Notes under the pieces: model-generated
Told to the model about the DNA's origin: nothing
Database searches by the model: none
What the model saw: the letters and a program-made list of their open reading frames with translations, nothing else
Shown here: positions 1 through 64,000 of the stretch, piece by piece
Layout: every line of letters starts with the position of its first letter
How positions within the stretch are numbered: the first letter of the stretch is position 1
Assembly (NCBI GenBank): GCA_040757625.1
Contig: JBFLWU010000007.1
Span: 66,163-130,162 of the forward strand
Direction: 5' to 3'
DNA length: 64,000 nt
Source of the DNA: Thermodesulfobacteriota bacterium
GTDB lineage: Bacteria > Desulfobacterota > Desulfobacteria > Desulfobacterales > JARGFK01
Made by a program: the position numbers and the translations under genes

Positions 1-2
1 GA

Positions 3-1574
3 AACCCCCTGCCGCCGTTTACCACCAGCAAGCTTCAGCAGGAGGCCATCCGCAAACTCGGGTTTACCGCCAAAAAAACCATGGTCATTGCCCAGCAGCT
101 GTATGAGGGCATCGATCTGGGACCGGGCGAGCCCGTCGGCCTGATTACCTATATGCGTACGGACTCAACCCGCATCGCGATGGAAGCGGCCCAGGAAGCG
201 CTCAAGCTGATCCAGAAGCAGTTCGGCGCCGAATACGTGATGCCCAAGCCCAGATTTTTTAAAAATCGCAATAAAGTCCAGGACGCCCATGAAGCCATTC
301 GCCCGACATCGGTATCGCATACTCCCGACGACGTTTCCGCTTTTCTTTCCAAGGACCAGCTGGCATTATACCGGTTGATCTGGCAGCGTTTTATCGCCTC
401 CCAGATGAAGGAGGCCCTCATCGATCAAAACTCCATTTCCATAAAAGCCGGCGCCTACGTGTTCAATGCCAGCGGTTCGTCCATCAAATTTCCGGGATTT
501 ATGGTTCTGTACCTCTCCGCCGACGACGAGATGGAAAGTGAAAAGAAAAAGGAGATGCTCCCGCCGCTTACGCCCGGAACGGCGCTGAACCTGAACAAAT
601 TCGAACCCAGGCAGCATTTCACCCTGCCGCCGCCCAGATTTTCGGAAGCTTCCCTGGTCAAGGAGCTCGAGGAAAACGGCATCGGGCGGCCCAGCACCTA
701 CGCCGCCATTTTATCCACCATCAGGGAAAAGGGTTACGTGGAACTGCTGAAAGGGTACTTCAAACCGACGGAACTCGGCTATATCGTTACCGATTTGCTG
801 GTGGAAAGTTTTCCCGACCTGCTGGATGTGGAATTTACGGCGAAAATGGAGGAGGATCTCGACCGGGTCGAGGCCGCCGAAGCCGATGCCACAGACCTAC
901 TGAGCCGGTTCTACGACCATTTTAAGGAAAAAATCGATGCGGCGTCCACCGATATGCTCAGCGTCAAGGGCGTCGGTTTTTCCACCGGCCTGGCCTGCCC
1001 GCAATGCGGCCAGACACTTCATATCAAGGTCGGAAAAAACGGCCACTTCCTGGCCTGCAGCGGCTACCCGAAGTGCACCTATTCCAGCGACTATACCCGC
1101 GATGAAAAGGGGATCATCCAGCCCGCCGGTGCCGTGGAGGCTGAAGTAACGGACAAGATCTGTGAAAAGTGCGGCAAGCCCATGGTGATCAAACAGGGCA
1201 AATTCGGCCGCTTCCTGGCTTGCAGCGGCTATCCGGACTGCAAAAATACCCAATCCCTGAATTCAAACGGAAACGGCCAGGATACCGGCGTCGCCTGCCC
1301 CCGGGAAGGCTGCGACGGCCATCTGCTGGAAAAAAAATCGAAGCGGGGCAAAATCTTTTACGGCTGCAACCGTTTTCCCGCCTGCAGTTTTGCGATCTGG
1401 GACAAGCCGGTCGCGCGCGACTGCCCCCGCTGCGGCGCCGGACTGCTGGTGGAAAAATCGAACAAGAAACAGGGAAGCTTCTATCTCTGCCTGACGGAAG
1501 GCTGCGATTATAAACAGAAACAGGGATCAGAAGTCGGGGATCAGGGATCAGAAAGAAAGGCTGAAGGGAGATAG
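3..1574 (+). CDS. topA: DNA topoisomerase I, C-terminal ~520 aa (5' end lies outside the window)
   Basis: The frame is open from nt 3 (NPLPPFTTSKLQQEAIRKLGF... then MVIAQQLYEG, a conserved TopA core). The C-terminal part carries repeated Cys4 zinc ribbons (CPQCG, CEKCG, CPREGCDG, CPRCG). The last ~17 codons run into heptamer-repeat DNA. Confidence 0.95.
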   Translation, partial: NPLPPFTTSKLQQEAIRKLGFTAKKTMVIAQQLYEGIDLGPGEPVGLITYMRTDSTRIAMEAAQEALKLIQKQFGAEYVMPKPRFFKNRNKVQDAHEAIRPTSVSHTPDDVSAFLSKDQLALYRLIWQRFIASQMKEALIDQNSISIKAGAYVFNASGSSIKFPGFMVLYLSADDEMESEKKKEMLPPLTPGTALNLNKFEPRQHFTLPPPRFSEASLVKELEENGIGRPSTYAAILSTIREKGYVELLKGYFKPTELGYIVTDLLVESFPDLLDVEFTAKMEEDLDRVEAAEADATDLLSRFYDHFKEKIDAASTDMLSVKGVGFSTGLACPQCGQTLHIKVGKNGHFLACSGYPKCTYSSDYTRDEKGIIQPAGAVEAEVTDKICEKCGKPMVIKQGKFGRFLACSGYPDCKNTQSLNSNGNGQDTGVACPREGCDGHLLEKKSKRGKIFYGCNRFPACSFAIWDKPVARDCPRCGAGLLVEKSNKKQGSFYLCLTEGCDYKQKQGSEVGDQGSERKAEGR

Positions 1575-1741
1575 GCAGAAGGTAAAAAAAATTGTGAGCT
1601 ATAAGCTTTTAACTGGAAATACAGACGGAAAAGTAGGAAGTAGGTAAATTAAACCGTCGCAGTGAGCAGAGGTCAAGTAACGTTAACCTTCAGCCTTCGG
1701 CCTTCAGACTATTTTCCTGTTTTTCAGATTACAAAAAAACC

Positions 1742-1770
1742 TTGACAAAGACATTAAATTCATTTATTAA
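1742..1770 (+). promoter_or_regulatory. sigma70-like promoter of the ilv leader (TTGACA, 17 nt spacer, TATTAA)
   Basis: TTGACA lies at 1742-1747 and TATTAA at 1765-1770, about 30 nt upstream of the leader ATG at 1801. Confidence 0.5.
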
Positions 1771-1800
1771 AATTTATTCTAAAATATTATTGGATACAAA

Positions 1801-1890
1801 ATGAAAAACGGATTGGCCCTTATCAACCTTATTAGCCTAATTATTATCCTCGTAGTCGGTGTACTTCCCTTCTACGAGGCACGGGGTTGA
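1801..1890 (+). CDS. 29-codon Ile/Leu/Val-rich leader peptide (MKNGLALINLISLIIILVVGVLPFYEARG)
   Basis: ATG at 1801 and TGA at 1888-1890. The peptide has 15 I/L/V residues out of 29, including the run LIIILVV. It sits between a promoter and a terminator directly upstream of ilvD. It is too short for the ORF track. Confidence 0.7.
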   Translation: MKNGLALINLISLIIILVVGVLPFYEARG

Positions 1891-1896
1891 TAATGG
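1886..1896 (+). promoter_or_regulatory. putative antiterminator segment of the ilv attenuator
   Basis: GTTGATAATGG (1886-1896) overlaps the leader stop codon. It can pair with the terminator 5' arm CCGTTATCAGC (1930-1940) over 11 positions, two of them G-U. It mimics the terminator 3' arm GCTGATAACGG. Confidence 0.55.
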
Positions 1897-1922
1897 CCTA
1901 AAACCAAATCATATCTTAACTT

Positions 1923-1965
1923 AAAAAAACCGTTATCAGCCCTAAGCTGATAACGGTTTTTTTTT
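1923..1965 (+). terminator. rho-independent terminator of the ilv attenuator
   Basis: The 11-bp perfect stem CCGTTATCAGC / GCTGATAACGG (1930-1940 and 1946-1956) has the loop CCTAA. It is followed by T9 (1957-1965) and preceded by A7. The RBS GGAGG (1967-1971) and the ilvD ATG (1981) follow. Confidence 0.85.
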
Positions 1966-1980
1966 CGGAGGATTAAAAAA

Positions 1981-3651
1981 ATGAAAAGCGACAGTGTCAA
2001 AAAAGGCGTTGAAAGAGCACCCCATCGTTCCCTCTTCAAGGCGATCGGTTATACCGACGCAGAAATCAAGCGCCCGCTGATCGGCATCGCCAATTCAGCC
2101 AATCAGATCATTCCGGGTCACTCTCATCTGGATCAAATCGTAGAGGCCGTCAAAGCCGGTATTTACATGGCGGGAGGCACGCCCATCGAATTCGGCACCA
2201 TCGGCATCTGCGACGGCATCGCCATGAATCATGTCGGCATGAAATACGTGCTCGGCAGCCGCGAACTGATCGCCGATTCCATCGAAGTCATGGCGGTGGC
2301 GCACGCCTTTGACGCCCTGGTGCTGGTGCCCAACTGCGACAAGATCGTCCCCGGAATGCTGATGGCGGCCGCCCGGCTGGACCTGCCCAGCATTGTCATC
2401 AGCGGCGGCCCCATGCTGGCCGGCAAAGAACCGGGGAAGGCGGACGGCAAGAAGATCGACCTGATAACGGTGTTTGAATGCGTCGGCGCCGTTCGCTCCG
2501 GCCGGATGACCGAAGCGGAACTGGCCGCTTATGAGGACGCCGCCTGTCCCACCTGCGGCTCCTGCGCCGGGATGTTTACCGCCAATTCCATGAACTGTCT
2601 GTCCGAGGCCATCGGCATGGCCCTGCCCGGCAACGGCACCATCCCGGCGGTCATGTCCGCACGGCTGCGCCTGGCCAAAGAAACCGGCATGCGGATTGTG
2701 GACCTGTTCAACCGGCAAATCACCCCCTCGAAGATCCTGACGGACAAAGCCTTTAAAAACGCGCTGCGCGTGGACATGGCCCTGGGGTGCTCCACCAACA
2801 CGGTCCTGCACCTGACGGCGCTGGCCAACGAGGCGCAGTTTAATATGGACTTGAACCTGATCAACACGGTCAGCCGGGAAACGCCGCACCTGTGTTCCAT
2901 GAGCCCGGGCGGACGGCACCATCTGGAAGATTTAAACCGGGCCGGCGGCATCCCTGCCGTCATCAAGGTGCTTTCCGACGCCGGATTGATCCACAACGAC
3001 TGTTTGACGGTGACCGGCGCCAGCGTCGCCGAAAATATTAAACATGCCCGGGTGCTGGATGCCGATATCATTCATCCCCTGGACAACCCCTACCATGCCG
3101 AAGGAGGCTTGGCGATTCTTTTCGGCAACCTGGCCCCGGAAGGCTGCGTGGTGAAGCAATCCGCGGTTCTGCCCGAAATGCTGCGGCACGAAGGCCCGGC
3201 GCGCGTGTTTGATTCCGAGGAAGCGGTCAGTCAGGCCATTATGGCGGGTAAAATTAAAAAAGGAGACGTGCTGGTGGTCCGGTACGAAGGACCCATGGGC
3301 GGGCCGGGGATGCAGGAGATGCTGACCCCCACGGCGGCCATTGCCGGCATGGGGCTGGACGCCCATGTGGCCCTGATTACCGACGGGCGTTTTTCCGGCG
3401 GATCCCGCGGCGCTTCCATCGGCCATATCTCGCCGGAAGCCATGCAGGGAGGCCCCATCGCCATCGTACAGGAGGGAGACCGGATCGCCATCGATATCCC
3501 CGCAAAAAAAATAACCCTGAAGCTATCCGATCAGGAAATCAGGGATCGGCTGGCCAAGTGGTCGCCGCCGAAACCTAAAATCACCCATGGATACATGGCC
3601 CGATATGCCCGGATGGTATCTTCCGGCAGCAACGGGGCGGTGTTGAAATGA
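1981..3651 (+). CDS. ilvD: dihydroxy-acid dehydratase
   Basis: 556 aa with the IlvD/Edd family signature ([31 protein letters not shown]) and a good RBS. Confidence 0.97.
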
Positions 3652-3806
3652 GTGAAAGGCTGAAGGCGGACAGTCTGAAGGTCAAAGGGATAGTAACGAG
3701 TATATAGTGACTAGGGACGAATGGCTCGCGGGCAGACAACAGACAGAAGGAAGAAGGCCCTGACCTTGACCTTATCCTTCAGTCTTCAGCCTTCAGCCTA
3801 TTTACC
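3652..3806. repeat. intergenic heptad-word palindromic element (exemplar)
   Basis: About 16 consecutive words ending in AG, mostly 7 nt (gtgaaag gctgaag ... acaacag acagaag gaagaag), are followed by complementary CT-initial words (cttcagt cttcagc cttcagc) and the end motif ctatttacc. Confidence 0.7.
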
Positions 3807-3889
3807 TGAACACTGGGAAGCCAAGAATTAAAAATCAGTTTCAGGCTCATGATGGTGAATAAAAAATAGATGAATGAAGGAAACAGATT

Positions 3890-5575
3890 ATGAAACTCAC
3901 AGGTGCACAGATTTTACTGAAAACGCTGAAAGACGAGGGTGTTGATACCATCTTCGGTTATCCCGGAGGTTGCGTTATCGATATTTACGACGAACTGCTC
4001 CGGAGCGATTTGCGGCATATTTTTGTCCGCCACGAGCAGGGGGCCATTCATGCCGCCGACGGCTATGCCCGCGCCAGCGGCCGGGTTGGCGTGTGCCTGG
4101 TGACGTCCGGCCCCGGCGCCACCAATACCATCACCGGCATCGCCAATGCCTTCATGGACTCCATTCCGGTGGTAATCATCACCGGGCAGGTCCCCAGTCA
4201 TCTCATCGGAAACGATGCCTTTCAGGAGGTGGACATCGTCGGCATCACCCGTCCGTGCACCAAGCACAATTATCTGGTCAATTCCACTGAAGAACTGGCG
4301 CAAACCATCAAAGAGGCTTTTTTTATCGCCAGTTCCGGGCGTCCGGGACCGGTTTTGGTCGATATTCCCAAAAACGTCATCCAGGAAACCATTGAATACA
4401 AACCGCCCAAAACGGTCAAGCTGCGCTCCTACAACCCCACTTACAATCCCAATATGAAGCAGCTCCATAAGGTGGTGGGACTGATCCGGGAAGCCAAACG
4501 GCCCGTTATTTTTGCCGGCGGCGGCGTCCTGCTCTCCAAGGCCGCCAGGGAGTTGACGGAACTGGCCCATAAGGCCCGGATCCCGGTGACGACTTCGCTG
4601 ATGGGCATGGGCGCCTTCCCCGGTTCGGATCCCCTATGCCTGGGAATGATCGGCATGCACGGAACTTACCGGGCCAACACCTCCTCGGGCACGTGCGACC
4701 TGATGATTGCCGTGGGCGTCCGCTTCGACGACCGCGTAACCGGCAAGACCGATACGTTTGCGCCCCAGGCCAAAATCGTCCATATCGACATCGATCCGAC
4801 ATCCATCCGCAAAAACATACCGGTTGCCGTTCCGGTTGTGGGGGACTGTAAGATCACCCTGATCCATTTGAACAAGCTCTTGGATGAAACCGATCTGGGC
4901 GACCTTCACAAAAAACGCAAACCCTGGCTGGATCAGATCGAAGAGTGGAAAAGCACCCGTCCCCTCGCCTACCAGCAGGGAAACGTGATCAAGCCCCAAT
5001 ACGTGGTTGAAAAACTGTATGAAATGACCCGGGGGGAAGCGATCGTCTCCACCGAAGTCGGCCAGAACCAGATGTGGGCCGCCCAGTACTATCACTTCGA
5101 CAAGCCCCAGCACTTTCTGACTTCCGGCGGACTCGGCGCCATGGGTTTCGGGCTCCCCGCAGCCATCGGCGCTCAAATCGCCTGCCCGGACAAGCTGGTG
5201 GTGGACATCGCCGGGGACGCCAGCATCCAGATGAATATCCAGGAGATGGCCACCGCCGTTCAATATTGTCTGCCGGTAAAAATCGTGATTCTCAATAATG
5301 GGTTTCTCGGCATGGTGAGACAGTGGCAGGAATTTTTTTACGAAAAACGCTACGCCTGCACCCTGGTGGAGCACGCCCCCGATTTTGTAAAACTGGCCGA
5401 GGCATACGGTGCCGTGGGGCTGCGGGCCCAAAAGCCCGAAGAGGTGGAAGCGGTCCTCAGGGAAGGCCTCTTTTCACCCAAGACCGTCATCATGGATTTT
5501 ATTGTTGAAAAGGAAGAGTGCGTCTATCCGATGGTTCCCGCCGGAGCGCCGATTACGGAAATGCTGCTGGTATAA
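3890..5575 (+). CDS. ilvB: acetolactate synthase large (catalytic) subunit
   Basis: 561 aa ThDP enzyme (GYPGG, HEQGA.HAADGYAR, GGLGAMGFGLPAAIGA), followed by the small subunit. Confidence 0.95.
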   Translation: MKLTGAQILLKTLKDEGVDTIFGYPGGCVIDIYDELLRSDLRHIFVRHEQGAIHAADGYARASGRVGVCLVTSGPGATNTITGIANAFMDSIPVVIITGQVPSHLIGNDAFQEVDIVGITRPCTKHNYLVNSTEELAQTIKEAFFIASSGRPGPVLVDIPKNVIQETIEYKPPKTVKLRSYNPTYNPNMKQLHKVVGLIREAKRPVIFAGGGVLLSKAARELTELAHKARIPVTTSLMGMGAFPGSDPLCLGMIGMHGTYRANTSSGTCDLMIAVGVRFDDRVTGKTDTFAPQAKIVHIDIDPTSIRKNIPVAVPVVGDCKITLIHLNKLLDETDLGDLHKKRKPWLDQIEEWKSTRPLAYQQGNVIKPQYVVEKLYEMTRGEAIVSTEVGQNQMWAAQYYHFDKPQHFLTSGGLGAMGFGLPAAIGAQIACPDKLVVDIAGDASIQMNIQEMATAVQYCLPVKIVILNNGFLGMVRQWQEFFYEKRYACTLVEHAPDFVKLAEAYGAVGLRAQKPEEVEAVLREGLFSPKTVIMDFIVEKEECVYPMVPAGAPITEMLLV

Positions 5576-5576
5576 A

Positions 5577-5718
5577 ATAGACTAAAGGCCGAAGGTGGTG
5601 GATAGGTGGAAGGTTGAAAGGATAGCGACGAGGAACAAATGGCGAGTAGGCAGAAAGCAGCCGGCTGTCGTAACGAGCGGTAATATAAGTCTTCAGTCTT
5701 CAGCCTTCGGTCTAAATG
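5577..5718. repeat. intergenic heptad-word palindromic element
   Basis: Left part: aaaatag actaaag gccgaag ... gtggaag. Right part: tcttcag tcttcag ccttcgg tctaaat. It shares the core GAAGG..GGATAG(Y)RACGAG with element 3652-3806. Confidence 0.65.
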
Positions 5719-5796
5719 CCTGACCCCCCTCCTGCCAACGGGAAATGGGAATATGAATTTAAGGATTTAAACGAACACAGCAGAAGGAATATCATC

Positions 5797-6285
5797 ATGA
5801 CAGAAGATAAACACGTGCTTTCAATTCTTGTGGACAATAAGCCCGGAGTGCTTTCCAGAATCGCAGGGCTTTTCAGCGGCAGAGGTTACAATATCGAAAG
5901 CCTCTGCGTCGCCGAAACCACTGAGCCCCTGGTGTCCAGGATCACGATCGTCACCAAGGCCAACACTCTGGGAATTGAGCAGATCAACAAACAGCTCAAC
6001 AAACTGATCAACGTCATCAAGGTGCACGAACTCACCGGCACCGAGTATGTTGAAAGAGAAATGGCCCTGATCAAGGTCAAGGCCAAACCCGAACACCGCG
6101 CAGAGATATTAAGGATCGTGGACATATTTCGGTGCAAGGTGGTGGATGTGGGGCTGGAGCACTACACCATCGAAATCACCGGTGATGAAGGCAAATTGTC
6201 GGCGATCATCAGCCTGCTCAAGCCCATTGGAATAAAGGAAATTGCCAAAACGGGGATCATCGCCCTTTACCGGGAACCCAAGTAG
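5797..6285 (+). CDS. ilvN: acetolactate synthase small (regulatory) subunit
   Basis: ACT-domain start MTEDKHVLSILVDNKPGVLSRIAGLFSGRGYNIESL. The ATG at 5797 has the RBS AGAAGGA. The track ORF start at 5716 would read out of repeat DNA. Confidence 0.9.
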   Translation: MTEDKHVLSILVDNKPGVLSRIAGLFSGRGYNIESLCVAETTEPLVSRITIVTKANTLGIEQINKQLNKLINVIKVHELTGTEYVEREMALIKVKAKPEHRAEILRIVDIFRCKVVDVGLEHYTIEITGDEGKLSAIISLLKPIGIKEIAKTGIIALYREPK

Positions 6286-6332
6286 AAATTGAGAATTGAA
6301 GATTGAAGACTGAAAATTGTGAATGGAGAATT
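6284..6332. repeat. 7-bp periodic purine-rich tandem array (GARAWTT x7)
   Basis: agaaatt gagaatt gaagatt gaagact gaaaatt gtgaatg gagaatt, immediately after the ilvN stop. Confidence 0.8.
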
Positions 6333-6492
6333 GAGGGCCGGAGGGACAGGAAGAAGGACTTATTTTTTTCCGCGCGCCGTGTGCCGTCTGCCTTGCGCCG
6401 GACCTTATGGGGAAACCCGCTGTTTAAGAAAATGAAACTCGCTACATCAACCGTTTTCAAATAAAATATATTTTAACGACAAGGAGGACAAA

Positions 6493-7545
6493 ATGGCAAC
6501 AATCGATTTTGGCGGCGTACTGGAAGAAGTCATCACGGCAGAGGAATTTCCTCTGGAACATGCCCGGGAAGTATTGAAAAAAGAAACCGTGGCGGTGCTG
6601 GGATATGGGGTCCAGGGTCCCGGCCAGTCTCAGAACCTGAGAGACAACGGCATCAACGTTATCGTCGGGCAGCGTGAAAACAGCAAATCCTGGGACCGGG
6701 CCGTGGCCGACGGTTTTGTCCCGGGCGAAACGCTTTTTCCGGTCGAAGAGGCCGCAAAGAGAGGAACGGTCATCCAAAACCTGTTGTCGGATGCCGGCCA
6801 GGTGGCCACCTGGCCGCAGATCAAAAAATGCCTGAACGAAGGGGATGCGCTGTATTTTTCCCATGGATTTTCAATCACGTATAAAGACCAGACCGGTGTC
6901 ATCCCGCCGGATTTCGTTGACGTCATTCTGGTGGCGCCCAAAGGTTCCGGGACTACCCTGCGTACAAACTTTTTGGAAGGCAGCGGCCTGAACTCCAGCT
7001 TCGCCATCCACCAGAATTATACCGGACGGGCCAAGGAACGCACCCTTGCCCTGGGTATTGCCATCGGTTCGGGGTATCTCTTCCCGACGACATTTGAAAA
7101 AGAAGTCTTCAGCGACCTGACCGGAGAACGCGGTGTCCTGATGGGCTGCCTGGCCGGTGTAATGGAGGCCCAGTACGAACTGCTGCGCAAACACGGCCAT
7201 ACCCCCAGCGAAGCGTTTAACGAAACCGTTGAAGAGCTGACCCAGAGCCTGATCCTGCTGGTCGCTGAAAACGGCATGGACTGGATGTATGCCAACTGCA
7301 GCGCCACCGCCCAGCGCGGAGCGCTGGACTGGGCCCCGAAATTTCGGGACGCGGTGGCACCGGTGTTCGATGCCCTGTATGAACGGGTCGCTTCAGGGGC
7401 CGAAACCAAACGCGTCCTGGAAGCAAACAGCGCGTCCGATTACCGTGAAAAGCTGCAAAAGGAACTGAACATCTTAAAGAATTCCGAAATGTGGCGGGCC
7501 GGCGCCGCCGTGCGGGCGCTGCGGCCGGAAAATCGCAGGCGCTAA
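6493..7545 (+). CDS. ilvC: ketol-acid reductoisomerase
   Basis: 350 aa with a class I KARI N-terminus (VAVLGYGVQGPGQSQNLRDNGINVIVG). Confidence 0.95.
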   Translation: MATIDFGGVLEEVITAEEFPLEHAREVLKKETVAVLGYGVQGPGQSQNLRDNGINVIVGQRENSKSWDRAVADGFVPGETLFPVEEAAKRGTVIQNLLSDAGQVATWPQIKKCLNEGDALYFSHGFSITYKDQTGVIPPDFVDVILVAPKGSGTTLRTNFLEGSGLNSSFAIHQNYTGRAKERTLALGIAIGSGYLFPTTFEKEVFSDLTGERGVLMGCLAGVMEAQYELLRKHGHTPSEAFNETVEELTQSLILLVAENGMDWMYANCSATAQRGALDWAPKFRDAVAPVFDALYERVASGAETKRVLEANSASDYREKLQKELNILKNSEMWRAGAAVRALRPENRRR

Positions 7546-7910
7546 CCGCCCGTTTATTTTTGACGGGATCGACAGGATTTTCAGGATAATTCTTATCGTT
7601 ATTCACGGCTTCCAGAAGAAACCGTGAACATATAATCCGCCGGGGGCTGAAAGAAGTTTTTCGAGAATGACGAACAAATGATCTGTTCAGCCCAAAAACA
7701 AATACCGGCGGGGAAAACCAGGGACGGCCTGCTCCGATCAGCGGTCGAATCTTTCTGCCTGCCTTCAGGGCAGGCAGAAAATCCCTGTTCATCCTGTCAA
7801 TCCTGTCAAAACAATTTATTGCAATGGCGGCATATTTAAACAGCTGGCGGTTTGAATGCGCCGGGTGAATGGGCGATTTTAAAAATTTACTATTTGGAGA
7901 CAACGACAAG

Positions 7911-9512
7911 ATGGAACCGATACTGCTTTACGACACCACCTTAAGAGACGGCACCCAGGGTGAAAACATCAATTTCAGCGCGGAAGAAAAAATCAGGATC
8001 GCGCAGCGGTTGGATGACCTGGGGATCCATTACATAGAAGGTGGCTGGCCGGGATCCAACCCCCGGGACAAGCAGTTTTTCAAACTGGCGAAAAAGGCCG
8101 AACTGAAAACCGCCCGGCTGGCGGCCTTCGGGGCCACCCGCAAGCCCGGCATTCATCCGGAAGACGATCAAAACCTGACGGAGCTGATCAAAAGCGATAC
8201 CCCGGTAATCACCATATTCGGTAAAAGCTGGGACCTGCACGTCGAGCAGATCATGTACAATACGCTGGAGGAAAACCTGGCCATGATCCAGGAGACGGTC
8301 GCATATTTAAAGCAGCAGGACCGCGAGGTCATCTACGATGCCGAACATTTTTTCGACGGGTATAAAGGCAACCGGGATTACGCCGCGCAAACCGTCCTTG
8401 CCGCTTTAAAAGGCGGCGCCGATGCCGTCGTACTGTGTGATACCAACGGCGGGACGCTCCCGTTTGAAATTGAAACGATTATCGCGGAGGTCGAAAGCGC
8501 TTTGCGCGGCTATTTCCGCCTGGAGCCCCAGCGCCCGCTGCCGGTCAGAATAGGCATCCACGCTCATAATGACTGCGGGCTGGCGGTGGCCAATTCAGTT
8601 ACCGCCGTCCGGGCCGGCGCCTCCATGGTCCATGGAACCATCAACGGCTACGGCGAAAGGTGCGGCAATGCCGATCTGACGTCGATTGTGCCGATTCTGT
8701 GTTTAAAAATGAACCGGTCCTGTGTATCACCGGGAAATCTGGCCAAGCTGAAAAAAATTTCCAGGTTTGTCAGCGAGACCGCCAATATGATCCCGCTGAC
8801 CACGCGGCCGTTTGTGGGTAACAGCGCGTTTGCCCATAAAGGCGGCATCCATGTCAATGCCATCATGAAGATCCCGAAAGCATACGAGCACATCGCCCCT
8901 GAAGATGTCGGCAATGAGCGCCGGGTATTGATTTCAGACCTTTCCGGCAAAAGCAACATCGAATATAAGGCCAAGGAACTGGGGGTTGAACTCGGCGCCA
9001 ATGGATTTGACAGCGGCCGCATTGTCTCGGAAATAAAAAAACTGGAGCAGCAGGGTTTCCAGTTTGACGTGGCTGACGGATCGTTCAAGATTCTGATCGA
9101 AAAGTTTACGGAGCAGTTTCAGCCCCTCTTTGAGCTGGAGTCTTTCAGGGTCACCATTGAAAAGGATAAGGATCAGCCCTGTTCGGCCCATGCCACCATC
9201 AAGATTTCGGTGGGAGGGCAGAAGGAGATCACCGCCGCCGAAGGCCACGGACCGGTCAGCGCGCTGGACAACGCCCTCCGCAAGGCCCTGGATAAATTCT
9301 ATCCCCATCTCGACAGCATGCAGCTGGTGGATTTCAAGGTTCGCGTCATTGACGGGAGGGAGGGAACCGCCGCAAAAGTCCGGGTGATTATCGCTTCCCG
9401 GGATGAAAACAATATCTGGAGCACCATCGGTGTTTCTGAAGACATTATCGAAGCGAGCTGGCAGGCGCTGGCAGACAGCTTCCATTATAAACTGTCGGCG
9501 GGTAAAGCATGA
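7911..9512 (+). CDS. cimA: (R)-citramalate synthase-type member of the 2-isopropylmalate synthase family
   Basis: LYDTTLRDGTQ, HAHND and a LeuA-type C-terminal dimerisation/regulatory domain. The ~530 aa LeuA-related architecture resembles characterised CimA enzymes. The start is ambiguous (7869 or 7911). Confidence 0.75.
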   Translation: MEPILLYDTTLRDGTQGENINFSAEEKIRIAQRLDDLGIHYIEGGWPGSNPRDKQFFKLAKKAELKTARLAAFGATRKPGIHPEDDQNLTELIKSDTPVITIFGKSWDLHVEQIMYNTLEENLAMIQETVAYLKQQDREVIYDAEHFFDGYKGNRDYAAQTVLAALKGGADAVVLCDTNGGTLPFEIETIIAEVESALRGYFRLEPQRPLPVRIGIHAHNDCGLAVANSVTAVRAGASMVHGTINGYGERCGNADLTSIVPILCLKMNRSCVSPGNLAKLKKISRFVSETANMIPLTTRPFVGNSAFAHKGGIHVNAIMKIPKAYEHIAPEDVGNERRVLISDLSGKSNIEYKAKELGVELGANGFDSGRIVSEIKKLEQQGFQFDVADGSFKILIEKFTEQFQPLFELESFRVTIEKDKDQPCSAHATIKISVGGQKEITAAEGHGPVSALDNALRKALDKFYPHLDSMQLVDFKVRVIDGREGTAAKVRVIIASRDENNIWSTIGVSEDIIEASWQALADSFHYKLSAGKA

Positions 9513-9635
9513 TCGCAACACAAACCCGTCGGCAACGTAACGACAATTTACACCCAAAGGACCTGTCCATGAAGATGAGAAATGGAATAAATGCCGCAGG
9601 ATCGAAGCGCCGCGCCGTCCTGCGGCCCATGCTTC

Positions 9636-9775
9636 GAGACCTTTGAAAAACGCCCCCTTTCGCCCAATTTCGGCGTCAGGCTCAAATGTTAATCCTCGAA
9701 ATACTCAATGTATTCCTGTGGTTAAAATTATAGCCTTCCTTGAATTTGAACGAAATTGGATATTTTTCAAAAGTC
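9636..9775. repeat. dispersed repeat, copy A (partner at 53739-53892)
   Basis: Roughly 75-80% identical by eye to copy B, with a perfect 22-mer GCGTCAGGCTCAAATGTTAATC at 9673-9694 (copy B: 53775-53796). Confidence 0.8.
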
Positions 9776-10099
9776 TCGCTTCGCAAGGGGCGGCCGGTTG
9801 AGGAATTCATCAACAGGCTGAGATCTGCGCCTGAGGCCGCCATGGTAATCCGATTCGGAGCGTGTAACTGGTCTGAGCGCATTAGGGAGCGTTGGATGGA
9901 ACCGCCAAGAGATCTGGCTGCATATCAACGGCATTCGATTTATCTTTGAAGGCATATCGCGGGGCTTGATCCGGTTCCATGCCATGCACCCTTATGCGTG
10001 AGTTTCACACGCGTAGAATCAAATTATTATGGCGGCAAAGGCGGTTGGATTTATTGGAAAACCATAATTTATAAAAATTTCTCTAAAGGAGCAAAACAT

Positions 10100-11638
10100 A
10101 TGAGCGACAGAGTAATTATATTCGACACCACCCTGCGGGACGGCGAACAGTCTCCGGGCGCCAGCATGAACACGGCCGAAAAACTGCGGCTGGCAACCCA
10201 GATGGTAAAGTTGGGAGTGGATGTGCTGGAGGCCGGTTTTCCGGCCGCATCCGAAGGAGATTTTGACGCGGTTTCATCCATCGCCGCTAAAATAAAAGGA
10301 ATCGAAATCGCCGGTCTGGCGCGCACATCGAAAGAAGACATCGATCGGGCCTGGGAAGCCATTCGCAGCGCGGCCAAGCCGCGCATCCACACCTTTATCG
10401 CCACCTCGGATATTCACATGACCTACAAGCTGAAAATGTCCAGGGATGCAGTGGTCAAGAAGGCGGTCGAGGCCGTCAGGTACGCCAAATCCCTCACGGA
10501 TAATGTGGAGTTTTCAGCCGAAGACGGTTCCCGCAGCGATCGGGACTTTCTGTGCAAGGTTTTTGAAGCGGCCATTGAAGCCGGCGCCAGAACCCTCAAC
10601 CTGCCCGATACCGTCGGGTATGCCATCCCCGAGGAATTCGGGAGCCTGGTTAAATATGTCATGACCCATACGCCCAACATCCATAAAGCAGTTTTAAGCG
10701 TTCACTGCCACAATGATCTGGGTCTGGCCACGGCCAACACGATCGCGGCCATCGCTGCCGGAGCCCGCCAGGCCGAAGTCACCATCAACGGCATCGGTGA
10801 AAGGGCCGGCAATACCTCTCTGGAAGAAGTGGTCATGGCGCTGCATACCCGGCCGAATTTTATTCCGGTAACCACCGGCATCCGGACGGACCAGATTTAT
10901 CCCACCAGCCGCCTGGTAAGCATGATCACCGGCATCATCGTGCAGCCTAACAAGGCCATCGTCGGCGCCAACGCCTTTGCCCACGAGGCTGGAATCCACC
11001 AGGACGGCATACTGAAAAATCCCATGACCTATGAAATCATGAAGCCGGAAACCATCGGGCTCAGCAAGAACACGCTGATCCTCGGCAAGCATTCCGGTCG
11101 CCACGCCCTGCGCGAACACCTCAAAGGGCTGGGATACGATCTTTCCGACGAAGAGATTCAGCTGGTTTTTGTCAAATTCAAGGAACTGGCGGACAAGAAA
11201 AAGCATGTGGTGGATGAAGATCTGGAAGTCCTTGTCACGGAAGGAATCCTGCGGACCACCGATATCTTCCGTCTGGAATATCTGCATGTCACCAGCGGAA
11301 CGACGGTTCTGCCCATGGCAAGCGTCAAACTCCTGATCAAAGACCGCTCCGTTAAGGGCGCCGGGTACGGCAACGGCCCCATCGACGCGGTTTACAACAC
11401 CATCGCCAAGCTGACCGATACGGGATCGGAACTCTTGCGATTCTCGGTCAGCGCGCTGACCGGCGGCACCGATGCCATGGGAGAGGTCACGGTACGCCTG
11501 AGGGAAAACGGTTTGATCGCTCTCGGCAAAGGCGCGGACCCGGACATCATCACAGCCAGTGCCAAGGCTTACGTCAATGGGTTGAACCGGCTCGAATACC
11601 TTAAATCGCACCCGGTGGTTGCGGATGAAAGCCTGTAG
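10100..11638 (+). CDS. leuA: 2-isopropylmalate synthase
   Basis: MSDRVIIFDTTLRDGEQSPG, HCHNDLGLATAN and a C-terminal LeuA allosteric domain. RBS AAAGGAG lies 7 nt upstream. The track ORF start at 9998 is an upstream extension. Confidence 0.93.
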   Translation: MSDRVIIFDTTLRDGEQSPGASMNTAEKLRLATQMVKLGVDVLEAGFPAASEGDFDAVSSIAAKIKGIEIAGLARTSKEDIDRAWEAIRSAAKPRIHTFIATSDIHMTYKLKMSRDAVVKKAVEAVRYAKSLTDNVEFSAEDGSRSDRDFLCKVFEAAIEAGARTLNLPDTVGYAIPEEFGSLVKYVMTHTPNIHKAVLSVHCHNDLGLATANTIAAIAAGARQAEVTINGIGERAGNTSLEEVVMALHTRPNFIPVTTGIRTDQIYPTSRLVSMITGIIVQPNKAIVGANAFAHEAGIHQDGILKNPMTYEIMKPETIGLSKNTLILGKHSGRHALREHLKGLGYDLSDEEIQLVFVKFKELADKKKHVVDEDLEVLVTEGILRTTDIFRLEYLHVTSGTTVLPMASVKLLIKDRSVKGAGYGNGPIDAVYNTIAKLTDTGSELLRFSVSALTGGTDAMGEVTVRLRENGLIALGKGADPDIITASAKAYVNGLNRLEYLKSHPVVADESL

Positions 11639-11848
11639 GCAGGGAAAATAGGCTGAAGACTGAAGGTAGATAGGCTGAAGGATAGTTGTCCGTAGTCCGC
11701 GGATAGAATTTCACCGGACAATGAACGACCTTTCGGTTGTATGCTCAAGGAAGGGCGGTAAACAATGGACAACAGAAGGCTGAAAGCCGCAAATGGTTAG
11801 TCCCGTCGCGCGGGATTGAACCTTCAGCCTTCAGCCTTCAGTCTGATC
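11639..11848. repeat. intergenic heptad-word palindromic element between convergent genes
   Basis: Left part: aaaatag gctgaag actgaag gtagatag gctgaag gatag. Right part: ccttcag ccttcag ccttcag tctgatc. Confidence 0.7.
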
Positions 11849-11857
11849 ACCAACCGG

Positions 11858-12382
11858 CTACTGCAGATCCATGACCAGTTTTACCAGCTTGTCCACCAGA
11901 TCGTCCGGCACACGCCCCTTGACGACGGCGCGGCAGACCCGGTTTTTGTCCACAACGACCACATTGGCCGTATCTTTCGCCAGCCCCCAAGCATTGCGCA
12001 GGGTGGCGTCGTAGTCAAACAGAATAACGGTATTATACTTCTTGGCCTTGCGCCCGGCAATGGCCCGAATGGCAAAGTCCGGCTTCCAGGTCGCAGCGCA
12101 GTCGGCAATGCCGATCCCCTTATAGGTCTCCTCTTTCAGCCGGCCGTCGTCTTTAGCCTTTTTAAGCGCTTCGGTAAAGTGTTCGTTCAAATCGGATTCG
12201 TCCGGGTCCACATAATTGACCACCAGCACCTTGCCGGCCCAGGAGTCCATGGTAAACGCTTTGCCGTCCGCATCCGGAAACGACCAGTTTGAAGCCGGCA
12301 TATCCGCCTTGAGTTCATCTGCCCAGGCCGGCGCCCCAAACACCAATAAGACGGCAGTCAGCACGAAAAACATTTTTTTCAT
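11858..12382 (-). CDS. periplasmic thioredoxin-fold protein, YtfJ-like
   Basis: Signal peptide MKKMFFVLTAVLLVFGAPAWA, and the length and GKVLVVNYVD...NAWGL layout resemble the YtfJ family. Confidence 0.55.
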   Translation of the reverse strand: MKKMFFVLTAVLLVFGAPAWADELKADMPASNWSFPDADGKAFTMDSWAGKVLVVNYVDPDESDLNEHFTEALKKAKDDGRLKEETYKGIGIADCAATWKPDFAIRAIAGRKAKKYNTVILFDYDATLRNAWGLAKDTANVVVVDKNRVCRAVVKGRVPDDLVDKLVKLVMDLQ

Positions 12383-12484
12383 GATCTACCTCCCCCTTCG
12401 TGAACGTTTGGAAGCCGTTGTATCCGATGACAAGATAGCGGCTTTTAAAATATGTACCTGCTGGTCGCCCTCAGGCACAGTTTG

Positions 12485-12952
12485 TCAGTCACCCATCCGG
12501 GCCATATAGTCGTCATACATCGTTTCAAGAGACAGCTTGTGCTTGGCCTCCTCCTGGCAGAGGATCTTGAAAAGTTTTTTGCCTTCGGCGGTGTCGGCCT
12601 TGGCCAGCATCTCATTATAGAGGGCCAGGGCCTTTTCTTCGCGTTTCATGGCCAGCATCAGAAGTTCATTGTAAGCCATTCCCTTGCGGTACGCCATGTC
12701 CACAACATAGTTGCTGCGTTTGATGTCGGTGATCCACTTGAATTTATATTCGGAAATGCCCGAGGCAAATCCTTTTTTCTTGAATTCTTCAAGCAGGGTT
12801 TGGTGTTTGCGCTCTTCCTGAGCGAATTCTTTCAACATGTCTTTCGCCCCGGACATGGATTCTTCCTTGGCGGCATCGGTATAAAAAGCGGCCGCTTCCT
12901 TCTCTTTGCTGATGGCAAAATCAAGAATGTCTTTAATGCTTTGAAACTCCAT
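12485..12952 (-). CDS. ferritin-like / rubrerythrin diiron-domain protein
   Basis: Two E...ExxH helices (EKEAAAFY...EERKH and EEKALALY...EEAKH). Confidence 0.7.
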   Translation of the reverse strand: MEFQSIKDILDFAISKEKEAAAFYTDAAKEESMSGAKDMLKEFAQEERKHQTLLEEFKKKGFASGISEYKFKWITDIKRSNYVVDMAYRKGMAYNELLMLAMKREEKALALYNEMLAKADTAEGKKLFKILCQEEAKHKLSLETMYDDYMARMGD

Positions 12953-13366
12953 AAGCTGTTCTCCTTTCGATGATTCGGTAGCACCTGTAACACACAGGAA
13001 AATTCAATAATTCAGGGATCGGGGAGTTTTTCAAACGTTGTCCTGTCAGCCCGGGGATAGGCCCCGGCACCTCAGTTAATTATGCCATCCTTACCATACT
13101 TGCAACCGCTTCGTCGATAAAAATTTAAATCGGGGATCAGGGGTCGGTTTCCGGGGAGCAGAAGTCTGGATTCAGCCGGGTAGAATACGTTATCATTATC
13201 TTCCGGTGGCCTTGTTTTCGGATTCTTATCTCCTGTGATGAAATCTTTCAGCTTTTCTCATCCCTGATCCCTGACACCCGGTTCCTTCTCAAGCGATTGG
13301 ATAAAATTTTCAGGTTGTGATAGTAAAATGAAACACTCAAGTGAATAAACAGAAAACGGAGGCGCC

Positions 13367-14266
13367 ATGAAAAGAATTCTGGGAATAATCGCTTCCCCGC
13401 GCAAGCTGGGGAACTGCGAAATTATGGTTAAGGAAGTCGGCCGTCAAATCACGACGCCGCATGAATTGCGTCTGCTGCGCCTTTCGGAATTCAATCTGCT
13501 GCCCTGTCGCGGATGCTACGCCTGCCTGTTCAAGGAGGAAAAATGCATCCAGAATGACGATTTCCAGCAGGTGCTCGACGCCATCCTGGAAGCCGATGCC
13601 CTGATTGTGGCCGCCCCCACCTATTTTCTGGGCGCCAATGCAACTTTAAAGCGGCTTCTTGACAGGGGACTCGCCTTTTATGCCCATATCGATAGGTTGT
13701 GGGGAAAACCGGCTGTTGGGATCGCCATTGCCGGTATTGCCGGTAAAGAGGGGCATGCCCTCCTGGGAGTTCAAAATTTTTTAAAGATGTCCCTTACGGA
13801 TATCAAACAAACCCGAATCTGTTACGGGGCCCTTCCCGGCGAGGTCTTTTTAAACGGCCCGAACCGGGCGGCCGCCGCCGACCTGGCCGCGGCCCTCTTT
13901 GCGCCGGCACCGCGCAAAACAGGACCCGTCTGCCCCCTGTGCGGCGGCGATACCTTTCGTTTTTTGGGAAAGGATCGGGTTCACTGCCAGCTCTGCAGCA
14001 ACCCGGGAATCCTCCGCCTGGAGGCGGACGGGCCGGTGTTTGATATTCAAAAAAGCGGGCATGAACTTTTTTTAAGCAAAGAAGAGGCCCTGCATCACAA
14101 GGAGTGGCTGCTGCAGATGAAGGCTCGTTACCTGGACCAGAAGGAAAAGCTCAAGGAAATCACGCTGGCGTACCGCAAGCCCGAAGACTGGATCAGACCG
14201 GCTGAAGTACAGGTGTCAGGGGCCGGGGATCAGAAAAAAACTGAAGGTGAACGACTGGAGGTTTAG
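13367..14266 (+). CDS. iron-sulfur flavoprotein (Isf / NADPH-dependent FMN reductase-like) with a C-terminal zinc-ribbon extension
   Basis: Flavodoxin-like N-terminus (ILGIIASPRKLGNCE), the compact Cys motif CRGCYACLFKEEKC (CX2CX2CX7C) and the extra CPLCGG...CQLCS. The tail codons derive from repeat words. Confidence 0.65.
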   Translation: MKRILGIIASPRKLGNCEIMVKEVGRQITTPHELRLLRLSEFNLLPCRGCYACLFKEEKCIQNDDFQQVLDAILEADALIVAAPTYFLGANATLKRLLDRGLAFYAHIDRLWGKPAVGIAIAGIAGKEGHALLGVQNFLKMSLTDIKQTRICYGALPGEVFLNGPNRAAAADLAAALFAPAPRKTGPVCPLCGGDTFRFLGKDRVHCQLCSNPGILRLEADGPVFDIQKSGHELFLSKEEALHHKEWLLQMKARYLDQKEKLKEITLAYRKPEDWIRPAEVQVSGAGDQKKTEGERLEV

Positions 14267-14307
14267 GTTGAGGTTGAGGTTGAGGTTGAGGCTAAGGTTG
14301 AGCTTCA
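14260..14307. repeat. hexanucleotide tandem repeat (GGTTGA)n, 8 units, 4 of them perfect
   Basis: ggttta ggttga x4 ggctaa ggttga gcttca. It overlaps the TAG stop of the flavoprotein gene (14264-14266). Confidence 0.9.
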
Positions 14308-14485
14308 GCTCCCGATCCAACCCCGGCTTCAACCTTTTACTTCCCGGCTTCCCCGCCTTAAACCGACAGCCGTCGGCCTTGCGCCGTGCGCCTTGAGTCT
14401 TTTTCTTCTTACTGCTTCCTGCCTGCCGTATACTCCCTCCTGTCTTTCTCACCCGCAACTCGCAACACGCCTCTCACCGACCGCT

Positions 14486-16075
14486 CTAATCAACTACCGG
14501 ATATTTTAAGGAAAAACTGTCGGTTTCCGGATCATAGCGCAAACATGAATTCCGGCGCCAGCGGGCATCGTCAGTACGGGGATATTCGCTGCGGATAAAA
14601 GCACCCCGGGTTTCTTCGCGGTCGAGGCCGGCGGTTAAGACGGCTTTCAAGACGAAGGCCGCGCTTTGCAAATCGACCTTAAGTTTTGTTTCACTGATGT
14701 TCCGTGGTGTGTTTTGCCGGATGTGTTTCCCGACCGTTTCAAGTTCGGCCAGCCCGGTTTGCATTCCCTCCTTATCCCTGATAACCCCTGCGTATGCCCA
14801 GGCAATCTCCCTTAGCTGCCGGCGCAAATCACCAAGCATGACGGTTGCCGGCCCGGCCGGCGTCGCCGGCGGCCGCTTTCCACAAACAGGTGCGTCAAGG
14901 GGCCGGTGCTCTTTGAGCGCACTGGCCGCGGCATTGCGGCCGGCGATTCTCCCGAAGACAATACATTCCGTCAAGGCATTGCCGCTCATGCGATTGGCGC
15001 CGTGAAGACCCCAGACCGCTTCGCCGCAGGCAAAGAGGCCGGGTCTATCGGTGCGTCCGTCCGGGGCGATGCGCACACCGCCCATGAAGAAATGGGCGCC
15101 CGGCAAAACGGTAACCGGTTTGTTTATAAAATCAAACTTTATTTTCTGAAGCAGGGACAAAGGGTAATCGTTCCAAAATTTTGCCGGCACCTGGCGGCAG
15201 TCCAATTTAACCGGCCCGGCAACACTTTCCCTCAAAATAATTTCTGAGAACCGGTCCCTTTTTTTGCGCATGGCTTCGTTCAGACTGCTGTCTCCGTATT
15301 TTTCGATGATATCTTCCCCGGCCGCATTGAGCAACCGGAATTCCTGCGGATAAGGAGGATAAACCATCATGGCGGCTATTCGCGGTTCCGCCAGAACAAT
15401 GGGGTAAAATTGAACAAACTCCATGTCCCACAAGTCAAGACCGGCCCTGGCCGCCAGATAATAGCCCTGCCCCATCATGCTTTTCTGGTTGTCATTGCGA
15501 AGGTAGACGGCCCCGCCGCCGCCGGTGGCCAGAACAACAGCCGGGGCGGCTATGGACAGGAGCCGGCCGGTTCCATCAAAAGCGCTCACCCCGCAGACGC
15601 CGCTTTCAGACTGAACGATATCGGTGACATAACATCCGGTGACCCGTCGAAGCCGCGGAAGAGAACCGATTATTTGCGCCATTATTCTGGTCAGGCTCGT
15701 CCCCCGCATCACATCCGAACGGGTGCTTTTATAAAAATAGTGATCGCGAAAAATTTCCAGATCGATTCCGATGGATTGCAGAAATTCAAAAGCGGCCGGC
15801 GCTTCCTCGGCCACCTGAAGCACCATCTGCTCCGAATTGATGCCCCTGCCGGTATGGAAGGTGTCCCGGATGAACTGTTCCCTGGTGTAACCGGGGGTCG
15901 GCCCCGCAAAACGTCCGTTCGACATGGCGGAATTGGTGCCGGTGCCGATGGCGCCCCGGTCCGCCAGGACAACCCGGGCCCCCTCGGCATGGGCGCTGTA
16001 GGCCGCCGTCATTCCGGCCAGCCCCCCTCCGATGATGATAACATCGGTGTTTAACACATGACTTGCGTTTAACAT
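14486..16075 (-). CDS. FAD-dependent oxidoreductase of the fumarate reductase / succinate dehydrogenase / L-aspartate oxidase flavoprotein family
   Basis: DVIIIGGGLAGMTAA dinucleotide fold, GLFACGEAV.GLHGANRMSGNAL, and C-terminal ETRGAFIRSEYP. Confidence 0.8.
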   Translation of the reverse strand: MLNASHVLNTDVIIIGGGLAGMTAAYSAHAEGARVVLADRGAIGTGTNSAMSNGRFAGPTPGYTREQFIRDTFHTGRGINSEQMVLQVAEEAPAAFEFLQSIGIDLEIFRDHYFYKSTRSDVMRGTSLTRIMAQIIGSLPRLRRVTGCYVTDIVQSESGVCGVSAFDGTGRLLSIAAPAVVLATGGGGAVYLRNDNQKSMMGQGYYLAARAGLDLWDMEFVQFYPIVLAEPRIAAMMVYPPYPQEFRLLNAAGEDIIEKYGDSSLNEAMRKKRDRFSEIILRESVAGPVKLDCRQVPAKFWNDYPLSLLQKIKFDFINKPVTVLPGAHFFMGGVRIAPDGRTDRPGLFACGEAVWGLHGANRMSGNALTECIVFGRIAGRNAAASALKEHRPLDAPVCGKRPPATPAGPATVMLGDLRRQLREIAWAYAGVIRDKEGMQTGLAELETVGKHIRQNTPRNISETKLKVDLQSAAFVLKAVLTAGLDREETRGAFIRSEYPRTDDARWRRNSCLRYDPETDSFSLKYPVVD

Positions 16076-16306
16076 GGCGTAAAATATTGATACCCGTAGG
16101 TTGTTGCCCGTTGTTCGTTGAAGCGCTATCCACGTACGACCGGATTGCTGCTTACTGCTTACAGCCGACCCCCGGCTTGCCCCTGACTTCTGTATCCTGA
16201 CACCGATCCCGCACCGCTACCGGTAACCCGTAACGCGCAGCCGGCCATTTGCCGCTTTCACCCGTTACGATTTCCCTTCAGCCTTCAGTCTATCCGCCTC
16301 CAGCCT

Positions 16307-18106
16307 TTAATAGTAGTACCAGATCGACCGGTAGTCGGCCAAATTTTCGCCCCGGCCTTTCAATCTTTTTAAATAATCATAGATCGGGACATCCGTGTAT
16401 ACATAGGTATCGGCCAGCGACAATTGCTTTTCCCAGGGGTGAAACTCATAGACCCTGCTGCCGTCGGGCAGAATGGAAATGACATCATGGTGCTGGGTGG
16501 CACGCAGGTAGTTTTTTCCCAGACCGGGGACGTTGAAGACGATTTCATCGGTCCGGTCGGTCCCCGGCAGGAGGCGGGCTTCCTCCTTCTGCTCCTGCAG
16601 CAGACGTGCAATCGGCACCCGGTAATCGTCTGTTTCCTCCTTGCCTTTGGTGTTAAAGGTATAGTAGGGCGTCACACCGATTAAACGCAGCCGGTGGCGC
16701 AGGGCAGCAGCTTCGAATTTTCTGGAATTGTAGAAGGTATAAACGAGCTGGTTGTATACCTCGATGCCGTAGCGGCGAAATTTTTGAACCGCCGCCATTG
16801 CCTGGGGCGTAATTTCGTATGGATGCTCGAAATGGGTCACGATGATGATTTCACGCTTGCCGGGATGATGGAAATGATTGATGTCCCGCACCAGGGAATC
16901 GGTAATGCGCTGGGGCAGCGTCACCGGGGTGCGGGTGCCGATCCGAATCCGGTCGATGTGTTTAATGCGCGACAGCCGGTATAACAGGTTTTCTATTCTG
17001 GCATTTGACAGTAGCATGGGATCGCCGCCGGTGATAAGGACCTCGCTGATCTCCGGCGTTGCAGCGATCCATTCAATCGCTTTTTTCAGCTTTTCCTTGG
17101 GCAGGGTTGCGGCCGGCGAATATACGTCTTCGATTTCCCAGTTGCGCTGGCAATACACGCAGATTTGCGGACAGGTCAGCATGGGCTTGAGAATCACAAT
17201 CCGGGGATAGCGCCGGGTAATGCCCTCGATGGGTGAAGTGTTCCGCTCCAGCATGAAATCCATCGAGCACTCGGAAGCATCTCTGAGTTGTTTCAACGTT
17301 TGAACATAATGAAGGGTTGGAATCACCTGGGCCCGCAGAGCCGCATCGTTGCCGTTAACGGATTGATGGTCGAGCAGCGACAGGTAATACGGCGTGATGC
17401 CGAAGGCGATTTTATATTCACGCGCCAGTTTAACGGCCTGATACTCCTCATCCGATAGTTTGACGAGCGCATTCAGGGTTTCAGCGTCTCTGACAATGTG
17501 CCGGGTCTGCCACTGCCACTGATCCCATTCAAGTTCGGTGGCGCCGAAATGCTTCAATATCCGGGCCTTGTGGCTGATTCTGTAGCGAATCACATCGTGA
17601 TCCAGCCCATGGGGATACCGTTTCAGGAATGCATCGGCCGAAGCGGCCATGCGCGAGAGATCGGCGGATCGTAAGATTGCGGCCCTGCGCCCCTCGTATC
17701 TTGTAAACGCCGGAATCTTATCGGGATAAATTCCGGCCCTGCCCACAACGCCCTTGATCAGGTGCTCCACTTCGGCCAGAAAACCGGGCCCGGGATCAGG
17801 CTGATCCTTTAGATCGAACCCGTTTAGAAGGGCGTCGATATACCTCAGGAAACTGAATCCGGCCAGCTGTTCACTGCGAACCGACAAGATATTGCGAAAC
17901 ACGCCGATGGCATCGCGGGTTAAAACCCATTCCAGCGGTGGAAGAGCGGGGTTGTCTTCAAATGTCGCCATCAGCATATCCGATAAAAGCATTTTGATTT
18001 TTTTTCTTTTGGCTTTGACGGGCTCCCTTGAAATAAAGATGGATGCAAGGGCGGGTACCTGATGTACCAGTTGAACCAGTTTTTTTCTGGTACTTTCAAT
18101 TTTCAT
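16307..18106 (-). CDS. KamA-family (lysine 2,3-aminomutase-like) radical SAM protein with a ~250 aa N-terminal extension
   Basis: CPQICVYCQR (CX3CX2C) followed by the KamA-like EVLITGGDP and RIGTRTPV. The length is 599 aa. Confidence 0.85.
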   Translation of the reverse strand: MKIESTRKKLVQLVHQVPALASIFISREPVKAKRKKIKMLLSDMLMATFEDNPALPPLEWVLTRDAIGVFRNILSVRSEQLAGFSFLRYIDALLNGFDLKDQPDPGPGFLAEVEHLIKGVVGRAGIYPDKIPAFTRYEGRRAAILRSADLSRMAASADAFLKRYPHGLDHDVIRYRISHKARILKHFGATELEWDQWQWQTRHIVRDAETLNALVKLSDEEYQAVKLAREYKIAFGITPYYLSLLDHQSVNGNDAALRAQVIPTLHYVQTLKQLRDASECSMDFMLERNTSPIEGITRRYPRIVILKPMLTCPQICVYCQRNWEIEDVYSPAATLPKEKLKKAIEWIAATPEISEVLITGGDPMLLSNARIENLLYRLSRIKHIDRIRIGTRTPVTLPQRITDSLVRDINHFHHPGKREIIIVTHFEHPYEITPQAMAAVQKFRRYGIEVYNQLVYTFYNSRKFEAAALRHRLRLIGVTPYYTFNTKGKEETDDYRVPIARLLQEQKEEARLLPGTDRTDEIVFNVPGLGKNYLRATQHHDVISILPDGSRVYEFHPWEKQLSLADTYVYTDVPIYDYLKRLKGRGENLADYRSIWYYY

Positions 18107-18172
18107 GCATTAAACTCCTTAATAGTACTTAACTATCAATTATAATTATATTTTTTATTTATATACCAACTT

Positions 18173-19609
18173 TTATCCGGATTGTAAAGGTTCGGTCTGG
18201 AGAGATTCCTGCCACCATCCGATGATGGAGCCGTAGCGCCGGAACCGAACCCTTTCTCTTTTCTCCACCTCGCGAATCCAGTCGGCCAGTCCTGAGGCGT
18301 GATGAATGATCAGTGGGGTGCTGTGCTCGGGAAGGATGTCCGGGGCCAGCGCGTAGCGATCGATAATTTCCCTGATGTTTAGGGATGTTTGTTCGCTGTC
18401 CCAGGGGGTCGGATGGATAAACCCATGGTTGGCGCCATCGGCCCGGCTATATCCCCAAACGTTCGGAAATTCATCCTTGAGGCGGCGCATCCGGGATACA
18501 GCCTTCAGGATCGTTTGGACTGTCAGGCCCTTATTCAGGTTCCGCAAAATCGTATCATCGAAGGATTCGAACCCCACCGAGGCCAGAACGATCCGGATGC
18601 CCATTTCGCCTGCCAGCGACAGGGCTTCCCGCAGATTTTCGAATCCCCTGACAAACCAGTCTGCCCGCATGATCAGGTTTATGCGCGACAGCGGAATTTT
18701 TCTCTTTTCAGCCCCATAGAGCATCGGCAAGAGTCCTGCAAGCGGATTTTCATTGATCAGTTCAAATGGGATTTTGCGGCCGTCCGGGCCCACCGGCAAG
18801 GCGCCAATCTGGTCCAGAACAGCATCCGGGCTGACGACTCCCCGGAACCCCTTGTCTACCGCAACGTCGCAAAAGCTGCATCCCTTTATATCCGAGGCGA
18901 CTGTCAGCCCTTTCCGGTTATAGAAAAATGCCGGATAATCGATCTCAACTTTTCTCCTGCGGGCGGCATGCGGGCATCCGATCTGCTGCAGTACCTGGGC
19001 GCTGTCGACCCGATGGGGAGTTATCCGCGACTTTTCCAGCCGACAAATATTATCCCAGCGCACGGACCCAAAGTATCTCTCATTCCAGGGCAGGCGGTTT
19101 CTCTGAACAACCTTGCCGCCGGGCCCGATAAAAAGAAGACCGGGAACATCGCGCCGACGGTCGACATCCATCGCCGCCAGCAGCCCAAAAGATTGTTCGG
19201 CCGGCCCCTGCAACGCGCAGGAAAAATGCCCGGAAAGCCCCTGAAAACGATGCGGGAAATCCCCGCAGCCGACTTCTCCCCTGAAGTCCACATCCGCCTG
19301 AGGGCCGGCCAGAAGGGTAAAACAGCCTTCCTCTTTAAGTTCTTTGGCGAAGTTGAAGAGATCCTCGCGGCCGCTGAGGCTGGAAAATCCGATGATGGGG
19401 CGTTCAGATCCAAAATAGTCGAACAAGGCTTCTTTGAGCTGGGATTTATCATCCTCGCGGCTGATCGCGATGACGATACACGCGTAAGGTGTGTGGGCTT
19501 CAATCAATGTCGCCGCCAACTGGGGCCCCAGCAGCCCATAGGTTCCACCGGCAAAATAGCTGGTGATGACGACCATTTTCTTTTTTGATTTGGATGGATA
19601 CGTATCCAT
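18173..19609 (-). CDS. radical-SAM-like protein with a B12-binding-like N-terminal domain and a non-canonical Cys motif
   Basis: GFESFDDTILRNLNKGLTVQTILKAV is a typical radical-SAM barrel motif, but only GCSFC is present where RGCPxxCxFC is expected. The start is uncertain (TTG 19633, ATG 19609 or ATG 19576). Confidence 0.45.
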   Translation of the reverse strand: MDTYPSKSKKKMVVITSYFAGGTYGLLGPQLAATLIEAHTPYACIVIAISREDDKSQLKEALFDYFGSERPIIGFSSLSGREDLFNFAKELKEEGCFTLLAGPQADVDFRGEVGCGDFPHRFQGLSGHFSCALQGPAEQSFGLLAAMDVDRRRDVPGLLFIGPGGKVVQRNRLPWNERYFGSVRWDNICRLEKSRITPHRVDSAQVLQQIGCPHAARRRKVEIDYPAFFYNRKGLTVASDIKGCSFCDVAVDKGFRGVVSPDAVLDQIGALPVGPDGRKIPFELINENPLAGLLPMLYGAEKRKIPLSRINLIMRADWFVRGFENLREALSLAGEMGIRIVLASVGFESFDDTILRNLNKGLTVQTILKAVSRMRRLKDEFPNVWGYSRADGANHGFIHPTPWDSEQTSLNIREIIDRYALAPDILPEHSTPLIIHHASGLADWIREVEKRERVRFRRYGSIIGWWQESLQTEPLQSG

Positions 19610-20162
19610 TCTTCCTTGTCCCGGTTGAAACAATAATAGCTTTCGAACCGATACGACGTTTCGGCTCTTTTTCCCGCTTATTTCATGAAAAATTTTTTTC
19701 AGCCAGCTGAAAAAATTATGATAAGGGCCGTTTAGACACGAATACGGGGCAAATATAAAGGGTACAAAATGTTACTTCATTTGGAACAAGAAAAACAACT
19801 GAAAATTTTCACCCATCGGACGCAGCGCATTCGCCCATTTGCTGCGTTATCCGGGGCGTGCAAATGAACGAATGCACTTCGTGAAATAACCGGATTAATC
19901 CATGATCATATTTAAGCGCTTGGGGGTGCGGATTTTCGTTGGCTGCGCCTGATGAGATGGCGGCTGAAATGGATTGAAAAAGGATGGCTCAAAAAAAGGA
20001 AAATGCGCAAAACTGCCGAAACCTGTATATGATTGGAAAATAAGGTTTCCACGGGCTTGCGCCCGTGGTTATTTGCTGATGATCATGCTTATCAATGCGT
20101 GATAAAACGAGTCGCAAAATCACCGTCGTTCTCGGCCGTGCCGGCAACAGCGGCAGTCGGTC

Positions 20163-20444
20163 TTAAAATCGTCTCGGTTTAAACGGTTTTTTTGCGCGTT
20201 TGCCCCCCGGGTTCGCCGGGTTTACCTTGATATTCTTCCCTTCGATGAGTTTCCCGTTTAAGGCCTTGATCGCCTGGTCCGCTTCCGAATTGTTCGGCAT
20301 TTCCACGAAACCGAAACCTTTCGATCTGCCGGAAAACCGGTCCATGATGATTTTGGCGCTTTCAATTTCGCCGAACTCGGCAAACAGTGCTTTTAATCCG
20401 TCCTCGTTAAGGCTGTAAGCTAAATTGCCCACATAAATATTCAT
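20163..20444 (-). CDS. RRM-type RNA-binding protein
   Basis: RNP2 IYVGNL, RNP1 KGFGFVEM, and a basic tail. Confidence 0.88.
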   Translation of the reverse strand: MNIYVGNLAYSLNEDGLKALFAEFGEIESAKIIMDRFSGRSKGFGFVEMPNNSEADQAIKALNGKLIEGKNIKVNPANPGGKRAKKPFKPRRF

Positions 20445-20509
20445 TTAAACATCCTTTCCCTTGTTATGTTACATTGGTTCATCATTAAATTGCGGCATCA
20501 CCCGATTGA

Positions 20510-20553
20510 TTGAAAAAACAAAGGGCACTCCTCCCCTTTCGAAGGAATGCCCT
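20510..20553 (-). terminator. rho-independent terminator downstream of the cold-shock gene
   Basis: The minus-strand stem AAGGGCATTCC / GGAGTGCCCTT has one G-U pair and is followed by TTGTTTTTTC. Confidence 0.65.
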
Positions 20554-20572
20554 TTTGAATCAGAAGCCGGAA

Positions 20573-20773
20573 TTAGATCACCGTGACATTCACAGCTGCA
20601 GGACCTTTTTGTCCTTTTTCAATGTCGAATGTAACCCGGTCGCCTTCTTTAAGGGATTTAAAGCCTTCCGCCTTGATTCCGGAATGGTGCACAAACACAT
20701 CCGGACCGCCTTCCTGCTCAATAAATCCGAATCCTTTTCGATCATTAAACCATTTTACAATTCCCTCTGCCAT
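20573..20773 (-). CDS. cold-shock protein (CspA family)
   Basis: [18 protein letters not shown] and VFVHHS. The RBS AGGAGG lies 8 nt before the ATG at 20773. Confidence 0.92.
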
Positions 20774-20948
20774 AATCACATCCTCCTTTCTTGAATTTTC
20801 AATGTCTCAAACTGGAGGATGCCGCACCGGCAAACGAAAAGTTCCTTCAGAAGGAAACGTTCCTGCCCTCTTTGAAGCAGGCTTGAATAGTGATTGATAT
20901 TATCCGCTCTTATAACAGAATGCAAGCTAATTATTTATTTTTTTAAAA

Positions 20949-20980
20949 AAGAAGGGGCAAATCGCCCCCTCTTTTTTTTC
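20949..20980. terminator. bidirectional hairpin terminator downstream of the aor-ferredoxin operon
   Basis: The GAAGGGGC aaat(c) GCCCCCTC hairpin is flanked by A6/T6 on one side and T8 on the other. Confidence 0.55.
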
Positions 20981-21008
20981 GCCGCTTTCAGGCCGGCTTT
21001 GAACTCCT

Positions 21009-21503
21009 TTACTCCTGATGAAGGGCGGCAGCCTCCTTCTGGGCGGTTGAAAGCCTTTTGGCGGCATCCTTCTTCTTGGACTGGCTCAAACGGTCCGCAT
21101 CGATAAAAGCGACCGCCTTGACCTCGCAGAATCGCGCACACTGGGGGTCTCCGCCGCACAGGTCGCATTTCAGAACGGCCTTATCGATGGTGCTGTAATT
21201 CCTGGCGCCGAAGGGACAGACCGTCACGCAGGAGCGGCAGCCGATGCACTTTTCATAATCAATCACCACAAACCCGTCGCGCTCGTCGCGGGACGTTGCC
21301 TTAACCGGGCAGACGCTGATGCAGGGCGCGTCCTCGCACTGCTGGCAGGTCATGGGAACATACAGGCCTTCGGCTTCCCACTTCACCACCTTGATGCGGC
21401 TGCGGGCAGGGTTTGAAACCCCGTGGTGGGATACCGAACAGACCAGCTCGCACAGCCGGCAGCCGGTACATTTCTGATAATCTATCTTTAGGACTTTCTC
21501 CAT
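21009..21503 (-). CDS. 4x[4Fe-4S]-type ferredoxin subunit (AorA / DmsB-like electron-transfer subunit of AOR)
   Basis: Four Cys clusters (CTGCRLCELVC, CQQCEDAPC..C, CIGCRSCVTVC, CDLCGG..C..C). It lies immediately downstream of aor. Confidence 0.85.
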   Translation of the reverse strand: MEKVLKIDYQKCTGCRLCELVCSVSHHGVSNPARSRIKVVKWEAEGLYVPMTCQQCEDAPCISVCPVKATSRDERDGFVVIDYEKCIGCRSCVTVCPFGARNYSTIDKAVLKCDLCGGDPQCARFCEVKAVAFIDADRLSQSKKKDAAKRLSTAQKEAAALHQE

Positions 21504-21522
21504 TGTTTTCCTCCTTTACAAC

Positions 21523-23463
21523 TTATAAGAGATGGGACGGTTCCTTGTCCAGACCCAGGCGTTTTAATGTCTCCGGAGTGGGCACGCCGTTTTTGTCCCA
21601 GCCGTGATGGGCATAAAATTCGTCGATCATTTTTGCGAATTTTTTACGGTCGATTTTGGCTCCGATGACATCAGGCGCCCCCCGCAGACACGGCTCGTCA
21701 AAGTAACGATGGTTGAGCATATCGCCTTTTTTCAAGTCGTTGCGCGTCAACCCCTCCCGCAGATTGAACAACCGTTCGATATTGTTGCATCGTTCGGCGA
21801 TGTCCCATATGTCCTTGGGAGTCAGCTCCAGACCGGTATTGTAATACAGCACCTTGGGCCAATCCTCGAAATTCGGCAAAGTCGCCCCTAAAAAGGTTGT
21901 GTGATATTTGCAGATTCCCAGGCAGTCGACCGCCATGTAGCAATTCTCCTGCCAGAAAACCTGCCAGGGCTTGCCGATATATTCGGTATGCTCCGAACTT
22001 AAAGGACCGTCGTAGGGGACGGGGTTGCTGTATATCTTGCGCAAGACCTCTTCGGGGAGATGATACAGATCGATGGCCGGCCGGCTTCTCAGGTGATCGG
22101 ATCCCCGGGATGCGGTGGCGATATTCAGGGCCAGCCCGGGGGTGGCTCTTTCGTCTGAATGCAGGTTGTTCATGCCTTTGACCTGGATAAGGTAGTCAAA
22201 GGAATTCTTTCCGATCTTTTCCGACGCCGGGATGCCGCCGTCGGCCAGCGTATCCCCCAGCCAGCCGTCCCGGAAGCAGATGCGCCGAACCATCTCCAGC
22301 AGGGCTTCGTCATTGCCGAAGCGCAGTTCCAGACCGTCCGTCTCCTTGGTTGTGAGAATGCCCAGTTCGAAAAGTTCCATGGCCCAGGCAATCATGCTGC
22401 CGATCTCCAGATTGTCCACGCCCCACTGGTTCACCAGATGGTTGCCGGTCAGGACCGTCACGGCGCTTTTGCAATCAGGCTCACCGCCGAAGGCCCCCTG
22501 GGAGGTGTACTCCGGGCCTTCGTCATATTTCCCGGCATAAGGCCCCGTGGGAATTTTATACTTGGCGCGGCAGTGTACTTGGCAGGCGAAACAGCCGGTC
22601 ATATGGTGCGGCCCCATGGTTTCGGTGCAGATCTCGTCAATGCGCTCGGGCTCGATATCGTCGGCGTATTCGCACTGATTGTATTGGAAATTGCGGGTCC
22701 TGACGCCGCCCCAGGAATTGGTGGCGCCCCAGATAAACGGCGTCCCCAGGGTTCCCTGGGTTTGATTGACCTTGGCGCTGGTGATCTGGTCGATGAAGCG
22801 CTTGTTGTACTCCAGGGCATCGATGGGATGGGCGATTTTGATGTCCATGGTTCCCCGGGCGGCAATCGCCTTGAGATTTTTTGACCCCATCACCGCTCCC
22901 ATGCCGGTTCTGCCGCCGGAATTCTTGATGCCCGTCATGACGTTGGCAAACCGGACCAGATTCTCGCCGGCCGGACCGATCACCAGGCTTTTGATATCCT
23001 CGTCATCCAGTTCCTTGCGGATGGCCCACTGGGTTTCCGTGGTGGTCAGCCCCCAAAGATTGGCGGCGTCTCTAATTTCGATTGCGCCGTTATGGATCCA
23101 GAGATATACGGGCTTCTTGGCTTTTCCCTTGATGACCAGGTGATGAAATCCCGCCCAGGCCATTTCCGGCGCAAAGAAACCGCCCATATTGCAGCTTCCC
23201 AGCAGGTTGGTCAGGGGAGATTTTGCCATGACATGGGTCCGGGCGGTTGCCGATGCACAGGTCGCCGTCAGAATGCCGCCGCTGACCATTATGACGTTTT
23301 TGGGACCCAGGGGGTCCACGCCCTTCTTGGTGTGGTTATACAGCAGGTAGGCGTCCAGTCCCCGGCCGCCGAGAAATTTTCTGCGAATTTCCACCGGGAT
23401 CGGTTTGATTTCAATCTCTCCGCTGGTCAGATCGATATATGCAATCTTTCTATTTAAGGCCAT
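21523..23463 (-). CDS. aor: tungsten-type aldehyde:ferredoxin oxidoreductase family protein
   Basis: AOR N-terminus (IAYIDLTSGEI...FLGGRGL), and GMGAVMGSKNLKAI and RGSDHL motifs. The ATG at 23463 has RBS AAGGAGG. The track ORF start at 23613 is a 50-codon upstream extension. Confidence 0.9.
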   Translation of the reverse strand: MALNRKIAYIDLTSGEIEIKPIPVEIRRKFLGGRGLDAYLLYNHTKKGVDPLGPKNVIMVSGGILTATCASATARTHVMAKSPLTNLLGSCNMGGFFAPEMAWAGFHHLVIKGKAKKPVYLWIHNGAIEIRDAANLWGLTTTETQWAIRKELDDEDIKSLVIGPAGENLVRFANVMTGIKNSGGRTGMGAVMGSKNLKAIAARGTMDIKIAHPIDALEYNKRFIDQITSAKVNQTQGTLGTPFIWGATNSWGGVRTRNFQYNQCEYADDIEPERIDEICTETMGPHHMTGCFACQVHCRAKYKIPTGPYAGKYDEGPEYTSQGAFGGEPDCKSAVTVLTGNHLVNQWGVDNLEIGSMIAWAMELFELGILTTKETDGLELRFGNDEALLEMVRRICFRDGWLGDTLADGGIPASEKIGKNSFDYLIQVKGMNNLHSDERATPGLALNIATASRGSDHLRSRPAIDLYHLPEEVLRKIYSNPVPYDGPLSSEHTEYIGKPWQVFWQENCYMAVDCLGICKYHTTFLGATLPNFEDWPKVLYYNTGLELTPKDIWDIAERCNNIERLFNLREGLTRNDLKKGDMLNHRYFDEPCLRGAPDVIGAKIDRKKFAKMIDEFYAHHGWDKNGVPTPETLKRLGLDKEPSHLL

Positions 23464-23464
23464 T

Positions 23465-23737
23465 TTAACGTTCCTCCTTTGAAGCCAATTTTTCTGCGGC
23501 TGCTTTTTGCGCGATCTTGCGGTTGACGTCCCAGACCGGCCCGCGGATCCGCGGAAAATCGGGCCGGATCCATGCCACCCGAAATTCCAGGCCGCAGACC
23601 GGGCACTTGACATGATCGGATCCGGCCGTCGGCTCCAAACGCCCCATGCAGCTGGGATTGTGGCATCGGAACTTGCCGTAGGTCCGCGTCTTTCGCAGAC
23701 TCTCAGCCGCCGAAACTTTATCTTTCTCGATTGCCAT
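23465..23737 (-). CDS. small zinc-ribbon protein, translationally coupled to aor
   Basis: CHNPSC...CPVCG motif. Its stop TAA (23465-23467) is 1 nt from the aor ATG, and the aor RBS lies inside its 3' end. Confidence 0.5.
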   Translation of the reverse strand: MAIEKDKVSAAESLRKTRTYGKFRCHNPSCMGRLEPTAGSDHVKCPVCGLEFRVAWIRPDFPRIRGPVWDVNRKIAQKAAAEKLASKEER

Positions 23738-24029
23738 GATTGTCTCCTTTCAATATTGATTCAAAACATTAACATTCGTATTGCCATAAAGACTTTCTGA
23801 CTTTAGCAGGATGATTGATAGACTGGGCGAAAGGCACAAGGCGCACGGCGTACGGAAAAAGCGCATCCCCTCTTTCCTTGAACCGTGGGTCCCTATCCGT
23901 TAGCCATATTTGCCCACTGCTTACTGCCTGTTATTCACTTCTCCCCAATCCCTCTAACCCGCGACCTGCAACCCGTAACGCGTCATTATTATTTACTCGT
24001 TGCTGTTCCCCCTGTACCCAGATCCCTTC

Positions 24030-24560
24030 CTACGGGGCCATCCGCTTAATCGCCTCCATATACTTCTTTTTCTTGCAGCGCGGGCAGGTGGACAAGAGCG
24101 CCGCGATCTCTTTGCGACTTTCCAGGTTCACCAGATATTCCAATTCTTTTTTCGGCATCAGATACCCGCCGCAATCCGGGCACGTGACCGCATAGCGGGT
24201 ATGCCCGCGCTGCAGCATATACGCTCTAAGGTCCGTCATAAAACTTTGAAACAACACCCCGCTAGGGCAGTAAAACGTGCATTCTTCGCAGGTCAGGCAG
24301 AACCAGAAGGCCTCGTCGCCGACTTTGTCGGGTTCAAACAGGATCCGCTCCACAATCGCCCGGGACGACCGGCCGTAATCGTATCGACCGTAAAGATTTA
24401 CCATCGGACAAACGGCAGAGCATTTGCCGCACTCTAAACACAGGTTGAGGCGATAGTCGCTTTTGAATTTCTCGATGCTGCCCCGCTCAAATACCGGTAT
24501 CTGTTTTTTAGCTTGCGATTTCATAATCTTTAGGTGTTTAGCCTGAAGACTGCAGGCCAT
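24030..24560 (-). CDS. HdrC-like 2x[4Fe-4S] protein with a C-terminal zinc ribbon
   Basis: CLECGKCSAVCP and CLTCEECTFYCP, plus CPDCGG...CPRC. An alternative start exists at 24524. Confidence 0.7.
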   Translation of the reverse strand: MACSLQAKHLKIMKSQAKKQIPVFERGSIEKFKSDYRLNLCLECGKCSAVCPMVNLYGRYDYGRSSRAIVERILFEPDKVGDEAFWFCLTCEECTFYCPSGVLFQSFMTDLRAYMLQRGHTRYAVTCPDCGGYLMPKKELEYLVNLESRKEIAALLSTCPRCKKKKYMEAIKRMAP

Positions 24561-24694
24561 TGTTATTGCCTTGTCTTTCGGTTCACATTACCACGATGTC
24601 CGTTGTTTGCTGTCAGTTGTTCGTTGAAACCCTGCTTCGGACAACTGACTTTCAGCCAATCTCTTTCAGCCTTCAGTCTATTTACCTCCAGCCT
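24561..24694. repeat. intergenic heptad-word palindromic element between hdrA-like and hdrC-like genes
   Basis: The left end tttagcctgaagactgcagg (reaching into the 5' end of the longer hdrC-like ORF) matches the right end ctttcagccttcagtctatttacc. There is an internal 12-bp stem gtcagttgttcg / cggacaactgac. Confidence 0.6.
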
Positions 24695-26401
24695 TTATGT
24701 CCGATGCCCCTCCATGCCGGCGCCCACCATGGCCAGGATCTGCTCGTCCGTGAACCCTTTTAACTGCAATGCGCCGCTGAGGCACGATGCTGCGCATAAG
24801 CCGCACCCCTTGCATTCGGTCGAGTTTACCCGGGCGATCCGCACGGTTCCGCCCTCGGAATTTCTGGATTCAATCCAGCCTACCGCGCCGAAGGGGCATA
24901 TTTCAACGCACCGGCCGCAGGCTGAACACCGCAGGGGATTGACCTCGGACGTAAAGGCTTCGGTGACCACCTGCCGCCGGGCCATGGGAACCGCGGCCTT
25001 GGCCGCCGCCGCATACCCCTGGGCAACGCATTCCGAAATATCGGTGGGATACCGGGCGCAGCCCGCGATAAAAATCCCGTCGGCAGGAAACTCCACCGGT
25101 CGGAGCTTTTGATGGGCCTCCATAAAAAAGCCTTCATTGCCCAGCGGAATCTTCAGCATCCGGGACAGCTGCCGGTTATCCTTTGCCGGCACCAGCGGCG
25201 CCGTCAAAACCACCAAGTCGGTCTCCAGGGCAGCCTTTTTGCCCGTCAGTTCATGGATAACCGTTACCTTGCCGGCTTTATTTTGGGCGCCGGTTATCCG
25301 AGGCGGCTGCTCCCGGTTGAAGCGGATGAATTGCACCCCCAGGGAAAGCGCTTTCTGGTAATATTCCTCAAAGATCTTCCCGCAGGCCATCACATCCCGG
25401 TGCAGCACCCTGACTGAGGTTTCGGGCCGCCTTGACTTTATCAGGCTCGCGTTCTTCATGGCCGTTACGCAGCAGAAGCGGCCGCAATAGGTCCGATCCT
25501 GGCTGCGGGCACCCACGCAGTTGATCATGACGACCTGAGTAAAACCGTCATATTTATTTTTAAGACGCTCTTCCAGTTCAAGCTGGGTAATCACATTTGA
25601 GAAACGGCCATATCCCATCAGCCCGTGAGGTTTGAGTTCCTCTGCGCCCACCGCCACAATGATGGTGCCGATATTGAATTCTTCGTCCTGTCCATTCAAC
25701 CGCACAAGCGCCGTAAAGTTTCCGATAAATCCTTTGACGGCCGCCACCTCAGCCTGGAGGTGCACGCGAATGTTGTCATGCCGAGAGACCGCCTCGACCA
25801 GCGGCGTCAGCAACGCGGCGGCGGACTGATCGGACGGAAAAAGGATGTTGACGTTCTGCAAAAGCCCGCCCAGGCGGTTTTGCTTTTCAACGAGCTCCAC
25901 CCGGTAGCCCTGATTGGCCAGGGTCAGGGCGGCTGAAAGACCTGAAACGCCCCCACCGATAACCAGAGTAGCCGGTGTTACCGCCGTGGACTGGTCCTGC
26001 TGGGAGGTCAGCAGGCTGACCTTGGCCACCCCCATTCGAACCAGGTCCTTGGCCTTGGCGGTGGCTTCCACCGGCCGCCCCAGGTGAACCCAGGAGCAAT
26101 GCTCCCTGAGATTGACAAATTCAAAGAGATATTTATTCAGACCTGCCCGTTCGCAATTCTTTTTAAAAAGGGGTTCATGGGTCCGCGGGGTGCAGGAGGC
26201 CACCACCACCCGGTTGAGGTTCCGCTCTTTGATCTTATTGCGAATGGCGGAAAGACCGTCCTCTGAACAGGTATATAGATTCCCCATGGCGCAAACGACG
26301 TTGGGCAACGTTTCGGCATACCTTACCACCTCGGGCACGTTGACCGTACCCCCGATATTGGTTCCGCAGTTGCAGACAAAGACGCCGATTCTAAGAGACA
26401 T
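24695..26401 (-). CDS. hdrA: HdrA-like FAD/FeS protein (heterodisulfide reductase subunit A family)
   Basis: N-terminal IGVFVCNCGTNI, GGGVSGLSAAL FAD fold, and C-terminal ferredoxin CSACGRCVEICP / CKGCGLCAASC. The ATG at 26401 has a GGAG RBS. Confidence 0.85.
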   Translation of the reverse strand: MSLRIGVFVCNCGTNIGGTVNVPEVVRYAETLPNVVCAMGNLYTCSEDGLSAIRNKIKERNLNRVVVASCTPRTHEPLFKKNCERAGLNKYLFEFVNLREHCSWVHLGRPVEATAKAKDLVRMGVAKVSLLTSQQDQSTAVTPATLVIGGGVSGLSAALTLANQGYRVELVEKQNRLGGLLQNVNILFPSDQSAAALLTPLVEAVSRHDNIRVHLQAEVAAVKGFIGNFTALVRLNGQDEEFNIGTIIVAVGAEELKPHGLMGYGRFSNVITQLELEERLKNKYDGFTQVVMINCVGARSQDRTYCGRFCCVTAMKNASLIKSRRPETSVRVLHRDVMACGKIFEEYYQKALSLGVQFIRFNREQPPRITGAQNKAGKVTVIHELTGKKAALETDLVVLTAPLVPAKDNRQLSRMLKIPLGNEGFFMEAHQKLRPVEFPADGIFIAGCARYPTDISECVAQGYAAAAKAAVPMARRQVVTEAFTSEVNPLRCSACGRCVEICPFGAVGWIESRNSEGGTVRIARVNSTECKGCGLCAASCLSGALQLKGFTDEQILAMVGAGMEGHRT

Positions 26402-26692
26402 AATGCTCCGCCGTCCGAAAACCAAACTTTGGCTACCCCCGGAGGGGTTGTGCCCGGTTGGAATTTCATTTGATCATAAAATTCCAAACATCAAATTTTA
26501 AATATCAAAAAAATTCCAATGGCCAAACTCAGAAAAACGGCAGATGCTTTGCCTTTGAAAAGTTTTGGTCATTGAACATTACATTTTGAGATTTGTTTGT
26601 AATTTGTTTTTTGGAATTTGAAATTTTAAACTCCAAAATCCATAAACCGGGGTTTTTCTGCCGGTATAAATCTCCTGCAGAGCAAACCTCGA

Positions 26693-29392
26693 TCACTCCC
26701 TTGCCAGCAGTTCCGCCGCCCGGGCGGCCGCGGCCGATGCCCGGACCACCGAATCGGGCACGTCCATGGGCGACTGGCAGAACCCGCAGCTAAACACGCC
26801 CTCCCGGGTGGTGCCGAAAGGGCTGGTCAATCCCTGCGGGCTGACGATAAAACCGTAATCGTCGATTTCAATGCCCAGCTTTTGGGCAAGCGCAGCATTG
26901 CCGACACTCGGCATAAGCGCCTGGGCCAGAATGACCATGTCAAACTCCCGGGCCTCCAATTTCCGGTTGACGGTATCCTCGAAATGGACGACCGGATTAT
27001 GATTATCGCCGTTTTCCGTTATCCGGCCCGGCCGGGCGCGAATGTATTCAACCTTGTACTGGCTTTTGGCTCTCTGGATGTATTCCTGAAAGCCCTTGCC
27101 CACCGCCCGCATATCCATATAAAAGATGGTGGAAGACAGCTGCGGATAATGCTCCCGTGCCAGGACGGCCTCCTTGGTGGCGTGCATGCAGCAGACCGCG
27201 GAACAGTATTTTTGATGGCGGACATCCCGCGACCCCACACACTGGATAAAAGCCAGTTCTTTAGGCTCCCTTGCGTCCGACGGGCGTTTCAGATGTCCAT
27301 GGGTCGGTCCGGACGCGCAGATCATTCGTTCAAACTGCATGGCCGTAATCACGTTCGATAGTTTCCCCCAACCATATTCGGTCAGAGCGGAGATGTCGTA
27401 AAGATCAAAGCCGGTGGCCAGAATCACGGCGCCCACATCCAGCTCTACCGCCCGGTTCGCCTGCCGGAAGTTGACCGCCTGGGCCTTGCAGACTTTCATG
27501 CACTGATAACACTCTGAACAAATCCCGCAGGAGATGCAGCGTGCGGCCTCCGCCAGAACCTGCGCCTGGGTAAACCCCAGTTGGACTTCGGAAAAGTTTT
27601 TGCGCCGGCGGGCCGGTTTCAGCCGCGGCATCCGGTTGCGGGGTATGCGGTCATACCCGCCGGCGGGTATGTTCGGCGCCGCGTTCCACTGAATGTCGCG
27701 GTTTTCACGAAGGTCTGCACCGCGGATAAACCGATCGATGGAAATCGCCGCCTGTTTGCCGGCCTCGATGGCCTCGATGACCGTTTTCGGCCCGCTGACG
27801 GCATCGCCGCCGGCAAAGATATCGGGCTCATCGGTCTGCAGCGTAACGGGATCCACATTCATGGTGCCCCAGTCCGAAAGCGTGCAGGCGCATTCCGGAC
27901 CCAGGCAGGACCAATCGGATTCCTGACCGATGGCGGGGATGACCCCGTCCACTTTGAGGACAAATTCCGATCCTTCCAGCGCCACCGGGCGTCTGCGGCC
28001 GCCGGCATCCGGATCACCCAGTTTCATTTTGCGGCACGCGATGGCCCTGACCTTTCCGCCTTCCCCGATGATCCGGATTGGGCTCGTCAGGGTCAGAATT
28101 TCAATTCCCTCTTCGCGGCATTCCTCGATCTCCTCCGCATTGGCCGGCATCTCCTGAAGACTGCGGCGGTATATGATAAAAGGCTTTTTGGCACCGAGAC
28201 GCAGGGCCGTGCGGACAGTATCCATGGCGACGTTTCCGCCGCCGATCACCGCAATGCGCTTTCCGGCAAGGGAAATCGGTTTGCCGAGATTGACGTCCCT
28301 TAAAAAATCAACACCGGGAAACACCCCTTCCAGGTCTTCGCCCTCGATCTCCATCTTCTTGCATTCCTGGGCGCCGATGCCCAGAAAGACGGCGCGATAG
28401 CCCTGTCTGCGGATCTGTTCGATGGTAATGTCCCTGCCGACTTCCACCCCGGTCCGAATGTCGACGCCCATGTCCCGGAGGACCTGGATCTCGGCGGCAA
28501 TGACCTCTCTGGGCAGGCGATAGTCCGGGATGCCCACCGAAAGCATGCCGCCGGCAACCGGCAGTTTTTCCAAAACAGTCACCCCATACCCTTCCCGGGC
28601 CAGATAATAGGCGCAGGACAGTCCGGCCGGTCCCGAACCGATAACGGCGATCTTTTCGTCTTTAGCGGCTTTGATTTCAGGAACGTATCTTTTTTCTGCG
28701 TGAAGCTCCCTGTCCGCGACAAAACGCTTGATGGAATCGATGGCCACCGGCTCATCCAGCTCTCCGCGTGTGCAGGCCGATTCGCAGGGATGGTGACACA
28801 CCCGGCCGCAAACCGCCGGGAGCGGATTTTCTTCCTTGATCAGTTTCAGCGCTTCATCGAAACGGCCCTGGGCCGCCAGAGCGACATACCCCTGAACACT
28901 GATATGGGCCGGGCAAGCGGCCTTGCAGGGGGCTGTCCCCCTGCGGGTGACGGTAAAAGTAGACGGAACGGCCTGGGGAAAGAATTTATGGATGGCCTTG
29001 CGCCGACCCAGGCCCGCGTTGAAATGGTCACTGATCGTGACCGGGCATCCATCGATACAGTCGCCGCAGCCCACGCACTTGTCTTCGTCGATGTAGCGGG
29101 CCTTGCGAATAATGCGGGCCCTGAATTTTCCGGCCCGGCCGGTCAGGCCGTCGAGTTCCGAGTATGTCAGCAGCTTGATATTCTCATGGTTGGCGCATTC
29201 GATCATCTTGGGGGCCAGAATACACATGGCGCAGTCGTTGGTGGGAAAGGTTTTGTCCAGCTGCGCCATACGACCGCCGATGCTGGGGTTCTGCTCCACC
29301 AGGTAGACCTGTTTCCCCATGCCGGCCAGGTCGATGGAGGCCTGCATCCCTGCGATTCCGCCGCCGATGACCAGAACTGCATTGTGATTCAC
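26693..29392 (-). CDS. HdrA-like protein with an inserted GltD/NfnB-type NAD(P)H:FAD module (HdrL-type fusion)
   Basis: HdrA N-terminus (VLVIGGGIAGMQAS...NDCAMCILAPK) and C-terminus (FIQCVGSRD...YCSAVCCMHATKEA) flank NPLPAVCGRVCHHPCESAC, VIGSGPAGLSCAYYL, GIPDYRLP and FAGGD. Confidence 0.85.
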   Translation of the reverse strand: MNHNAVLVIGGGIAGMQASIDLAGMGKQVYLVEQNPSIGGRMAQLDKTFPTNDCAMCILAPKMIECANHENIKLLTYSELDGLTGRAGKFRARIIRKARYIDEDKCVGCGDCIDGCPVTISDHFNAGLGRRKAIHKFFPQAVPSTFTVTRRGTAPCKAACPAHISVQGYVALAAQGRFDEALKLIKEENPLPAVCGRVCHHPCESACTRGELDEPVAIDSIKRFVADRELHAEKRYVPEIKAAKDEKIAVIGSGPAGLSCAYYLAREGYGVTVLEKLPVAGGMLSVGIPDYRLPREVIAAEIQVLRDMGVDIRTGVEVGRDITIEQIRRQGYRAVFLGIGAQECKKMEIEGEDLEGVFPGVDFLRDVNLGKPISLAGKRIAVIGGGNVAMDTVRTALRLGAKKPFIIYRRSLQEMPANAEEIEECREEGIEILTLTSPIRIIGEGGKVRAIACRKMKLGDPDAGGRRRPVALEGSEFVLKVDGVIPAIGQESDWSCLGPECACTLSDWGTMNVDPVTLQTDEPDIFAGGDAVSGPKTVIEAIEAGKQAAISIDRFIRGADLRENRDIQWNAAPNIPAGGYDRIPRNRMPRLKPARRRKNFSEVQLGFTQAQVLAEAARCISCGICSECYQCMKVCKAQAVNFRQANRAVELDVGAVILATGFDLYDISALTEYGWGKLSNVITAMQFERMICASGPTHGHLKRPSDAREPKELAFIQCVGSRDVRHQKYCSAVCCMHATKEAVLAREHYPQLSSTIFYMDMRAVGKGFQEYIQRAKSQYKVEYIRARPGRITENGDNHNPVVHFEDTVNRKLEAREFDMVILAQALMPSVGNAALAQKLGIEIDDYGFIVSPQGLTSPFGTTREGVFSCGFCQSPMDVPDSVVRASAAAARAAELLARE

Positions 29393-29453
29393 GCCGGGAA
29401 TCCTTTTTGGGTTTAACGCCGAGAGCTATTGCCGACTGTTAAAAAAATATTCA

Positions 29454-29469
29454 GTTCATTATCGTGAAC
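29454..29469. promoter_or_regulatory. operator-like inverted repeat GTTCATTATCGTGAAC
   Basis: GTTCA-N6-TGAAC lies just downstream of a minus-strand TTGACA-16nt-TATTAT promoter candidate facing the hdr fusion gene. Confidence 0.55.
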
Positions 29470-29577
29470 AATATTTTCTTGAATAATATCAGTTTCCGCT
29501 GACCTGTCAAGAGAAAACTTATCATATAAAACCTTTTGAATCATGGTAAAATACGGCTTGCCCCGCTAAAAATAGTA

Positions 29578-29606
29578 TTGACAAAGAAATAAAACAATTG
29601 TAATAG
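29578..29606 (+). promoter_or_regulatory. sigma70-like promoter of iclR (TTGACA, 17 nt spacer, TAATAG)
   Basis: TTGACA lies at 29578-29583 and TAATAG at 29601-29606. Confidence 0.45.
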
Positions 29607-29617
29607 TTATAAAAAAA

Positions 29618-29633
29618 ATTCATCATGGTGAAC
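29618..29633. promoter_or_regulatory. operator-like inverted repeat ATTCATCATGGTGAAC
   Basis: This is the same (G/A)TTCA-N6-TGAAC motif. It lies between the -10 box and the iclR ATG (29635). Confidence 0.55.
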
Positions 29634-29634
29634 A

Positions 29635-30405
29635 ATGCCGCCGAAATATCTTGCACCGTCCGTAACCAAAGCGTTTCAGATTTTAAAACTGGTGACCAAA
29701 TCAGACCGGGGATTGAAAATCACCGACCTGTCCAAAGCGCTGGGAATCGGCAAAAGCACCGTTCATGGCATCACCGCCGCCCTTGAAGAGCTGGGCGCCA
29801 TCCTGCGCGACCCTGTCAGCAAACGGTATCGCCCGGGACTTACCCTTCTGGAACTGGGCAAATCGGCCCATTCCCAGTTCGATTTGAAAGATCTGGCCCG
29901 GCCGGTAATGGAAGACCTGATGGAAAACGCCCAGGAGTCTGTCTTCCTGGGGGTGCTCAACGGGGAGCACATCACGATCCTGGATATCGTCGAATCCCGC
30001 AACGACCTGAAAATCACTTCCCCGGTGGGTACCGCCCTTCCGCTGATGGCCGGCGCAGCCGGAAAAGTTTTTCTGTCGGAAATGAACGCGGCGCAACGAT
30101 CCAGAATTATTGAATCCAGGGGGATTCCCCGATATACGGATAATACCGTCACCGATCCTCAGCAGTATCTTTCAGAAATTGAAAACGTTCGAAAGACGGG
30201 GTGGGCCACTGATTATGAAGAATATATACCCGGGGTCCGGGCCGTGGCCGCGCCGATCCGTTCAAGCCGTCATTTCAGCGCCGCCATCTGGGTGGTGGGG
30301 TTTAAAATGACCCTGGATGATGATAAAATGAAAATGCTGGCAGCGGCCACCACGGATGCGGCTGAACGCATCAGCCGCAAGTTCGAGGAACAGCAGCTTT
30401 TATGA
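29635..30405 (+). CDS. IclR-family transcriptional regulator
   Basis: N-terminal wHTH (SVTKAFQILKLV...LSKALGIGKSTVHGI) and a C-terminal IclR effector domain. Confidence 0.9.
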   Translation: MPPKYLAPSVTKAFQILKLVTKSDRGLKITDLSKALGIGKSTVHGITAALEELGAILRDPVSKRYRPGLTLLELGKSAHSQFDLKDLARPVMEDLMENAQESVFLGVLNGEHITILDIVESRNDLKITSPVGTALPLMAGAAGKVFLSEMNAAQRSRIIESRGIPRYTDNTVTDPQQYLSEIENVRKTGWATDYEEYIPGVRAVAAPIRSSRHFSAAIWVVGFKMTLDDDKMKMLAAATTDAAERISRKFEEQQLL

Positions 30406-30689
30406 AAATAAAAATCGAATCATTGGGTCTGCCGCTTCTTTCCAGACTGATCGGGAAAAAGACCGAAATCGATTTTCCCGGCAAAACGGTCGCGGACCTT
30501 GTCGCCCATCTGGTGAAACGCCATGGCCAAGAGATGCAAAAGGCGCTCCTGGATAAAGACGGCAGGCTGGATCTGACCATTCAGGTCATGATGAATGATG
30601 AGGGAATTCTACACCGGGAACAGTATCCAAAGCGGATTCTGAAAGACGGCGACAAGGTGATATTCATGATTTTGGTCGGCGGGGGCTAA
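30402..30689 (+). CDS. MoaD/ThiS-family ubiquitin-like sulfur-carrier protein
   Basis: 95 aa ending in ...ILVGGG (C-terminal Gly-Gly). Its start overlaps the iclR stop (ATGA). Confidence 0.72.
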   Translation: MKIKIESLGLPLLSRLIGKKTEIDFPGKTVADLVAHLVKRHGQEMQKALLDKDGRLDLTIQVMMNDEGILHREQYPKRILKDGDKVIFMILVGGG

Positions 30690-31495
30690 TCCCCATAGGG
30701 AATGCTGGAACGCGTGTGTACCTTTAAATCCCTGACCCCCTGAATCCCTTTCACCGTTGCAAGGATCTTCCGCACCAGGGTTTCCTCCTGAGATTCCGGA
30801 ACCGTGGTTGCGATATGAACAATGCCGTCTTTAGCAGCCACTTCTATATCGGGCTTCAGGTCTACCAGCAACGCCTTGACCTCGGCGGACAAGACCAGAT
30901 CATCCATCCCTTTCTGCGATTCAGGGGTTGTTTGAAAATCTTTCAGGCCGACGGTATTGCAGATGATTTCCGCTGCATCGTCAACGGAAATTTTCTTGAT
31001 ATGAATGACCAGGTCATACAGGCGCGGATCCCCGGTATCAATCCCGTAAAGGTGTAGGCTCCACCTCCTTCTTTCCTCGTCGTCAAGTTCAAGCATCCGC
31101 CGGGCCTCTTTTTCGGAAATGCCGTGACGCTCCTTTTCGAGTTTGACGCGATCTTCCATTTCAGCAAGGATTCTCACCTTAAGAACGTGAGAAACGCCCT
31201 TGAGAAAAAAATGCCCGGCAAGACCGTGATAGACGACACGATCCTTTTGGAATTGTTGCAGCAGGGCCTTCTGGATATATGCCACATATTTTTCTTTCCG
31301 GTATCCGAAGCGATCTAAAATCGACGGCGCATCGTGAATGGCCCGCACCAGCTTGATCTCCGGTATATTAAAGTCTTTGGAGGCTTCCACCAGTATGTCA
31401 CGGGCAATGCACGCGTAGCCCAGTCTTTTGGCAACCTTTTCAGCCACTTCTTTTCCGCGGCTGTACGACCCCCTGGAGATGGTAACAATCGACAT
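30686..31495 (-). CDS. cytidylate-kinase-like family protein with a BON-like C-terminal domain (paralog 1)
   Basis: MSIVTISRGSYSRGKEVAEKVAKRLGY. It is roughly half identical by eye to the product of 37628-38428. Confidence 0.65.
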   Translation of the reverse strand: MSIVTISRGSYSRGKEVAEKVAKRLGYACIARDILVEASKDFNIPEIKLVRAIHDAPSILDRFGYRKEKYVAYIQKALLQQFQKDRVVYHGLAGHFFLKGVSHVLKVRILAEMEDRVKLEKERHGISEKEARRMLELDDEERRRWSLHLYGIDTGDPRLYDLVIHIKKISVDDAAEIICNTVGLKDFQTTPESQKGMDDLVLSAEVKALLVDLKPDIEVAAKDGIVHIATTVPESQEETLVRKILATVKGIQGVRDLKVHTRSSIPYGD

Positions 31496-31773
31496 GGTGT
31501 CCCCCTGTAATAATTTTAGTCCCTTTACCCCAATCGAGCGAAAGCCCTGGGTGCCCAGCTTCAAGGCGTCCGAGGGCGAAGCCGTAGTATACTACTGCGA
31601 GTCCTCGGCAACGCAGAAGATGGGCGCCCAGGACTTTCCCAAAGGGTAAACAAAATGGAGACTTTTCTTAAAATTATATCGCTTTGAAAATAGCATGATG
31701 AGATCCGTTCAAATAGCCTAATAATATTTATTTGTTAAAAAGGTCCTCTATTTTGTTTACGCTCATTTGGGGT

Positions 31774-32457
31774 TTACAAATTGACCGGCAATGCTTCGGC
31801 AGCACCGCCCGTCAGCTTTTTCGCAAGAACGATATGGCATTTTCCGGCAGAGGTGTCGGAAGAAATTTCGGCACCGACGGCTTTGGCAAGCAGCGCCACC
31901 TGTCGTGACGGGAAAGATTCAAAACCGCCCGGCGCTATTCCGGAAATTTCGATCTCGATCCCGTCATCGACCGCAAGCAGGGCGACGCTGATAAGTTTAT
32001 CATGGTCGGCAGCAGACAGGGCATAGTGGAATGTATGATAAAGGAGGTTTTCAAGAATAAAAGGGCTGGTAAAAATCACATGAGAATCGTTTTCCGAAAA
32101 TTCAATCTTTACCGCCTTGCTGAACGGATCCAGCCTGACCAGCTGAATCGCAAGAGAGATGGCCGCCCCCAGGTCGATATCACGGACCCATTCATCCACG
32201 CTATGGGCAAAGGTATTCATGCATCGAATAACGGCATTGGCGCGTTCAACCTCTTCAACAATGCTGTCGCTCATAGAGCGGAGCCTTGCGGGCGTCAATT
32301 CCATGCCGCTTTCGGACAGCTCCACCAGTTCATCCAGCAAGCCCATGGTCTCAGAAATAATGGCAAGGATATTTTTCAATTCATGGGATATTAACCGATT
32401 GGTTTTGCCGAAGAAGGCAAGTCCTTCAGCATAAATTTTTCCAGCCTCTTTTTCCAT
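31774..32457 (-). CDS. soluble histidine-kinase-like protein (H-box present, ATPase domain degenerate)
   Basis: H-box ISHELKNILAIIS, with no TM segments. The start at 32457 avoids overlap with the upstream receiver gene. Confidence 0.5.
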   Translation of the reverse strand: MEKEAGKIYAEGLAFFGKTNRLISHELKNILAIISETMGLLDELVELSESGMELTPARLRSMSDSIVEEVERANAVIRCMNTFAHSVDEWVRDIDLGAAISLAIQLVRLDPFSKAVKIEFSENDSHVIFTSPFILENLLYHTFHYALSAADHDKLISVALLAVDDGIEIEISGIAPGGFESFPSRQVALLAKAVGAEISSDTSAGKCHIVLAKKLTGGAAEALPVNL

Positions 32458-32479
32458 AGATTCCCCTGGGATGGGCGTG

Positions 32480-32833
32480 CTAGGTATTGAGGGCCTGCTC
32501 AATTATTTCAACCAGCGCTTCAATCTTAAAGGGCTTGATAATGCAGCAAACCGCTTCCCTGCATACGGTATCATAGTCCTGCTCAGACCCGTGACCGGTA
32601 ATAAAAATAAACTTGATGCCCGGCGTAATTTGCGCAATCCTGTTTTTAAGGTCGATACCGCTCATGGAAGGCATCTTGACATCCAGCACGGCAATATCAT
32701 ATTTTTCGGCGCCGACTTTGGCGAGGGCCTCATCAGCGGTCGTGGCCCAGGCGGCATCAAAGCCTCTGAGCGCCAGCCTTTCCGCCAGGCGCGAAACAAA
32801 TTTTTCCTCGTCGTCAACCAGCAAGAGTTTCAT
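32480..32833 (-). CDS. single-domain response regulator (REC only)
   Basis: MKLLLVDDE...DIAVLDVKMP...IKP, with RBS GGAGGAG upstream. Confidence 0.85.
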   Translation of the reverse strand: MKLLLVDDEEKFVSRLAERLALRGFDAAWATTADEALAKVGAEKYDIAVLDVKMPSMSGIDLKNRIAQITPGIKFIFITGHGSEQDYDTVCREAVCCIIKPFKIEALVEIIEQALNT

Positions 32834-34580
32834 CTTTAACATCTCCTCCATGCTTGATCGGCAAAGTAACGGTAAAAGTCGTTCCCGTACCGACCCGGCT
32901 CTGCACGGAAATCTCGCCTCTAAGTTTTCTTACCAGGCCGTAGGTTATGGAGAGGCCCAGGCCCGTCCCTCCTTTCAATCCCTTTGTCGTAAAGAAAGGC
33001 TCGAAAATCTTCTGCCGATCTTCTTCTGAAATCCCGCAGCCGTTATCGGCTATGCTGATGCTGACGGATCCCTTGGCATGCTTCTCCGCCCGGATTTCCA
33101 GGCGGCCGCCTTTGTCCATCGCCTGGAAAGCGTTGTTGATCAGGTTGAGAAAAATCTGCTGCAGACTGCCGTGGTCGGAGTCGACAACCGGAAAATCATC
33201 GGGAATGTCAATATGAATCTGGATATTGCGATAGGCGGCTTCCTTTCCGAGAAAGGATAAAACGCTCGAAATGATTTTTCCGATTTGAAGCGGCTGAATC
33301 TTGGGCTCGAAGTGCCGGGCAAATTCCAAAAGTTGCCGGGTTATTTCACCGCAGCGTTCAACAGACTCCAGCACAGCGGAAATCAGTTCTTTAAGCTGGT
33401 GATCGTCCTTATATTCTTTTTTCAGATTGAACATATCATCGATCAGGCCGGCATTCTCACCGATGACCGCCAGCGGATTATTGATTTCATGCGCCACCCC
33501 CGCGGCAAGGCGCCCGATGGAAATAAGCCGGCTGGAGCCTTCGAGACGCTCCATGGCCTTAAGCCTGGTCTGGTCGGCATCATATATTTTATTCACCATA
33601 AATGTTGATATACCCAACACAACGATAAGGGTAACAAATACGCTGATACCGAAAATCCAGTTGATTTCTTTGCGCAGCGTATACCACCCCTGCATGATCA
33701 CTTCGTTTCGTTTAACCAGCATCAGAATATACGGAGAATTCTCAATATAGGCATACCCGATCAGAACCGGATTGCCGCTCCTGTCGACAGCCTCCAGGAC
33801 CTGCGTGTGTTTGGAATATTCAGGGACCGGCCAGTCGATTTTATTAAGAAGCCCCCCGTAATATTTTGAAGGGGTTTGAAGCAGGCCTTCACGGTTGCAT
33901 AGAAACGCTTCGCTTTTTTCACTGAGCTCCAGAGATGAAAGAATCTGGACGAACTTCTTGATATCCAGCGTTGCGCGCAAAATATAGAAAGATCCCTTGG
34001 GAGTCGCCCGCTTCAGGGCGATAATCATATGCGGCATATTGCGATAACCCAAAAACACATCGCTGAGATAGGACCCGTTTCGGGCGCAGCCGATAAACCA
34101 TTTCTGATTACGGTAATCTTTATTTTTTAAATCGAACGGGCCTGCATAATTGGTCTGGATGCCTGAAGCGTTGATAACGCCCAGATCGATAATGCCGCCG
34201 AATCCCCGCTGCAGATTTCGCAGAATATACGAAAGTGACTCATGGTTGTTGAGAGATTCGAACTTTTCTTCTTGAACAATGAACTTCAGTGCATCCAGGC
34301 GCTCTTCAAAAAAATATGTCAGCGCCCGTCTGGTGTTGGATGTCAATCGGATCGTGTGAAGATGGTTTTCATTCCGGATGGCCTTGTTTTCCAGCACATA
34401 GGTGAACATGAAAAGGATCGCTATGGGAACCAGAGATACCAGCGACCGCAGCGTGATGGAAGAGAACCAGAACTTGCGGTAATTGAACAGGATTTGCCCC
34501 TGCGTCTCCGAAGTGCCGGCGTTCCAGAACCGCGGTTTGAAATGATCGGCGATAGAGGTCAGGCGATTGATGAGTATCAT
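32814..34580 (-). CDS. membrane sensor histidine kinase with a periplasmic Cache-like domain
   Basis: Two TM segments flank a ~270 aa sensor domain. H-box [12 protein letters not shown]. HATPase N, G1 and G2 boxes (NLINNA, DNGCGI, GTGLGL). Confidence 0.9.
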
Positions 34581-34936
34581 GCTTGTTTTTGAAAATCAGT
34601 AAGCGCTTTTGCGAGTTCCGTGATCTTTGCCGGCTTATGAAAGCAGGCGGCGGCCCCAAGCTGTCTGCACGTCTTGAAATCATGCTCCGTCGCATGCCCC
34701 GACAGGATCACAATTTTTACGTCCGGCATTTTCTCCCGGATCTGTTGCATAACCTGAATTCCATCCATATCGGGCAGGCGCAGGTCTAATACCACACCGT
34801 CAAAGTGCTCCCCGTGCAACCGCGCAAGGGCTGACGCACCGTCAAAAACAGGGGTGACATCAAACCCCCTTAACTTCAATCTTTCCGCAAGAACTCTGGC
34901 AAGCTTCTGTTCGTCGTCAACAACGAGAATTTTCAT
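34577..34936 (-). CDS. single-domain response regulator (REC only)
   Basis: MKILVVDDE...VVLDLRLPDMDG...HKP. There is a 4-nt overlap with the kinase start. Confidence 0.9.
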   Translation of the reverse strand: MKILVVDDEQKLARVLAERLKLRGFDVTPVFDGASALARLHGEHFDGVVLDLRLPDMDGIQVMQQIREKMPDVKIVILSGHATEHDFKTCRQLGAAACFHKPAKITELAKALTDFQKQA

Positions 34937-35157
34937 GTGTTTAAGGGGATCAAAAATGATTTGACTTTGAAATTTTCATCTATTAAAAACCAATTAATCA
35001 TAATTGTAAATAATTTTCCACCTGAAACCTGCATGAAAGTTGATGTGCGGCTGTTTTATAATTCCATACAAAAGGATTACGTAAATATTTTAAATTACAT
35101 CATCCATACCCAATCCCGTTGAAACTGAACCGCACCGACAATGACCCGGGAGTCTCT

Positions 35158-36132
35158 ATGTTGCCGAAATTCCGTATGAAATGGTTTTGCTCCGTTGCGC
35201 TAATGACCCTATTCCTGCTACCCCTGATCGCAACAGCAGCCGAGGGAACCGGTATCAGTGGAGACTCCAACTGGCCCTGGTGGGTTTGGCCGATCATCTT
35301 ATTTGTATTTTGTTTTGCACTCGGCATCGTTGCCGTCCTTGCGGGGGTCGGCGGCGGCGTGCTCTATGTTCCCCTGGTCAGCGGCTTTTTTCCTTTCCAC
35401 ATCGACTTTGTGCGGGGCGCAGGCCTGATGGTTGCTTTGGCCGGTGCCCTTGCCGCCGGCCCCGGCTTGCTGCGCCGGAATCTGGCGAGTCTTCGCCTTG
35501 CCCTTCCGGTGGCCCTGATCGCTTCCACTTTTTCGATTATCGGCGCCATGCTGGGACTCTATCTGTCCAAAGTTAATCCGAATATCGTGCAGGTCTGCCT
35601 GGGGGTAACGATAGTCGGGATTGCCATCCTCATCTTTCTTTCAAAAAACACCGAAAAACCTGTCGTCACATGTCAGGACGCCGTCGGTCTGGCGCTGGGT
35701 ATCAGCGGTTCCTGTCTGGATGAAGCAACCAAAGAAGAGATTCACTGGAAAACCCACCGCACCCTGCTGGGGTTGGTGATGTTTGTTTTTATTGGAATTC
35801 TGGCAGGCATGTTCGGCCTGGGAGCGGGCTGGGCAAATGTCCCGGTGCTTAACCTCCTGCTCGGCGTGCCGTTGAAAATATCCGTGGCCACCAGCAAGTT
35901 TCTCCTCTCCATCACCGACACATCTGCCGCCTGGATCTACATGAATAAAGGCTGCGTGATTCCCCTGATTGCGATTCCATCCATTATCGGTTTAATGTTC
36001 GGTTCCTTTGTCGGCGTCAGATTGCTCAGCATTGCCAAACCCAAGTTTATCCGCCTGATGGTGATTTTTGTCTTGCTGTTTGCCGGCTTAAAGGCCATCG
36101 ACAAGGGACTGGGAATAGGATTCCTTGGTTAA
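35158..36132 (+). CDS. TauE/SafE (TSUP) family anion exporter
   Basis: Polytopic membrane protein with GVGGG.L.VP and GLGAGW motifs. The ATG at 35158 has a GGGAG RBS. Confidence 0.82.
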   Translation: MLPKFRMKWFCSVALMTLFLLPLIATAAEGTGISGDSNWPWWVWPIILFVFCFALGIVAVLAGVGGGVLYVPLVSGFFPFHIDFVRGAGLMVALAGALAAGPGLLRRNLASLRLALPVALIASTFSIIGAMLGLYLSKVNPNIVQVCLGVTIVGIAILIFLSKNTEKPVVTCQDAVGLALGISGSCLDEATKEEIHWKTHRTLLGLVMFVFIGILAGMFGLGAGWANVPVLNLLLGVPLKISVATSKFLLSITDTSAAWIYMNKGCVIPLIAIPSIIGLMFGSFVGVRLLSIAKPKFIRLMVIFVLLFAGLKAIDKGLGIGFLG

Positions 36133-36149
36133 TAATAAGGAGATTGTTC

Positions 36150-36578
36150 ATGACCGAACAACTGAATAAAAACCTCAAGCCGATGTCCGAACAAATCACC
36201 TATGCCAATCTCTTGTTCATCGGCGCCTGGGCCGGCATTCTGCTGATGCTGATCACATATTTTATTTATATCACCGGAATCATTTCCCCCCACGTGGATA
36301 TCGCCGTGATCATCCAGAACTGGGACAAAGGGGTCGACGAATATCTTAAAATTACGAATTCTCCACATGGATGGGGATGGCTGAGCCTATTGAACACGGG
36401 GGATTTTCTTAACTTCGTCGGGCTTGTCCTGATCGCGGTGCTGACGATCATCTGCTATTTATTCCTTGTCGCCGGATATCAAAAGAGAAAAGATTGGATA
36501 TATTTTTTCATCTGCGTGTTCGAGATTGCGGTTTTGGTCTTAGCCGCTTCGGGGGTTCTGGGAACCGGCGGTCATTGA
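36150..36578 (+). CDS. small membrane protein, DUF1634-like TauE partner
   Basis: Three to four TM segments immediately downstream of TauE, with RBS AAGGAG 7 nt upstream. Confidence 0.55.
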   Translation: MTEQLNKNLKPMSEQITYANLLFIGAWAGILLMLITYFIYITGIISPHVDIAVIIQNWDKGVDEYLKITNSPHGWGWLSLLNTGDFLNFVGLVLIAVLTIICYLFLVAGYQKRKDWIYFFICVFEIAVLVLAASGVLGTGGH

Positions 36579-36672
36579 GATCTGTGCAAAACGATTCTAT
36601 TGGTCCGATTGACTATATGTTAAAGACCTCATCATTAGCAATCGGTCGTACTTTTTAAACAAAGGATTCGCC

Positions 36673-37473
36673 ATGACGGAAGATACTCCTCTTATCCTAT
36701 TAGTGGATGATGAGAAAAAATTTCTGGATACGATTTCGGACAGGATCCGACTCAAGGGGTATGAGCCGCTGCTGGCCACGAGCGGCGCCGAAGCCCTGGA
36801 ACTTGCCCGCCGGCACAGGATCTATGCCGCCGTGGTGGATCTCAAGATGCCGGACATGGACGGCCTGGAAACCATTACACGGCTTAAAGAAATCCATCCC
36901 TCCATCAAAACGGTGCTCCTGACCGGATTCGGTGATGAGAAAGCCCGAGAGGCTGCAACAGCCCTTGATACCTCCTATTTTGAAAAAGACGACATGGGCA
37001 GTTTTTGGGATTTCATCAAACTCCCTGTTAAAAAGAAAGTGAATATCCTTCTGGTGGATGATGAGAAAAAGTTTCTGGATACCCTTTCCGGCAGAATACG
37101 CCTGAAAGGTTTCGAGCCGCTGCTGGCCACGAGCGGCGCCGAAGCCCTGGAACTTGCCCGCCGGCACGAAATCTATGCCGCCGTGGTGGATCTCAAGATG
37201 CCGGACATGGACGGCCTGGAAACCATTACCCGTTTAAAGGAAATCCATCCCTCCGTCAAAACGGTGCTCCTCACCGGGTTCGGTGATGAAAAAGTCCGGG
37301 AGGCCGCGGAAGCCATCGCTTCCGACTATTTCGAAAAAGACCGCATGAGCGGGTTCTGGCAGTTCATCAAAAAACTACAGAAAACGCTTGAAGACAGTAT
37401 GGCTGCCGCCGGAATGTCCGACGGCGATACGGAAGGCGCCGCCAAAATTTCTAAAAAGAATAAAGGGGCATGA
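36673..37473 (+). CDS. tandem double-receiver (REC-REC) response regulator with no output domain
   Basis: Two complete REC domains (LLVDDEKKFLDT...VVDLKMPDMDG...) form a 117-codon internal duplication. Confidence 0.85.
   Translation: MTEDTPLILLVDDEKKFLDTISDRIRLKGYEPLLATSGAEALELARRHRIYAAVVDLKMPDMDGLETITRLKEIHPSIKTVLLTGFGDEKAREAATALDTSYFEKDDMGSFWDFIKLPVKKKVNILLVDDEKKFLDTLSGRIRLKGFEPLLATSGAEALELARRHEIYAAVVDLKMPDMDGLETITRLKEIHPSVKTVLLTGFGDEKVREAAEAIASDYFEKDRMSGFWQFIKKLQKTLEDSMAAAGMSDGDTEGAAKISKKNKGA
36694..37395 (+). repeat. 351-bp intragenic tandem duplication (2 units)
   Basis: The offset is exactly 351 nt (GTGGATGATGAGAAAAA at 36703 and 37054). A ~116-nt stretch from 36763 / 37114 is identical except for 3 mismatches within a single 4-nt block. 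Confidence 0.9.
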
Positions 37474-37627
37474 TCATCCCCTCGAAACGTTAAACAAATA
37501 TCCGGAAGTATCTATTTTTGTTCTTGAAAGCCTCCCTGTTTCCCGGCTCAATAGCCTGTTCGCATTTCGCTTGAACCCCGGAATCCTTGAACCCTTTACC
37601 CTATCATGTTTTTTGCAGCTGCGGGTG

Positions 37628-38428
37628 TTACGTCTCAAAAGGAACCACACTCACCCTCACCTCTCTTATTCCATCAACAGCTTTCAAGGCTTGTTTGATC
37701 TCGGCCCCGGCCTTCTCTTCCAGAGAGAGAGCCGTTTCAATTCTCACGAGAACAACCGCGTTCTGGCAACTGACCTGCGATGAAGGGTACCGTTCAATGA
37801 TGGCTGCCTTGGCAGAGGCCGCCACACTGAGGTCTTCCATTTTCTGCTGCGATTCGGGTGTCGTCTGAAAACGTTTCAGGCTGACCTTGTGACAAATAAT
37901 ATCTACGGCATCCTCCAGGGTCAGCTGGCCGATGTTGATGACCATGTCGTAGAGGCTGGGATCGGATGTTTCGATTCCGTAGAGCTGCTGGCTCCACTTT
38001 CGGCGCTGCTCATCTATCTTGTGAATATATTTTGCCGCTTCATCCCTTGAAAACTTGTTCCGTTTCATGACGATCTTGATGCGCTCCGCCAGGGACGCTA
38101 TGATCCTTACTTTGAGGACATGGGAAACATCCTGAACGAAAAAATGCCCGGCAAATCCATGATAGACGACATTGTCTTTCTTTAAATTTTTTAAAACGGC
38201 CGCCTGGATGTACGCGATATATTTTTCTTTTCTAAAAAGGATGTTGTCCAGAAAAGTGGGAGAGTCATAGATGGCATGAAACAGCTTTATTTCAGGAATA
38301 TTGAAATCTTTGGATGCTTCAATCAGAATCTCCCTGGAGATGCAATCATAGCCAAGTCTCTCGGCTACGTTTTCAGCGATTTCTTTTCCATGGCTATATG
38401 AACCGCGTGATATCGTAATGACCGCCAT
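37628..38428 (-). CDS. cytidylate-kinase-like family protein with a BON-like C-terminal domain (paralog 2)
   Basis: MAVITISRGSYSHGKEIAENVAERLGY, collinear with 30686-31495. Confidence 0.65.
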   Translation of the reverse strand: MAVITISRGSYSHGKEIAENVAERLGYDCISREILIEASKDFNIPEIKLFHAIYDSPTFLDNILFRKEKYIAYIQAAVLKNLKKDNVVYHGFAGHFFVQDVSHVLKVRIIASLAERIKIVMKRNKFSRDEAAKYIHKIDEQRRKWSQQLYGIETSDPSLYDMVINIGQLTLEDAVDIICHKVSLKRFQTTPESQQKMEDLSVAASAKAAIIERYPSSQVSCQNAVVLVRIETALSLEEKAGAEIKQALKAVDGIREVRVSVVPFET

Positions 38429-38589
38429 AATTCGGAGCCCTCACCGGAAGTTGGATGGACGCTTGTTGCAACTGTGGTTATTTCAATTAATTCGACGTGT
38501 TGGTGTGATTTCCGTCAAGAAATACAGACAATGGCATTCAAAGTCAAGATAAACTTGAAACCAAGAAGGTACCACAATTTACTCATAAC

Positions 38590-38635
38590 AAAAGCCCGCT
38601 GATTTTTTATCAAACGAACGCATCAACGGGCTTTT
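38590..38635 (-). terminator. hairpin terminator downstream of the thiolase gene
   Basis: The minus-strand 14-bp stem AAAAGCCCGTTGAT / ATCAGCGGGCTTTT has one G-U pair and is followed by GTTATGAG. Its U-tract is weak. Confidence 0.5.
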
Positions 38636-38661
38636 GTGAAAGATTGTTTTGGCCTTTTATA

Positions 38662-39852
38662 CTAACCGATTTTCAATACCAGTCCGGCGGCCGTATCGCC
38701 GGCCGCACAACCGCCCAAGAGCAGGTAGCCGCCCCCGGCCATGGCGGTCTCTTCAATCCCCTCGATCAGCAGGCGCCCGGCTGTCGGCGCCTGGGGATGC
38801 CCAAAAATCAGGGAGCTGCCGTAATTGTTGAAGCCGTTGACATCGATGGCCATCTGCTTGGCCATGTAGATGTCATTGGCCGCAAAGGGGTTGTGGGTTT
38901 TGATGGTCTTAACATCCTTTACGGTGATGCCGGCCTTGTCCAGCGCCATCTGCGCCGCCGGAACCACCGCCATGGCCATGAACCCTTTTTTGGTGCGGGC
39001 ATATCCGAAAGATATGATCTGAACCTCAATCTTGGGATCGGTGCTCAGCTCCCGGGCTTTTTCCCGGGTGGTGACCACCATGCCGCAGTTGCCGTCGGCC
39101 GGATGGGTCTGTGAACCGAAGGTATGGACACCCTCAGGCAGGACGGGCCTTAGCCCGGCCAGGCCTTCGGCGGTAGTAGGCATAACACCTTCGTCATCTT
39201 CCACCAGTTTGACTTCCTTTTTGGAAATCCTGACCTCCGCCGGAAACAGATAGCGTTTCTTGAAGGCCTTGTCGTCGGCGAAAGCGTCCATGTACTGCTC
39301 ATAGCGTCGGAGTGTAACGGCGTCGCATTCCTGCCGGGTGATTCCCGACTCTTTGGCCACGTTTTCCGCGGTTTGAATCATTGCGTTTTTAGCCCAGGGG
39401 TCCTGGTTGAAGTTGTCCATGAGCCAGTTTTCGGAAATGACTTCGCCCCCCGGTCCGTTGGGATTGGGCCATATCGCGTGGGGACCGTTGGAGCAGCGGT
39501 CGGTCATCAGGCAGAAGGCCTTCCCGTAAAGACCGGTCTCGACACCCATCGCCGCCTGGAAAATACCGGTGGTGGAAGTGGTGCAGGCCTGGCTCAGGAG
39601 TACCCCGGGTATGCCTGTCGCGCCCATTAGGGCCGCCGCCCAGGGACCGCCGTAAAATCCATGCTTCTGGTGTATCGTGATTCCCAGAATGAGATAATCG
39701 AACATCTTGGGATCCCACTTCTTGTGCGCAAACCATCGCTTGGAGGTGTTTGCACCCAGCTCGATAGAGTTTTCGTTTGCCATGGTCCCCTGCCATCTGG
39801 AAAAGGGAGTGCTGTAATAGCCCCGGTACGGTATGAACGCTTTTGTCAACAT
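38662..39852 (-). CDS. thiolase-family protein (acetyl-CoA acyltransferase-like)
   Basis: Active-site contexts LSQACTTSTTG, GHPQAPTG and GGCAAGD. The ATG at 39852 begins MLTKAFIPYRG. Confidence 0.8.
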   Translation of the reverse strand: MLTKAFIPYRGYYSTPFSRWQGTMANENSIELGANTSKRWFAHKKWDPKMFDYLILGITIHQKHGFYGGPWAAALMGATGIPGVLLSQACTTSTTGIFQAAMGVETGLYGKAFCLMTDRCSNGPHAIWPNPNGPGGEVISENWLMDNFNQDPWAKNAMIQTAENVAKESGITRQECDAVTLRRYEQYMDAFADDKAFKKRYLFPAEVRISKKEVKLVEDDEGVMPTTAEGLAGLRPVLPEGVHTFGSQTHPADGNCGMVVTTREKARELSTDPKIEVQIISFGYARTKKGFMAMAVVPAAQMALDKAGITVKDVKTIKTHNPFAANDIYMAKQMAIDVNGFNNYGSSLIFGHPQAPTAGRLLIEGIEETAMAGGGYLLLGGCAAGDTAAGLVLKIG

Positions 39853-40013
39853 GATGTTCTCCTCTCTCCGAAATAGAATCAAGTCATTCAGTGCTTCTCG
39901 CAAATATTTCGAAAATAGAATCCAAGGATTCGGGGGGCAAGGGTTCGGCTACCCCAATTTTCATTATTACACTTACCCCCTTAAACCCCGGACCCTTTGA
40001 ATCCTATTGGCTA

Positions 40014-41597
40014 TCAACAGGCATCGCTCCAGCGGCCGTACTTATCCCGCAGGATGCGGTGCAGAATTTTCCCGGTGGGGGTCCGGGGCATATCCGCATC
40101 TTTGATAAACTCTATGGATTTAGGCCGTTTGAAACCGGCCAGTTCGCCCTTGCAGAAAATCATGATCTCATTTTTCAGATCTTCAGTGGGCTCAAATCCC
40201 TCGTGCAGCACCACAACCGCTTTAATGGATTCCCCCCACTTCTCATCCGGAACGCCGATCACGGCGATATCCTTGATGGCCCTGTGGCAGCCGATGGAGC
40301 ATTCGACTTCCGAGGGATAGACGTTTTCGCCGCCGGTGATGATCATGTTGGCCTTTCGGTCCACCAGCACGTAATACCCGTCCGCATCCCGCCGGGCCAT
40401 ATCGCCCGCCGAGGACCAGCCCCCCTCAAAGGCGGCCTTTGTTTTTTCCGGTTCTTTCAGATATTCCTTGAACAGCATGGGCGTCCGGTAGAAAAGTTCG
40501 CCCACCTCGCCGTCCGGGACCTCTTGCCGGTTTTCATCCAGGAGTTTGATCCGGTCGGTGCCGAAAATTTCTCGGCCGATGGAACCCAGTTTCTTAAACT
40601 GGTCCTCGGGCCTGAGCAGGGTCACCAGTCCGCCTTCTGTGCTGCCGTAAGCTTCCCAGAGCTCGGCGTTTTTAAAGTACGCCATGATGGCCAGCTTTAA
40701 ATCTTTGCGGGCCGGGGCGGAAGAAATCAGCAGTTGGCGGATGGAAGAAACATCGATGTTTTTTTTAACCTTATCCGGCAGGGCCAGCAGCATGATATAA
40801 TGGGTCGGAACCAGGGAGGTAAAGGTGATCTTGTATCGATCAATGGTCCGCAGCAGGTCTTCGGGATCGAAACTCACCATGTTGTAAACAAACACCGGGG
40901 CTGTTACCAGGGTGTAGGGAAACGAATAGAAAATGGAGTTGACGTGGCACATGGGCATCACCAGCATGACCTTGTCCGTGGGCCGGACCCCCATGTTGAT
41001 GTTGTTGAGAACGTACTCGGCGTGATAGCTTTCATGGGTGCGCACCACCCCCTTGGGCCGGCCGGTTGTCCCTGACGTGTACATGATCGTCCAGCTGTCG
41101 CCGCCGTCGACCATGGTATCCGGTTCCTCCGGCGATGATTTTTTCAGCCACTCTTCATACCCCACATAGCCTTCCGGTACCGGGCCGTCTCCCAGATAGA
41201 TGTAGCTGCCCCGGGAAACTGGAAGTTTTTCTCTGATGCCATCGACCAGTTCCACGAAAGGTTTTTCTACGATAAAGGCCTTGCACTCTGAATGGTTGAG
41301 AATATATTGAATATCCGGTCCGGTCAGCCGGAACATGACGGGAACGACAATCTGGCCGCCCTTGGCGCAGCCGGCATAGATGTCCATCCACTCGCCCCGG
41401 TTATAGGCGATGACCGCAACCGGATCCCGGTAGCCGGCACCCAGATTCCTGAGTCCGTTGGCTAGGCGGCAGGCTCTTTCGTTCCACTCCCGAAAGGTAT
41501 ACTCCCTGAACTTGTCCTGCCACCCCAGTTTGTCGGGGTAGTTCAACGCATTCATCTTGAGGACTGTTCCCGCATGCATCCATCTGCTCAGCGCCAT
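40014..41597 (-). CDS. AMP-forming acyl-CoA synthetase/ligase
   Basis: AMP-binding motif YTSGTTGRPKGV, and the GDMARRDADGYYVLVDRK and PRTPTGKI motifs. Confidence 0.9.
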   Translation of the reverse strand: MALSRWMHAGTVLKMNALNYPDKLGWQDKFREYTFREWNERACRLANGLRNLGAGYRDPVAVIAYNRGEWMDIYAGCAKGGQIVVPVMFRLTGPDIQYILNHSECKAFIVEKPFVELVDGIREKLPVSRGSYIYLGDGPVPEGYVGYEEWLKKSSPEEPDTMVDGGDSWTIMYTSGTTGRPKGVVRTHESYHAEYVLNNINMGVRPTDKVMLVMPMCHVNSIFYSFPYTLVTAPVFVYNMVSFDPEDLLRTIDRYKITFTSLVPTHYIMLLALPDKVKKNIDVSSIRQLLISSAPARKDLKLAIMAYFKNAELWEAYGSTEGGLVTLLRPEDQFKKLGSIGREIFGTDRIKLLDENRQEVPDGEVGELFYRTPMLFKEYLKEPEKTKAAFEGGWSSAGDMARRDADGYYVLVDRKANMIITGGENVYPSEVECSIGCHRAIKDIAVIGVPDEKWGESIKAVVVLHEGFEPTEDLKNEIMIFCKGELAGFKRPKSIEFIKDADMPRTPTGKILHRILRDKYGRWSDAC

Positions 41598-41705
41598 TGC
41601 ATTGCTCCTTTAAATTCCTGAATCCTGCATAAAATTGTCGAGAATCGGATCACCATGGCGGCCCTGTTGATATTAACTTATCCCTTGTTGTCAACCCAAA
41701 AAGGG

Positions 41706-42485
41706 TTAGGCGCCCATCGCAAAAAGAGCCGCGCCCACAGCACCGGTGAACTGGGGATATTCCGGCACTTGTACCGTGCGGTTTAAGGCCTCTTCGAGCA
41801 TGGTTACCATATACGGATTGTGGGCAACCACGCCGCCGGTCATAACCACGTGACCGGCCAGTGTGTCCATTTCCATGATTCGCTTGATGACCGAAGCGAA
41901 AAGGCCTTTGACAATATCCGGCACTTTTTTCCCCAGCCTGATTTTTTCCAGCACCTCGGTTGCGGTGAAAACCGTACAGTAGCTCCCCAGTTCGACCATC
42001 CGGGTGGATTCCCTGGCCAGGACGTCCATATCCTCCAGGGGGATATCCAGCCGCAGGGACATCTCCTCCAAAAAGGCGCCGGTGCCGGCGGCACACTTGC
42101 GATTCATCTTGAAATTCAGGCGGCGTCCCCTATCGTCAAGCCGGATGATCTTGTTATCCTGTCCACCGATATCGATGATGGTGATGTCCATGGGAAAATA
42201 GTGAAAACACCCTTTGGCATGGCAGCTGATTTCAGTCTTGGTATCCCGCGTGAGGTCGACATTCCTGCGGCCGTATCCGGTGGCGACCGCGGCGCCGATA
42301 TCCCCGACCGCATGCCCTGCCATCTCCAAAGCCTCCCGCAGACAGTACTGGGCCGTTGCCGCAAAATCCGTACCGGATCTTGCCACGCTGCGGCCAATGA
42401 TGTTTCTGCCGGCATCCAGAACGGTCACCTTGGTGCGCGAAGCCCCCACGTCAATTCCAGCAAAAACTTGCTGCCGGCTCGTCAT
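41706..42485 (-). CDS. BcrAD/BadFG/HgdC-type ATPase (activase of 2-hydroxyacyl-CoA dehydratase-family enzymes)
   Basis: GIDVGASRTKV, DIGGQDNK and a Cys-containing helix region. The ATG directly abuts the stop of the upstream HGD-family gene. Confidence 0.9.
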   Translation of the reverse strand: MTSRQQVFAGIDVGASRTKVTVLDAGRNIIGRSVARSGTDFAATAQYCLREALEMAGHAVGDIGAAVATGYGRRNVDLTRDTKTEISCHAKGCFHYFPMDITIIDIGGQDNKIIRLDDRGRRLNFKMNRKCAAGTGAFLEEMSLRLDIPLEDMDVLARESTRMVELGSYCTVFTATEVLEKIRLGKKVPDIVKGLFASVIKRIMEMDTLAGHVVMTGGVVAHNPYMVTMLEEALNRTVQVPEYPQFTGAVGAALFAMGA

Positions 42486-43730
42486 TTATTTCAAATCCTC
42501 CAGCTGCTCAATGAACGCTTCAATATTGGTGCGAGTCTGTTCCTCCGAATAGCAGCGCAGATCATTCAGATCGCCGTTGATGGTCAGTGTCGGAATGTTC
42601 AGCTCCCGGCCGAGTCTGTCCGGCATCCCGTAGCGGTTGTTGGAGTTGTTGGGGCAGGTCTTGGCGTCATGAAAAACGATGCCGTCAAAGCGATACAACT
42701 CGAAGCACTTGCGAATGTACGCTTCTTTATAGGTTTCATCCCGAACGATAAAAAGTTCGGTGTAAGCCGATGCCATGCTTTCAAAGGGCGTCTCCGGGTC
42801 GAGTTGATCAAAGATCCAGCTGTTGCAATAGGTCGATGCCACCACGCTGGTATTCAGGGCTGCAAACTGATCGGACAGCGATCTTAATTTCCCCCAGATC
42901 GGCATCCCTTCCCAATAGAGCCGGTGCCTTTCCCCTTCAACCGCGGCAATTTTATGTTTAACCCGGTCATTGAGTTCGCTTAAAAGGGTTTCATAATAAT
43001 CGACGCCTGCGGTTGTTCCCCGGGCAACGACCGCAGGTCCCATGTGAATGGTTGCATCAAAGAACGTCCAGGGCGTTGGCACCGCCGCGGCAGATTCCAA
43101 ACAGGAGCGCCACAACTGGGATGTCCGGCGTGAAAGACGGATGCTTTCACGAAAACGTTCCCTGTCAAATTTCTGCCCGCTGATTTTTTCCAGCACCGGC
43201 ACCATGTCCTGTATCTGCCGGGCGATATCTCTGACCTGATATTCGCGGATCGCCTGAATGCCCCGATGGGTATGAATGCCGATGACCGGAGCCCTGAACT
43301 CCCGGGCATACCAGGAGAACCAGTCCTGCACATCCCGGCATTGATTGGTGTTGAATACCAGTACATCCGGCCGGGGGACCGTATCAATGCCGTAGGCCTT
43401 GGTCAGCGGTGTTTTCTTTTGAAGGAAGGCGCCGATATCGCTGGTAAGATAGGAACAAATATCCGGCGAATAACCGGCGGCATTGGCGTAAGGAATCAGG
43501 TCGGCGGCCATCCGGCTGGCCCCCAGCATGGCGCCGTGATTTTCGGGGAAATATACCAGAAACCCCATTCCCCGCAAAAGTTCGGCAGGCCCCACGCTGG
43601 TGCACCAGGCGATCTTTCGAGATCCGGTCTTGGAGGCTTGGTCGAGTTCGTAAAAATGATCGGCCATCACTTTTTTTAAAACCGGTGCGGCTTTAAATTC
43701 CTTACGGACATTCTCCGTTTGCAATGACAT
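42486..43730 (-). CDS. 2-hydroxyacyl-CoA dehydratase (HGD-D) family protein, single subunit
   Basis: About 414 aa with family-typical Cys contexts (IAWCTS, PDICSY, DAKTCPNN). No second HGD-type subunit is present in the operon. The start is uncertain (43730 or 43832). Confidence 0.75.
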   Translation of the reverse strand: MSLQTENVRKEFKAAPVLKKVMADHFYELDQASKTGSRKIAWCTSVGPAELLRGMGFLVYFPENHGAMLGASRMAADLIPYANAAGYSPDICSYLTSDIGAFLQKKTPLTKAYGIDTVPRPDVLVFNTNQCRDVQDWFSWYAREFRAPVIGIHTHRGIQAIREYQVRDIARQIQDMVPVLEKISGQKFDRERFRESIRLSRRTSQLWRSCLESAAAVPTPWTFFDATIHMGPAVVARGTTAGVDYYETLLSELNDRVKHKIAAVEGERHRLYWEGMPIWGKLRSLSDQFAALNTSVVASTYCNSWIFDQLDPETPFESMASAYTELFIVRDETYKEAYIRKCFELYRFDGIVFHDAKTCPNNSNNRYGMPDRLGRELNIPTLTINGDLNDLRCYSEEQTRTNIEAFIEQLEDLK

Positions 43731-43882
43731 CAGCACCTGTCCTGTTCTGTCTTTTAGCCCGTTGGTGAAACAAACATGTATCCGATTGCCAGCCCCGCCA
43801 ACGGCTGGATGCGAAAGTACGTTGGCAGGCACCGGGAAAGCCGCAGGCGGGGCGGCTTTAGACGCAGTTTTACAATAACCTG

Positions 43883-44827
43883 TTAGGGCTCAAGGGCCTT
43901 CACAAGGGCCTTGAAGGTATTATTGTAAGGGGTGTCGATTCCGGCCTGTGCGCCGTATTCAACAAATTTCCCGTTAATGAAATCGATTTCGGTGCGGCGC
44001 TTGTTTTCAATATCCATCAGCATGGAAGGCTTATGATTGCCCGCGCTCTTCATGTACCCCATGCAGTAGGGATAAAAATCCCATCCCAGATTGATTTCAT
44101 TGGCCCGGGCCACTTTCACGCATTCCTTGACAAGGGCGTCGATAATTCCGAATACGATCGGATCTCCCATGGCCTGGGCCATCGTCATGCCTGTAACCGC
44201 ACAGACCGGATTCATGCAGGCGTTCATGATGGACTTGCGCCAGACCATTGATACGATTTGATCGGTATGTTGTGTCGCCAAGCCGCACCGGGTAAGGGCC
44301 CCGGCAATGGCAACGGCGGCGTCGGAAGTTTCCGGATCCAGCTCCTGGATATAATGGGGAGGATGATGAAACGGCATGTGCACATGCCCCGGCGCTGTCA
44401 GTCCGCATCCATAATTGACGACGGCGCGTAGAACCGGTTTTTTACCGAGAGTCTGAGCGACGGCAAGTTCCGTATCGATCCCGTTCTGCCAGCTGACGAC
44501 ATACATGCCCTCACGGTAGAAACCCTCTATGGCTGAAGCGATCAACGGAATAGCGTTTGCCTTAACCGTCAGGAAGATGACATCCGGCGGGTCGTCGCCG
44601 AGGTCGTCCACGGCGTGACGTGTTTTTGCAACCGGTTGTCGGATATTTTCAGCACCGTCAATAATGATCCCCGGATTCACCGCCGGGGCGATCAATTCCG
44701 GTATCACGTCACAGAGGGTAACCTCATACCCCCCCTTCGACAGAAAGGCTGCAACGATACACCCCACCGGCCCCGCCCCCACAACCGCAATTTTCCGGGG
44801 ACAAAATTCAGATTGACTTGCCATCAA
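43883..44827 (-). CDS. ketopantoate reductase (PanE/ApbA) family 2-oxoacid reductase
   Basis: KIAVVGAGPVGCIVAAFL Rossmann N-terminus and a PanE-like C-terminal domain. Confidence 0.82.
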   Translation of the reverse strand: MMASQSEFCPRKIAVVGAGPVGCIVAAFLSKGGYEVTLCDVIPELIAPAVNPGIIIDGAENIRQPVAKTRHAVDDLGDDPPDVIFLTVKANAIPLIASAIEGFYREGMYVVSWQNGIDTELAVAQTLGKKPVLRAVVNYGCGLTAPGHVHMPFHHPPHYIQELDPETSDAAVAIAGALTRCGLATQHTDQIVSMVWRKSIMNACMNPVCAVTGMTMAQAMGDPIVFGIIDALVKECVKVARANEINLGWDFYPYCMGYMKSAGNHKPSMLMDIENKRRTEIDFINGKFVEYGAQAGIDTPYNNTFKALVKALEP

Positions 44828-44919
44828 GACCCCCTTGTTGTTTAGGTATATGATCTATTGAAACCGTTGAGCTGTATTTATTGTAAGGCACGATCAAACC
44901 GGCGACTGACGCCGCTTTT

Positions 44920-45363
44920 TCAGCCGTTCGTTTCTAAAATGCCAAAAGCATTGGCGTCCAGAAGCTTGATGCCGTTTTTCTGCAATATCTTGATGGCCTT
45001 GTCGTTGTCGCTGAAGCGAAATATCATGACGGCCTTTCCGGCTGAAAACCCGACGAACGCATAGGTGTAAAGAACATTGACATGGGCATCCCGCAGCGGT
45101 TTGAGCATTGCCGCCAGGCTGCCGGGCTTATCTTCGACCTCGGCCGCGACCACTTCAGTAACCATCGCCGGCATCTGCATCTCCATGAGAATCCGCCGGC
45201 TGGTGGTAATGTCGGAGACCAGAAGCCGCAGCTGTCCGAATGCACCGGTGTCCACCAGGTTTAAAGCCCGCAGGTTGATACCGGCATCGCCCAGCGCCTT
45301 GGTAACTTCGTAAAGGCGTCCCGGTGAATTCTCAATTGAAATGGTAATCTGTTTTAATTTCAT
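44920..45363 (-). CDS. tandem ACT-domain protein
   Basis: Two ACT-like repeats (ITISIENSPGRLYEVTKALGDAGINL and AAEVEDKPGSLAAMLKPLRDAHVNV). Confidence 0.72.
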   Translation of the reverse strand: MKLKQITISIENSPGRLYEVTKALGDAGINLRALNLVDTGAFGQLRLLVSDITTSRRILMEMQMPAMVTEVVAAEVEDKPGSLAAMLKPLRDAHVNVLYTYAFVGFSAGKAVMIFRFSDNDKAIKILQKNGIKLLDANAFGILETNG

Positions 45364-45608
45364 GAACCCTCCACGCAGATCTGCTTAAATAAAATTCATC
45401 GTAATAATTGCAACACAAGTTTTTTCGAAATACGCTGTAAGATACTATAACAAGGGCCTGCCGGCATGATGTGCAATAGTTGTGATAAGTACATTAAATT
45501 AATGAAAAAATATAGTAAATCCCTGGCGATCCGTCAAGCAAAAAGGACAAAAGAAAAACCGCCCTCGGGGATACTCCCCGACCGGACCGGCGATTTTCGG
45601 CAAGGAAA

Positions 45609-46079
45609 TTAAAGCGGATTTTTTTCCTGCTGCGGCGGCACACGGATAGACAGGACCGGGCAGTTTGCATAGCGGATCACCTTTTCGGTCACGGAACCGA
45701 ACATAAACTTCCGCCAGCCGGTAAAACCATGAGTCGCGATGATGATCATGTCCATATTTTCAGAATCTGCCAGGCCGACAATCTGGCTGGAGGGATCGCC
45801 CTGAATGACCACCGTGCGGGATCGGATACTTGGAGAAACCTTTTCCTGCTGCATTTTTCTCAGCGCTTTCAAGGCGGACTGTTCCATCTCCTTTTCATAG
45901 AGCGGCAGATTAAAACTGGTGGGATCGTCGTGAATCGGAATAACAGGAATAGGCGTTACGACATGAACCAGAATCAGTTCGGCTGAAAAATGCGTGGCCA
46001 CTTCACAGGCCACTTTAAGGGCTTCCTGGGATGGCTCACTGAAATCTGTCGGGCAACATATTTTTGTAATGGGCAACAT
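45609..46079 (-). CDS. universal stress protein (UspA family)
   Basis: KICCPTDFSE...IIIATHG..G...GSVTEKVIRYANCPVL. RBS AAGGAGA lies 6 nt before the ATG at 46079. Confidence 0.85.
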   Translation of the reverse strand: MLPITKICCPTDFSEPSQEALKVACEVATHFSAELILVHVVTPIPVIPIHDDPTSFNLPLYEKEMEQSALKALRKMQQEKVSPSIRSRTVVIQGDPSSQIVGLADSENMDMIIIATHGFTGWRKFMFGSVTEKVIRYANCPVLSIRVPPQQEKNPL

Positions 46080-46224
46080 GTCGCGTCTCCTTTTCAATAA
46101 CTGGTTTGATTCGGCTTCATACCTTTTCCGGGTGACAATGCGCCGGCTTTCGTGAAGATCATTTTTGCTTGCAGAAAGATCGGCGATATTCGAGGGCCGC
46201 CGGCAAACATCCGGATGCAGAATG

Positions 46225-46722
46225 TTAGAACGGCCAGAATTGATTATCGTTCCAGATTTTTTCCTTGAGAGCCTGATCGATTCCGGCCAGATACTTCAGA
46301 TGCGAACGTTCCCAGTCCGCCAGCCAATTGTATAGCCCCTTTTCATCTGAATCGGTTGAGGCATCGGCTCTGTCCGCATACAGCTTGACGGCGCGCTCCT
46401 CCATGAGCATGGCGGCGGATATGGCGGCGGCTTCAAATCCAGCCGCGGAAATCCGCTGCTGCAATGGGGTTGACAGGATCAGGTCGGCAATCTCGCTACT
46501 GCCCGCACCGTCGTAACGATTCGGCGTAAATTTTTTCCGGGACTGATAGTTTTTCAACTGATCGGTCAACAGCTGAATGTGGTTTTTCTCTTCTTCCGCC
46601 ATCAGCTCGAAAAAACGCCGGGTCGCCTTGTCCTGGACATACCCGGAAACCTTATTATAAAATGCATAGCCTCTTTTCTCCAGCAAAAGGGCCTCCTTCA
46701 AAACATCGGCCGGGTCCGTCAT
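46225..46722 (-). CDS. ferritin-like / rubrerythrin-domain protein
   Basis: EKRGYAFY...EEEKNH and EERAVKLY...ERSH diiron-type helices. RBS AAGGAGG lies before the ATG at 46722. Confidence 0.65.
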   Translation of the reverse strand: MTDPADVLKEALLLEKRGYAFYNKVSGYVQDKATRRFFELMAEEEKNHIQLLTDQLKNYQSRKKFTPNRYDGAGSSEIADLILSTPLQQRISAAGFEAAAISAAMLMEERAVKLYADRADASTDSDEKGLYNWLADWERSHLKYLAGIDQALKEKIWNDNQFWPF

Positions 46723-46953
46723 AATATTTTGCCTCCTTATGTATACCCCATTATTGCACAATTAAAATACCAGAGGGGATGCCTTTTTCAATAATTAGTC
46801 ATTTTGAAAAAAAAAGCAATACTCGGATTTATTTATAAAACAAAGGCCGCCTCACAAGCCGGCGACATATTCCCTGAAAGTTGGATATTGACAATCTGAT
46901 CGCAAACCATGTTATCATTGCCTGCAACCTGCCCCGACAATAAGGAATTCTTT

Positions 46954-47388
46954 ATGAATGCCGACCGTATCGAGTTTTTGAAAAGCGATTATGTCAACGG
47001 GTTTCCGGGCTACTGCGGGTTTACAGTCGACCGGGTGGCCGAAGGACTGTTTGAAACCCGCCTTGACGTCCGTCCGGAGCACAGCCAGCAGGACGGGTTT
47101 GTGCATGCAGGCGTGATTGCGACCATGGCGGACCATACCGCCGGATACGCCGCCTTTACCACCGTGCCCGAGAACGTCCGGATCCTGACCGTTGAATTCA
47201 AGATCAATTACCTCAAACCGGCCCGCGGCAAAATCATTCTTTGCCGCTCAACAGTCATCAGCGGTGGCAAAAAAATCATCGTATCCGAATCGGAAGTCTT
47301 TTCGTGGGAGTCCCGGGAGGAGAAGCTGGTATCCAAGGCCATGGTCACGCTCATGGCCGTACCGAAATCCGAATTGAAACGACCTTAG
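46954..47388 (+). CDS. PaaI/YbgC-type hotdog-fold thioesterase
   Basis: GFVHAGVIATMADHTAG motif. The ATG at 46954 has a TAAGGAA RBS. Confidence 0.8.
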   Translation: MNADRIEFLKSDYVNGFPGYCGFTVDRVAEGLFETRLDVRPEHSQQDGFVHAGVIATMADHTAGYAAFTTVPENVRILTVEFKINYLKPARGKIILCRSTVISGGKKIIVSESEVFSWESREEKLVSKAMVTLMAVPKSELKRP

Positions 47389-47402
47389 AAATGGAGTCAT
47401 CG

Positions 47403-47891
47403 ATGATACTGAAATGGTCCGGGTATTATCCCGGTGTAATCGGTAAATTGACGGAGCTTCACGCCGTTTATTATAACCGGAACTGGAACTTTGACATATC
47501 CTTTGAGAGCCAGGTTGCCAGGGAACTCTCCGCATTTTTTACCAACTTTCGAGAAAAGCGGGATGGATTCTGGGCTGTGCGCACGGATGGCGCTTTTACC
47601 GGTGCGGTTGCCATTGACGGCCAACTGGCCGATACGCTGGGCGCCCGCCTGCGCTGGTTTATCGTGGAACCGGAACGCCAGGGCTTTGGTATTGGAAAAC
47701 TGCTGGTGGAAAAAGCCGTTGCATTTTGCAGGAAAAGCGGGCATCGCAACATTTTTCTGTGGACTTTCCAGGGACTGGACGCGGCCCGCAAACTCTATGA
47801 ATCCTCTGGATTCAAACTGGTTGAGGAACACCCGGTGGATCAGTGGGGACGGAAGATCAACGAACAGAAGTTTGAATTGATTGGGTTATAG
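47403..47891 (+). CDS. GNAT-family N-acetyltransferase
   Basis: RLRWFIVEPERQGFGIGKLLVEKAVAF (acetyl-CoA binding motif A). The track ORF start at 47241 overlaps the upstream gene. Confidence 0.75.
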   Translation: MILKWSGYYPGVIGKLTELHAVYYNRNWNFDISFESQVARELSAFFTNFREKRDGFWAVRTDGAFTGAVAIDGQLADTLGARLRWFIVEPERQGFGIGKLLVEKAVAFCRKSGHRNIFLWTFQGLDAARKLYESSGFKLVEEHPVDQWGRKINEQKFELIGL

Positions 47892-48007
47892 AAAGACACG
47901 GAGTGTTCGCTGGACCGGCCGCCGGCAGGAGGAACAAGTTCTGATTGAACCGGCAGACAACACGCGACGGCGGACATTAGAAACGGAGTCTAATCGCTTT
48001 ATCAGCA

Positions 48008-48679
48008 TCAGCCCGTATGAACCAGCGTGCGGGGACCGGCTGCGGTTTCGGCGCTCCAGTCCTTGGGCTGCCTGATCTTGTGGTACTCGTCAAGCTTGCC
48101 GAGTCTGGAGAGCCGCTCGATAATCAGATACCAGGCGCAGTCCACTTCCCTTCCGATCACCGCGCTGATTTCGCATTTTCCGTTCAGGGTTCCGCCGCAG
48201 GGCCCGTTAAAAAGCCGCTTGGCACAGAGGGCCACCGGGCAGATTCCGCCGGTGTGCGTCAGGATGCAGTCCCCGCATCCTACGCACTTTTCATTCCATT
48301 CCCCCGGCCGGTCCAGTGCCCCCAGAAAGGTGGTATTCAAGGCCGGGATGACGGGCAGATCCTTATAAACAGCCGCCAGGGTCTGAACGCCGGCACCGCA
48401 GGCCAGCGACAAAATCGCGTCAGTATCGTTGGGTATCTCGAGAAAACTGGCAATCCAGTCCCGTTCGCACTGCCTTTCAATGGTAAGGACATCAAATGAT
48501 GGCGGGTTTTCCTTCCGGCTGAATTCCTGGTCCAGTGCTGCTGCAAGTCTGCGCGCTTCCTTATCGCCCCCGGTCAGACAAACGGTAACACAGGTGCCGC
48601 AGCCCACGACCAGAACCTTATGATATTCCGATACGGATGAGACGATTTCCTGCAATGGTTTTTGAGTGCCGACTATCAT
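48008..48679 (-). CDS. MetV-like Cys-rich protein (methylene-THF reductase C-terminal-domain family)
   Basis: VVGCGTCVTVC, CVGCGDCIL..TGGICP and NGPCGG motifs. No metF is adjacent. Confidence 0.65.
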   Translation of the reverse strand: MIVGTQKPLQEIVSSVSEYHKVLVVGCGTCVTVCLTGGDKEARRLAAALDQEFSRKENPPSFDVLTIERQCERDWIASFLEIPNDTDAILSLACGAGVQTLAAVYKDLPVIPALNTTFLGALDRPGEWNEKCVGCGDCILTHTGGICPVALCAKRLFNGPCGGTLNGKCEISAVIGREVDCAWYLIIERLSRLGKLDEYHKIRQPKDWSAETAAGPRTLVHTG

Positions 48680-49080
48680 TTTCCGTTACCCGTATGAAGT
48701 CCGCGCCCCTGGGCGATCCGCTTCCAGGTGTTTAAAGGAAATGACTTTTTATGTTCAGGGCATAAGGCCGCAACTTCCCTCTCCAGTTTCTCCGAAAGCG
48801 TTTTACCCACGCCGGTGGTATAAACCGGTTCGCCGCAGACCATGCAGTGAATGAGTTCCATCTCTATGACTTCATCCCAGCCGCCCCTTAAAAGCTGCTG
48901 AAAATCAATAGCCGCCTGAGGACAGATGCGCCAGCAGTTGCCGCAGCGGGCGCAAAGCGACAGGTTGTGGTAAATTTTACGGCTGGCGTCCTTGTCCATG
49001 TAATTGAGCGCGCCGGCCGGACAGTTCTGCACACAGGCCAGACAGCCGTTGCATTTTTCGTTTACCTTAAAAAAAGACAT
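48676..49080 (-). CDS. 2x[4Fe-4S] ferredoxin-domain protein with an extra Cys pair
   Basis: CNGCLACVQNCP and CARCGNCWRICP. There is a 4-nt overlap with the downstream gene. Confidence 0.7.
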   Translation of the reverse strand: MSFFKVNEKCNGCLACVQNCPAGALNYMDKDASRKIYHNLSLCARCGNCWRICPQAAIDFQQLLRGGWDEVIEMELIHCMVCGEPVYTTGVGKTLSEKLEREVAALCPEHKKSFPLNTWKRIAQGRGLHTGNGK

Positions 49081-49110
49081 ATTTTCAATCCTTTGAGGAT
49101 AATCCCTTTA

Positions 49111-49602
49111 TCAGAATACCATCAACCGCATGACGCTGGCTATTTTGGCGGCTGACTGAACCATCTGCGGCTTCTGGAGCATATGCGGCCCGTCAAACAC
49201 CAGCGCCCCGGCTTTACATACCCGTACGCATTCGGGCGAACCGCCGCACAGATCGCATTTAAACGATTTTCCCCGATCTTCGTCAAATCCCATCGCACCA
49301 AAGGGGCAGGCCGAGACGCACATGCGACATCCGACGCATTTCTGATGGGTGATCAGAACCCGTCCCAATTCATCATCCCGAAAAATCGCATTATTCGGGC
49401 ATGCCGCCAAACAGGGCGGATCATCACACTGCTGGCAGGTCATCGGCAGGAAAAAGGAGTCGTCGTTCGACTCTTTTATAACCCGGATACAGGACCGACC
49501 AGGGTTATTCAAGCCGGTTTGCTTCTTGGAGCAGGCGCTTTCACAGTCGCCGCAGCCATTACACTTTTCAGGGTGGATTACTAGGGTATTCGAACTTATC
49601 AT
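49111..49602 (-). CDS. 4x[4Fe-4S]-type ferredoxin, paralog of the AOR-linked subunit at 21009-21503
   Basis: PMTCQQCDDPPC and KCDLCGGSPECVRVC mirror PMTCQQCEDAPC and KCDLCGGDPQCARFC in the aor partner. Confidence 0.8.
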   Translation of the reverse strand: MISSNTLVIHPEKCNGCGDCESACSKKQTGLNNPGRSCIRVIKESNDDSFFLPMTCQQCDDPPCLAACPNNAIFRDDELGRVLITHQKCVGCRMCVSACPFGAMGFDEDRGKSFKCDLCGGSPECVRVCKAGALVFDGPHMLQKPQMVQSAAKIASVMRLMVF

Positions 49603-49790
49603 CCAGTCAACTCCAAATAATTTAAGGCATGGAATATTGTTCATAATAGAGAACTTTTTTTAAATTACTATAAATATTAAAACGCCATCCGTCAATAATT
49701 TTCTTTAAAATATAATAAAATTATTTATATTATTCTGATATAATAATATTTATTTAAGGCGCCCCGATGCATTTCTAATTTTTTAGTAAT

Positions 49791-49806
49791 GTTCACCATG
49801 GTGAAC
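49791..49806. promoter_or_regulatory. perfect 16-bp palindrome GTTCACCATGGTGAAC (third copy of the GTTCA-N6-TGAAC operator)
   Basis: It lies about 190 nt upstream of the ferredoxin operon start (49602) in an AT-rich promoter region. Confidence 0.55.
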
Positions 49807-49921
49807 TTTATTAAGCTGATCTATACCTCACAGTATGATCCCCGCTGATGTTTCCCACTGGCGGATCTTCTATTTCCGTTCGCCGGAAATACTGCGAAGC
49901 AGTCGCGTTTCAGTCCTGCGC

Positions 49922-49976
49922 AATTGCACATTTGTGCACATTTTTTTGTGCATTGTGCACAAATTTATGTGCAATT
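49922..49976. promoter_or_regulatory. array of TGCAC/GTGCA half-sites with two perfect TGTGCACA palindromes
   Basis: TGTGCACA occurs at 49933-49940 and 49954-49961, 21 bp apart. The outer inverted repeat is AATTGCACAT (49922-49931) / ATGTGCAATT (49967-49976). Confidence 0.5.
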
Positions 49977-50091
49977 CCAGCCAATCCGCAGGGCAGTCCG
50001 ATTTTTTCAGGACAGCCCAGTTATGAATTTGCTAAATGATTTCTAATGCTTAATTTAATTATAAAACGGAAGATGGCGCCCGATCCGATAA

Positions 50092-50107
50092 TGGCACGCT
50101 TTTTGTA
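50092..50107 (+). promoter_or_regulatory. candidate sigma54 (-24/-12) promoter TGGCACGCTTTTTGTA
   Basis: It matches TGGCACG-N4-TTGCW except that the -12 GC is GT. It lies 65 nt upstream of the ATG at 50172 and 130-170 nt downstream of the TGCAC/GTGCA array. Confidence 0.35.
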
Positions 50108-50171
50108 GATTGATTCTTACTGGCATTTCAATTATAAATGAACCGGATCGAAGCTGATATAACAGCATATT

Positions 50172-50828
50172 ATGGTGAAAAACATGAACCCAATGGTCAG
50201 GCTTTCCATATTTATCGTGGTTTTTTCCGTCTGTCTGTTTTCCTATCTGCTGCTGCCCTATCTGTTCCCGATGATAAACTTGGCCCGCTGGCTGGAAATA
50301 TTTGAAAGCCCTGCTGCCAATTTTATCTTTTTCCTGACTCTATCTCTGACCGTTTCGTACGTATTTACCAAGGCCATCAACACCATTGTCACCTTGATAG
50401 AGTATCGCAAAACGTCTCAACCCAAAATCGGTGAAATCCTGATGTCGCTGGATCTTTTATCCAAGGCGGATCTTGAAAAGGCGCTCCGCCTGCAAAGACT
50501 CAGGCTCGGCGAAATCCTAGTTGAATTCGGCCGAATCACGCCCGAACAGCGCGATTACGCCCTCATGATCCAAAAGACCCAAAAAAACCGCAGGATCGGA
50601 GAGATTCTCAAGGGGCTGGGGTATTCCACGGAGGAAGATATCCGCTGGGCATTGAATCGGGCGCACCGGAAGCTCGGAAAGACCTTAAATAAATTGAAAA
50701 TGGTCAACGATTACGATATTACCTGCGCCTTGTCGCTGAAAAATAGCTGTCTGATCGACAGCGACGGTAGGATTGTTGAAAAAAATCCCGAACCGATCAT
50801 CAAGCTTCCAAAAATCACCAAAAAATAA
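50172..50828 (+). CDS. membrane-anchored protein with four tandem MshEN-like (GspE-N type) 24-residue motifs
   Basis: Two N-terminal TM segments are followed by KIGEILMSLDLLSKADLEKALRLQ, RLGEILVEFGRITPEQRDYALMIQ, RIGEILKGLGYSTEEDIRWALNRA and KLGKTLNKLKMVNDYDITCALSLK. Confidence 0.5.
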   Translation: MVKNMNPMVRLSIFIVVFSVCLFSYLLLPYLFPMINLARWLEIFESPAANFIFFLTLSLTVSYVFTKAINTIVTLIEYRKTSQPKIGEILMSLDLLSKADLEKALRLQRLRLGEILVEFGRITPEQRDYALMIQKTQKNRRIGEILKGLGYSTEEDIRWALNRAHRKLGKTLNKLKMVNDYDITCALSLKNSCLIDSDGRIVEKNPEPIIKLPKITKK

Positions 50829-51009
50829 ACCGATCGACTTTCTGTTCGGTTTTCCAGCTTAACCAAGGCAATCGAGCTGCTCATTTATTATACACAGACA
50901 TACATTCGTATTGACAACCTCAGGAAAAAACAGAATAAAAGGCAATCTATAAATTTATGAATGTTACAAGCTAAACCGATGTTTTGATAACGCTGTTCGA
51001 CGGAGTCTC

Positions 51010-51669
51010 ATGCTGCCCCTGAATGCGCTGAATCTAGTCCTGACAGGTTCCGAACGCCGCTTCATCACCAAGTTCGATACACCTTCCAGGATCCAGGATT
51101 TTCTCGACAAACTCACCTACAGCGCCGACAAGGCTTACCGCTGCCCGCTGCGCGTTCTGCGTGAACGAACCGGCCATTGCTTTGACGGCGCAGTATTTGC
51201 CGCAGCAATGCTTTCCCTTCTGGGAGATCCCCCGTTAATCCTTGAATTGCTGCCCAATGATCGGGATGATGATCACATGCTGGCGGTATTTAAAAGGAAC
51301 GGTTATTGGGGGGCGCTGGCCAGTTCCAACTTTGCAGGTCTGCGTTTTCGGGAACCGGTTTATCGCAATTTAAGGGAATTGGCGATGTCATATTTCGAAC
51401 AGTTTTACAATGTGGCTCGCGAAAAAACCCTACGGGGCTATACCCGGCCCTTGAATTTAAAAGCGTTCGACAAACACCTTTGGATGACCCGCGATAAGCC
51501 ACTTAACCAGATCGCCCATCGCTTGGATCATATCGCCAGGGTAACGCTACTGTCGGAAGAAATGACCAATAACCTCTCCCTAGTCGACAGGCGCTCCTAT
51601 CAGGCAGGGTTGCTGGGTGCAAAGACGACGGGGCTTTATCGGCCCGGCCGAAATAAACGGCCGCTTTAA
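51010..51669 (+). CDS. transglutaminase-like (Cys protease fold) superfamily protein
   Basis: TGHCFDGAVFAAAML with downstream His and Asp candidates. The assignment is weak. Confidence 0.45.
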   Translation: MLPLNALNLVLTGSERRFITKFDTPSRIQDFLDKLTYSADKAYRCPLRVLRERTGHCFDGAVFAAAMLSLLGDPPLILELLPNDRDDDHMLAVFKRNGYWGALASSNFAGLRFREPVYRNLRELAMSYFEQFYNVAREKTLRGYTRPLNLKAFDKHLWMTRDKPLNQIAHRLDHIARVTLLSEEMTNNLSLVDRRSYQAGLLGAKTTGLYRPGRNKRPL

Positions 51670-51715
51670 CTTTTCGAATCCGGTACAAATCGGCATCCAG
51701 TCTGAAAAGGCTTTT

Positions 51716-52321
51716 ATGGTAAAACATCAATCTTCCATAGAAAAAAAATCATGGAAACCCGGAAACATCCTTTCGCCGCTCCCGGCCGTGCTGGTAACCT
51801 GCGGCGCAGCCCCACGGTGGAAGCCGAACATCATTACGATCGCCTGGACCGGAAACGTATGCAGCGAGCCTCCCATGCTGTCGATATCCGTGCGGCCGGA
51901 ACGCTATTCCTATGAAATCATCCGAACCAGCAAAGAGTTCGTCGTAAACGTTCCTTCTTTGAGTGAAGCCCGGGCAACTGACTGGTGCGGCATGGTTTCC
52001 GGCCGCAAGGTGGATAAGTTCGCTCAAACCGGCCTGACCGCAGCCCCGGCCCTGAAGGTACAGTGCCCGATCATTCTGGAATGCCCGCTCAACATCGAGT
52101 GCCGGATCCGACAGTCATTAAAGCTGGGATCCCACACCCTGTTTATCGCTGAAGTGGTCGCCGTACAGGTGTCCGCGACCTTGATGGACAGCAAGGGTCG
52201 CCTGCGTCTTGAAAAAGGCGGTCTGCTGGCATTTGCCCACGGCCAGTATTTCGCTCTGGGGCGCAGCTTGGGACGCTTCGGTTTTTCGGTACGCAAAAAA
52301 AAGCAAAAAAGACAGAAATGA
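51716..52321 (+). CDS. flavin reductase-like FMN-binding (split-barrel) protein
   Basis: PLPAVLVTCG...NIITIAWTG...SISVRP...EFVVNV is the typical flavin reductase-like domain. The ATG at 51716 is chosen over the overlapping 51617 start. Confidence 0.78.
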   Translation: MVKHQSSIEKKSWKPGNILSPLPAVLVTCGAAPRWKPNIITIAWTGNVCSEPPMLSISVRPERYSYEIIRTSKEFVVNVPSLSEARATDWCGMVSGRKVDKFAQTGLTAAPALKVQCPIILECPLNIECRIRQSLKLGSHTLFIAEVVAVQVSATLMDSKGRLRLEKGGLLAFAHGQYFALGRSLGRFGFSVRKKKQKRQK

Positions 52322-52423
52322 AACAACCTTCCACCCTTACGGGTTAATGCCCCTGCCGACAGTCTACCGCAGGCCGATAGTCAAGTACATTTTGAATCGT
52401 CAGACAATACAAGCCACCGAACG

Positions 52424-53722
52424 TTAGCTACGTGTTTTCGAGTTTTTCGCCAGCGTCTCCTTCAAACGCAGACTGGACAGAAACGTGATGACGCCGCAGG
52501 CAAACAAGACCAGGAAGGCCTGGCGGTAGCCAGCCGGGGTAAAGGCATCGCCGGCGCGCCCCTGGCTTTCCAGCACATATCCCAAAACCGGTTGAAACAC
52601 CGCGCCGCCTGCAAAGGGGAAGAGGTTGACCAGACCGGTGGCGGTCCCGGCGATCTGCACCGGAAATAGCTCCTTGGAAATGGTGAAGGCCACCACCACA
52701 ACGGCGCTGGTGAAACATCCCATGACCAGGCACAGCACATATAAGCCCGCCAGAGGTATTTTATCGGTATAAAATGCCAGTACGGCCGAAATCATGAGCG
52801 TGATCACACCGGAAAGCACCATGACCGGTTTTCTGGCGTGAAAGATATGGTTGGAGAGGTGGCTTAAGATCGGACTTCCCACAATCATGCCGATTGCCAG
52901 CATGGAAAGAACCTGGCCGGCCTGGCTCTTGCTGAGCCCGTATATCTGCATCAGATACGGCCCTCCCCAAAGGCCCCCGAAGGAGAAAAAAATGGCGCAG
53001 TCAAAGAAAAACCAGCAAGCCACCGGCCAGAAAGACGGGGTGCTCAATACCTTGCGAACGCCCTCGATAGGGCCGATGGGAGCGGATGGGGCCCCTTGTT
53101 TTTCGGCGGCCGGCGAAAGCCAGCCGAAATCGGAGGGACGGTCCCGCACAAACATCCACACAAGAATCATTATCAGGAAGGTAAAACCACCCACCACCAG
53201 GAAAGACTTGCGCCAGCCGATAGCTGCGCTCATCATTGCCAGAGGTGTTGCGGCCGTTAAAGAACCGATGCCGCCCATGGCGATAAGGATGCCGGTCATG
53301 GTGGCAAATTCACGCACGCGAAACCATTCCGCCAGGACTTTCATGGTGGGGACAAACAACATGGCCACACCCAGCCCCACCAGCGCACGGCCGAAAATGG
53401 CCCAAGACACAGACGGAGCCAGCCCCAGAATGATTGACCCGACAAAGGCCACCCCGAAGAAAAGGGTGATGGTGTTACGCGGCCCCCATGAATCCGACAG
53501 CAGACCGGCCGGAAGCTGCATGACGGCGTAGGGATAGAAATAGGCTGCGGCCAGCAGGCCTGTCAGGGCCCCGCCGGCCTTCAGGTCCTGCATCATGTCC
53601 ACCGCAACCACCGCCGGGCAGAGCCGGTGAAAGTAAACCAGTATGTACCCCAATGCCAGTATCCAGAAGATAATCCAGCGGTAACGCAGCGCTTTATCCA
53701 TCGTGTCTGCGGAAGTCGTCAT
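52424..53722 (-). CDS. MFS transporter
   Basis: 12 predicted TM segments with an MFS loop motif (GLLSDSWGPRN). Confidence 0.9.
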   Translation of the reverse strand: MTTSADTMDKALRYRWIIFWILALGYILVYFHRLCPAVVAVDMMQDLKAGGALTGLLAAAYFYPYAVMQLPAGLLSDSWGPRNTITLFFGVAFVGSIILGLAPSVSWAIFGRALVGLGVAMLFVPTMKVLAEWFRVREFATMTGILIAMGGIGSLTAATPLAMMSAAIGWRKSFLVVGGFTFLIMILVWMFVRDRPSDFGWLSPAAEKQGAPSAPIGPIEGVRKVLSTPSFWPVACWFFFDCAIFFSFGGLWGGPYLMQIYGLSKSQAGQVLSMLAIGMIVGSPILSHLSNHIFHARKPVMVLSGVITLMISAVLAFYTDKIPLAGLYVLCLVMGCFTSAVVVVAFTISKELFPVQIAGTATGLVNLFPFAGGAVFQPVLGYVLESQGRAGDAFTPAGYRQAFLVLFACGVITFLSSLRLKETLAKNSKTRS

Positions 53723-53738
53723 CTGCGCTTTCTCCTCT

Positions 53739-53892
53739 GAGATCTTTGCAAAATATCCCTTTCATCCAATTTCTGCGTCAGGCTCAAATGTTAATCATCG
53801 ATTCCCCAGTGTATCTCCTGTGATTAATCCCGCCCAGGCGAGATCGCTGCTCTTAAACTTGAATGAAACTGGCGTTTTTGAAAGGTTTCAGC
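53739..53892. repeat. dispersed repeat, copy B (upstream leader region of the MFS gene)
   Basis: See copy A at 9636-9775. The identical 22-mer lies at 53775-53796. Confidence 0.8.
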
Positions 53893-53935
53893 TTGGGGGG
53901 GGAAAAAGAGCTTTCCGTAATTTTCGGTGTAGCGC

Positions 53936-53955
53936 TGAAAAAAGCGTTGAACGCT
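53936..53955 (-). terminator. rho-independent terminator of the TRAP operon
   Basis: The minus-strand stem AGCGT tca ACGCT is followed by TTTTTT, 12 nt after the permease stop. Confidence 0.55.
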
Positions 53956-53966
53956 GATATGACGGA

Positions 53967-55262
53967 CTATTTCACAAATCCCATGACGCGCGGCAGCCAC
54001 AGGACCGCATCCGGCATGTAGGTCATAAAGAAGAGGACCGCCAGTTGAATAACCAGAAATGGAATAACGGATTTGGTGACGTAAATGAGATCCTTGTTGG
54101 CGATAGCGCCGGTTATGTAGAGACTGACCCCCATGGGCGGCGTGCAGTATCCAATCGCCAGATTGACCGTCAGAATCAATCCGAAATGAAGCCAGTTGAC
54201 GCCAAAGGCGTCCAGCATCGGCAAAAACACCGGTCCCAGGATCATGGTGGCGGAAATAATATCCATGAACATCCCTACAATCAGGAGCAGGATGTTGATG
54301 GCCAGCAGGAATACGACCGGAGACTGAATCGCCGAAAGGACCGTTTCGGTGATTTTGCCGGGAATATTTTCCAGGGTCAACAACCGGCCGAAGCACGTGG
54401 CGCCCGCCACGATGACAAGAAGGGTTGCGGAGGTAACCGCTGAGCTCACGGTGATCCGCTTCACCTGGCTCAGTTTCATGGACTTGTGAATAAAAAGCTC
54501 AACGATAAAAGCATAAACGCAGGCAACCACCGCAGCCTCGTTGGCGGTAAATGCGCCGGTAAAAATCCCGCCGAAAATAATCGCAGGGAGCATCAGGGAC
54601 CAGAAGCCTTCTTTGAAAACCGCCACGATCTCATTGATTTTCGGAATCGGCTTGCGGACGAGTTTCTCGTTGGTGCGGAAAACGAAATAAGTATAAATGC
54701 AAGTCCCGATGATAATGAGAATACCGGGCAAGAAACCCGTCAGAAACAACCCCTCCAGCGATACATTGCTGATCATGCTGTAAAGGATCATGCCGATACT
54801 GGGGGGGATAATCACCCCGAGGTTGGGCGACGTGGTCATCAGGCCGATGGTGTATTTCTGGGGATAACCGTTCTCGATCAGGGCCGGTATCATGAAGCCG
54901 CCCAAGGCCACCACCGTTGCCACCGTGGAGCCCGAAATGGCCCCGAACAGACCGCACGCCAAGACACCGGCCATGCCGAGCCCGCCCGGCAGCCAGCTTA
55001 CCAGCACATTGGCCACTTTGATCAGTTTTTCAACAATTGATCCGGCCGTCATGATATTGCCGCACAAGATAAAAAAGAGAACCACCACCAGTGCGAAATT
55101 ATCCATGCTGCGAAACAGGCTCTGGGCCAGCAGGAGCAGCGGCAGGTCGGTAAAAAAGATGAACCCCAGAACGGCCGTAAAAAACAGGCACATGAAGACG
55201 GGAACATAGCTTGCCATGCATCCCAGCAAAATCAGCATGATAATAATATGGCTTGTTTCCAA
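53967..55262 (-). CDS. TRAP transporter large permease (DctM family)
   Basis: 431 aa polytopic protein downstream of DctQ-like and DctP-like genes. Confidence 0.9.
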   Translation of the reverse strand: METSHIIIMLILLGCMASYVPVFMCLFFTAVLGFIFFTDLPLLLLAQSLFRSMDNFALVVVLFFILCGNIMTAGSIVEKLIKVANVLVSWLPGGLGMAGVLACGLFGAISGSTVATVVALGGFMIPALIENGYPQKYTIGLMTTSPNLGVIIPPSIGMILYSMISNVSLEGLFLTGFLPGILIIIGTCIYTYFVFRTNEKLVRKPIPKINEIVAVFKEGFWSLMLPAIIFGGIFTGAFTANEAAVVACVYAFIVELFIHKSMKLSQVKRITVSSAVTSATLLVIVAGATCFGRLLTLENIPGKITETVLSAIQSPVVFLLAINILLLIVGMFMDIISATMILGPVFLPMLDAFGVNWLHFGLILTVNLAIGYCTPPMGVSLYITGAIANKDLIYVTKSVIPFLVIQLAVLFFMTYMPDAVLWLPRVMGFVK

Positions 55263-55304
55263 AATCGAATCTCTTTTAAGAACTCAGCAGGAGCATCAAC
55301 GGGT

Positions 55305-55826
55305 TTATTTCTGATCGTTCGCGCCGTGCGCCTTGGTGAAATCTTCGTAAATAACCTGAATAGTCCGAATGAACATCATCACCCCCATCAGGGGCAGAAT
55401 GGCATAAAGATAGACCAGTGGAATTTGCATGATGATGGTCTTTTGATAGGTTCGAACCTGCAGCAGCGCCATCAGCCAGCCGTAGTAGATCATCATTGCT
55501 GAAAAAATCAGCGTCACCATGTTGCTGAAATAGTTGAGAGGAACCTTTATTCGGGGTACCAGCTGCACCAGGGCGTCGATTTTGATCATGGAGCGATTTT
55601 TGACGGCGGCACTGCACCCGATAAATGTGGTGTAGATGATAACTTCCCGGACCAGTTCCTCCGACCATGCCAGCGAGTAATTGAAGCCATAGCGCAAAAC
55701 CACGTTAAAAAACAGTGATATCAGCGCAATCAGCACGGAGATGAACAGGGTCCATTCTTCAAAAAACGTCAGGACCTTATCAAAAAAATTCAGAATTTTA
55801 CGAAACATGAACTGCCTCGGCGGCAT
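55305..55826 (-). CDS. TRAP transporter small permease (DctQ family)
   Basis: 173 aa with 4 TM segments, between the DctP-like and DctM-like genes. Confidence 0.85.
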   Translation of the reverse strand: MPPRQFMFRKILNFFDKVLTFFEEWTLFISVLIALISLFFNVVLRYGFNYSLAWSEELVREVIIYTTFIGCSAAVKNRSMIKIDALVQLVPRIKVPLNYFSNMVTLIFSAMMIYYGWLMALLQVRTYQKTIIMQIPLVYLYAILPLMGVMMFIRTIQVIYEDFTKAHGANDQK

Positions 55827-55880
55827 AAGGTATAAGCAAAGGGGGTTTGCCGAACCCCCCTTTGCTTATAATAGCAGAAT

Positions 55881-56963
55881 TTACGGTTTATAACCGATAA
55901 AATCCTCGACTTCCTTCAGGAAATCTTTGGGCCGGTATGTGTCACCCTTATAGAGCTTGTTGATTTCGCCGGCATATTTTTTATGGACCGCATCGCCTTT
56001 GCGTCTCAGCAGGTCCATGGCGGAATCCGACAGCTTAAAGAATTGAATCCCGTCGGCCTTGGCCTTGGCGATTTCATCAATTTCCTGCTGCTTGACTTCT
56101 TCACGAATCTTGGCGCAGACATCATGGACCGTTTCCACAAAGGTTTTCTGCAGATCAGGCGGCAGGCTTTTAAACCAAGCCTTATTGAAAATCCAGATAA
56201 ACAGGCCCTGAGCGTAGTTTATCTGGGTAAAATATTTGGCGACTTCGAATTTTTTGGTGATATTGCAAACCGACGGAGTGTGGTCCAGGCCGGTGATGAC
56301 TCCCTGTTTAAGCGCCACCGGCACATCCGGCCACGGCATCACCACCGGATTAAAGCCCCACTCCTTGTAGAGCAGCTGATTGACGGCCGCCTCGGCGATG
56401 CGGAACTTGACTTTGTTGGCATCTGCCAGGCTTTTGACAGGGGTAGTGGTTGCCCAGCCGTAGTTTCCATACCCGGTAATATCGAGTCCGATAATTCCCT
56501 GATGGTCCATTGCCATCATAAAATGATCGAACAATTTCTTATTGGCGACAAATTTATCCAGTTTTTCAAAAGAGTCGATCAGGAACGGCAGGTTGACCAC
56601 CCCGAATCGGGGCCCGAGATTCGTTGCTGCAACCGAGCTGGTTCCCATCCCCTGGATGGCGCCCATCTGAAGCTGGTTGAGAACTTCCACTTCGCCGCCG
56701 AGCATGGAAAAGGGCTTGTAATCGAGATACATCTGGCCTTTGGTTCGTTTCCACAACTCGTCGCGGATCGCAAAGCCGGTGTATACCCCCCTGAGCACCG
56801 GATGAGACACATTGGAAACGATGAATTTGTATTTGGCGCCGGCAGGATCGAAATTGGGTTTCCAGGCGTCCAGTGATGGCCCTCCGGCCAGAACCGGACT
56901 GATAAAAAGTCCGAGGCAGAACATACAAATTACTGTTAGAAAAACGCTTTTTCTAAAGATCAT
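55881..56963 (-). CDS. TRAP transporter substrate-binding protein (DctP family)
   Basis: Signal peptide plus a ~330 aa periplasmic domain. It is the first gene of the TRAP operon. Confidence 0.88.
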   Translation of the reverse strand: MIFRKSVFLTVICMFCLGLFISPVLAGGPSLDAWKPNFDPAGAKYKFIVSNVSHPVLRGVYTGFAIRDELWKRTKGQMYLDYKPFSMLGGEVEVLNQLQMGAIQGMGTSSVAATNLGPRFGVVNLPFLIDSFEKLDKFVANKKLFDHFMMAMDHQGIIGLDITGYGNYGWATTTPVKSLADANKVKFRIAEAAVNQLLYKEWGFNPVVMPWPDVPVALKQGVITGLDHTPSVCNITKKFEVAKYFTQINYAQGLFIWIFNKAWFKSLPPDLQKTFVETVHDVCAKIREEVKQQEIDEIAKAKADGIQFFKLSDSAMDLLRRKGDAVHKKYAGEINKLYKGDTYRPKDFLKEVEDFIGYKP

Positions 56964-57197
56964 CTGTACCTCCTTTTGCTGTTAGGGGATAAGCTGTTTC
57001 CGGACATTTCTAATGAATTTTATTTTATTATAAAAATCAAATTTTTTTATTAATGTCAAGCCGTTTCATCAATTACAAAAAATATAACCAAAGAATTTGA
57101 TAAATGAATAAAGTGTATAAAATCCGCAAACGATCCGGCAGCCGGAATGCCCTCTCCGCGAAACGACCGGCAGCTTAATCCTCTGAAATCTTTTCAA

Positions 57198-57980
57198 TCA
57201 GCCCGCATCGCCCGTCCAAAAGCCCCCGGGATCAAAGCGTTTAAGTTGTTCTAATTCCTCGGAAGTCGGCGATGGGGTCTGTTTCAAGTCCGCCGCGACC
57301 CTCAGGGGCCAGCCGGTATTTGCCTTGACCTCCGCAACGCTCACACCGGGATGAACGGCGGTCAGGACCATCTCCCGAGTCCCGGAGTCAAAAGACATAA
57401 CCCCGAGCGTCGTGATGACCCGGGACGGTCCGCCCCCAGGCAAGCCCATCCGTCTGCGCCAGTCGCCCCCGTCGCCATAGCCGGGCGAGGTGATATAATC
57501 CACCCGGGGAACAAAACGCCGTTTTTCATGGGACAATAGAATGATATGCCGCCTCGCCAGGCTTGCCAGGTCACAGGCCCCCCCGCTGCCCGGCAGACGG
57601 GTTTTGACCGCATGCGTTCCGCCGATATAACTGGTGTTTAAATTGCCGTATCGGTCTATCTGAGCACCGCCGATGAAACTGACGTCCACAAAACCATGCT
57701 GAAGCAGTCCCATTACATCGGCGGTATCGGCAAGCCACTGGGCCCGGAACAGGTTGGGCAGATCCCCCATGGTTAAAATCGGCTCCGGTGCAAGTGAATC
57801 CCGAACGATCCCCAGCTCATACACCCCCACGGCATCCGGGGCATGGGTGCTCTTGGCAAGAAAAAAACCGAGTAGCGGCAGCCGCATCCCCACAAAGACT
57901 ACGTCGCCGTTGACGATTTCGCGGGCGGCTGCTGTTACCATGATCTGCGCCGCGGTGTAATTGAGATTTTCAATAGCCAT
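57198..57980 (-). CDS. CoA-transferase subunit B (glutaconate / 3-oxoacid CoA-transferase family)
   Basis: Family I CoA-transferase beta pattern (GGAQIDRYGNLN, LPGSGGA). The ATG at 57980 overlaps the subunit A stop. Confidence 0.82.
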   Translation of the reverse strand: MAIENLNYTAAQIMVTAAAREIVNGDVVFVGMRLPLLGFFLAKSTHAPDAVGVYELGIVRDSLAPEPILTMGDLPNLFRAQWLADTADVMGLLQHGFVDVSFIGGAQIDRYGNLNTSYIGGTHAVKTRLPGSGGACDLASLARRHIILLSHEKRRFVPRVDYITSPGYGDGGDWRRRMGLPGGGPSRVITTLGVMSFDSGTREMVLTAVHPGVSVAEVKANTGWPLRVAADLKQTPSPTSEELEQLKRFDPGGFWTGDAG

Positions 57981-58881
57981 AATCAACCGGTTCCGGACGT
58001 ACGGAATGCGTGATGGCAAGTTTTTCCAGGCGTTCACCTCCCAGCAGGTTTAAATAGTCTTCACTGCTGCGGACGGAGATTACCCAGCGGGACTTCCACG
58101 TTGCAAAACGCCGGGGCGTCGTGCTGGCGCTGCGATAATCAATGAATGTCTGATGGTCGCGGTTGTAATATCCCGGCACCGGCGAGGGGTGAGCGCCCCA
58201 GGGCGCATGAACCACGGCGTTTACCCGAAATCCCGGGAGCAGAACGCGATTGGGATCGCTGCTGATTTTTTCCGGCGTTACAATCTCTTCGGCCGTCAGA
58301 ATGATCCTTCGGCTGGCCATGGCGGCTTCCCGGGCGATTCCCAGGTTTCCCCACAGGTGTGCGTTGCCAAAACGGTCCGCCCGTTGGACATGTATAATGG
58401 CAACATCCGGATGAATGGCCCTGACCGCAACCAGCTTTTCCCCGCTGAAGGGGCACATCGAGGGCAGGAGAGATGGATTGGTTTTGAACAAATCACTGCC
58501 CAGCGCGGTGCGGGTCGGCATAAAGGGAACCCCCAGTGCGCCTGCCAGCAGTGCCGTCATCAGGGTTAAATTGGAATGATCTTCCATTTCGATGGCGCCG
58601 GATTCCACCGCCCGCCGAAAATTATAACCGGACCCGGTGATGACATTTCCCACCCAGGCGGCGCGAATTCTACGGACGCAGCCCCCGCCGATCATCTGGT
58701 CGAACAGGATGTCGGAAATCGGGCCGATCAACGTCAAATCGCGTTTCTGCTGCCGCATGATCTCATGCCCGGCGGCAAAGGGGATCAACGTCTCCTGCGA
58801 AACGCCCAGCGCGACCTCGCTGCCGTCCGCAACAAAGCGGGCGACGGCATCCGTGAGGGAATATAACTTGTTTTCCGGCAT
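57970..58881 (-). CDS. CoA-transferase subunit A (glutaconate CoA-transferase GctA-like)
   Basis: MPENKLYSLTDAVARFV.DG... family I alpha subunit layout. Confidence 0.82.
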   Translation of the reverse strand: MPENKLYSLTDAVARFVADGSEVALGVSQETLIPFAAGHEIMRQQKRDLTLIGPISDILFDQMIGGGCVRRIRAAWVGNVITGSGYNFRRAVESGAIEMEDHSNLTLMTALLAGALGVPFMPTRTALGSDLFKTNPSLLPSMCPFSGEKLVAVRAIHPDVAIIHVQRADRFGNAHLWGNLGIAREAAMASRRIILTAEEIVTPEKISSDPNRVLLPGFRVNAVVHAPWGAHPSPVPGYYNRDHQTFIDYRSASTTPRRFATWKSRWVISVRSSEDYLNLLGGERLEKLAITHSVRPEPVDYGY

Positions 58882-59177
58882 TATTTTTGGAACCCTTCTG
58901 ATCGGGACATGTCTCCGGGGTGCAGCTGTACTTCGCGTACCGCAAACCCCGGATAACGCAGCAGATGGGCAAATGCATTTCGCCTCCAGGGTGAAAATTT
59001 TTCAAGCATTTGTCTTTCTCAATAGAGGGAACAATGTGCAACTCTGGATTTTACATCAAATTTGAATCGAACCGACTGTTATCTTAATCTTTGTAAAACT
59101 TGCTTAAAAATTTTCATGAAATAATCGGGCTGAGTTTCACATCCGCAGATTTGGACAACTGAGGCGGCCGCAAACCG

Positions 59178-59218
59178 CCAAAAATGTGAAAGGCCCTGCG
59201 ATATCTTCAGGGCCTTTC
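59178..59218 (-). terminator. rho-independent terminator downstream of rplQ
   Basis: The 11-bp stem GAAAGGCCCTG / CAGGGCCTTTC is followed on the minus strand by ACATTTTT. Confidence 0.7.
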
Positions 59219-59256
59219 ATAAAATTCAAAAGAGCTTTGTCAAAAATAAAAATTGC

Positions 59257-59784
59257 TCAGGCATTCTTTGAAGGATCTTCCGTTTTTTCGGATGCTTCGG
59301 ATTTGGATTTTTCGTCTTGCACCGCTGAAGCCGTCTCGGCTGCCACTTCTTTTTCCTTGCGGGTTTTGGGCTTGGCGGTCTTGGTGCCCTTTTTCTTTTT
59401 GGGCTTTTTGTCTTTGGTTTTGGTTTTTTCAGCCGCAATCAGTTCGATGATGGAGACCGGTGCCGCATCTCCGCTGCGCCTGCCGATCTTGACAACGCGC
59501 GTATAACCGCCCGCCCTGGATCCAAAGCGTTCGGCCGCCTCAGCAAAAAGCTTGTTGACCACATCCTTTTCCCGCACAATCGACAATGCCTGACGCCGAG
59601 CATGCAGGTCGCCGCGTTTTGCAAGCGTTATGATATTGTCCGCCCAGCGTTTCAATTCTTTGGCTTTGGTATCCGTAGTCTGGATACGTTGATATTTTAA
59701 AAGCGACGTCACCATGTTTCGAAACAAGGCGGTCCGATGGCTGGCGGTTCTGCCTAATTTTAAACCCGCTTTTCGATGTTTCAT
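59257..59784 (-). CDS. rplQ: 50S ribosomal protein L17 with a Lys-rich C-terminal extension
   Basis: [23 protein letters not shown], plus a ~55 aa K/E-rich tail. Confidence 0.95.
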
Positions 59785-60812
59785 TGAATTGTAGCCTCTC
59801 CTTCCTCGATCTCTTCTTCAGGGGCTTCAAAGCCGTCAAGCTTCATCCCCAGCGAAAGCCCCATCTCGCTTAACACTTCTTTGATCTCGTTGAGGGACTT
59901 GCGGCCGAAGTTTTTGGTCTTGAGCATCTCAGCTTCGGTTTTATTCACCAGTTGATAAATTTTGATGATATTCGCATTTTTCAGACAATTGGCGCTGCGA
60001 ACCGACAGCTCAAGCTCTTCCACATTGCGATAAAGATTTTCGTTAAATTTTGGTTTACGGGTTTTGTCCTGCTTTATCTCCGGTTCGGGTTCAAGCTGTT
60101 CGTCAAAGTTGATAAAGATCGTCATCTGTTCTTTCAGAATTTTGGCGGCATAGGCCACGGCATCTTCCGGCCGGAGGCTCCCGTCCGTCCATACCTCCAG
60201 CGTCAGTTTGTCATAATCGGTCCGCTGCCCCACCCGAGCATTGCCCACTACATAGTTTACCCGCCTGATCGGCGAATAAACCGCGTCAATCGGTATCGTT
60301 CCGACCGGCGCTTCCTCATCTTTATTGGATTCAGCCAGGGCATACCCTTTGCCGACATTCACGGTCATGGTCATCTTCAGTTCGGCGTCGCCATTCAACG
60401 TGGCAATATGATGTTCGGGATTAAGCACCTCGCACTTTCCGTCATCGCTGATAATATCACCGGCGGTAACCACTTTTTTCCCCTTGGCCTGAATACGAAC
60501 GGTTCGAGGTTTTGCGTCGGAAAGCTTTAAGCGCACCTCCTTGAGGTTGAGAATCAGCTCGGTCACATCTTCAAGAACGCCCGGAATCACGCTGAATTCA
60601 TGCATGACGGTATCAAACTTTACCGATACAATGGCCGCGCCATACAGGGACGACAGGATGATGCGTCTTAATGAATTGCCGATGGTAATACCGAATCCTC
60701 TTTCCAGCGGTTCGCAGACAAACTTGCCGTAATTCGCTTTGCTGGTTACATCAACCTTGTCCGGCCGTATGATTTCTTGCCAGTTCATGTACATAATTTC
60801 ATTCGATGACAT
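59781..60812 (-). CDS. rpoA: DNA-directed RNA polymerase alpha subunit
   Basis: [23 protein letters not shown] and the C-terminal alpha-CTD ([14 protein letters not shown]). Confidence 0.97.
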
Positions 60813-60922
60813 TTTATGTCTCCAGATTGTATTTAATTAAAAGGGTGTATGCGGGGAGAACCTGTTTAGGGTAACGAAACCAGGAGCGGCAAGGCTCGCA
60901 TTTCGATACCGGAAACATCCGC

Positions 60923-61552
60923 TTACTTGGAATAGAGTTCTACAACCAACTGCTCCTGGATCGGCATTGTAAGATCTTCACGAACAGGCAGGGCCTTGAC
61001 CACACCCTTCAGGTTTTCTTTTTCCAATTCCAGCCACTGCGGCACACCCCGTCGCACAGCGGCCTCAAGGGATTCAGCAATCACATTCAGATTTTTGCTT
61101 TTCTCTTTAACCTCGACAACGTCACCGATTTTTATAAGAAAGGACGGAATGTTCGCCTTTTTTCCGTTTACTATAAAATGATTATGCTTCGCAAACTGTC
61201 GTCCCTGTGCACGTGAATTCACAAAGCCGAGCCGGTAAACCACATTGTCCAGCCGGCGCTCGAGCAGAACCAGCAGATTGGTTCCTGTGATCCCCTTTTG
61301 TCGGTCGGCTCTTTCAAAGAACAGGTGAAACTGTTTTTCTGAAAGGCCGTACATTCGTTTAATCTTCTGTTTTTCGCGAAGCTGTATACCGTAGTTCGAA
61401 TATTTTCCCCTGCGGTTTTGTCCATGCTGACCCGGAGGATAACTGCGCCGGTCAAACGCGCATTTATCCGAATAACAACGGTCTCCCTTTAAAAATAATT
61501 TTAAATTTTCGCGACGGCAAAGCCGGCAAACAGAACCTGTATATCGTGCCAA
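60923..61552 (-). CDS. rpsD: 30S ribosomal protein S4
   Basis: [23 protein letters not shown]. Confidence 0.97.
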
Positions 61553-61611
61553 GTTTCCTCCTTATAAACCCAATTGCTGCTTAACAATCAAAAATAATGA
61601 ATAATAAATCG

Positions 61612-61998
61612 CTAGACTCTCCGTCTTTTCGGCGGTCGACACCCGTTATGGGGAATTGGCGTGACGTCCTTTATCATGATCACGTTAAATCCCGCGGCCT
61701 GAAGCGATCTTAAAGCCGATTCGCGTCCGGCGCCGGGACCCTTGACATAAACCTCCACATTTTTCATGCCGTGTTCCATTGCTTTTTTTACGGCGTCCTC
61801 TGCCGCAATCTGAGCAGCAAAAGGGGTGCTTTTCCGGGAGCCCTTAAAACCCTGAACGCCCGAACTCGACCAGGCGACCACATTGCCCACCGGATCGGTT
61901 ATGGTGATGATGGTATTGTTGAATGTGGATTGGATATGGACCACACCGTTTAAAATATTTTTCTTTTCTTTTTTCTTGGTACGGGTTCTCGTCGCCAT
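61612..61998 (-). CDS. rpsK: 30S ribosomal protein S11
   Basis: [24 protein letters not shown] and ...[13 protein letters not shown]. Confidence 0.97.
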
Positions 61999-62144
61999 GA
62001 ATAATTATCCTCTTGTTTTTTTCCTTCCGATACGGAGTCTGTACGCTATTTACGATACCTTCCGGACATTCCCCCCTCATCCCGTCGCCGAATGGATTTT
62101 CAGAAGTCGTAAACGGCTTAAAAAGCGATACGGCTCGAAACAGG

Positions 62145-62528
62145 TTACTTCTTTTTCGCAGCGCCCTTCTTCTTGATCGCTGAACGCCGGGGGCCCTTGC
62201 GGGTCCGTGCGTTGGTTTTGGTCCGCTGTCCCCTCACAGGAAGCGATTTGCGGTGGCGCAGGCCTCGATAGGAGCCCAGGTCCATCAACCGCTTGATGTT
62301 CATGGAAACATCGGTGCGAAGTTCGCCTTCCACCTTGTTTTCGCTGTCGATCATTTTTCGGATATTGTTGATCTCTGCTTCCGACAATTGATCCGTTTTG
62401 GTATTGGGATCAATATTCAACTTGGAAAGTATCTTTTTTGAAGTGGTCCTGCCGATGCCGTAAATATATGTCAGCCCGATTTCTATCCGCTTTCCTCTCG
62501 GTAAATCGACGCCTGCAATTCTAGTCAA
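62145..62528 (-). CDS. rpsM: 30S ribosomal protein S13
   Basis: [25 protein letters not shown]. Confidence 0.97.
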
Positions 62529-62541
62529 GGCCTATCCTCCT

Positions 62542-62655
62542 CTATCCCTGTTTCTGTTTATGCCGTTTATTTACACAAATGACCCTTACAACCCGTTTTC
62601 TCCGGATTATTTTGCATTTGCTACACATTTTTTTTGCTGAAGCCCTAACTTTCAT
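62542..62655 (-). CDS. rpmJ: 50S ribosomal protein L36
   Basis: Hand translation of the minus strand gives [37 protein letters not shown] (37 aa). It is absent from the ORF track because it is shorter than 60 aa. Confidence 0.93.
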
Positions 62656-62726
62656 TAGTTTTTCTCCGTTTTACGAATGATTTCTGCATCAGTTCGGTTA
62701 TATTGTATTATCGGATTCGCGCCCCT

Positions 62727-62945
62727 TTATTTCGACCGATAGGTAATCCTGCCCCGGGTCAGATCATAGGGTGAGAGTTCAACCGTTACCGTATCGCCCG
62801 GCAATATTTTAATAAAATGCATCCGCATTTTTCCGGAAATATGCGCCAGAATTTTATGTTTGTTCTCCAACTCGACCCGGAACATGGCATTGGGCAGGGT
62901 TTCAATCACCTTGCCCTCAACGGTAATGGGTTCTTCTTTTGGCAT
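62727..62945 (-). CDS. infA: translation initiation factor IF-1
   Basis: [39 protein letters not shown]...I. Confidence 0.97.
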
Positions 62946-63025
62946 ATGCGACCCTTTCTCGCTTAATAAATCTGCCCGTCAACTTCTCCGGAGCTCAGAA
63001 TCAGCCGGCACCGGAAGATCGCCTG

Positions 63026-64000
63026 TTACGACCGGCCCTTGATACGGATGCCGCCTTTTTTTAAAAACCCCTCGTAATGACGCGTCAGCATGTGAGATTC
63101 GATCTGTGAGATCGTATCGATCGCCACTCCGACCACGATCAGCAGTGCGGTTCCGCCGAAATAAAAAGGCACGTTAAACCGGGATATCAAAATCGAGGGA
63201 AGCACACATACCGCCGACACATAGATCGCACCGCCGAGGGTGATGCGCGTCAAAACCCTGTCGATATAATCCGCTGTGCGTTTGCCCGGCCGGATCCCGG
63301 GAATATACCCCCCGTGTTTTTTCATGTTGTCGGCAACATCGACCGGGTTGAAGGTCACAGCGGTATAAAAATAACAGAAAAAGAAAATGAATCCAACATA
63401 CAACAGCTCATAGACCAGATTTCCGGGGGTAATTGCCGCGGCCACCCGCTGCATCCAGGGAATCGTGATAAAGCTTGCCAAAGTGGCCGGAAACATAATG
63501 ATGGACGAAGCAAAAATCGGCGGTATAACCCCCGATGTGTTGATCTTCAGGGGCAGATGCGTGCTCTGACCGCCGTACATCCTTCGGCCCACGATCCGCT
63601 TTGCATATTGAACCGGAATTCGGCGCTGGCCCTGCTCCACAAAAATGATAACGGCGACCACCAGAATCATTAGAACGATCAGAATCAGAACGGGAAAAAT
63701 CCCCATTTCACCGGTGGACAGCAACCGGAAGGTATTCCCGATGGCGTTGGGCATGCGCGCGACAATCCCGGCGAATATGATCAACGAAATCCCGTTGCCG
63801 ATGCCGCGTTCGGTAATCTGTTCGCCCAGCCACATGATAAATGCGGTTCCCGCCGTCAGCGTAATGACTGTCATCAGTCTGAATCCCCAGCCCGGCATAA
63901 TGACCACCGGCGCGCCGCCGGGTGCCGTCATGTTTTCAAGTCCGACGCTGATGCCGAATCCCTGGATGATGCTGAGGATGACCGTACCGTAACGGGTGTA
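63026..64000 (-). CDS. secY: preprotein translocase SecY, C-terminal ~325 aa (5' end outside the window)
   Basis: The frame stays open to the window edge ([17 protein letters not shown]...). [17 protein letters not shown] and the C-terminal YEGFLKKG are present. Confidence 0.95.

What the first reader, a model, noticed from the sequence alone, without database searches (positions are those of the whole stretch)
1742..1980. Complete Ile/Leu/Val leader-peptide attenuator in front of ilvD
Four elements lie in order. First, a TTGACA-17-TATTAA promoter. Second, an unannotated 29-codon ORF (1801-1890, MKNGLALINLISLIIILVVGVLPFYEARG) in which 15 of 29 residues are I, L or V. Third, an 8-bp hairpin inside the ORF (CCTCGTAG 1848-1855 / CTACGAGG 1872-1879). 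Fourth, an 11-bp perfect terminator stem followed by T9 (1930-1965), just before the ilvD RBS. The segment GTTGATAATGG (1886-1896) overlaps the leader stop codon. It is a near-copy of the terminator 3' arm, so it can pair with the terminator 5' arm as an antiterminator. A ribosome that reaches the stop codon would mask this segment and allow termination. A ribosome stalled at the ILV codons would leave it free. This is the classical attenuation logic, and whether it has been described for this lineage is unknown to me. It is not in the supplied ORF track.
Basis: partly seen in the sequence, partly recalled or inferred. Interest (0 to 1): 0.6.

Follow-up and report, generated by a model that had tools for sequence, protein, structure and literature searches.

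The report
Branched-chain amino acid leader-peptide attenuator
A short, unannotated stretch in front of the ilvD-ilvB-ilvN-ilvC-cimA-leuA gene cluster has every sequence feature of a classical ribosome-sensing transcription attenuator for isoleucine, leucine and valine; it is well conserved in Desulfobacterales relatives but is an ordinary kind of switch, not a new one.

Summary
Window 1742-1965 contains, in order:

- a TTGACA-17-TATTAA promoter;
- a conserved inner hairpin;
- an intrinsic terminator, 15 nt before the ilvD start codon (its GGAGG RBS begins 2 nt after the T-run).

Segment 1 (1815-1830, inside the ORF) pairs with the stop-codon-overlapping segment 2 (1883-1898). This completes the classical 1:2 / 2:3 / 3:4 design.

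Homologous leaders precede ilvD in 7 Desulfobacterales-type genome bins. About 87 non-redundant genome-bin and metagenome leaders sharing the terminator motif sit before ilvD, ilvB, cimA or leuA.

In these relatives:

- segment 2 lies within ribosome reach of the stop codon in 97%;
- 2:3 pairing beats shuffles (median z -5);
- the helices stay paired, with some compensatory changes;
- codon position 2 stays T while I, L and V interchange.

No Rfam, Pfam or NCBIfam family matches, and I found no paper describing it in this lineage.

Nothing is shown experimentally, and the leader has a weak Shine-Dalgarno sequence.

Verdict: a new member of a known kind. Confidence is high and interest is moderate to low.

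The parts
1742..1747 (+). -35 hexamer TTGACA of the leader promoter
   Evidence: Read. An exact TTGACA lies 47-90 nt before the leader ATG in 61 of 86 related leaders, and a hexamer with at most 1 mismatch in 77 of 86.
1765..1770 (+). -10 hexamer TATTAA, 17-nt spacer. It is imperfect and lacks the consensus T at position 6.
   Evidence: It was not listed by the generic scan. Relatives usually have a TAnnnn hexamer at a 17-nt spacing, often preceded by TG.
1801..1890 (+). Leader ORF of 29 codons plus TGA: MKNGLALINLISLIIILVVGVLPFYEARG. It has 14 I/L/V codons, lying between codons 5 and 22 (1813-1866).
   Evidence: Homologous 27-33 codon ORFs with 14-16 I/L/V occur in 7 genome bins. In the alignment, codon position 2 is conserved as T while I, L and V interchange.
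1815..1830 (+). Segment 1 (GGCCCTTATCAACCTT), inside the ORF at codons 5-10. It pairs with segment 2 as an anti-antiterminator.
   Evidence: MFE folds. Inverted repeat I25. The 1:2 helix alone is -17.6 kcal/mol. 73% of cells are paired in 50 aligned relatives.
1848..1879 (+). Inner hairpin CCTCGTAG / CTACGAGG, lying between segments 1 and 2. It may be a pause hairpin or a helper for the 1:2 pairing.
   Evidence: -14.2 kcal/mol. Present in all 8 folded sequences. 75% of cells paired, and 4 of 8 pairs show changes on both sides.
1883..1898 (+). Segment 2 (GGGGTTGATAATGGCC). It overlaps the TGA stop at 1888-1890 and pairs either with segment 1 or with segment 3.
   Evidence: In 97% of 89 non-redundant candidate leaders, segment 2 lies within ribosome reach of the stop codon.
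1930..1943 (+). Segment 3 (CCGTTATCAGCCCT). Bases 1930-1940 form the terminator 5' arm. Bases 1930-1943 pair with 1883-1896 as a 14-bp antiterminator containing 3 G-U pairs.
   Evidence: Truncated folds. -18.5 kcal/mol. The 2:3 helix is 89.8% paired in 50 relatives, and one pair is seen as UG, CG, GC and UA.
1946..1965 (+). Segment 4 (GCTGATAACGG, 1946-1956) followed by T9 (1957-1965). This is the 3' half of the intrinsic terminator.
   Evidence: (I5) and 55: -16.5 kcal/mol for the core and -23.6 with the A7/U7 extension. One terminator pair is seen as GC, CG, GU and AU in relatives.
1967..3651 (+). ilvD ribosome-binding site (GGAGG 1967-1971) and ilvD coding sequence (1981-3651). This is the first controlled gene. 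ilvB, ilvN, ilvC, cimA and leuA follow on the same strand.
   Evidence: NCBIfam hits.

Best explanation
This is a classical ribosome-mediated (leader-peptide) transcription attenuator that senses charged Ile, Leu and Val tRNAs. It controls read-through into ilvD and probably further into ilvB-ilvN-ilvC-cimA-leuA.

Proposed mechanism:

1. Transcription starts a few bases after the -10 hexamer (about 1777), and a ribosome starts at AUG 1801.
2. When the three amino acids are plentiful, the ribosome runs to UGA 1888-1890. Its footprint then covers segment 2 (1883-1898). Segment 3 is left to pair with segment 4, and the hairpin plus U9 ends the transcript near 1965.
3. When a charged tRNA is scarce, the ribosome stalls within codons 5-22. 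There it covers segment 1 (1815-1830), or sits between segments 1 and 2. Segment 2 stays free and pairs with segment 3 (14 bp) as soon as segment 3 emerges. The terminator cannot form, and RNA polymerase reads on.
4. With no translation at all, segment 1 pairs with segment 2 first, so the terminator forms. The default state is therefore off.

Shown from sequence: all elements, their mutual exclusivity, their conservation, and their association with branched-chain amino acid genes.

Inferred: translation of the leader, the stalling response, the termination site, and how far down the cluster the control reaches.
For: - Anatomy and folds in the window.
- The same promoter, leader ORF, three alternative helices and terminator lie upstream of ilvD in 7 genome bins whose IlvD is 65-79% identical. 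These bins are Desulfobacterales, Desulfobacteraceae, Desulfosarcina and Desulfamplus, plus one labelled only 'Proteobacteria bacterium'. The arrangement is absent from more distant ilvD loci.
- A terminator-motif scan of metagenomes returned 120 loci, most with an I/L/V-rich small ORF just upstream.
- Counting the 87 non-redundant genome-bin and metagenome leaders together, the downstream gene is ilvD in 39, ilvB in 6, cimA in 27 and leuA in 4. The other 11 had no identifiable branched-chain gene downstream; about half sit on contigs too short to tell.
- Segment 2 to segment 3 duplexes have a median of -20.1 kcal/mol, z = -5.1 against shuffles. Segment 2 lies within reach of the stop codon in 97%.
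- On a MAFFT alignment that was not fitted to structure, the off-state is 80.7% paired and the 2:3 helix 89.8% paired. Slid controls give 30-56%. Compensatory changes link segments 2, 3 and 4.
- There is a coding signature. Codon position 2 has entropy 0.53, against 1.24 and 1.11 for positions 1 and 3. T is invariant at position 2 of codons 11 and 22 while I, L and V interchange.
- A divergent member, L061, keeps the architecture with a completely different segment 2/3/4 sequence.
- The upstream neighbour is topA in only 15 of 77 loci, so the element travels with the biosynthetic gene.
Against: - There are no experimental data of any kind.
- The Shine-Dalgarno sequence before the leader AUG is weak or absent, both here (GGA only) and in most relatives. 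43 of 87 have no 3-mer match, and only 11 of 87 have a 4-mer or longer. By contrast, 68 of 87 have one before the downstream gene.
- The -10 hexamer is imperfect.
- Covariation is modest. Many pairs never vary or vary on one side only. The metagenome set was selected by the terminator motif, so the invariance of that motif in the set is partly ascertainment.
- Thermodynamically, the 1:2 and 2:3 states are nearly isoenergetic, so the outcome depends on co-transcriptional kinetics that cannot be computed here.
- There is a precedent for caution. [quoted passage not shown]
Confidence: 0.85

Rival explanations
1. A translation-independent RNA switch. The same alternative helices (1:2, 2:3, 3:4) would be set by a trans-acting factor such as an amino-acid-binding protein, an uncharged tRNA or a small RNA. 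The small ORF would be incidental or auxiliary.
For: Weak or absent Shine-Dalgarno before the leader AUG in most members. The strongly conserved CCGUUAUCAG motif, shared by the leaders of four operon types, could in principle be a binding site.
Against: The ORF, with its start and a stop at a fixed position relative to segment 2, is kept in about 87 diverged leaders. Codon position 2 is conserved while I, L and V interchange, which is selection on the encoded amino acids. No T-box or riboswitch family matches, even at E up to 10. L061 keeps the design with a different motif. Motifs used in several pairings are known to be conserved in attenuators (PMC1262725).
Confidence: 0.07
2. An independent small hydrophobic (membrane) protein gene with its own terminator. 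It would merely happen to lie upstream of ilvD, and ilvD would be expressed by read-through or from another promoter.
For: The peptide looks like a single transmembrane helix. Some homologues have been called as genes by automatic pipelines, without names.
Against: It always sits directly before a branched-chain amino acid biosynthesis gene (76 of 87) and not elsewhere. Only 15 nt separate the T-run from the ilvD start codon (the RBS begins 2 nt after the T-run), leaving no room for a promoter. The stop codon overlapping an antiterminator strand is conserved. Peptide sequence outside the I/L/V positions is poorly conserved. There is no Pfam or NCBIfam match.
Confidence: 0.04
3. An ordinary constitutive terminator that ends topA transcription or insulates ilvD, plus a chance ORF in AT-rich DNA.
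For: topA ends about 350 nt upstream, at 1574. The hairpin is flanked by A and T runs and could act in both directions.
Against: A conserved consensus -35 lies between topA and the ORF. topA is the upstream neighbour in only 15 of 77 related loci. ORF composition, alternative pairing and conservation are far beyond chance.
Confidence: 0.02

Closest known systems
Escherichia coli ilvGMEDA (ilvL) and ilvBN (ivbL) leader-peptide attenuators (own knowledge; Pfam IlvGEDA_leader and IlvB_leader)
   Same: A roughly 30-codon leader rich in Ile, Leu and Val codons. Alternative 1:2, 2:3 and 3:4 helices. An intrinsic terminator directly before branched-chain amino acid biosynthesis genes, including ilvD. 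Multivalent logic in which any of the three amino acids can relieve termination.
   Different: No detectable sequence relationship: no Pfam or NCBIfam hit for the peptide and no Rfam hit for the RNA. The lineage differs (Desulfobacterales-like). The operon differs (ilvD-ilvB-ilvN-ilvC-cimA-leuA, with citramalate synthase). The Shine-Dalgarno sequence is weak.
[quoted passage not shown]
   Same: A conserved upstream ORF rich in branched-chain codons, coupled to a strong terminator stem before an ilv gene. These were recognised by comparative genomics as attenuators.
   Different: They occur in other lineages: Actinobacteria, various phyla for ilvB-OMG (as reported in PMC10272879), and Leptospira. 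They have other sequences and structures. No Rfam family, at gathering score or at E up to 10, matches the window beyond chance hits.
Rfam leader families (Leu_leader, His_leader, Thr_leader, Trp_leader, Phe_leader)
   Same: The same regulatory principle and the same four-segment architecture.
   Different: Only Phe_leader appears, at 17.5 bits against a gathering score of 55 (E = 2.6). That is not a member-level match.
Staphylococcus aureus ilv-leu leucine-rich attenuator peptide (PMC5794164)
   Same: A leader peptide with regulatory branched-chain codons upstream of ilvD-led biosynthesis genes.
   Different: As its title indicates, that system is Leu-specific and combined with CodY repression. 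The leader here mixes I, L and V (5 I, 6 L, 3 V). No CodY-type input was examined.

Membership tests
Classical leader-peptide (ribosome-mediated) transcription attenuator | Short ORF with start and stop codons, lying between the promoter and the first structural gene | tested here: met
   ORF 1801-1890, downstream of TTGACA-17-TATTAA and upstream of ilvD. Conserved in relatives.
Classical leader-peptide (ribosome-mediated) transcription attenuator | The ORF is enriched in codons for the end-product amino acids of the controlled pathway | tested here: met
   14 of 29 codons are I/L/V, ranking 2nd of 401 small ORFs. Relatives have 12-24 I/L/V. Position-2 T is conserved. Downstream genes are ilvD, ilvB, cimA or leuA.
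Classical leader-peptide (ribosome-mediated) transcription attenuator | Intrinsic terminator (GC-containing hairpin plus U-run) between the ORF and the structural gene | tested here: met
   11-bp perfect stem (18 bp with A/U pairs) plus T9, -16.5 / -23.6 kcal/mol. This is sequence-level evidence only.
Classical leader-peptide (ribosome-mediated) transcription attenuator | An antiterminator helix mutually exclusive with the terminator, whose 5' strand is masked by a ribosome at the stop codon | tested here: met
   1883-1896 pairs with 1930-1943 (14 bp, -18.5 kcal/mol), and the stop codon lies inside the 5' strand. Across relatives: z = -5.1, 97% near the stop, 89.8% paired.
Classical leader-peptide (ribosome-mediated) transcription attenuator | An upstream segment within the ORF that sequesters the antiterminator strand when no ribosome stalls (1:2 pairing) | tested here: met
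   1815-1830 pairs with 1883-1898 in the MFE structure. 73% paired in relatives. The duplex z of -2.4 is weaker than for 2:3.
Classical leader-peptide (ribosome-mediated) transcription attenuator | The leader ORF is actually translated | tested here: inconclusive
   For: the codon-position pattern and the conserved start and stop. Against: weak or absent Shine-Dalgarno in most members. Ribosome profiling or toeprinting is needed.
Classical leader-peptide (ribosome-mediated) transcription attenuator | Premature termination that is relieved by shortage of the cognate charged tRNAs | not testable with these tools
   This requires Term-seq, reporter assays or in vitro transcription-translation.
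Named leader families in Rfam, Pfam and NCBIfam (Leu_leader, ilvB-OMG, IlvGEDA_leader, IlvB_leader and others) | A score at or above the family's curated threshold | tested here: not met
   Rfam found nothing at gathering score for the window or for 12 related loci. The best leader hit was Phe_leader at 17.5 of 55 bits. Pfam and NCBIfam found nothing at E up to 10.
T-box (tRNA-sensing) leader | Specifier loop and T-box sequence recognised by the Rfam T-box model | tested here: not met
   No T-box hit at E up to 10 in 1560-2060.

The most novel reading that the evidence does not exclude
The 10-nt CCGUUAUCAG motif and its complement are shared by the leaders of four different operon heads (ilvD, ilvB, cimA, leuA) across many Desulfobacterales-like genomes. 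The most novel reading is that the motif is kept not only by its triple use in pairing and its overlap with Val/Ile/Leu codons, but also because a common trans-acting factor (protein or small RNA) recognises it. That would add a second, regulon-wide input on top of ribosome stalling.

A more modest version is much more likely, at about 0.6. In that version this is simply an uncatalogued, order-wide family of branched-chain attenuators that is missing from Rfam.
Probability: 0.07. Interest if true: 0.6.

Novelty: new member of a known kind. Interest (0 to 1): 0.35.

Why it matters
- It gives a concrete, testable regulatory model for branched-chain amino acid biosynthesis in Desulfobacterales-type sulfate reducers. 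In this lineage I found no described attenuator, and no Rfam, Pfam or NCBIfam model covers the element.
- The alignment and covariance model made here could seed an RNA family. That family would let annotators mark about a hundred leaders before ilvD, ilvB, cimA and leuA in genomes and metagenomes.
- Annotators could then also stop calling the leader peptide a hypothetical protein.
- It does not change how attenuation is understood.

Tried and rejected
- **Rfam.** I searched the whole window at gathering score, 1560-2060 at E up to 10, and 12 related loci. Only chance-level hits appeared, such as mir-451 on the palindromic terminator and Phe_leader at 17.5 bits.
- **Pfam and NCBIfam.** Three leader peptides gave nothing.
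- **Exact-protein look-up of the window's IlvD.** I hoped to find the source record, but it is not on record.
- **Other leaders in the window.** I looked before cimA and leuA with a motif search, ORF lists and a covariance model. None was found. The only other model hit with E below 0.01 is the reverse strand of the same terminator; a further hit at 45494-45625 (18.5 bits, E = 0.92) is at chance level.
- **Literature.** Seven full-text searches and several papers gave no description for Desulfobacterales or sulfate reducers. Rodionov 2004 on delta-proteobacteria contains none of the terms attenuator, leader peptide, ilv or branched. Lopatovskaya 2010 is not held in the library. I did not look up Vitreschak 2004 and know it only from other papers' reference lists. 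A prior mention in either cannot be excluded.
- **Generic promoter/terminator scan.** It missed both elements: the -10 fails its position-6 T rule, and the terminator probably because the stem absorbs the T-run.
- **Small membrane protein, or topA terminator.** I considered and rejected both.

Full report
**1. Observation**

- Promoter: TTGACA at 1742-1747, 17 nt, then TATTAA at 1765-1770.
- ORF: ATG at 1801 opens a 29-codon ORF ending in TGA at 1888-1890. It encodes MKNGLALINLISLIIILVVGVLPFYEARG.
- Inner hairpin: CCTCGTAG (1848-1855) and CTACGAGG (1872-1879) are complementary.
- Terminator: arms at 1930-1940 and 1946-1956 form a perfect 11-bp stem around the loop CCTAA, followed by T9 (1957-1965). 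With the A7 run at 1923-1929, the perfect inverted repeat is 18 nt (I5).
- ilvD: GGAGG at 1967-1971 and ATG at 1981.

The generic consensus scan listed neither the promoter nor the terminator. The promoter fails its rule that the -10 hexamer must end in T. The terminator was probably missed because the stem swallows the T-run.

The features are not chance:

- The 1775-1975 RNA folds at -64.3 kcal/mol, against -37.3 ± 3.6 for shuffles (z = -7.5).
- The ORF's I/L/V fraction of 0.48 ranks second among 401 small ATG ORFs in the window (mean 0.18, sd 0.08). The only higher one lies antisense inside ilvN.

**2.

The minimum-free-energy fold pairs GGCC-C-UUAUCAACCUU (1815-1830, codons 5-10 of the ORF) with GGGGUUGAUAA-U-GGCC (1883-1898). 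The second strand is the segment that overlaps the stop codon. The small hairpin is nested inside this pairing.

So the element has all four classical segments:

| Structure | Coordinates | Energy |
|---|---|---|
| 1:2 domain, with inner hairpin | 1815-1898 | -32.8 kcal/mol |
| 1:2 helix alone | 1815-1830 with 1883-1898 | -17.6 kcal/mol |
| Inner hairpin | 1848-1879 | -14.2 kcal/mol |
| 2:3 antiterminator, 14 bp with three G-U pairs | 1883-1896 with 1930-1943 | -18.5 kcal/mol |
| 3:4 terminator, core / with A-U extension | 1930-1956 / 1923-1963 | -16.5 / -23.6 kcal/mol |

Folding with segment 4 not yet made, and the 5' part blocked by a ribosome at codon 8, 12, 16 or 20, always gives the 2:3 helix. 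Folding with a ribosome at the stop codon gives only the terminator.

**3. Context**

The downstream genes are:

- ilvD (1981-3651)
- ilvB (3890-5575)
- ilvN (5716-6285)
- ilvC (6493-7545)
- citramalate synthase cimA (7869-9512)
- leuA (about 10100-11638)

Upstream is the 3' part of topA, ending at 1574. The window holds only one such leader. A motif search, ORF lists of the cimA and leuA upstream regions, and a covariance-model scan found nothing else.

**4. Relatives found through IlvD, independent of the leader sequence**

I scanned one genome per species with the IlvD protein. The closest loci were 57-79% identical.

- Seven loci carry the same arrangement upstream of ilvD: L001-L005, L008 and L009. 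They are labelled Desulfobacterales, Desulfobacteraceae, Desulfosarcina and Desulfamplus, plus one 'Proteobacteria bacterium'.
- Each has a 27-33 codon ORF with 14-16 I/L/V. The stop codon lies 27-39 nt before a CCGTTATCA...ATAACGG terminator, which lies 17-118 nt before ilvD.
- Each sequence, folded on its own, gives the inner hairpin, the 2:3 helix and the terminator. Most also give the 1:2 helix.
- More distant ilvD loci lack it. These include Desulfatiglandales, Syntrophobacteraceae and Desulfovibrio.
- A covariance model built from the alignment also found a divergent member in L061 (42.8 bits). It has the promoter and an I/L/V-rich leader (…HIILWISLIILLVDRREGAV). Its segment 2/3/4 set is entirely different: GGAAGGGG, CCCCTTCC, GGAAGGGG. 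The architecture survives complete replacement of the pairing sequence.

**5. Relatives found through the terminator motif**

Most have an I/L/V-rich small ORF immediately upstream.

After removing duplicates and two false entries, and pooling with the genome-bin leaders and the window, 87 leaders remained. The downstream genes are:

| Downstream gene | Leaders |
|---|---|
| ilvD | 39 |
| ilvB | 6 |
| cimA | 27 |
| leuA | 4 |
| No identifiable branched-chain gene (about half on contigs too short to tell) | 11 |

- Leaders before ilvD and ilvB resemble the window's. I call these class A.
- Leaders before cimA and leuA are about 38 codons long. They have an Ile run followed by a Leu run, and segment 2 is translated as G-L-I-M. 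I call these class B.
- topA is the upstream neighbour in only 15 of 77 loci. The element therefore belongs to the biosynthetic gene, not to topA.
- An exact TTGACA lies 47-90 nt before the leader ATG in 61 of 86 leaders, and a hexamer with at most 1 mismatch in 77 of 86. It is usually followed after 17 nt by a TA-starting hexamer.

**6. Tests of the alternative pairing**

- Across 89 non-redundant candidate leaders, the best duplex between segment 3 and the preceding 72 nt has a median of -20.1 kcal/mol, z = -5.1 against shuffles. In 97% it lies within ribosome reach of the stop codon. The best segment 1 to segment 2 duplex has a median of -18.6 kcal/mol, z = -2.4.
- On a MAFFT alignment of 50 class A leaders, not fitted to any structure, the off-state structure is 80.7% paired. 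Slid controls give 32-51%. The 2:3 helix is 89.8% paired.
- Compensatory variation is modest but coherent. The terminator pair at position 10 of the arm occurs as GC (36), CG (6), GU (3) and AU (2). Its antiterminator counterpart occurs as UG (20), CG (16), GC (6) and UA (3).
- There is an ascertainment caveat. The first nine bases of the arm were fixed by the search pattern, so their invariance in the metagenome set says nothing. Their conservation is an independent observation only in the 7 genome bins.
- That conservation has a known explanation. Motifs that take part in several pairings within an attenuator stay conserved over long distances (PMC1262725, citing Vitreschak 2004). In addition, segment 1, which mimics segment 3, has to encode Val, Ile or Leu codons (inference).

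**7. Evidence that the ORF is read as codons**

- In the alignment, codon position 2 is nearly invariant T at the hydrophobic positions. T is present in all sequences at codons 11 and 22.
- Positions 1 and 3 vary, and the encoded residue switches among I, L and V. Codon 22 is I in 24, L in 23 and V in 3. Codon 21 is V in 23, I in 21 and L in 5.
- In codons 11-16, which are unpaired in both states, mean entropy is 1.24, 0.53 and 1.11 for positions 1, 2 and 3.
- This is selection on amino-acid class, not on RNA sequence.
- Against translation, the Shine-Dalgarno sequence before the leader AUG is weak. The window has only GGA. Of 87 relatives, 43 have no 3-mer match and only 11 have a 4-mer or longer. 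By contrast, 68 of 87 have one before the downstream gene.

**8. Mechanism (inferred)**

1. Transcription starts near 1777 and a ribosome loads at AUG 1801.
2. With ample charged tRNAs, the ribosome reaches UGA 1888-1890 and covers segment 2. Segments 3 and 4 form the terminator, and transcription stops near 1965.
3. With a shortage of charged tRNA-Ile, -Leu or -Val, the ribosome stalls between codons 5 and 22. It then covers segment 1, or sits between segments 1 and 2. Segment 2 pairs with segment 3 as it emerges, and RNA polymerase continues into ilvD.
4. Without translation, 1:2 forms first, so the default is termination.
5. The inner hairpin may act as a pause signal that synchronises polymerase and ribosome. 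This is speculation.

How far down the cluster the control reaches is unknown. The intergenic gaps of 140-590 nt carry repeated elements and could hold internal promoters.

**9. Rival explanations**

- A translation-independent switch set by a trans-acting factor fits the weak Shine-Dalgarno sequence and the conserved motif. It does not fit the codon pattern, the conserved stop position, the absence of T-box or riboswitch matches, or the motif replacement in L061.
- A free-standing small membrane protein does not explain the strict placement before four kinds of branched-chain amino acid genes, or the stop codon lying inside an antiterminator strand.
- A topA terminator is excluded by the intervening conserved promoter and by the variable upstream neighbours.
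- The Streptomyces coelicolor ilvB leader, where substituting the candidate regulatory codons had no effect on regulation (PMC1262725), is a reminder that the design alone does not prove the mechanism.

**10. Comparison with what is known, and novelty**

- It is not a member of any catalogued family. Rfam 15 gives nothing at gathering score for the window or for 12 related loci. The best leader hit is Phe_leader at 17.5 of 55 bits. Pfam and NCBIfam give nothing for the peptides.
- A few homologous peptides were called as genes by pipelines, without names.
- Seven literature searches found no description in Desulfobacterales or sulfate reducers. Lopatovskaya 2010 is not held in the library, and I did not look up Vitreschak 2004, so prior mention is possible.

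**11. Verdict**

This is a new member, and in fact a sizeable uncatalogued family, of a well-known kind of regulator. It is useful for annotation and as an Rfam seed, but it would not surprise a specialist.

Noticed in passing
window 1555-1719, 3654-3808, 5575-5722, about 6290-6330, 11651-11843, 16276-16290, 24541-24678: A family of intergenic repeat elements, about 150-190 nt long where both ends are visible. Each is bounded by inverted termini made of CTTCAGN heptads: GAAAGGCTGAAGG... at one end and ...CCTTCAGCCTTCAGCC at the other. The pattern CTTCAGYCTTCRGYC has 16 hits against 0.56 expected. The elements fill the gaps between topA and the leader promoter, between ilvD and ilvB, between ilvB and ilvN, and after leuA. 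They look like MITE- or REP-type elements. Their function is unknown, and they could affect operon continuity.
   Followed up: partly
L085, L099, L102, L145, L150 and about 25 other metagenome loci: A second leader class (class B) shares the CCGTTATCAGG terminator arm but precedes citramalate synthase (cimA, 27 loci) or leuA (4 loci). It has about 38 codons and the pattern NIIxIIsAxGI..SLLLLLLVV..K.PGLIM*. The window's own cimA (7869) and leuA (about 10100) have no such leader.
   Followed up: partly
L115, L138 (and L091, L142, L155, L187): Some class B-like leaders are followed not by a biosynthesis gene but by a P-loop NTPase-like ORF (L115, L138). Others have degenerate leaders with few I/L/V codons, for example MKLTDQNTKDIIRITGTRPFYPWLVPMVGNLKLPGLIMP. 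These may be decaying or re-used attenuators.
   Followed up: no
L061 2781-2979: A divergent attenuator lies before ilvD in an unclassified marine biofilm bin whose IlvD is 57% identical. It has the same promoter and leader style but an unrelated terminator and antiterminator sequence (CCCCTTCC/GGAAGGGG). The family is therefore wider than the CCGTTATCA motif used for searching.
   Followed up: partly
window 7580-7640: Upstream of cimA there is a short run of Ile/Leu/Val codons (ATA ATT CTT ATC GTT ATT) followed by a 6-bp hairpin (TCACGG/CCGTGA). It has no start codon in frame and no U-run. It may be a remnant of a former leader, or it may be chance.
   Followed up: no

Follow-up and report, generated by a model that had tools for sequence, protein, structure and literature searches.

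We found that the fast-changing, heptamer-built hairpins filling the gaps between genes in an uncultured Desulfobacterales bacterium of the sulfate-reducer type have the ends of a small cassette, present in many bacterial phyla, that carries a PF05635 gene. Because of these common ends, the elements are most likely gene-less selfish relatives of that cassette and not a new regulatory code. In the proposed full form, inverted arms of tandem RCTNNAG(G) heptamers would surround a gene for a PF05635/TIGR02436 four-helix-bundle protein (S23p). We estimate a probability of about 0.6 that the elements are ORF-less members of this IVS-type palindromic family, probably selfish and co-transcribed with their host operons.

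The window, which is the whole 64,000-nt stretch of DNA that was analyzed, contains in its first 26 kb the 3′ part of topA, the ilv operon attenuator (leader peptide plus terminator, 1801-1970), ilvD, ilvB, ilvN, ilvC, two leuA-like genes, and several redox genes. A first-pass annotation had listed repeated elements in the gaps between these genes, and all the listed sites exist. The CTGAAGG-type set consists of five complete elements (A-E) and one half element (F), with arms of (CTGAAGG)n and (CCTTCAG)n (Table 1). Elements A-E are 140-220 bp long, have inverted ends, and contain no conserved ORF. Element E, originally placed at 24561-24694, extends left to ~24535; there, just 5′ of the point at which the next gene probably starts, it ends in GGCCTGCAGTCTTCAGGCTAAACACC. 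The elements occupy both intercistronic gaps and gaps between convergent genes, as had been proposed.

Table 1. Heptamer-built elements and related tracts in the window
Feature	Position	Strand	Description
Element A	1522..1712	+	CTGAAGG-type left arm 1555-1582, right arm 1685-1712
Element A, 5′ part	1522-1554	+	(CAGGGAT)4 words
Element B (first element noted)	3652..3812	+	Left arm from the first base past the ilvD stop
Element C	5576..5724	+	ilvB-ilvN gap, directly 3′ of the ilvB stop codon
Related heptamer tract	6286..6410	+	3′ of ilvN; (AATTGAG)7, then pyrimidine words CCGTGTG CCGTCTG CCTTGCG
Element D	11639..11852	+	3′ of the second leuA-like gene, between convergent genes
GGGATCA / TGATCCC-type hairpin	13150..13285	+	Same design, other word family
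Composite tract	14212..14485	.	Between convergent genes; GGGATCA and CTGAAGG words
Element F (half element)	16076..16309	-	Left arm TAAAGGCTGGAGGCGGATAGACTGAAGGCTGAAGG in the sense of the flanking genes
Heptamer-word tract	23800..24029	-	3′ of a Fer4 gene; purine-rich on the sense strand
Element E	24535..24697	-	In gene sense, from the stop codon of the upstream gene, TAA AGGCTGGAGGTAAATAGACTGAAGG

The same design also occurs with other words. These include AATTGAG (from 6286), GGGATCA/TGATCCC (from 1522, at 13150-13285, and from 14212), GTTACGG and GCAGTAA (from 16100 and from 23800), the hexamer GAGGTT (from 14258), and the 9-mer TTGACAGGA (7562-7812). The composite tract contains (GAGGTT)7.5 followed by ~100 nt of CTN5 heptads; that the array at 14258-14302 is a hexamer corrects an earlier account. 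GTTACGG and GCAGTAA are common to the tract 3′ of the Fer4 gene, element F, and the tract at 14300-14485. The interior of element F is heptamer-periodic (lag-7 match 0.46), and its complementary right arm is absent.

Element B had been parsed, at 3652-3806, into words ending in AG that switch to a CTTCAG-type complement and finish in ctatttacc, and this parse was confirmed. Across 3652-3756, most of these AG-terminated words are 7 nt long; the CTTCAG complement begins at ~3760 and closes in a right arm of (CCTTCAG)3 and CCTATTTACCTGA, with which the element ends. The element contains 10 AG-AG pairs at lag 7 (1.6 expected; at most 7 in any of 500 shuffles). Its interior holds the module GGGATAGTAACGAG, and the core described as common to elements B and C, GGATAG[YR]ACGAG ... 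AATGGC ... GGCAGA, is present in both. Across the window, CCTTCAGNCTTCAG matched 14 times with up to two mismatches (1.25 expected; maximum of 5 in 100 shuffles). The terminal inverted repeats that had been recognized are real and longer than claimed, running GGTAGATAGGCTGAAGG ... CCTTCAGYCTAWWWACCTGA. Copies within the window have modules and ends in common and are nowhere nearly identical over their full length. A homologous repeat family with degenerate heptamer words and a palindromic layout, as first suggested, is real.

The periodicity extends beyond the named elements. Tandem Repeats Finder (TRF) reported nine or more period-7 arrays in intergenic DNA, at 1521, 1687, 3776, 5688, 6287, 11821, 13260, 16148, and 16275. 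Over all intergenic DNA of the window, the lag-7 match was 0.294 compared to 0.261 in shuffled sequence (z 7.3); lags 14 and 21 were likewise elevated, and coding DNA had period 3 only. RCTNNAG(G) words, which in full cassettes extend to the start codon and there form an AGG Shine-Dalgarno core, offer the best explanation for the (N5AG)n regularity.

When folded, elements A-E close into terminal stems of ~25-30 bp made of the heptamer arms (~28 bp in element B), and element F is single-armed. RNAfold z scores ranged from -2.4 to -6.9 for A, B, D, and E (-3.0 for B; -6.9 for D, the strongest fold) and was -0.7 for C. In a read-through transcript, such stems would certainly form. As a purine array followed by its complement appears on both strands of any palindrome, this layout defines no orientation, and we withdrew the purine arm 3′ of the upstream gene as an orientation signal. 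Only the composition of the interior defines one: read in the sense of the flanking genes, the interior of every element is purine-rich, with more G than C. The sense strand was G-rich and C-poor in all ten elements compared and folded better than the antisense strand in nine of them. We rejected the latter as evidence for RNA selection, since it is confounded by the G-rich composition.

Elements start 0-10 nt past the upstream stop codon in all nine cases in the window and its relatives, and their left arms present stops in all three frames within ~10-50 nt. In two cases, the native stop of the host ORF is lost or overwritten. The topA ORF runs 17 codons into element A and stops at the TAG of GAGATAG (1572-1574), and the FMN-reductase ORF runs ~20 codons into the composite tract. 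Mismatches between arms gave no signature of selection on an RNA helix, as G·U and A·C mismatches were symmetric both in the full cassettes described below (69 compared to 78) and in ORF-less copies (13 compared to 11). This symmetry fits maintenance at the DNA level by inverted ends, slippage, and hairpin-templated correction.

We compared the window with its nearest relatives, uncultured Desulfobacterales whose IlvB proteins are 94-95% identical to that of the window. Four relatives have the same gene order and ~70% identity at third codon positions. In the ilvD-ilvB gap, where the window carries a CTGAAGG element, L122 and L123 carry the orthologue of element B, also a CTGAAGG element, L121 (GCA_029211065.1) has (GCAGTAG)7, and L124 has (GGGTTGC)5. 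The ilvB-ilvN gap holds element C in the window, another CTGAAGG element in L122, GGGATCA words in L124, and in L121 just 50 nt that contain a fragment of the internal module. Between ilvN and ilvC, the AATTGAG words of the window are replaced by CTGAAGG hairpins in L121 and L124 and by a GGGATCA hairpin in L122. Divergence always begins at the stop codon and stops ~60-90 nt 5′ of the next start. Within the ilv operon, close relatives have thus gained and lost copies or exchanged one for another, and in each case the change begins at the stop codon; the presence/absence polymorphism that the first-pass annotation had proposed to look for exists. Since close relatives have different word families or nearly empty gaps at the same position, turnover of the elements is rapid. 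At the gaps compared with relatives, we found no clean empty site or target-site duplication, the 50-nt gap of L121 retaining its module fragment, so that we infer rather than observe mobility.

Where orthologous elements could be compared, their arms were slightly better conserved than synonymous sites and their interiors worse. The arms of element B and its L122 orthologue are ~81% identical, compared to 70% at third codon positions, and element D, found in three genomes (the window, L121, and L122), has conserved arms and an unconserved interior.

These data bear on whether the elements are instead host-beneficial RNA hairpins, similar to REP/BIME, that sit between cistrons to protect transcripts from 3′ exonucleases or to set differential decay or processing in the ilv and other operons. 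Several features would suit such a role: the stable stems, the starts at stop codons within an attenuator-controlled operon, the arms that are more conserved than synonymous sites, and a sense strand that is consistently G-rich, C-poor, and usually the better folder. However, the same gap in relatives this close holds unrelated words or is nearly empty, the interiors are unconserved, the mismatches are symmetric, the folding advantage is confounded by base composition, and element F lacks a partner arm. As the primary explanation we consider host benefit unlikely. It can also coexist with descent from a cassette, as a secondary, exapted effect.

When we searched one genome per species for exact matches to the pattern, at least 120 loci were returned. 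Among the matches listed, both CTGAAGG and CCTTCAG lay within ±300 nt in 29 of 127 clusters and made up the same hairpin; some of the single pattern matches are expected by chance. Paired arms among the matches listed came from Nitrospirota, Verrucomicrobiota, Desulfobacterota, Acidobacteriota, Geobacterales, Gemmatimonadota, Kiritimatiellia, and Bacteroidota. These hairpins often carry the common end motif ...CTCAGGTRKWTAGRCTGAAGG / CCTTCAGYCTAWWYACCTGAG..., and outside the repeats we found no homology between the window and the matches listed (at least 120 loci). Some phage contigs contain single (CCTTCAG)n arrays directly 5′ of start codons, with neither an inverted partner nor a PF05635 gene. 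Heptamer words therefore exist outside cassettes too.

Three of the loci (L001, L028, and L033) contain an intact gene for a 117-aa protein, with the arms or related words on either side. The protein matched Pfam PF05635, "23S rRNA-intervening sequence protein" (E 1.2e-33), TIGR02436, "four helix bundle protein" (E 2.3e-33), and the XCC0516 pentamer (PDB 2GSC, 5 chains; E 5e-26). It also matched the DGR protein Avd weakly, below the cutoff; S23p may be a distant relative of Avd. We know of no transposase or nuclease activity for PF05635. N- or C-terminal remnants of the ORF lie between the arms at two further loci (L081 and L094), and at another (L100), a remnant directly adjoins a CTGAAGG array. 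In genomes other than that of the window, truncated-ORF and ORF-less versions coexist with full cassettes.

The association also held in the reverse direction. Starting from 80 metagenome loci with a PF05635 gene, 70 of which had both flanks, we compared the 110 nt upstream of the gene with the 110 nt downstream and scored complementarity at a threshold of z > 3, using 103 other ORFs from the same loci as the control. Flanks were complementary for 71% of the PF05635 genes (median z 6.85) and for 5% of the control ORFs (median z 0.04). The PF05635 flanks were heptamer-periodic, with lag-7 matches of 0.37 and 0.42 compared to 0.26 at other lags. All genes whose proteins were at least 77% identical to that of L001 had CTGAAGG arms, while those encoding more distant proteins had CTGTAGG, CTGTTAG, or CTGGAGG words. 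Since word families track protein identity, arms and gene evolve as one unit, and they travel together across phyla. The PF05635 gene was oriented like both of its neighbors at 24 loci and opposite to both at three; the cassettes thus lie in sense within gaps whose two flanking genes run in the same direction. A position between cas genes has been reported for PF05635 genes (PMC3936711), and in the searchable literature we found no earlier description of heptamer-armed PF05635 cassettes outside rRNA.

The window copies connect to these cassettes through their ends. Like the cassettes, elements A-E have inverted repeats for a ~20-30 bp stem, and their 5′ arms contain AG-rich heptamers with complementary words in the 3′ arm. 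When compared with the cassette end sequence, CTCAGGTRGATAGRCTGAAGG ... CCTTCAGYCTAAAYACCTGAG, the right end of element B (in reverse complement, TTCAGGTAAATAGGCTGAAGG) corresponded to the cassette right end, CTCAGGTAGATAG, with at most two mismatches, and element D contained the exact end motif GGTAGATAGGCTGAAGG inside its left arm (~11665-11681). The outer part of the cassette end, GTAACTACTCAGG, is degenerate or missing in the window copies. In pairwise alignments, the 3′ ends of elements B and C align to the last codons and right arm of cassette L143, a similarity that is suggestive only. Searches with tblastn, jackhmmer, and a start-region motif, which covered the window and ~70 kb from its relatives (L121-L125), detected neither a PF05635 ORF nor a remnant of one. 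As the arms in the window enclose no such ORF, we call the elements ORF-less relatives and not cassettes, and within this lineage we infer their descent from the ends alone. Taken with the full, truncated, and empty versions that coexist in other genomes, the ends make such a relationship probable.

The association with PF05635 also weighs on a second possibility, that the repeats arose in place by slippage, as in long SSR- or STRR-like arrays in which heptamers are the most favored unit and templated correction produces quasi-palindromes, with neither mobility nor a linked gene. Slippage would account well for a 7-nt periodicity that runs through the interiors, for variable word copy numbers, and for the symmetric mismatches. 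Heptamer number differs among Coxiella strains (PMC4990558), and heptamer long SSRs are the most abundant prokaryotic class according to work cited in PMC4679880. What it would leave unexplained is the occurrence of the same 17-20 nt end motif at many loci in several phyla, the specific pairing of complementary flanks with PF05635 genes (71% compared to 5%), the wholesale replacement of word families at one site between close relatives, and the overwriting of native stop codons. We regard slippage as improbable if it is to explain the elements by itself.

If the elements are cassette relatives, they may have spread as selfish DNA by a transposition-like or recombination-like route, their arms changing length by slipped-strand mispairing and remaining complementary through hairpin-templated correction. 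They would be tolerated because they offer stops in every frame and a G-rich, C-poor sense strand that is unlikely to recruit Rho. Co-transcribed with the host operon, each element would form its 25-30 bp stem in the mRNA. By analogy with rRNA IVSs, RNase III likely cuts such stems, and the resulting splitting or destabilization of the polycistronic transcript would be incidental, not regulation by design.

Another proposal concerns the cassette protein. Ring-shaped RNA-binding proteins can read spaced NAG triplets: HutP does so at a 7-nt spacing, and TRAP is a 5-6-nt analogue. Possibly, the toroidal PF05635 pentamer acts in trans, reading RCTNNAG words on single-stranded nucleic acid and mobilizing, copying, or maintaining both the cassette and the ORF-less hairpins, although we consider this specific role distinctly unlikely. 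If it were true, the elements would form a REPIN-RAYT-like system run by a protein without a known transposase fold, and the role of the "IVS proteins" would be explained.

The periodic NAG also raises the question of whether the words are arrays of binding sites, either for the DNA-bending proteins IHF or HU, as suggested for Geobacter, or for a ring-shaped RNA-binding regulator that reads NAG at a 7-nt spacing. Tandem words occur in paired sets here as they do in the Geobacter class 1-3 sites (PMC2700814), and the cassette protein is itself a toroidal homopentamer (PDB 2GSC, 5 chains; PMC4990558). However, words vary widely within one genome (CTGAAGG, GGGATCA, GGGTTGC, GCAGTAG, AATTGAG), their number is not fixed, and the sites adjoin unrelated genes with no visible regulon logic, which makes arrays of this kind very improbable. 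Finally, we rejected a role as Rho-independent terminators or attenuators, which is hardly credible: despite stem-loops directly 3′ of stop codons and short U-containing stretches 3′ of A and B, elements C, D, and E lack a U-tract, a terminator scan placed no GC-rich hairpin with a 3-8 nt loop and a U-tract at the elements and stayed at background (35 in total compared to 28.5 ± 5.7 in shuffled sequence), and the ilv operon, in which B and C lie, has its real attenuator at 1801-1970.

The first-pass annotation had not recognized a described family. Rfam agrees with this, as it gave no match in the 64 kb at the gathering score and none on the elements even at E ≤ 1 (positions 1-26000), yet the arms prove to be the boundaries of PF05635 cassettes. 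The elements also do not stand apart from everything described, since the Coxiella IVS has the same anatomy (PMC4990558), and paired tandem heptanucleotide sites lie between operon genes of Geobacter metallireducens (PMC2700814). In the Coxiella IVS, RNase III cuts within a 28-bp stem formed by terminal inverted repeats, and two or three tandem GACAGAT heptamers, variable among strains, lie 5′ of a decaying S23p ORF (PMC4990558). Similar to the 23S rRNA IVSs of Coxiella burnetii and Leptospira (PMC4990558), the elements have inverted repeats that form a long stem, variable heptamers in an AG-rich 5′ part, a sense orientation in the host transcript, and a sporadic distribution consistent with horizontal transfer; the ORF has been observed to decay and to be deleted, and the full cassettes here encode the same protein family. 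Unlike IVSs, the window copies lie in intergenic regions of mRNAs and not in helix 25 or 45 of 23S rRNA, are ORF-less, multi-copy, and mosaic, and would be excised by RNase III by analogy only.

The comparison with STRR and with REP or MITE-like palindromes, made at the outset, is apt. Like REP/BIME sequences and the REPIN-RAYT systems of E. coli and Pseudomonas, the elements are extragenic palindromes at the 3′ ends of genes and within operons, have a mosaic modular build, and comprise many short copies together with a gene flanked by the same repeats (PMC3116915). In REP systems, the unit is one palindrome of 20-40 nt with a conserved 5′ GTAG, and the flanked gene encodes a Y1 (RAYT) transposase; here, the arms consist of tandem heptamers, their end motif is GATAG, and the gene that they flank encodes a four-helix-bundle protein. 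Among the window genes scanned, we saw no RAYT. The Correia/NEMIS MITEs of Neisseria are short, ORF-less, and co-transcribed, have inverted ends, and form hairpins reported to be RNase III substrates; Correia copies are nearly identical over their full length and are flanked by TA target duplications. The window copies are likewise short and ORF-less with inverted ends, but only ends and modules are common to them, no duplication was found, and, in contrast to a MITE, the linked gene is not a known transposase and nearly identical full-length copies are absent.

TAACTGA heptamer repeats occur in Beggiatoaceae, Cyanobacteria, and Bacteroidetes (PMC4679880). Like these repeats (PMC4679880) and the cyanobacterial STRRs, the elements are tandem heptamers confined to intergenic DNA, with three-frame stops in one orientation and a patchy spread across phyla that suggests horizontal transfer. 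Unlike the elements, the STRR and TAACTGA repeats are direct arrays, mostly just 5′ of start codons, with no inverted partner and no linked gene. Cyanobacterial STRR words include CCCCAGT, TTGGTCA, and CAACAGT; the elements use words such as CTGAAGG, GGGATCA, and AATTGAG in inverted pairs. In G. metallireducens, paired tandem hepta- and octanucleotides were classed as "global regulator binding sites" (classes 1-3) and interpreted as IHF/HU sites; class 3 consists of five heptamers, MTYCTGA (PMC2700814). Compared by their published description, these sites resemble the elements as opposite-strand arrays of short words at variable distance in intergenic DNA, including between operon genes (proBA), and differ in their words and in that no link to PF05635 is reported (PMC2700814).

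Palindromic extragenic repeats, IVSs, and heptamer repeats are thus already described (PMC4990558, PMC2700814, PMC4679880, PMC3116915). In the searchable literature we did not find heptamer-built inverted arms as general boundaries of PF05635 cassettes beyond Coxiella, PF05635 cassettes in sense orientation between protein-coding genes across phyla, or ORF-less versions as much of the intergenic DNA in a Desulfobacterales lineage. To our knowledge, some 30 years have passed without an explanation for rRNA IVSs or for the "four helix bundle / S23p" genes, which are very common. Our analysis suggests that rRNA IVSs, S23p genes wedged into operons (including cas operons; PMC3936711), the paired heptamers of Geobacter, and the abundant heptamer hairpins of Desulfobacterales belong to one cassette family. 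Such a family would have colonized transcribed intergenic DNA across phyla. Much of the "structured but hypervariable" sequence between the genes of these genomes would then have a concrete origin that can be tested. This view would also caution against taking such repeats for regulators and against taking PF05635 genes as functionally linked to their neighbors. By analogy with rRNA IVSs, it predicts that the mRNAs of the operons concerned may be segmented in an RNase III-dependent manner.

Two host ORFs in the window run directly into heptamer elements, the intergenic hairpin repeats with (CTGAAGG)n/(CCTTCAG)n or related-word arms. The topA (1522-1574) and FMN-reductase (14212-14266) ORFs have lost stop codons that are present in relatives and extend 17-20 codons into the elements. 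As a result, the C-terminal tail of each product consists of translated repeat words (QGSEVGDQGSERKAEGR for topA, AEVQVSGAGDQKKTEGERLEV for the FMN reductase).

Upstream of ilvD, the sequence of window 1801-1970 identifies an ilv-type transcription attenuator. A 29-aa leader peptide rich in Leu, Ile, and Val (MKNGLALINLISLIIILVVGVLPFYEARG) is followed by a hairpin and then a T-run (aaaaaaaccgttatcagccctaagctgataacggttttttttt). This stretch is conserved in three close relatives (L121-L123).

We also observed a second palindromic family, in which 9-mer arms (TTGACAGGA/TCCTGTCAA) enclose a conserved inner hairpin, TTCTGCCTGCC...GGCAGGCAGAA. Other dispersed intergenic repeats in the window, one direct and two inverted, are unrelated to the heptamer family. 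Within a plus-strand coding region, a 351-nt unit is tandemly duplicated (36703-37371; 1.9 copies, 85% identical). On the minus strand, 20521-20861 matches the Rfam cspA thermoregulator (RF01766) at 60.9 bits (E 2.5e-13), below the gathering score of 78. This match lies 5′ of a small minus-strand ORF (20163-20444) and is probably the leader of a cold-shock protein mRNA.

Coordinates of additional repeats in the window, in relatives (L122, L123), and in phage-like contigs (L277, L233, L249)
Feature	Location	Details
9-mer-arm palindromic element	window 7562-7812	between ilvC and leuA
9-mer-arm palindromic element	L122 7380-7700	between topA and ilvD
9-mer-arm palindromic element	L123 2200-2530	between topA and ilvD
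Direct repeat, 45 nt	window 9655-9699 / 53757-53801	91% identical
Inverted repeat, 60 nt	window 19802-19861 / 58942-59001	39 kb apart, 80% complementary
Inverted repeat, 24 nt	window 19673-19696 / 59106-59129	39 kb apart, 92% complementary
Single CCTTCAG arrays	L277 (570-600, 4100-4370), L233 (3320-6370), L249	IMG/VR contigs 3300042519_001582, 3300042884_000653

Heptamer words also occur outside the window. In the phage-like contigs, short intergenic gaps are filled by single (CCTTCAG)2-3 arrays, preceded by CTAACAG, with neither an inverted partner nor a PF05635 ("23S rRNA intervening-sequence" protein) gene. The arrays stop a few bases 5′ of start codons that lack a Shine-Dalgarno sequence, resembling the TAACTGA arrays of Beggiatoaceae, which are likewise sited 5′ of start codons.

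In a Nitrospirae MAG (L005, 5800-6150), two tRNA-like sequences lie in tandem, with CCTTCAG-type arrays coming after their 3′ CCA end. In a Verrucomicrobiota MAG (L066, 1417-1560), a CTGAAGG hairpin adjoins a tRNA gene. Heptamer elements thus colonize tRNA-gene flanks as well. In another locus (L164, ~1400-1950), the arms surrounding the PF05635 gene consist of telomere-repeat-like TTAGGGA/CCCTAAC words, showing that the arm word of PF05635 cassettes varies freely.

Follow-up and report, generated by a model that had tools for sequence, protein, structure and literature searches.

REP, BIME and REPIN elements of enterobacteria and pseudomonads are extragenic, transcribed and variable between strains, often lie directly behind stop codons in operons, and occur as singlets or as inverted doublets forming hairpins. 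The STRR sequences of heterocystous cyanobacteria, said to have been described by Mazel and colleagues in 1990, reportedly comprise several lineage-specific families of tandem heptamers in intergenic DNA; in the literature we searched, most citations of them concern their use as a fingerprinting target. Cyanobacteria, Xanthomonas, Beggiatoaceae and Geobacter all show an excess of heptamer repeats, whose function has been a puzzle for decades. In Xanthomonas and Nostoc, GGGAATC and GGGGA(C/T)T heptamers lie 0–50 bp from a stop codon or overlap it, with the G-rich strand as the coding strand; a single word type prevails there, with a preference for four units, and the repeats have been shown to form G-quadruplexes (Rehm et al., 2015; PMC4692102). 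TAACTGA direct repeats occur in marine Beggiatoaceae, cyanobacteria and Bacteroidetes (MacGregor, 2015; PMC4679880). For Geobacter metallireducens, the genome report (Aklujkar et al., 2009; PMC2700814) annotates, as putative global regulatory elements, multicopy sequences of four or five tandem heptanucleotides, with GGGACCG in 49 copies and MTYCTGA at 15 sites.

In a Thermodesulfobacteriota MAG, we find heptad arrays that occupy entire untranslated spacers, from the stop codon on, in a subset of operons. Within the 64,000-nt stretch of DNA analysed (the window), heptad spacers are limited to 1.5–27 kb, with none at 27–64 kb, the rpoA/secY operon included. The features discussed here are collected in Table 1. 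Tracts A, B and C are well supported as mosaics in which heptanucleotide tandem arrays, short and degenerate, are strung together with two to four units per word; their words belong to one clade-wide vocabulary (GGCTGAA, GGGTTRC, GCAGTAA, GGATAG-GTAACGAG, GGCNNNN and CAACNNN).

Table 1. Heptad tracts, their words and adjoining genes (window coordinates; types X and Y are explained in the text)
Feature	Position	Strand	Remarks
ilvD-ilvB spacer element	3652..3815	+	GGCTGAAGG arm, centre, CCTTCAGCC arm; long-hairpin type, same word family
ilvB-ilvN spacer	5576..5715	+	heptads throughout; holds GGCAGAAAGCAG (type Y)
leuA / ytfJ convergent spacer	11639..11851	+	GGCTGAAGG array behind each stop
(GGTTGAG)x5-6	14258..14302	+	tandem repeat finder; from TAG stop of plus-strand FMN-reductase gene
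Tract A	14305..14485	-	G-rich heptad mosaic from first base after TAG stop of FAD-flavoprotein gene; convergent spacer
GGCNNNN heptads, tract A	14363..14394	-	heptad layout; GGCGCAC GGCGCAA GGCCGAC GGCTGTC
Type Y words (GCAGTAA), tract A	14405..14423	-	GCAGGAAGCAGTAAGAAG
Type X words (GGGTTRC), tract A	14455..14466	-	GTTGCGAGTTGC; pattern match
FAD_binding_2 / Succ_DH_flav_C flavoprotein gene	14486..16075	-	Pfam; stop adjoins tract A
Tract B	16076..16306	-	231 nt, ~33 heptads; entire spacer between KamA-family and FAD-flavoprotein genes
Module with C equal to or greater than G, tract B	16097..16125	-	
Type Y word, tract B	16148..16166	-	GCTGTAAGCAGTAAGCAG
Type X word, tract B	16223..16234	-	GTTACGGGTTAC
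Stop-abutting element	16277..16306	-	AGGCTGGAGGCGGATAGACTGAAGGCTGAA; common to tract D and ilv/leu spacers
KamA-family radical SAM gene	16307..18106	-	Pfam; stop adjoins tract B
C-rich heptads, transcript sense	23826..23855	-	CCGTACG CCGTGCG CCTTGTG CCTTTCG
Tract C, G-rich part	23870..24029	-	heptad mosaic from TAG stop of ferredoxin-type gene
Type Y word, tract C	23917..23928	-	GGCAGTAAGCAG
Type X word, tract C	23968..23979	-	GTTACGGGTTGC
4Fe-4S dicluster protein gene	24030..24560	-	Pfam; stop adjoins tract C
Tract D	24561..24694	-	absent from earlier note; same kind of spacer, behind gene 24695-26425; opens with tract B's element

Tracts A–C are 7-nt periodic over their full length, with a lag-7 identity of 0.43–0.52 (z 4.2–7.0; 0 of 1000 shuffles) over a shuffled baseline of about 0.28–0.30; the values are 0.48 (z = 4.7) for tract A, 0.46–0.52 (z = 6.8–7.0) for tract B and 0.44 (z = 4.4) for tract C. 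The signal decays from 0.45 at lag 7 through 0.38 at lag 14 and 0.35 at lag 21 to the baseline by lag 28, or about three units. Exact period-7 doublets number 16 against 4 expected, and a tandem repeat finder reports rows at 14258, 16148 and 16275. The intergenic DNA of 1–27 kb shows the lag-7 signal (0.324), coding DNA does not (0.240), and the tracts themselves lack the 3-nt periodicity of coding sequence (lag-3 identity 0.23–0.33); in a survey of all loci, 17 of 106 tracts fall inside ORFs. We rejected the idea that a tract keeps to a single register throughout, since indels shift the phase and leave position-specific profiles weak. The tracts are also distinct from SSRs in the strict sense, that is, long runs of one near-perfect unit, since they mix several words in two to four degenerate units; cleaner runs occur elsewhere, as (GGTTGAG)x5 at 14258 and as about 20 units in the relative L081. 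Spurious ORFs arise on the stop-poor strand of the tracts. Such tracts also interrupt short-read assemblies; the contigs of two relatives stop within arrays.

An earlier note on this DNA had taken tracts A–C for a discrete second subfamily of heptad elements, in which, read in the transcript sense, a GGGTTRC (type X) word precedes a GCAGTAA (type Y) word at a fixed position relative to stop codons. Much of its description holds: all three tracts lie 3′ of minus-strand genes, the word order is identical in all three, and the quoted words are present within 1–2 nt of their given places, exactly so at 16147–16166, 16220–16240 and 23955–23984; the word cttcttactgcttcctgcc is likewise present, but at 14405–14423 and not at 14407–14425. 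Tracts A and B directly abut their stops as proposed, whereas the limit then drawn for tract C lies 30 nt away from the stop at 24030, and G-rich heptad sequence runs on from that limit up to the stop. A positional preference relative to stops is also present. With two or fewer mismatches allowed, AGCAGTAAGCAG has 7 matches against 2.3 expected, all of them intergenic and on the sense strand of the upstream gene; GTTACGGGTTAC has 3 against 2.2, which is not above chance.

The stronger claims did not survive. The type X words begin 19, 72 and 50 nt after the stop in tracts A, B and C, which is no fixed relation, and 31, 56 and 39 nt separate the two word types. When the common order was tested by local alignment with block-shuffled partners as the control, it did not reach significance (p = 0.27 for A–B, 0.09 for A–C and 0.05 for B–C); three concordant orders from only two anchor words have a chance probability of 0.25. 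Searches between tracts with nhmmer yielded a borderline similarity of A and C (E = 0.074), E = 0.41 for C–B and no A–B match (overall range 0.07–1.1). Nor do the tracts form a group apart, since tract B opens like the ilv spacers and is nearer to these and to tract D than to A or C, and GCAGNAA words also occur in plus-strand spacers. In relatives that were not chosen by the word-order pattern, the two words occur separately, as GGGTTRC arrays without GCAGTAA words in L081 (4507, 5680–5810), L083 and L210 and as GCAGTAG arrays without GGGTTRC words in L206; there is also a GGGTTRC array of about 20 units that, instead of following a stop, is found in a divergent promoter spacer. On the other side, beyond the concordant order and the A–C similarity, a designed pattern matches exactly three window sites against 0 expected, though it was built post hoc, and the same order in a heptad context recurs in the metagenome contigs L087, L181 and L184, though these were chosen by the order itself. 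We thus regard a discrete subfamily of a functional 3′ element, with fixed order and fixed position, as quite improbable. The X-then-Y order in three tracts and a few metagenome contigs nevertheless hints at a composite unit, against pure slippage. L181 carries the ordered pair twice, with a conserved AAAAACATAGTAG linker, and L087, L181 and L184 are the clearly heptad-type contigs among the matches listed in the metagenome scan, with L095 and L108 weaker. The matches listed are mostly an unrelated 67-nt dispersed repeat (WLWD01/WLWI01 assemblies) and chance matches. The deacetylase of L087 has its best named relatives, at ~61% identity, in two MAGs, one of Thermodesulfobacteriota and one of Pseudobdellovibrionaceae.

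From the first base after its stop, tract B opens with an element that is found behind other stops, AGGCTGGAGGnnnATAGACTGAAGGCTGAA. This element is 27/30 identical to tract D and extends to a 47-nt alignment with the ilvD-ilvB spacer (3657–3701); tract D (lag-14 z = 3.0) in turn aligns over 53 nt, at ~85% identity, with the leuA spacer at 11642–11695. The module of tract B in which C equals or exceeds G is present in tract D, L081, L208 and Desulfonema magnum as well. Blocks of 30–160 nt recur at non-orthologous sites, and the 14-mer core AAATAGNCTGAAGG occurs six times in 64 kb against 0.03 expected and otherwise, among 205 loci, only in L081. The ilv hairpin family, with nhmmer matches to the ilvD-ilvB spacer down to E = 2e-14 in relatives, includes a non-orthologous copy, the ilvN-ilvC spacer of L206 resembling the ilvB-ilvN spacer of the window; 14231–14380 on the minus strand is a weak member (nhmmer E = 0.021).

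At orthologous junctions the repeats turn over quickly. The KamA-FAD junction measures 9 nt in L081, 83 nt in L083 and 231 nt in the window; the FAD flavoprotein ortholog in L081 is of equal length (529 aa), the relatives of the KamA-family protein align over residues 1–599, and at the position orthologous to the type X words of tract A, L081 has TGA followed directly by CGGGTTACGGGTTGCGGGTTCA. The ilvD-ilvB spacer is of the GGCTGAAGG hairpin type in the window and L208; L206 carries (GCAGTAG)x7 there, L210 a short version, and L211 56 nt free of repeats. Genomes whose IlvD proteins are 90–94% identical differ in word type, in length and in whether repeats are present at all, and the G-first polarity stays wherever repeats occur. 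The elements are dispensable, since L211 manages with its repeat-free spacer. Heptads are patchy across the phylogeny as they are along the window: D. magnum has six tracts in 21.8 kb, and D. ishimotonii and D. limicola have none in 21.8 kb each. This small sample does not support the idea that heptads are a trait of filamentous Desulfonema, and our literature search found no paper tying D. magnum to intergenic repeats.

These patterns may reflect two processes, with arrays lengthening and shortening by slipped-strand mispairing of 7-nt units and larger blocks being copied between spacers by recombination or a putative mobilising activity. Could the tracts instead descend, in decayed form, from a composite mobile element (REP/REPIN or MITE type) that is spread by a transposase, the heptads being just its internal or terminal repeats? 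Each ilv-type spacer holds one element as an inverted pair that forms a long hairpin, copies are found at non-orthologous sites and differ in presence between close relatives, the 14-mer core is strongly repeated here and recurs in L081, and the REP/BIME elements of E. coli likewise sit just behind stop codons. REP units, however, are imperfect palindromes that are linked to RAYT and lack a 7-nt periodicity, whereas tracts A–C are non-palindromic and unfolded: their RNA folds are no better than shuffles (z = +0.87, −0.66 and −0.86 for A, B and C), single copies of the stop-abutting element are purine-rich and not palindromic, and only the inverted-pair ilv spacers fold (z = −2.7 for ilvD-ilvB). 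Tracts A–C also lack the inverted termini of a MITE, members run from 140 to 240 nt and their centres differ, so that copies vary greatly in length and central sequence. Of the roughly 50 window proteins searched with Pfam, none was a Y1/RAYT or other transposase, though one could be encoded outside the window. Mobility alone would leave the full-length 7-nt periodicity unexplained, and we consider this origin unlikely.

The feature that persists through this turnover is strand polarity. In keeping with the earlier note, which had spoken of purine-rich heptads, G-rich heptads stand directly behind the stops in the transcript sense, and the plus-strand ilv/leu genes follow the same pattern. Every one of the window's 11 heptad-bearing 3′ flanks, with genes on both strands, has G>C on the sense strand (sign test p = 0.001), and so do 7 of 7 in L206, a 94%-identical relative counted with the gene calls of its own record. 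A cruder survey of all loci gave 24 versus 8, and non-window loci only, with crude ORF calls, 17 versus 7 (p = 0.06). The arrays are intergenic and begin 0–20 nt after the stops, and on the way to the next start codon the G-first part often gives way to C- or A-rich heptads. The sense strands of the tracts contain 28–43% G and 14–21% C (43% and 16% in tract A, 38% and 14% in tract C). In the convergent spacer that holds tract A, the (GGTTGAG) run is the G-rich array of the opposing gene. As counter-evidence, C-rich arms in sense orientation are present in the hairpin-type spacers. In tract C the C-rich heptads follow the G-rich part and pair locally with it.

A replication-linked skew was considered and rejected as the source of this polarity, which flips with gene orientation; the cumulative GC skew of the window falls near-monotonically, and its trend is not lastingly changed where gene orientation changes. 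The polarity therefore follows transcription and not replication. Transcription-coupled mutation could in principle impose such a strand bias on slippage-prone junk whose orientation is not under selection. This neutral account fits the fast turnover, the dispensability and the patchiness along window and phylogeny. However, the skew is large (+0.23 to +0.53) and its sign switches from G-rich to C-rich inside single transcribed spacers, which a uniform transcription-coupled bias would not produce, and the polarity stays though the words are replaced. We judge a purely neutral by-product to be quite improbable. Instead, the polarity might be kept by selection on the transcript and not on the sequence.

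Tracts B, C and D would be transcribed as part of polycistronic mRNA; we take them as such because they lie between co-oriented genes (9 nt apart in a relative) with no predicted terminator. On the minus strand, a search for intrinsic terminators (a GC-rich stem-loop with a T run behind it) returned none within 14267–14485, 16076–16306 and 23738–24029. Tracts A–C contain no promoter-like (sigma-70) sites, and Rfam 15 covariance models gave nothing at the gathering threshold in the window and nothing in the tracts at E up to 1. We dismissed the idea that TGA, TAA or TAG in the sense words act as backup stops: every frame of the sense strands contains stops, but stops occur on the antisense strands too, GGGTTRC has none, and the asymmetry is weak.

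The version of selection that we prefer, as a tentative hypothesis with the odds still well against it, is that a long spacer without ribosomes can be tolerated only when poor in C and rich in G, and hence a poor Rho loading site, while its complement favours Rho termination of antisense or convergent read-through. The complementary strand of the tracts is C-rich (C/G about 1.6–2.7), and such an effect would matter in the convergent spacer of tract A, which has no predicted intrinsic terminator. Against the Rho model, a general need for Rho-proof spacers does not explain why heptad spacers occur only at 1.5–27 kb. A stronger form, which we think unlikely, makes the mosaics a strand-specific transcription-polarity device in which composition alone is selected, with the sense strand invisible to Rho and the C-rich complement serving as a Rho loading site; it would explain both word turnover within the genus under a kept G-first polarity and the convergent spacer of tract A without a predicted intrinsic terminator. 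In a variant, the G-rich non-template strand would promote R-loop-dependent pausing behind stops.

Two further functions were considered. First, the G-rich heptads could be an RNA platform for a single-strand RNA-binding protein (RRM, cold-shock, S1 or CsrA) that regulates stability or downstream translation. The RNA is unstructured and purine/G-rich, short motifs recur in it (AAGG/GGAG-type cores among them), the window has genes for an RRM_1 and a CSD protein, and S1, Csp and CsrA have been proposed as binders of the TAACTGA repeats (PMC4679880). Yet genes of the RRM and CSD kinds are common, with no specific link to the tracts, and the words are not conserved at orthologous spacers (GGCTGAA versus GCAGTAG versus none), which argues against a sequence-specific binder; we find such a platform unlikely. 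Second, the repeats could form G-quadruplexes that act on transcription or RNA decay, like the GGGNATC repeats. The G-rich strand is the coding strand behind stops in both cases (PMC4692102), the (GGGTTRC)n arrays of L081, at ~20 units, are G4-capable, and tract C has one relaxed G3N1-12 motif, with an 11-nt loop. However, the canonical G3+N1-7 motif is absent from tracts A–D and from both strands of the entire 64-kb window, most words have only GG, and post-stop arrays of relatives can consist largely of G and T with only one G in each unit (TTGATAA, TGTTTGA), so that a quadruplex function is very improbable here.

Together, these observations are best explained by slippage-made heptanucleotide mosaics that are partly copied between sites and transcribed as C-poor spacer RNA, a reading as a whole to which we give a probability of roughly 60%. 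Conserved polarity combined with unconserved words narrows the possible functions to those that depend on composition or strand and points away from sequence-specific binding. The case is unusually dense, with whole intercistronic spacers of the core ilv/leu biosynthetic operon and of a redox gene cluster made of repeats. Furthermore, D. magnum shows the same architecture and is cultured, with a complete genome, which makes the system experimentally approachable.

Among known repeats, the heptamers that come nearest to the tracts are GGGNATC, TAACTGA, STRR and those of Geobacter. The STRR families are, reportedly, cleaner runs of one unit, whereas our tracts are mosaics, and we know of no description of STRR as mosaics that fill intercistronic spacers with G-first polarity. 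The G. metallireducens elements resemble the tracts in coming from a former deltaproteobacterium and in occupying many loci, amino-acid biosynthesis operons included, but they use other words, have a fixed copy number (four or five) and are in part intragenic; their polarity relative to stops is not reported in the accessible part of that paper (PMC2700814). The TAACTGA repeats are, like the tracts, intergenic heptamer direct repeats of two to six copies in large genomes, strongly oriented to neighbouring genes; in both, the spacers often lack a canonical ribosome binding site and a post-transcriptional role is suspected (PMC4679880). The window word TTACTGC differs from TAACTGA at two of seven positions. 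TAACTGA sets, however, mostly precede start codons by a few nucleotides, and repetition of related heptamers is rare there, whereas the tracts follow stops and use many words, with TTACTGC 62–140 nt after the stop and at least 70 nt from the next start. The heptamers of Rehm et al. (2015; PMC4692102) share with the tracts a 7-nt unit in two to many copies, a non-coding location, rarity between divergent genes, length and sequence that vary between close relatives at one junction, and inverted pairs that can form stem-loops. They also share the placement of the G-rich coding strand within about 50 bp of the stop, which we find at all 11 flanks in the window and all 7 in L206. The tracts differ in joining many word types in two to four degenerate units, in having no canonical G4 motif, and in their Thermodesulfobacteriota host. 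We conclude that they are not a separate new element class, but a further case of the little-understood bacterial heptamer repeats.

The spacers behind three minus-strand genes (tracts A, B and C; see table) consist of short heptanucleotide arrays. The earlier note had these tracts abut the stop codons of minus-strand genes. Its quoted strings were recovered within 1-2 nt, and all three tracts do lie 3′ of minus-strand genes with Pfam support; A and B reach the base adjoining the stop, but C as then delimited falls 30 nt short, and similar sequence runs on through the remaining 30 nt up to the stop. A fourth tract of this kind, D, lies behind the next gene upstream. B, C and D separate co-oriented genes; A separates convergent genes, of which the opposing one, for an FMN reductase, carries a (GGTTGAG)x5 array of its own from the stop onward. 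Tracts A-C are 7-nt periodic from end to end, with lag-7 identities of 0.43-0.52 compared with 0.28-0.30 in dinucleotide-preserving shuffles (z = 4.2-7.0; the observed value was reached by 0 of 1000 shuffles), and lag 14 is raised too. Laid out by sevens, tract B reads as about 33 heptads in succession. Units one step apart share 0.45 identity, those two and three apart 0.38 and 0.35, and at four units baseline is reached; the tracts are thus chained short arrays (2-4 units, differing words, occasional phase slips), of which the word doublets are merely the most visible part. Only the intergenic DNA of 1.5-27 kb in the window has the lag-7 signal (0.324 versus a background of 0.26-0.27); neither coding DNA nor the 27-64 kb spacers show it (Fisher p = 0.0003).

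The arrays have a strand polarity that is real, bearing out the proposal that purine-rich heptads follow stops in the transcript sense, as for the plus-strand ilv genes. Over the 100 nt past each window stop whose spacer is 50 nt or longer, G exceeds C on the sense strand in all 11 heptad-bearing 3′ flanks (sign test p = 0.001), on plus- and minus-strand genes alike, with the array starting 0-20 nt past the stop. The same holds for 7/7 heptad-positive flanks, by the record's own gene calls, in the syntenic relative L206. Skew over these 100 nt ranges from about 0 to +0.53; in two convergent spacers the stretch enters the opposing gene's array and the value is therefore near zero (ytfJ, +0.06; FMN-reductase gene, −0.09); the stop-proximal array itself is G-rich in both. 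Across all loci, a cruder count found G>C in 24 flanks versus 8 (p = 0.007), or 17 versus 7 with the window left out (p = 0.06). C- or A-rich heptads tend to prevail nearer the next start codon (words CCTTCAG, CAACGAA, CCGTGCG). A replication-linked skew could be ruled out as the source: the polarity tracks gene strand, and the window's cumulative GC skew declines almost monotonically and its trend shows no lasting change across the heptad region, so that polarity follows transcription, not replication.

Known signals are missing from the tracts. No intrinsic-terminator-like or σ70-like sites are predicted within A-C, and their transcript-sense folding is no better than that of shuffles (z = −0.66, +0.87 and −0.86). 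The tracts contain no canonical G-quadruplex motif, no 3-nt periodicity and no Rfam match at the gathering threshold or at E up to 1. The plus-strand ilvD-ilvB spacer differs: two GGCTGAAGG arrays, inverted relative to each other, form a long hairpin there (fold z = −2.7). In such ilv/leu spacers the stem would bring the stop near the next start, which could allow translational coupling. Upstream of ilvD, a strong terminator hairpin with a T9 run (fold z = −3.9) comes after a 29-codon ORF (MKNGLALINLISLIIILVVGVLPFYEARG) whose product is rich in Ile, Leu and Val. Gene calls for ilvN orthologs give 162 aa against 189 aa for the mechanical ORF, in which the ACT domain begins at residue 33, and the ATG at 5716 lacks a Shine-Dalgarno sequence; translation probably starts ~80 nt further downstream, and the heptad spacer before ilvN would therefore exceed 140 nt.

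Tracts A-C had also been taken for a distinct second subfamily of heptad elements, with shared word order and a fixed relation to stop codons; neither is supported. GGGTTRC words (transcript sense) begin 19 (A), 72 (B) and 50 (C) nt past the stop, and their spacing to the GCAGTAA words is 31, 56 and 39 nt. In local alignments against partners shuffled as 14-nt blocks, shared order gave p = 0.27 (A-B), 0.09 (A-C) and 0.05 (B-C), and nhmmer gave E = 0.074 (A-C), 0.41 (C-B) and no A-B match. Tract B is far nearer other spacers than A or C: its first 30 nt past the stop (AGGCTGGAGGCGGATAGACTGAAGGCTGAA) are identical to those of D at 27/30 positions, and 47 nt are alignable to the ilvD-ilvB spacer. 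Furthermore, D aligns to the leuA spacer over 53 nt (~85% identity), the core AAATAGNCTGAAGG has six copies in the window versus 0.03 expected and one in relative L081, overlapping a stop codon, and GCAGNAA words occur in plus-strand spacers too (at 1658 and 5649). The ilv spacers of hairpin type do form a genuine repeat family: nhmmer E-values go as low as 2e-14, and L206 has one copy at a non-orthologous junction. Our preferred view is that A, B and C are additional mosaics out of one common vocabulary; A and C may be distant paralogues. Among the metagenome matches listed for CTTACTGC-N35-65-GYAACYCGYAAC, most are chance matches or an unrelated 67-nt dispersed repeat (CTTACTGCCGTTCAGCTGATCGCCACCATTTTCCAAGCATAAGTAACAGTCTTACGTAACCCGTAAC) without 7-nt periodicity, on >70 contigs of one assembly project (L084-L203, WLWD01/WLWI01). 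Heptad-type spacers with GGGTTRC-then-GCAGTAA order among them are L087 (stop ... GTTACGG ... GCAGTAAG ... start), L181 (two units joined by a conserved AAAAACATAGTAG linker) and L184. Such matches, selected by order itself, leave the idea of a composite unit alive but do not establish it.

Positions of tracts, genes and other features (window coordinates unless a comparison locus, L, is named; L009 and L207 are Desulfonema magnum CP061800)
Feature	Position	Strand	Remarks
Tract A	14305-14485	-	
Tract B	16076-16306	-	
Tract C	23870-24029	-	
Tract D	24561-24694	-	behind gene 24695-26425
FAD-binding flavoprotein gene	14486-16075	-	5′ neighbour (transcript sense) of A
KamA-family radical SAM gene	16307-18106	-	precedes B; relatives align across residues 1-599
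4Fe-4S protein gene	24030-24560	-	precedes C
Likely ilv leader-peptide attenuator	1801-1965	+	hairpin and T9 run 1929-1965
Hairpin-type ilv/leu spacers	3652-3815, 5576-5715, 1555-1719, 11639-11851	+	GGCTGAAGG array past stop paired with CCTTCAGCC array before next gene
ilvN ORF	5716-6285	+	
ilvD-ilvB spacer	window		238 nt, hairpin type
ilvD-ilvB spacer	L208/L209 (IlvD 93% to window)		236 nt, hairpin type
ilvD-ilvB spacer	L206 (IlvD 94%)		171 nt, (GCAGTAG)x7 straight after stop
ilvD-ilvB spacer	L210 (IlvD 90%)		158 nt, short hairpin type
ilvD-ilvB spacer	L211 (IlvD 90%)		56 nt, repeat-free
GTTGTCC/GGACAAC module	24596-24650	-	
GTTGTCC/GGACAAC module	L081 4552-4600; L208 6560-6633; L207 19091-19160		L207 copy is in the ilvC spacer
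D. magnum arrays	L009 20745-20870, 11797-12200; L207 17909-18043		same architecture, other words
Contig ends in arrays	L082 4138-4150; L002 1885-1971		directly past KamA stop
RRM_1 RNA-binding protein gene	20163-20444	-	adjoins cold-shock gene
Cold-shock (CSD) gene	20573-20779	-	sub-threshold match to cspA thermoregulator 5′ UTR, 20521-20861 (60.9 bits; gathering score 78)
AT-rich heptad array	26562-26661		AAATTNC/CAAATTA type
Putative operator site	49925-49973		two copies of 21-nt TTGTGCACAAATTTATGTGCA, TGTGCA/TGCACA palindromes; divergent spacer 49111-49644 (-)/50172-50828 (+)
351-nt tandem duplication	36703-37371		85% identity; in gene with two response-regulator receiver domains

Heptad tracts are patchy among 80 Desulfobacterales loci, and across all loci their density has a median of zero; tracts are common in D. 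magnum, a few MAGs and the window's clade (L081-L083, L206, L208, L210), with none in 21.8 kb each of D. ishimotonii and D. limicola. KamA is about 70% identical to that of cultured relatives such as Desulfonema, and arrays of differing words begin at KamA ortholog stops in different lineages: TAA then (TTGATAA)x5 in D. magnum, a TGA inside (TGATGTT)n in L002, GGGTTGC GGGTTAC ... in L083, and AGGCCGAAGG... followed by the contig end in L082. The short-read contigs of L082 and L002 end inside these arrays, which suggests that assemblies break at heptad repeats and that MAGs under-represent them. The RRM gene also neighbours the KamA cluster in L082. Length at the KamA-FAD junction varies from 9 nt (L081) through 83 nt (L083) to 231 nt (window), and the ilvD-ilvB junction likewise differs in state across the five entries compared; words are thus replaced, and elements gained or lost, within a genus. 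G-first polarity is kept wherever repeats occur. Words are conserved at orthologous sites for GGGTTRC past the FAD gene stop (window and L081) and past the KamA stop (window and L083). Since one GGGTTRC array of L081 (~20 units) occupies a divergent promoter spacer, these words are not tied to stops. GTTGTCC/GGACAAC heptads make up a second shared module, arranged as an inverted pair (GTCAGTTGTCCG ... CGGACAACTGAC); tract B has only the CAACGAACAAC half. In D. magnum, examples are stop-(GTGATTA)n ... (AATCACA)n-ATG and, past the ilvN stop, (AGAGGCA)x3 then its complement. The AT-rich array of the window, whose lag-7 identity reaches 0.69, precedes the start of gene 24695-26425 by 140-230 nt; it is unlike the G-rich post-stop arrays and resembles the (AATCACA)n arrays reaching start codons.

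Together, these observations establish periodic, mosaic tracts with an intergenic location and a strand polarity, free of RNA structure and known signals and turning over rapidly, and blocks of 30-160 nt have been copied between sites. The arrays would arise and change via slipped-strand mispairing of 7-nt units; polymerase slippage has been invoked for the excess of heptameric SSRs seen in bacteria (summarised in PMC4679880, PMC4692102). B, C and D are presumably transcribed within operons, since the genes on either side lie next to each other in relatives and predicted terminators are lacking. Selection on the transcript might then maintain polarity, a tentative step to which we give a probability of about 0.25-0.3. 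In our preferred version, an untranslated spacer of 130-290 nt would be tolerated only when C-poor, as its low sense-strand C (14-21%; G 28-43%) would make it a poor Rho substrate, and the C-rich complement would help to halt antisense or convergent transcription. Unconserved words with conserved polarity fit selection on the transcript, as do the hairpin-type spacers, in which sense C-rich arms follow a complementary G-rich arm able to pair. Such selection does not explain the regional clustering of heptads.

The classical case of heptanucleotide repeats is the cyanobacterial STRR. The closest precedent for our tracts is the GGGNATC-type heptamers of Xanthomonas and Nostoc, which lie on the coding strand 0-50 bp from a stop or overlapping it, vary among close relatives, can form inverted pairs and have no known function (Rehm et al., 2015, PMC4692102); those repeats form G-quadruplexes, for which the window tracts have no canonical motif. 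Oriented TAACTGA repeats lie mostly immediately 5′ of start codons (MacGregor, 2015, PMC4679880), and multicopy heptanucleotide-repeat elements occur in Geobacter metallireducens (Aklujkar et al., 2009, PMC2700814). REP/BIME elements are alike in their location behind stops and their singlet/inverted-doublet organisation, but their units are palindromic and lack 7-nt periodicity. In the literature searched, no paper describes repeats of this kind from Desulfonema or Desulfobacterales. The earlier observation was thus largely accurate; the interest lies in conserved polarity versus unconserved sequence, and a cultured organism with the same architecture, D. magnum, is available. The tracts are a new, lineage-specific instance of a known, functionally unexplained kind of bacterial repeat.
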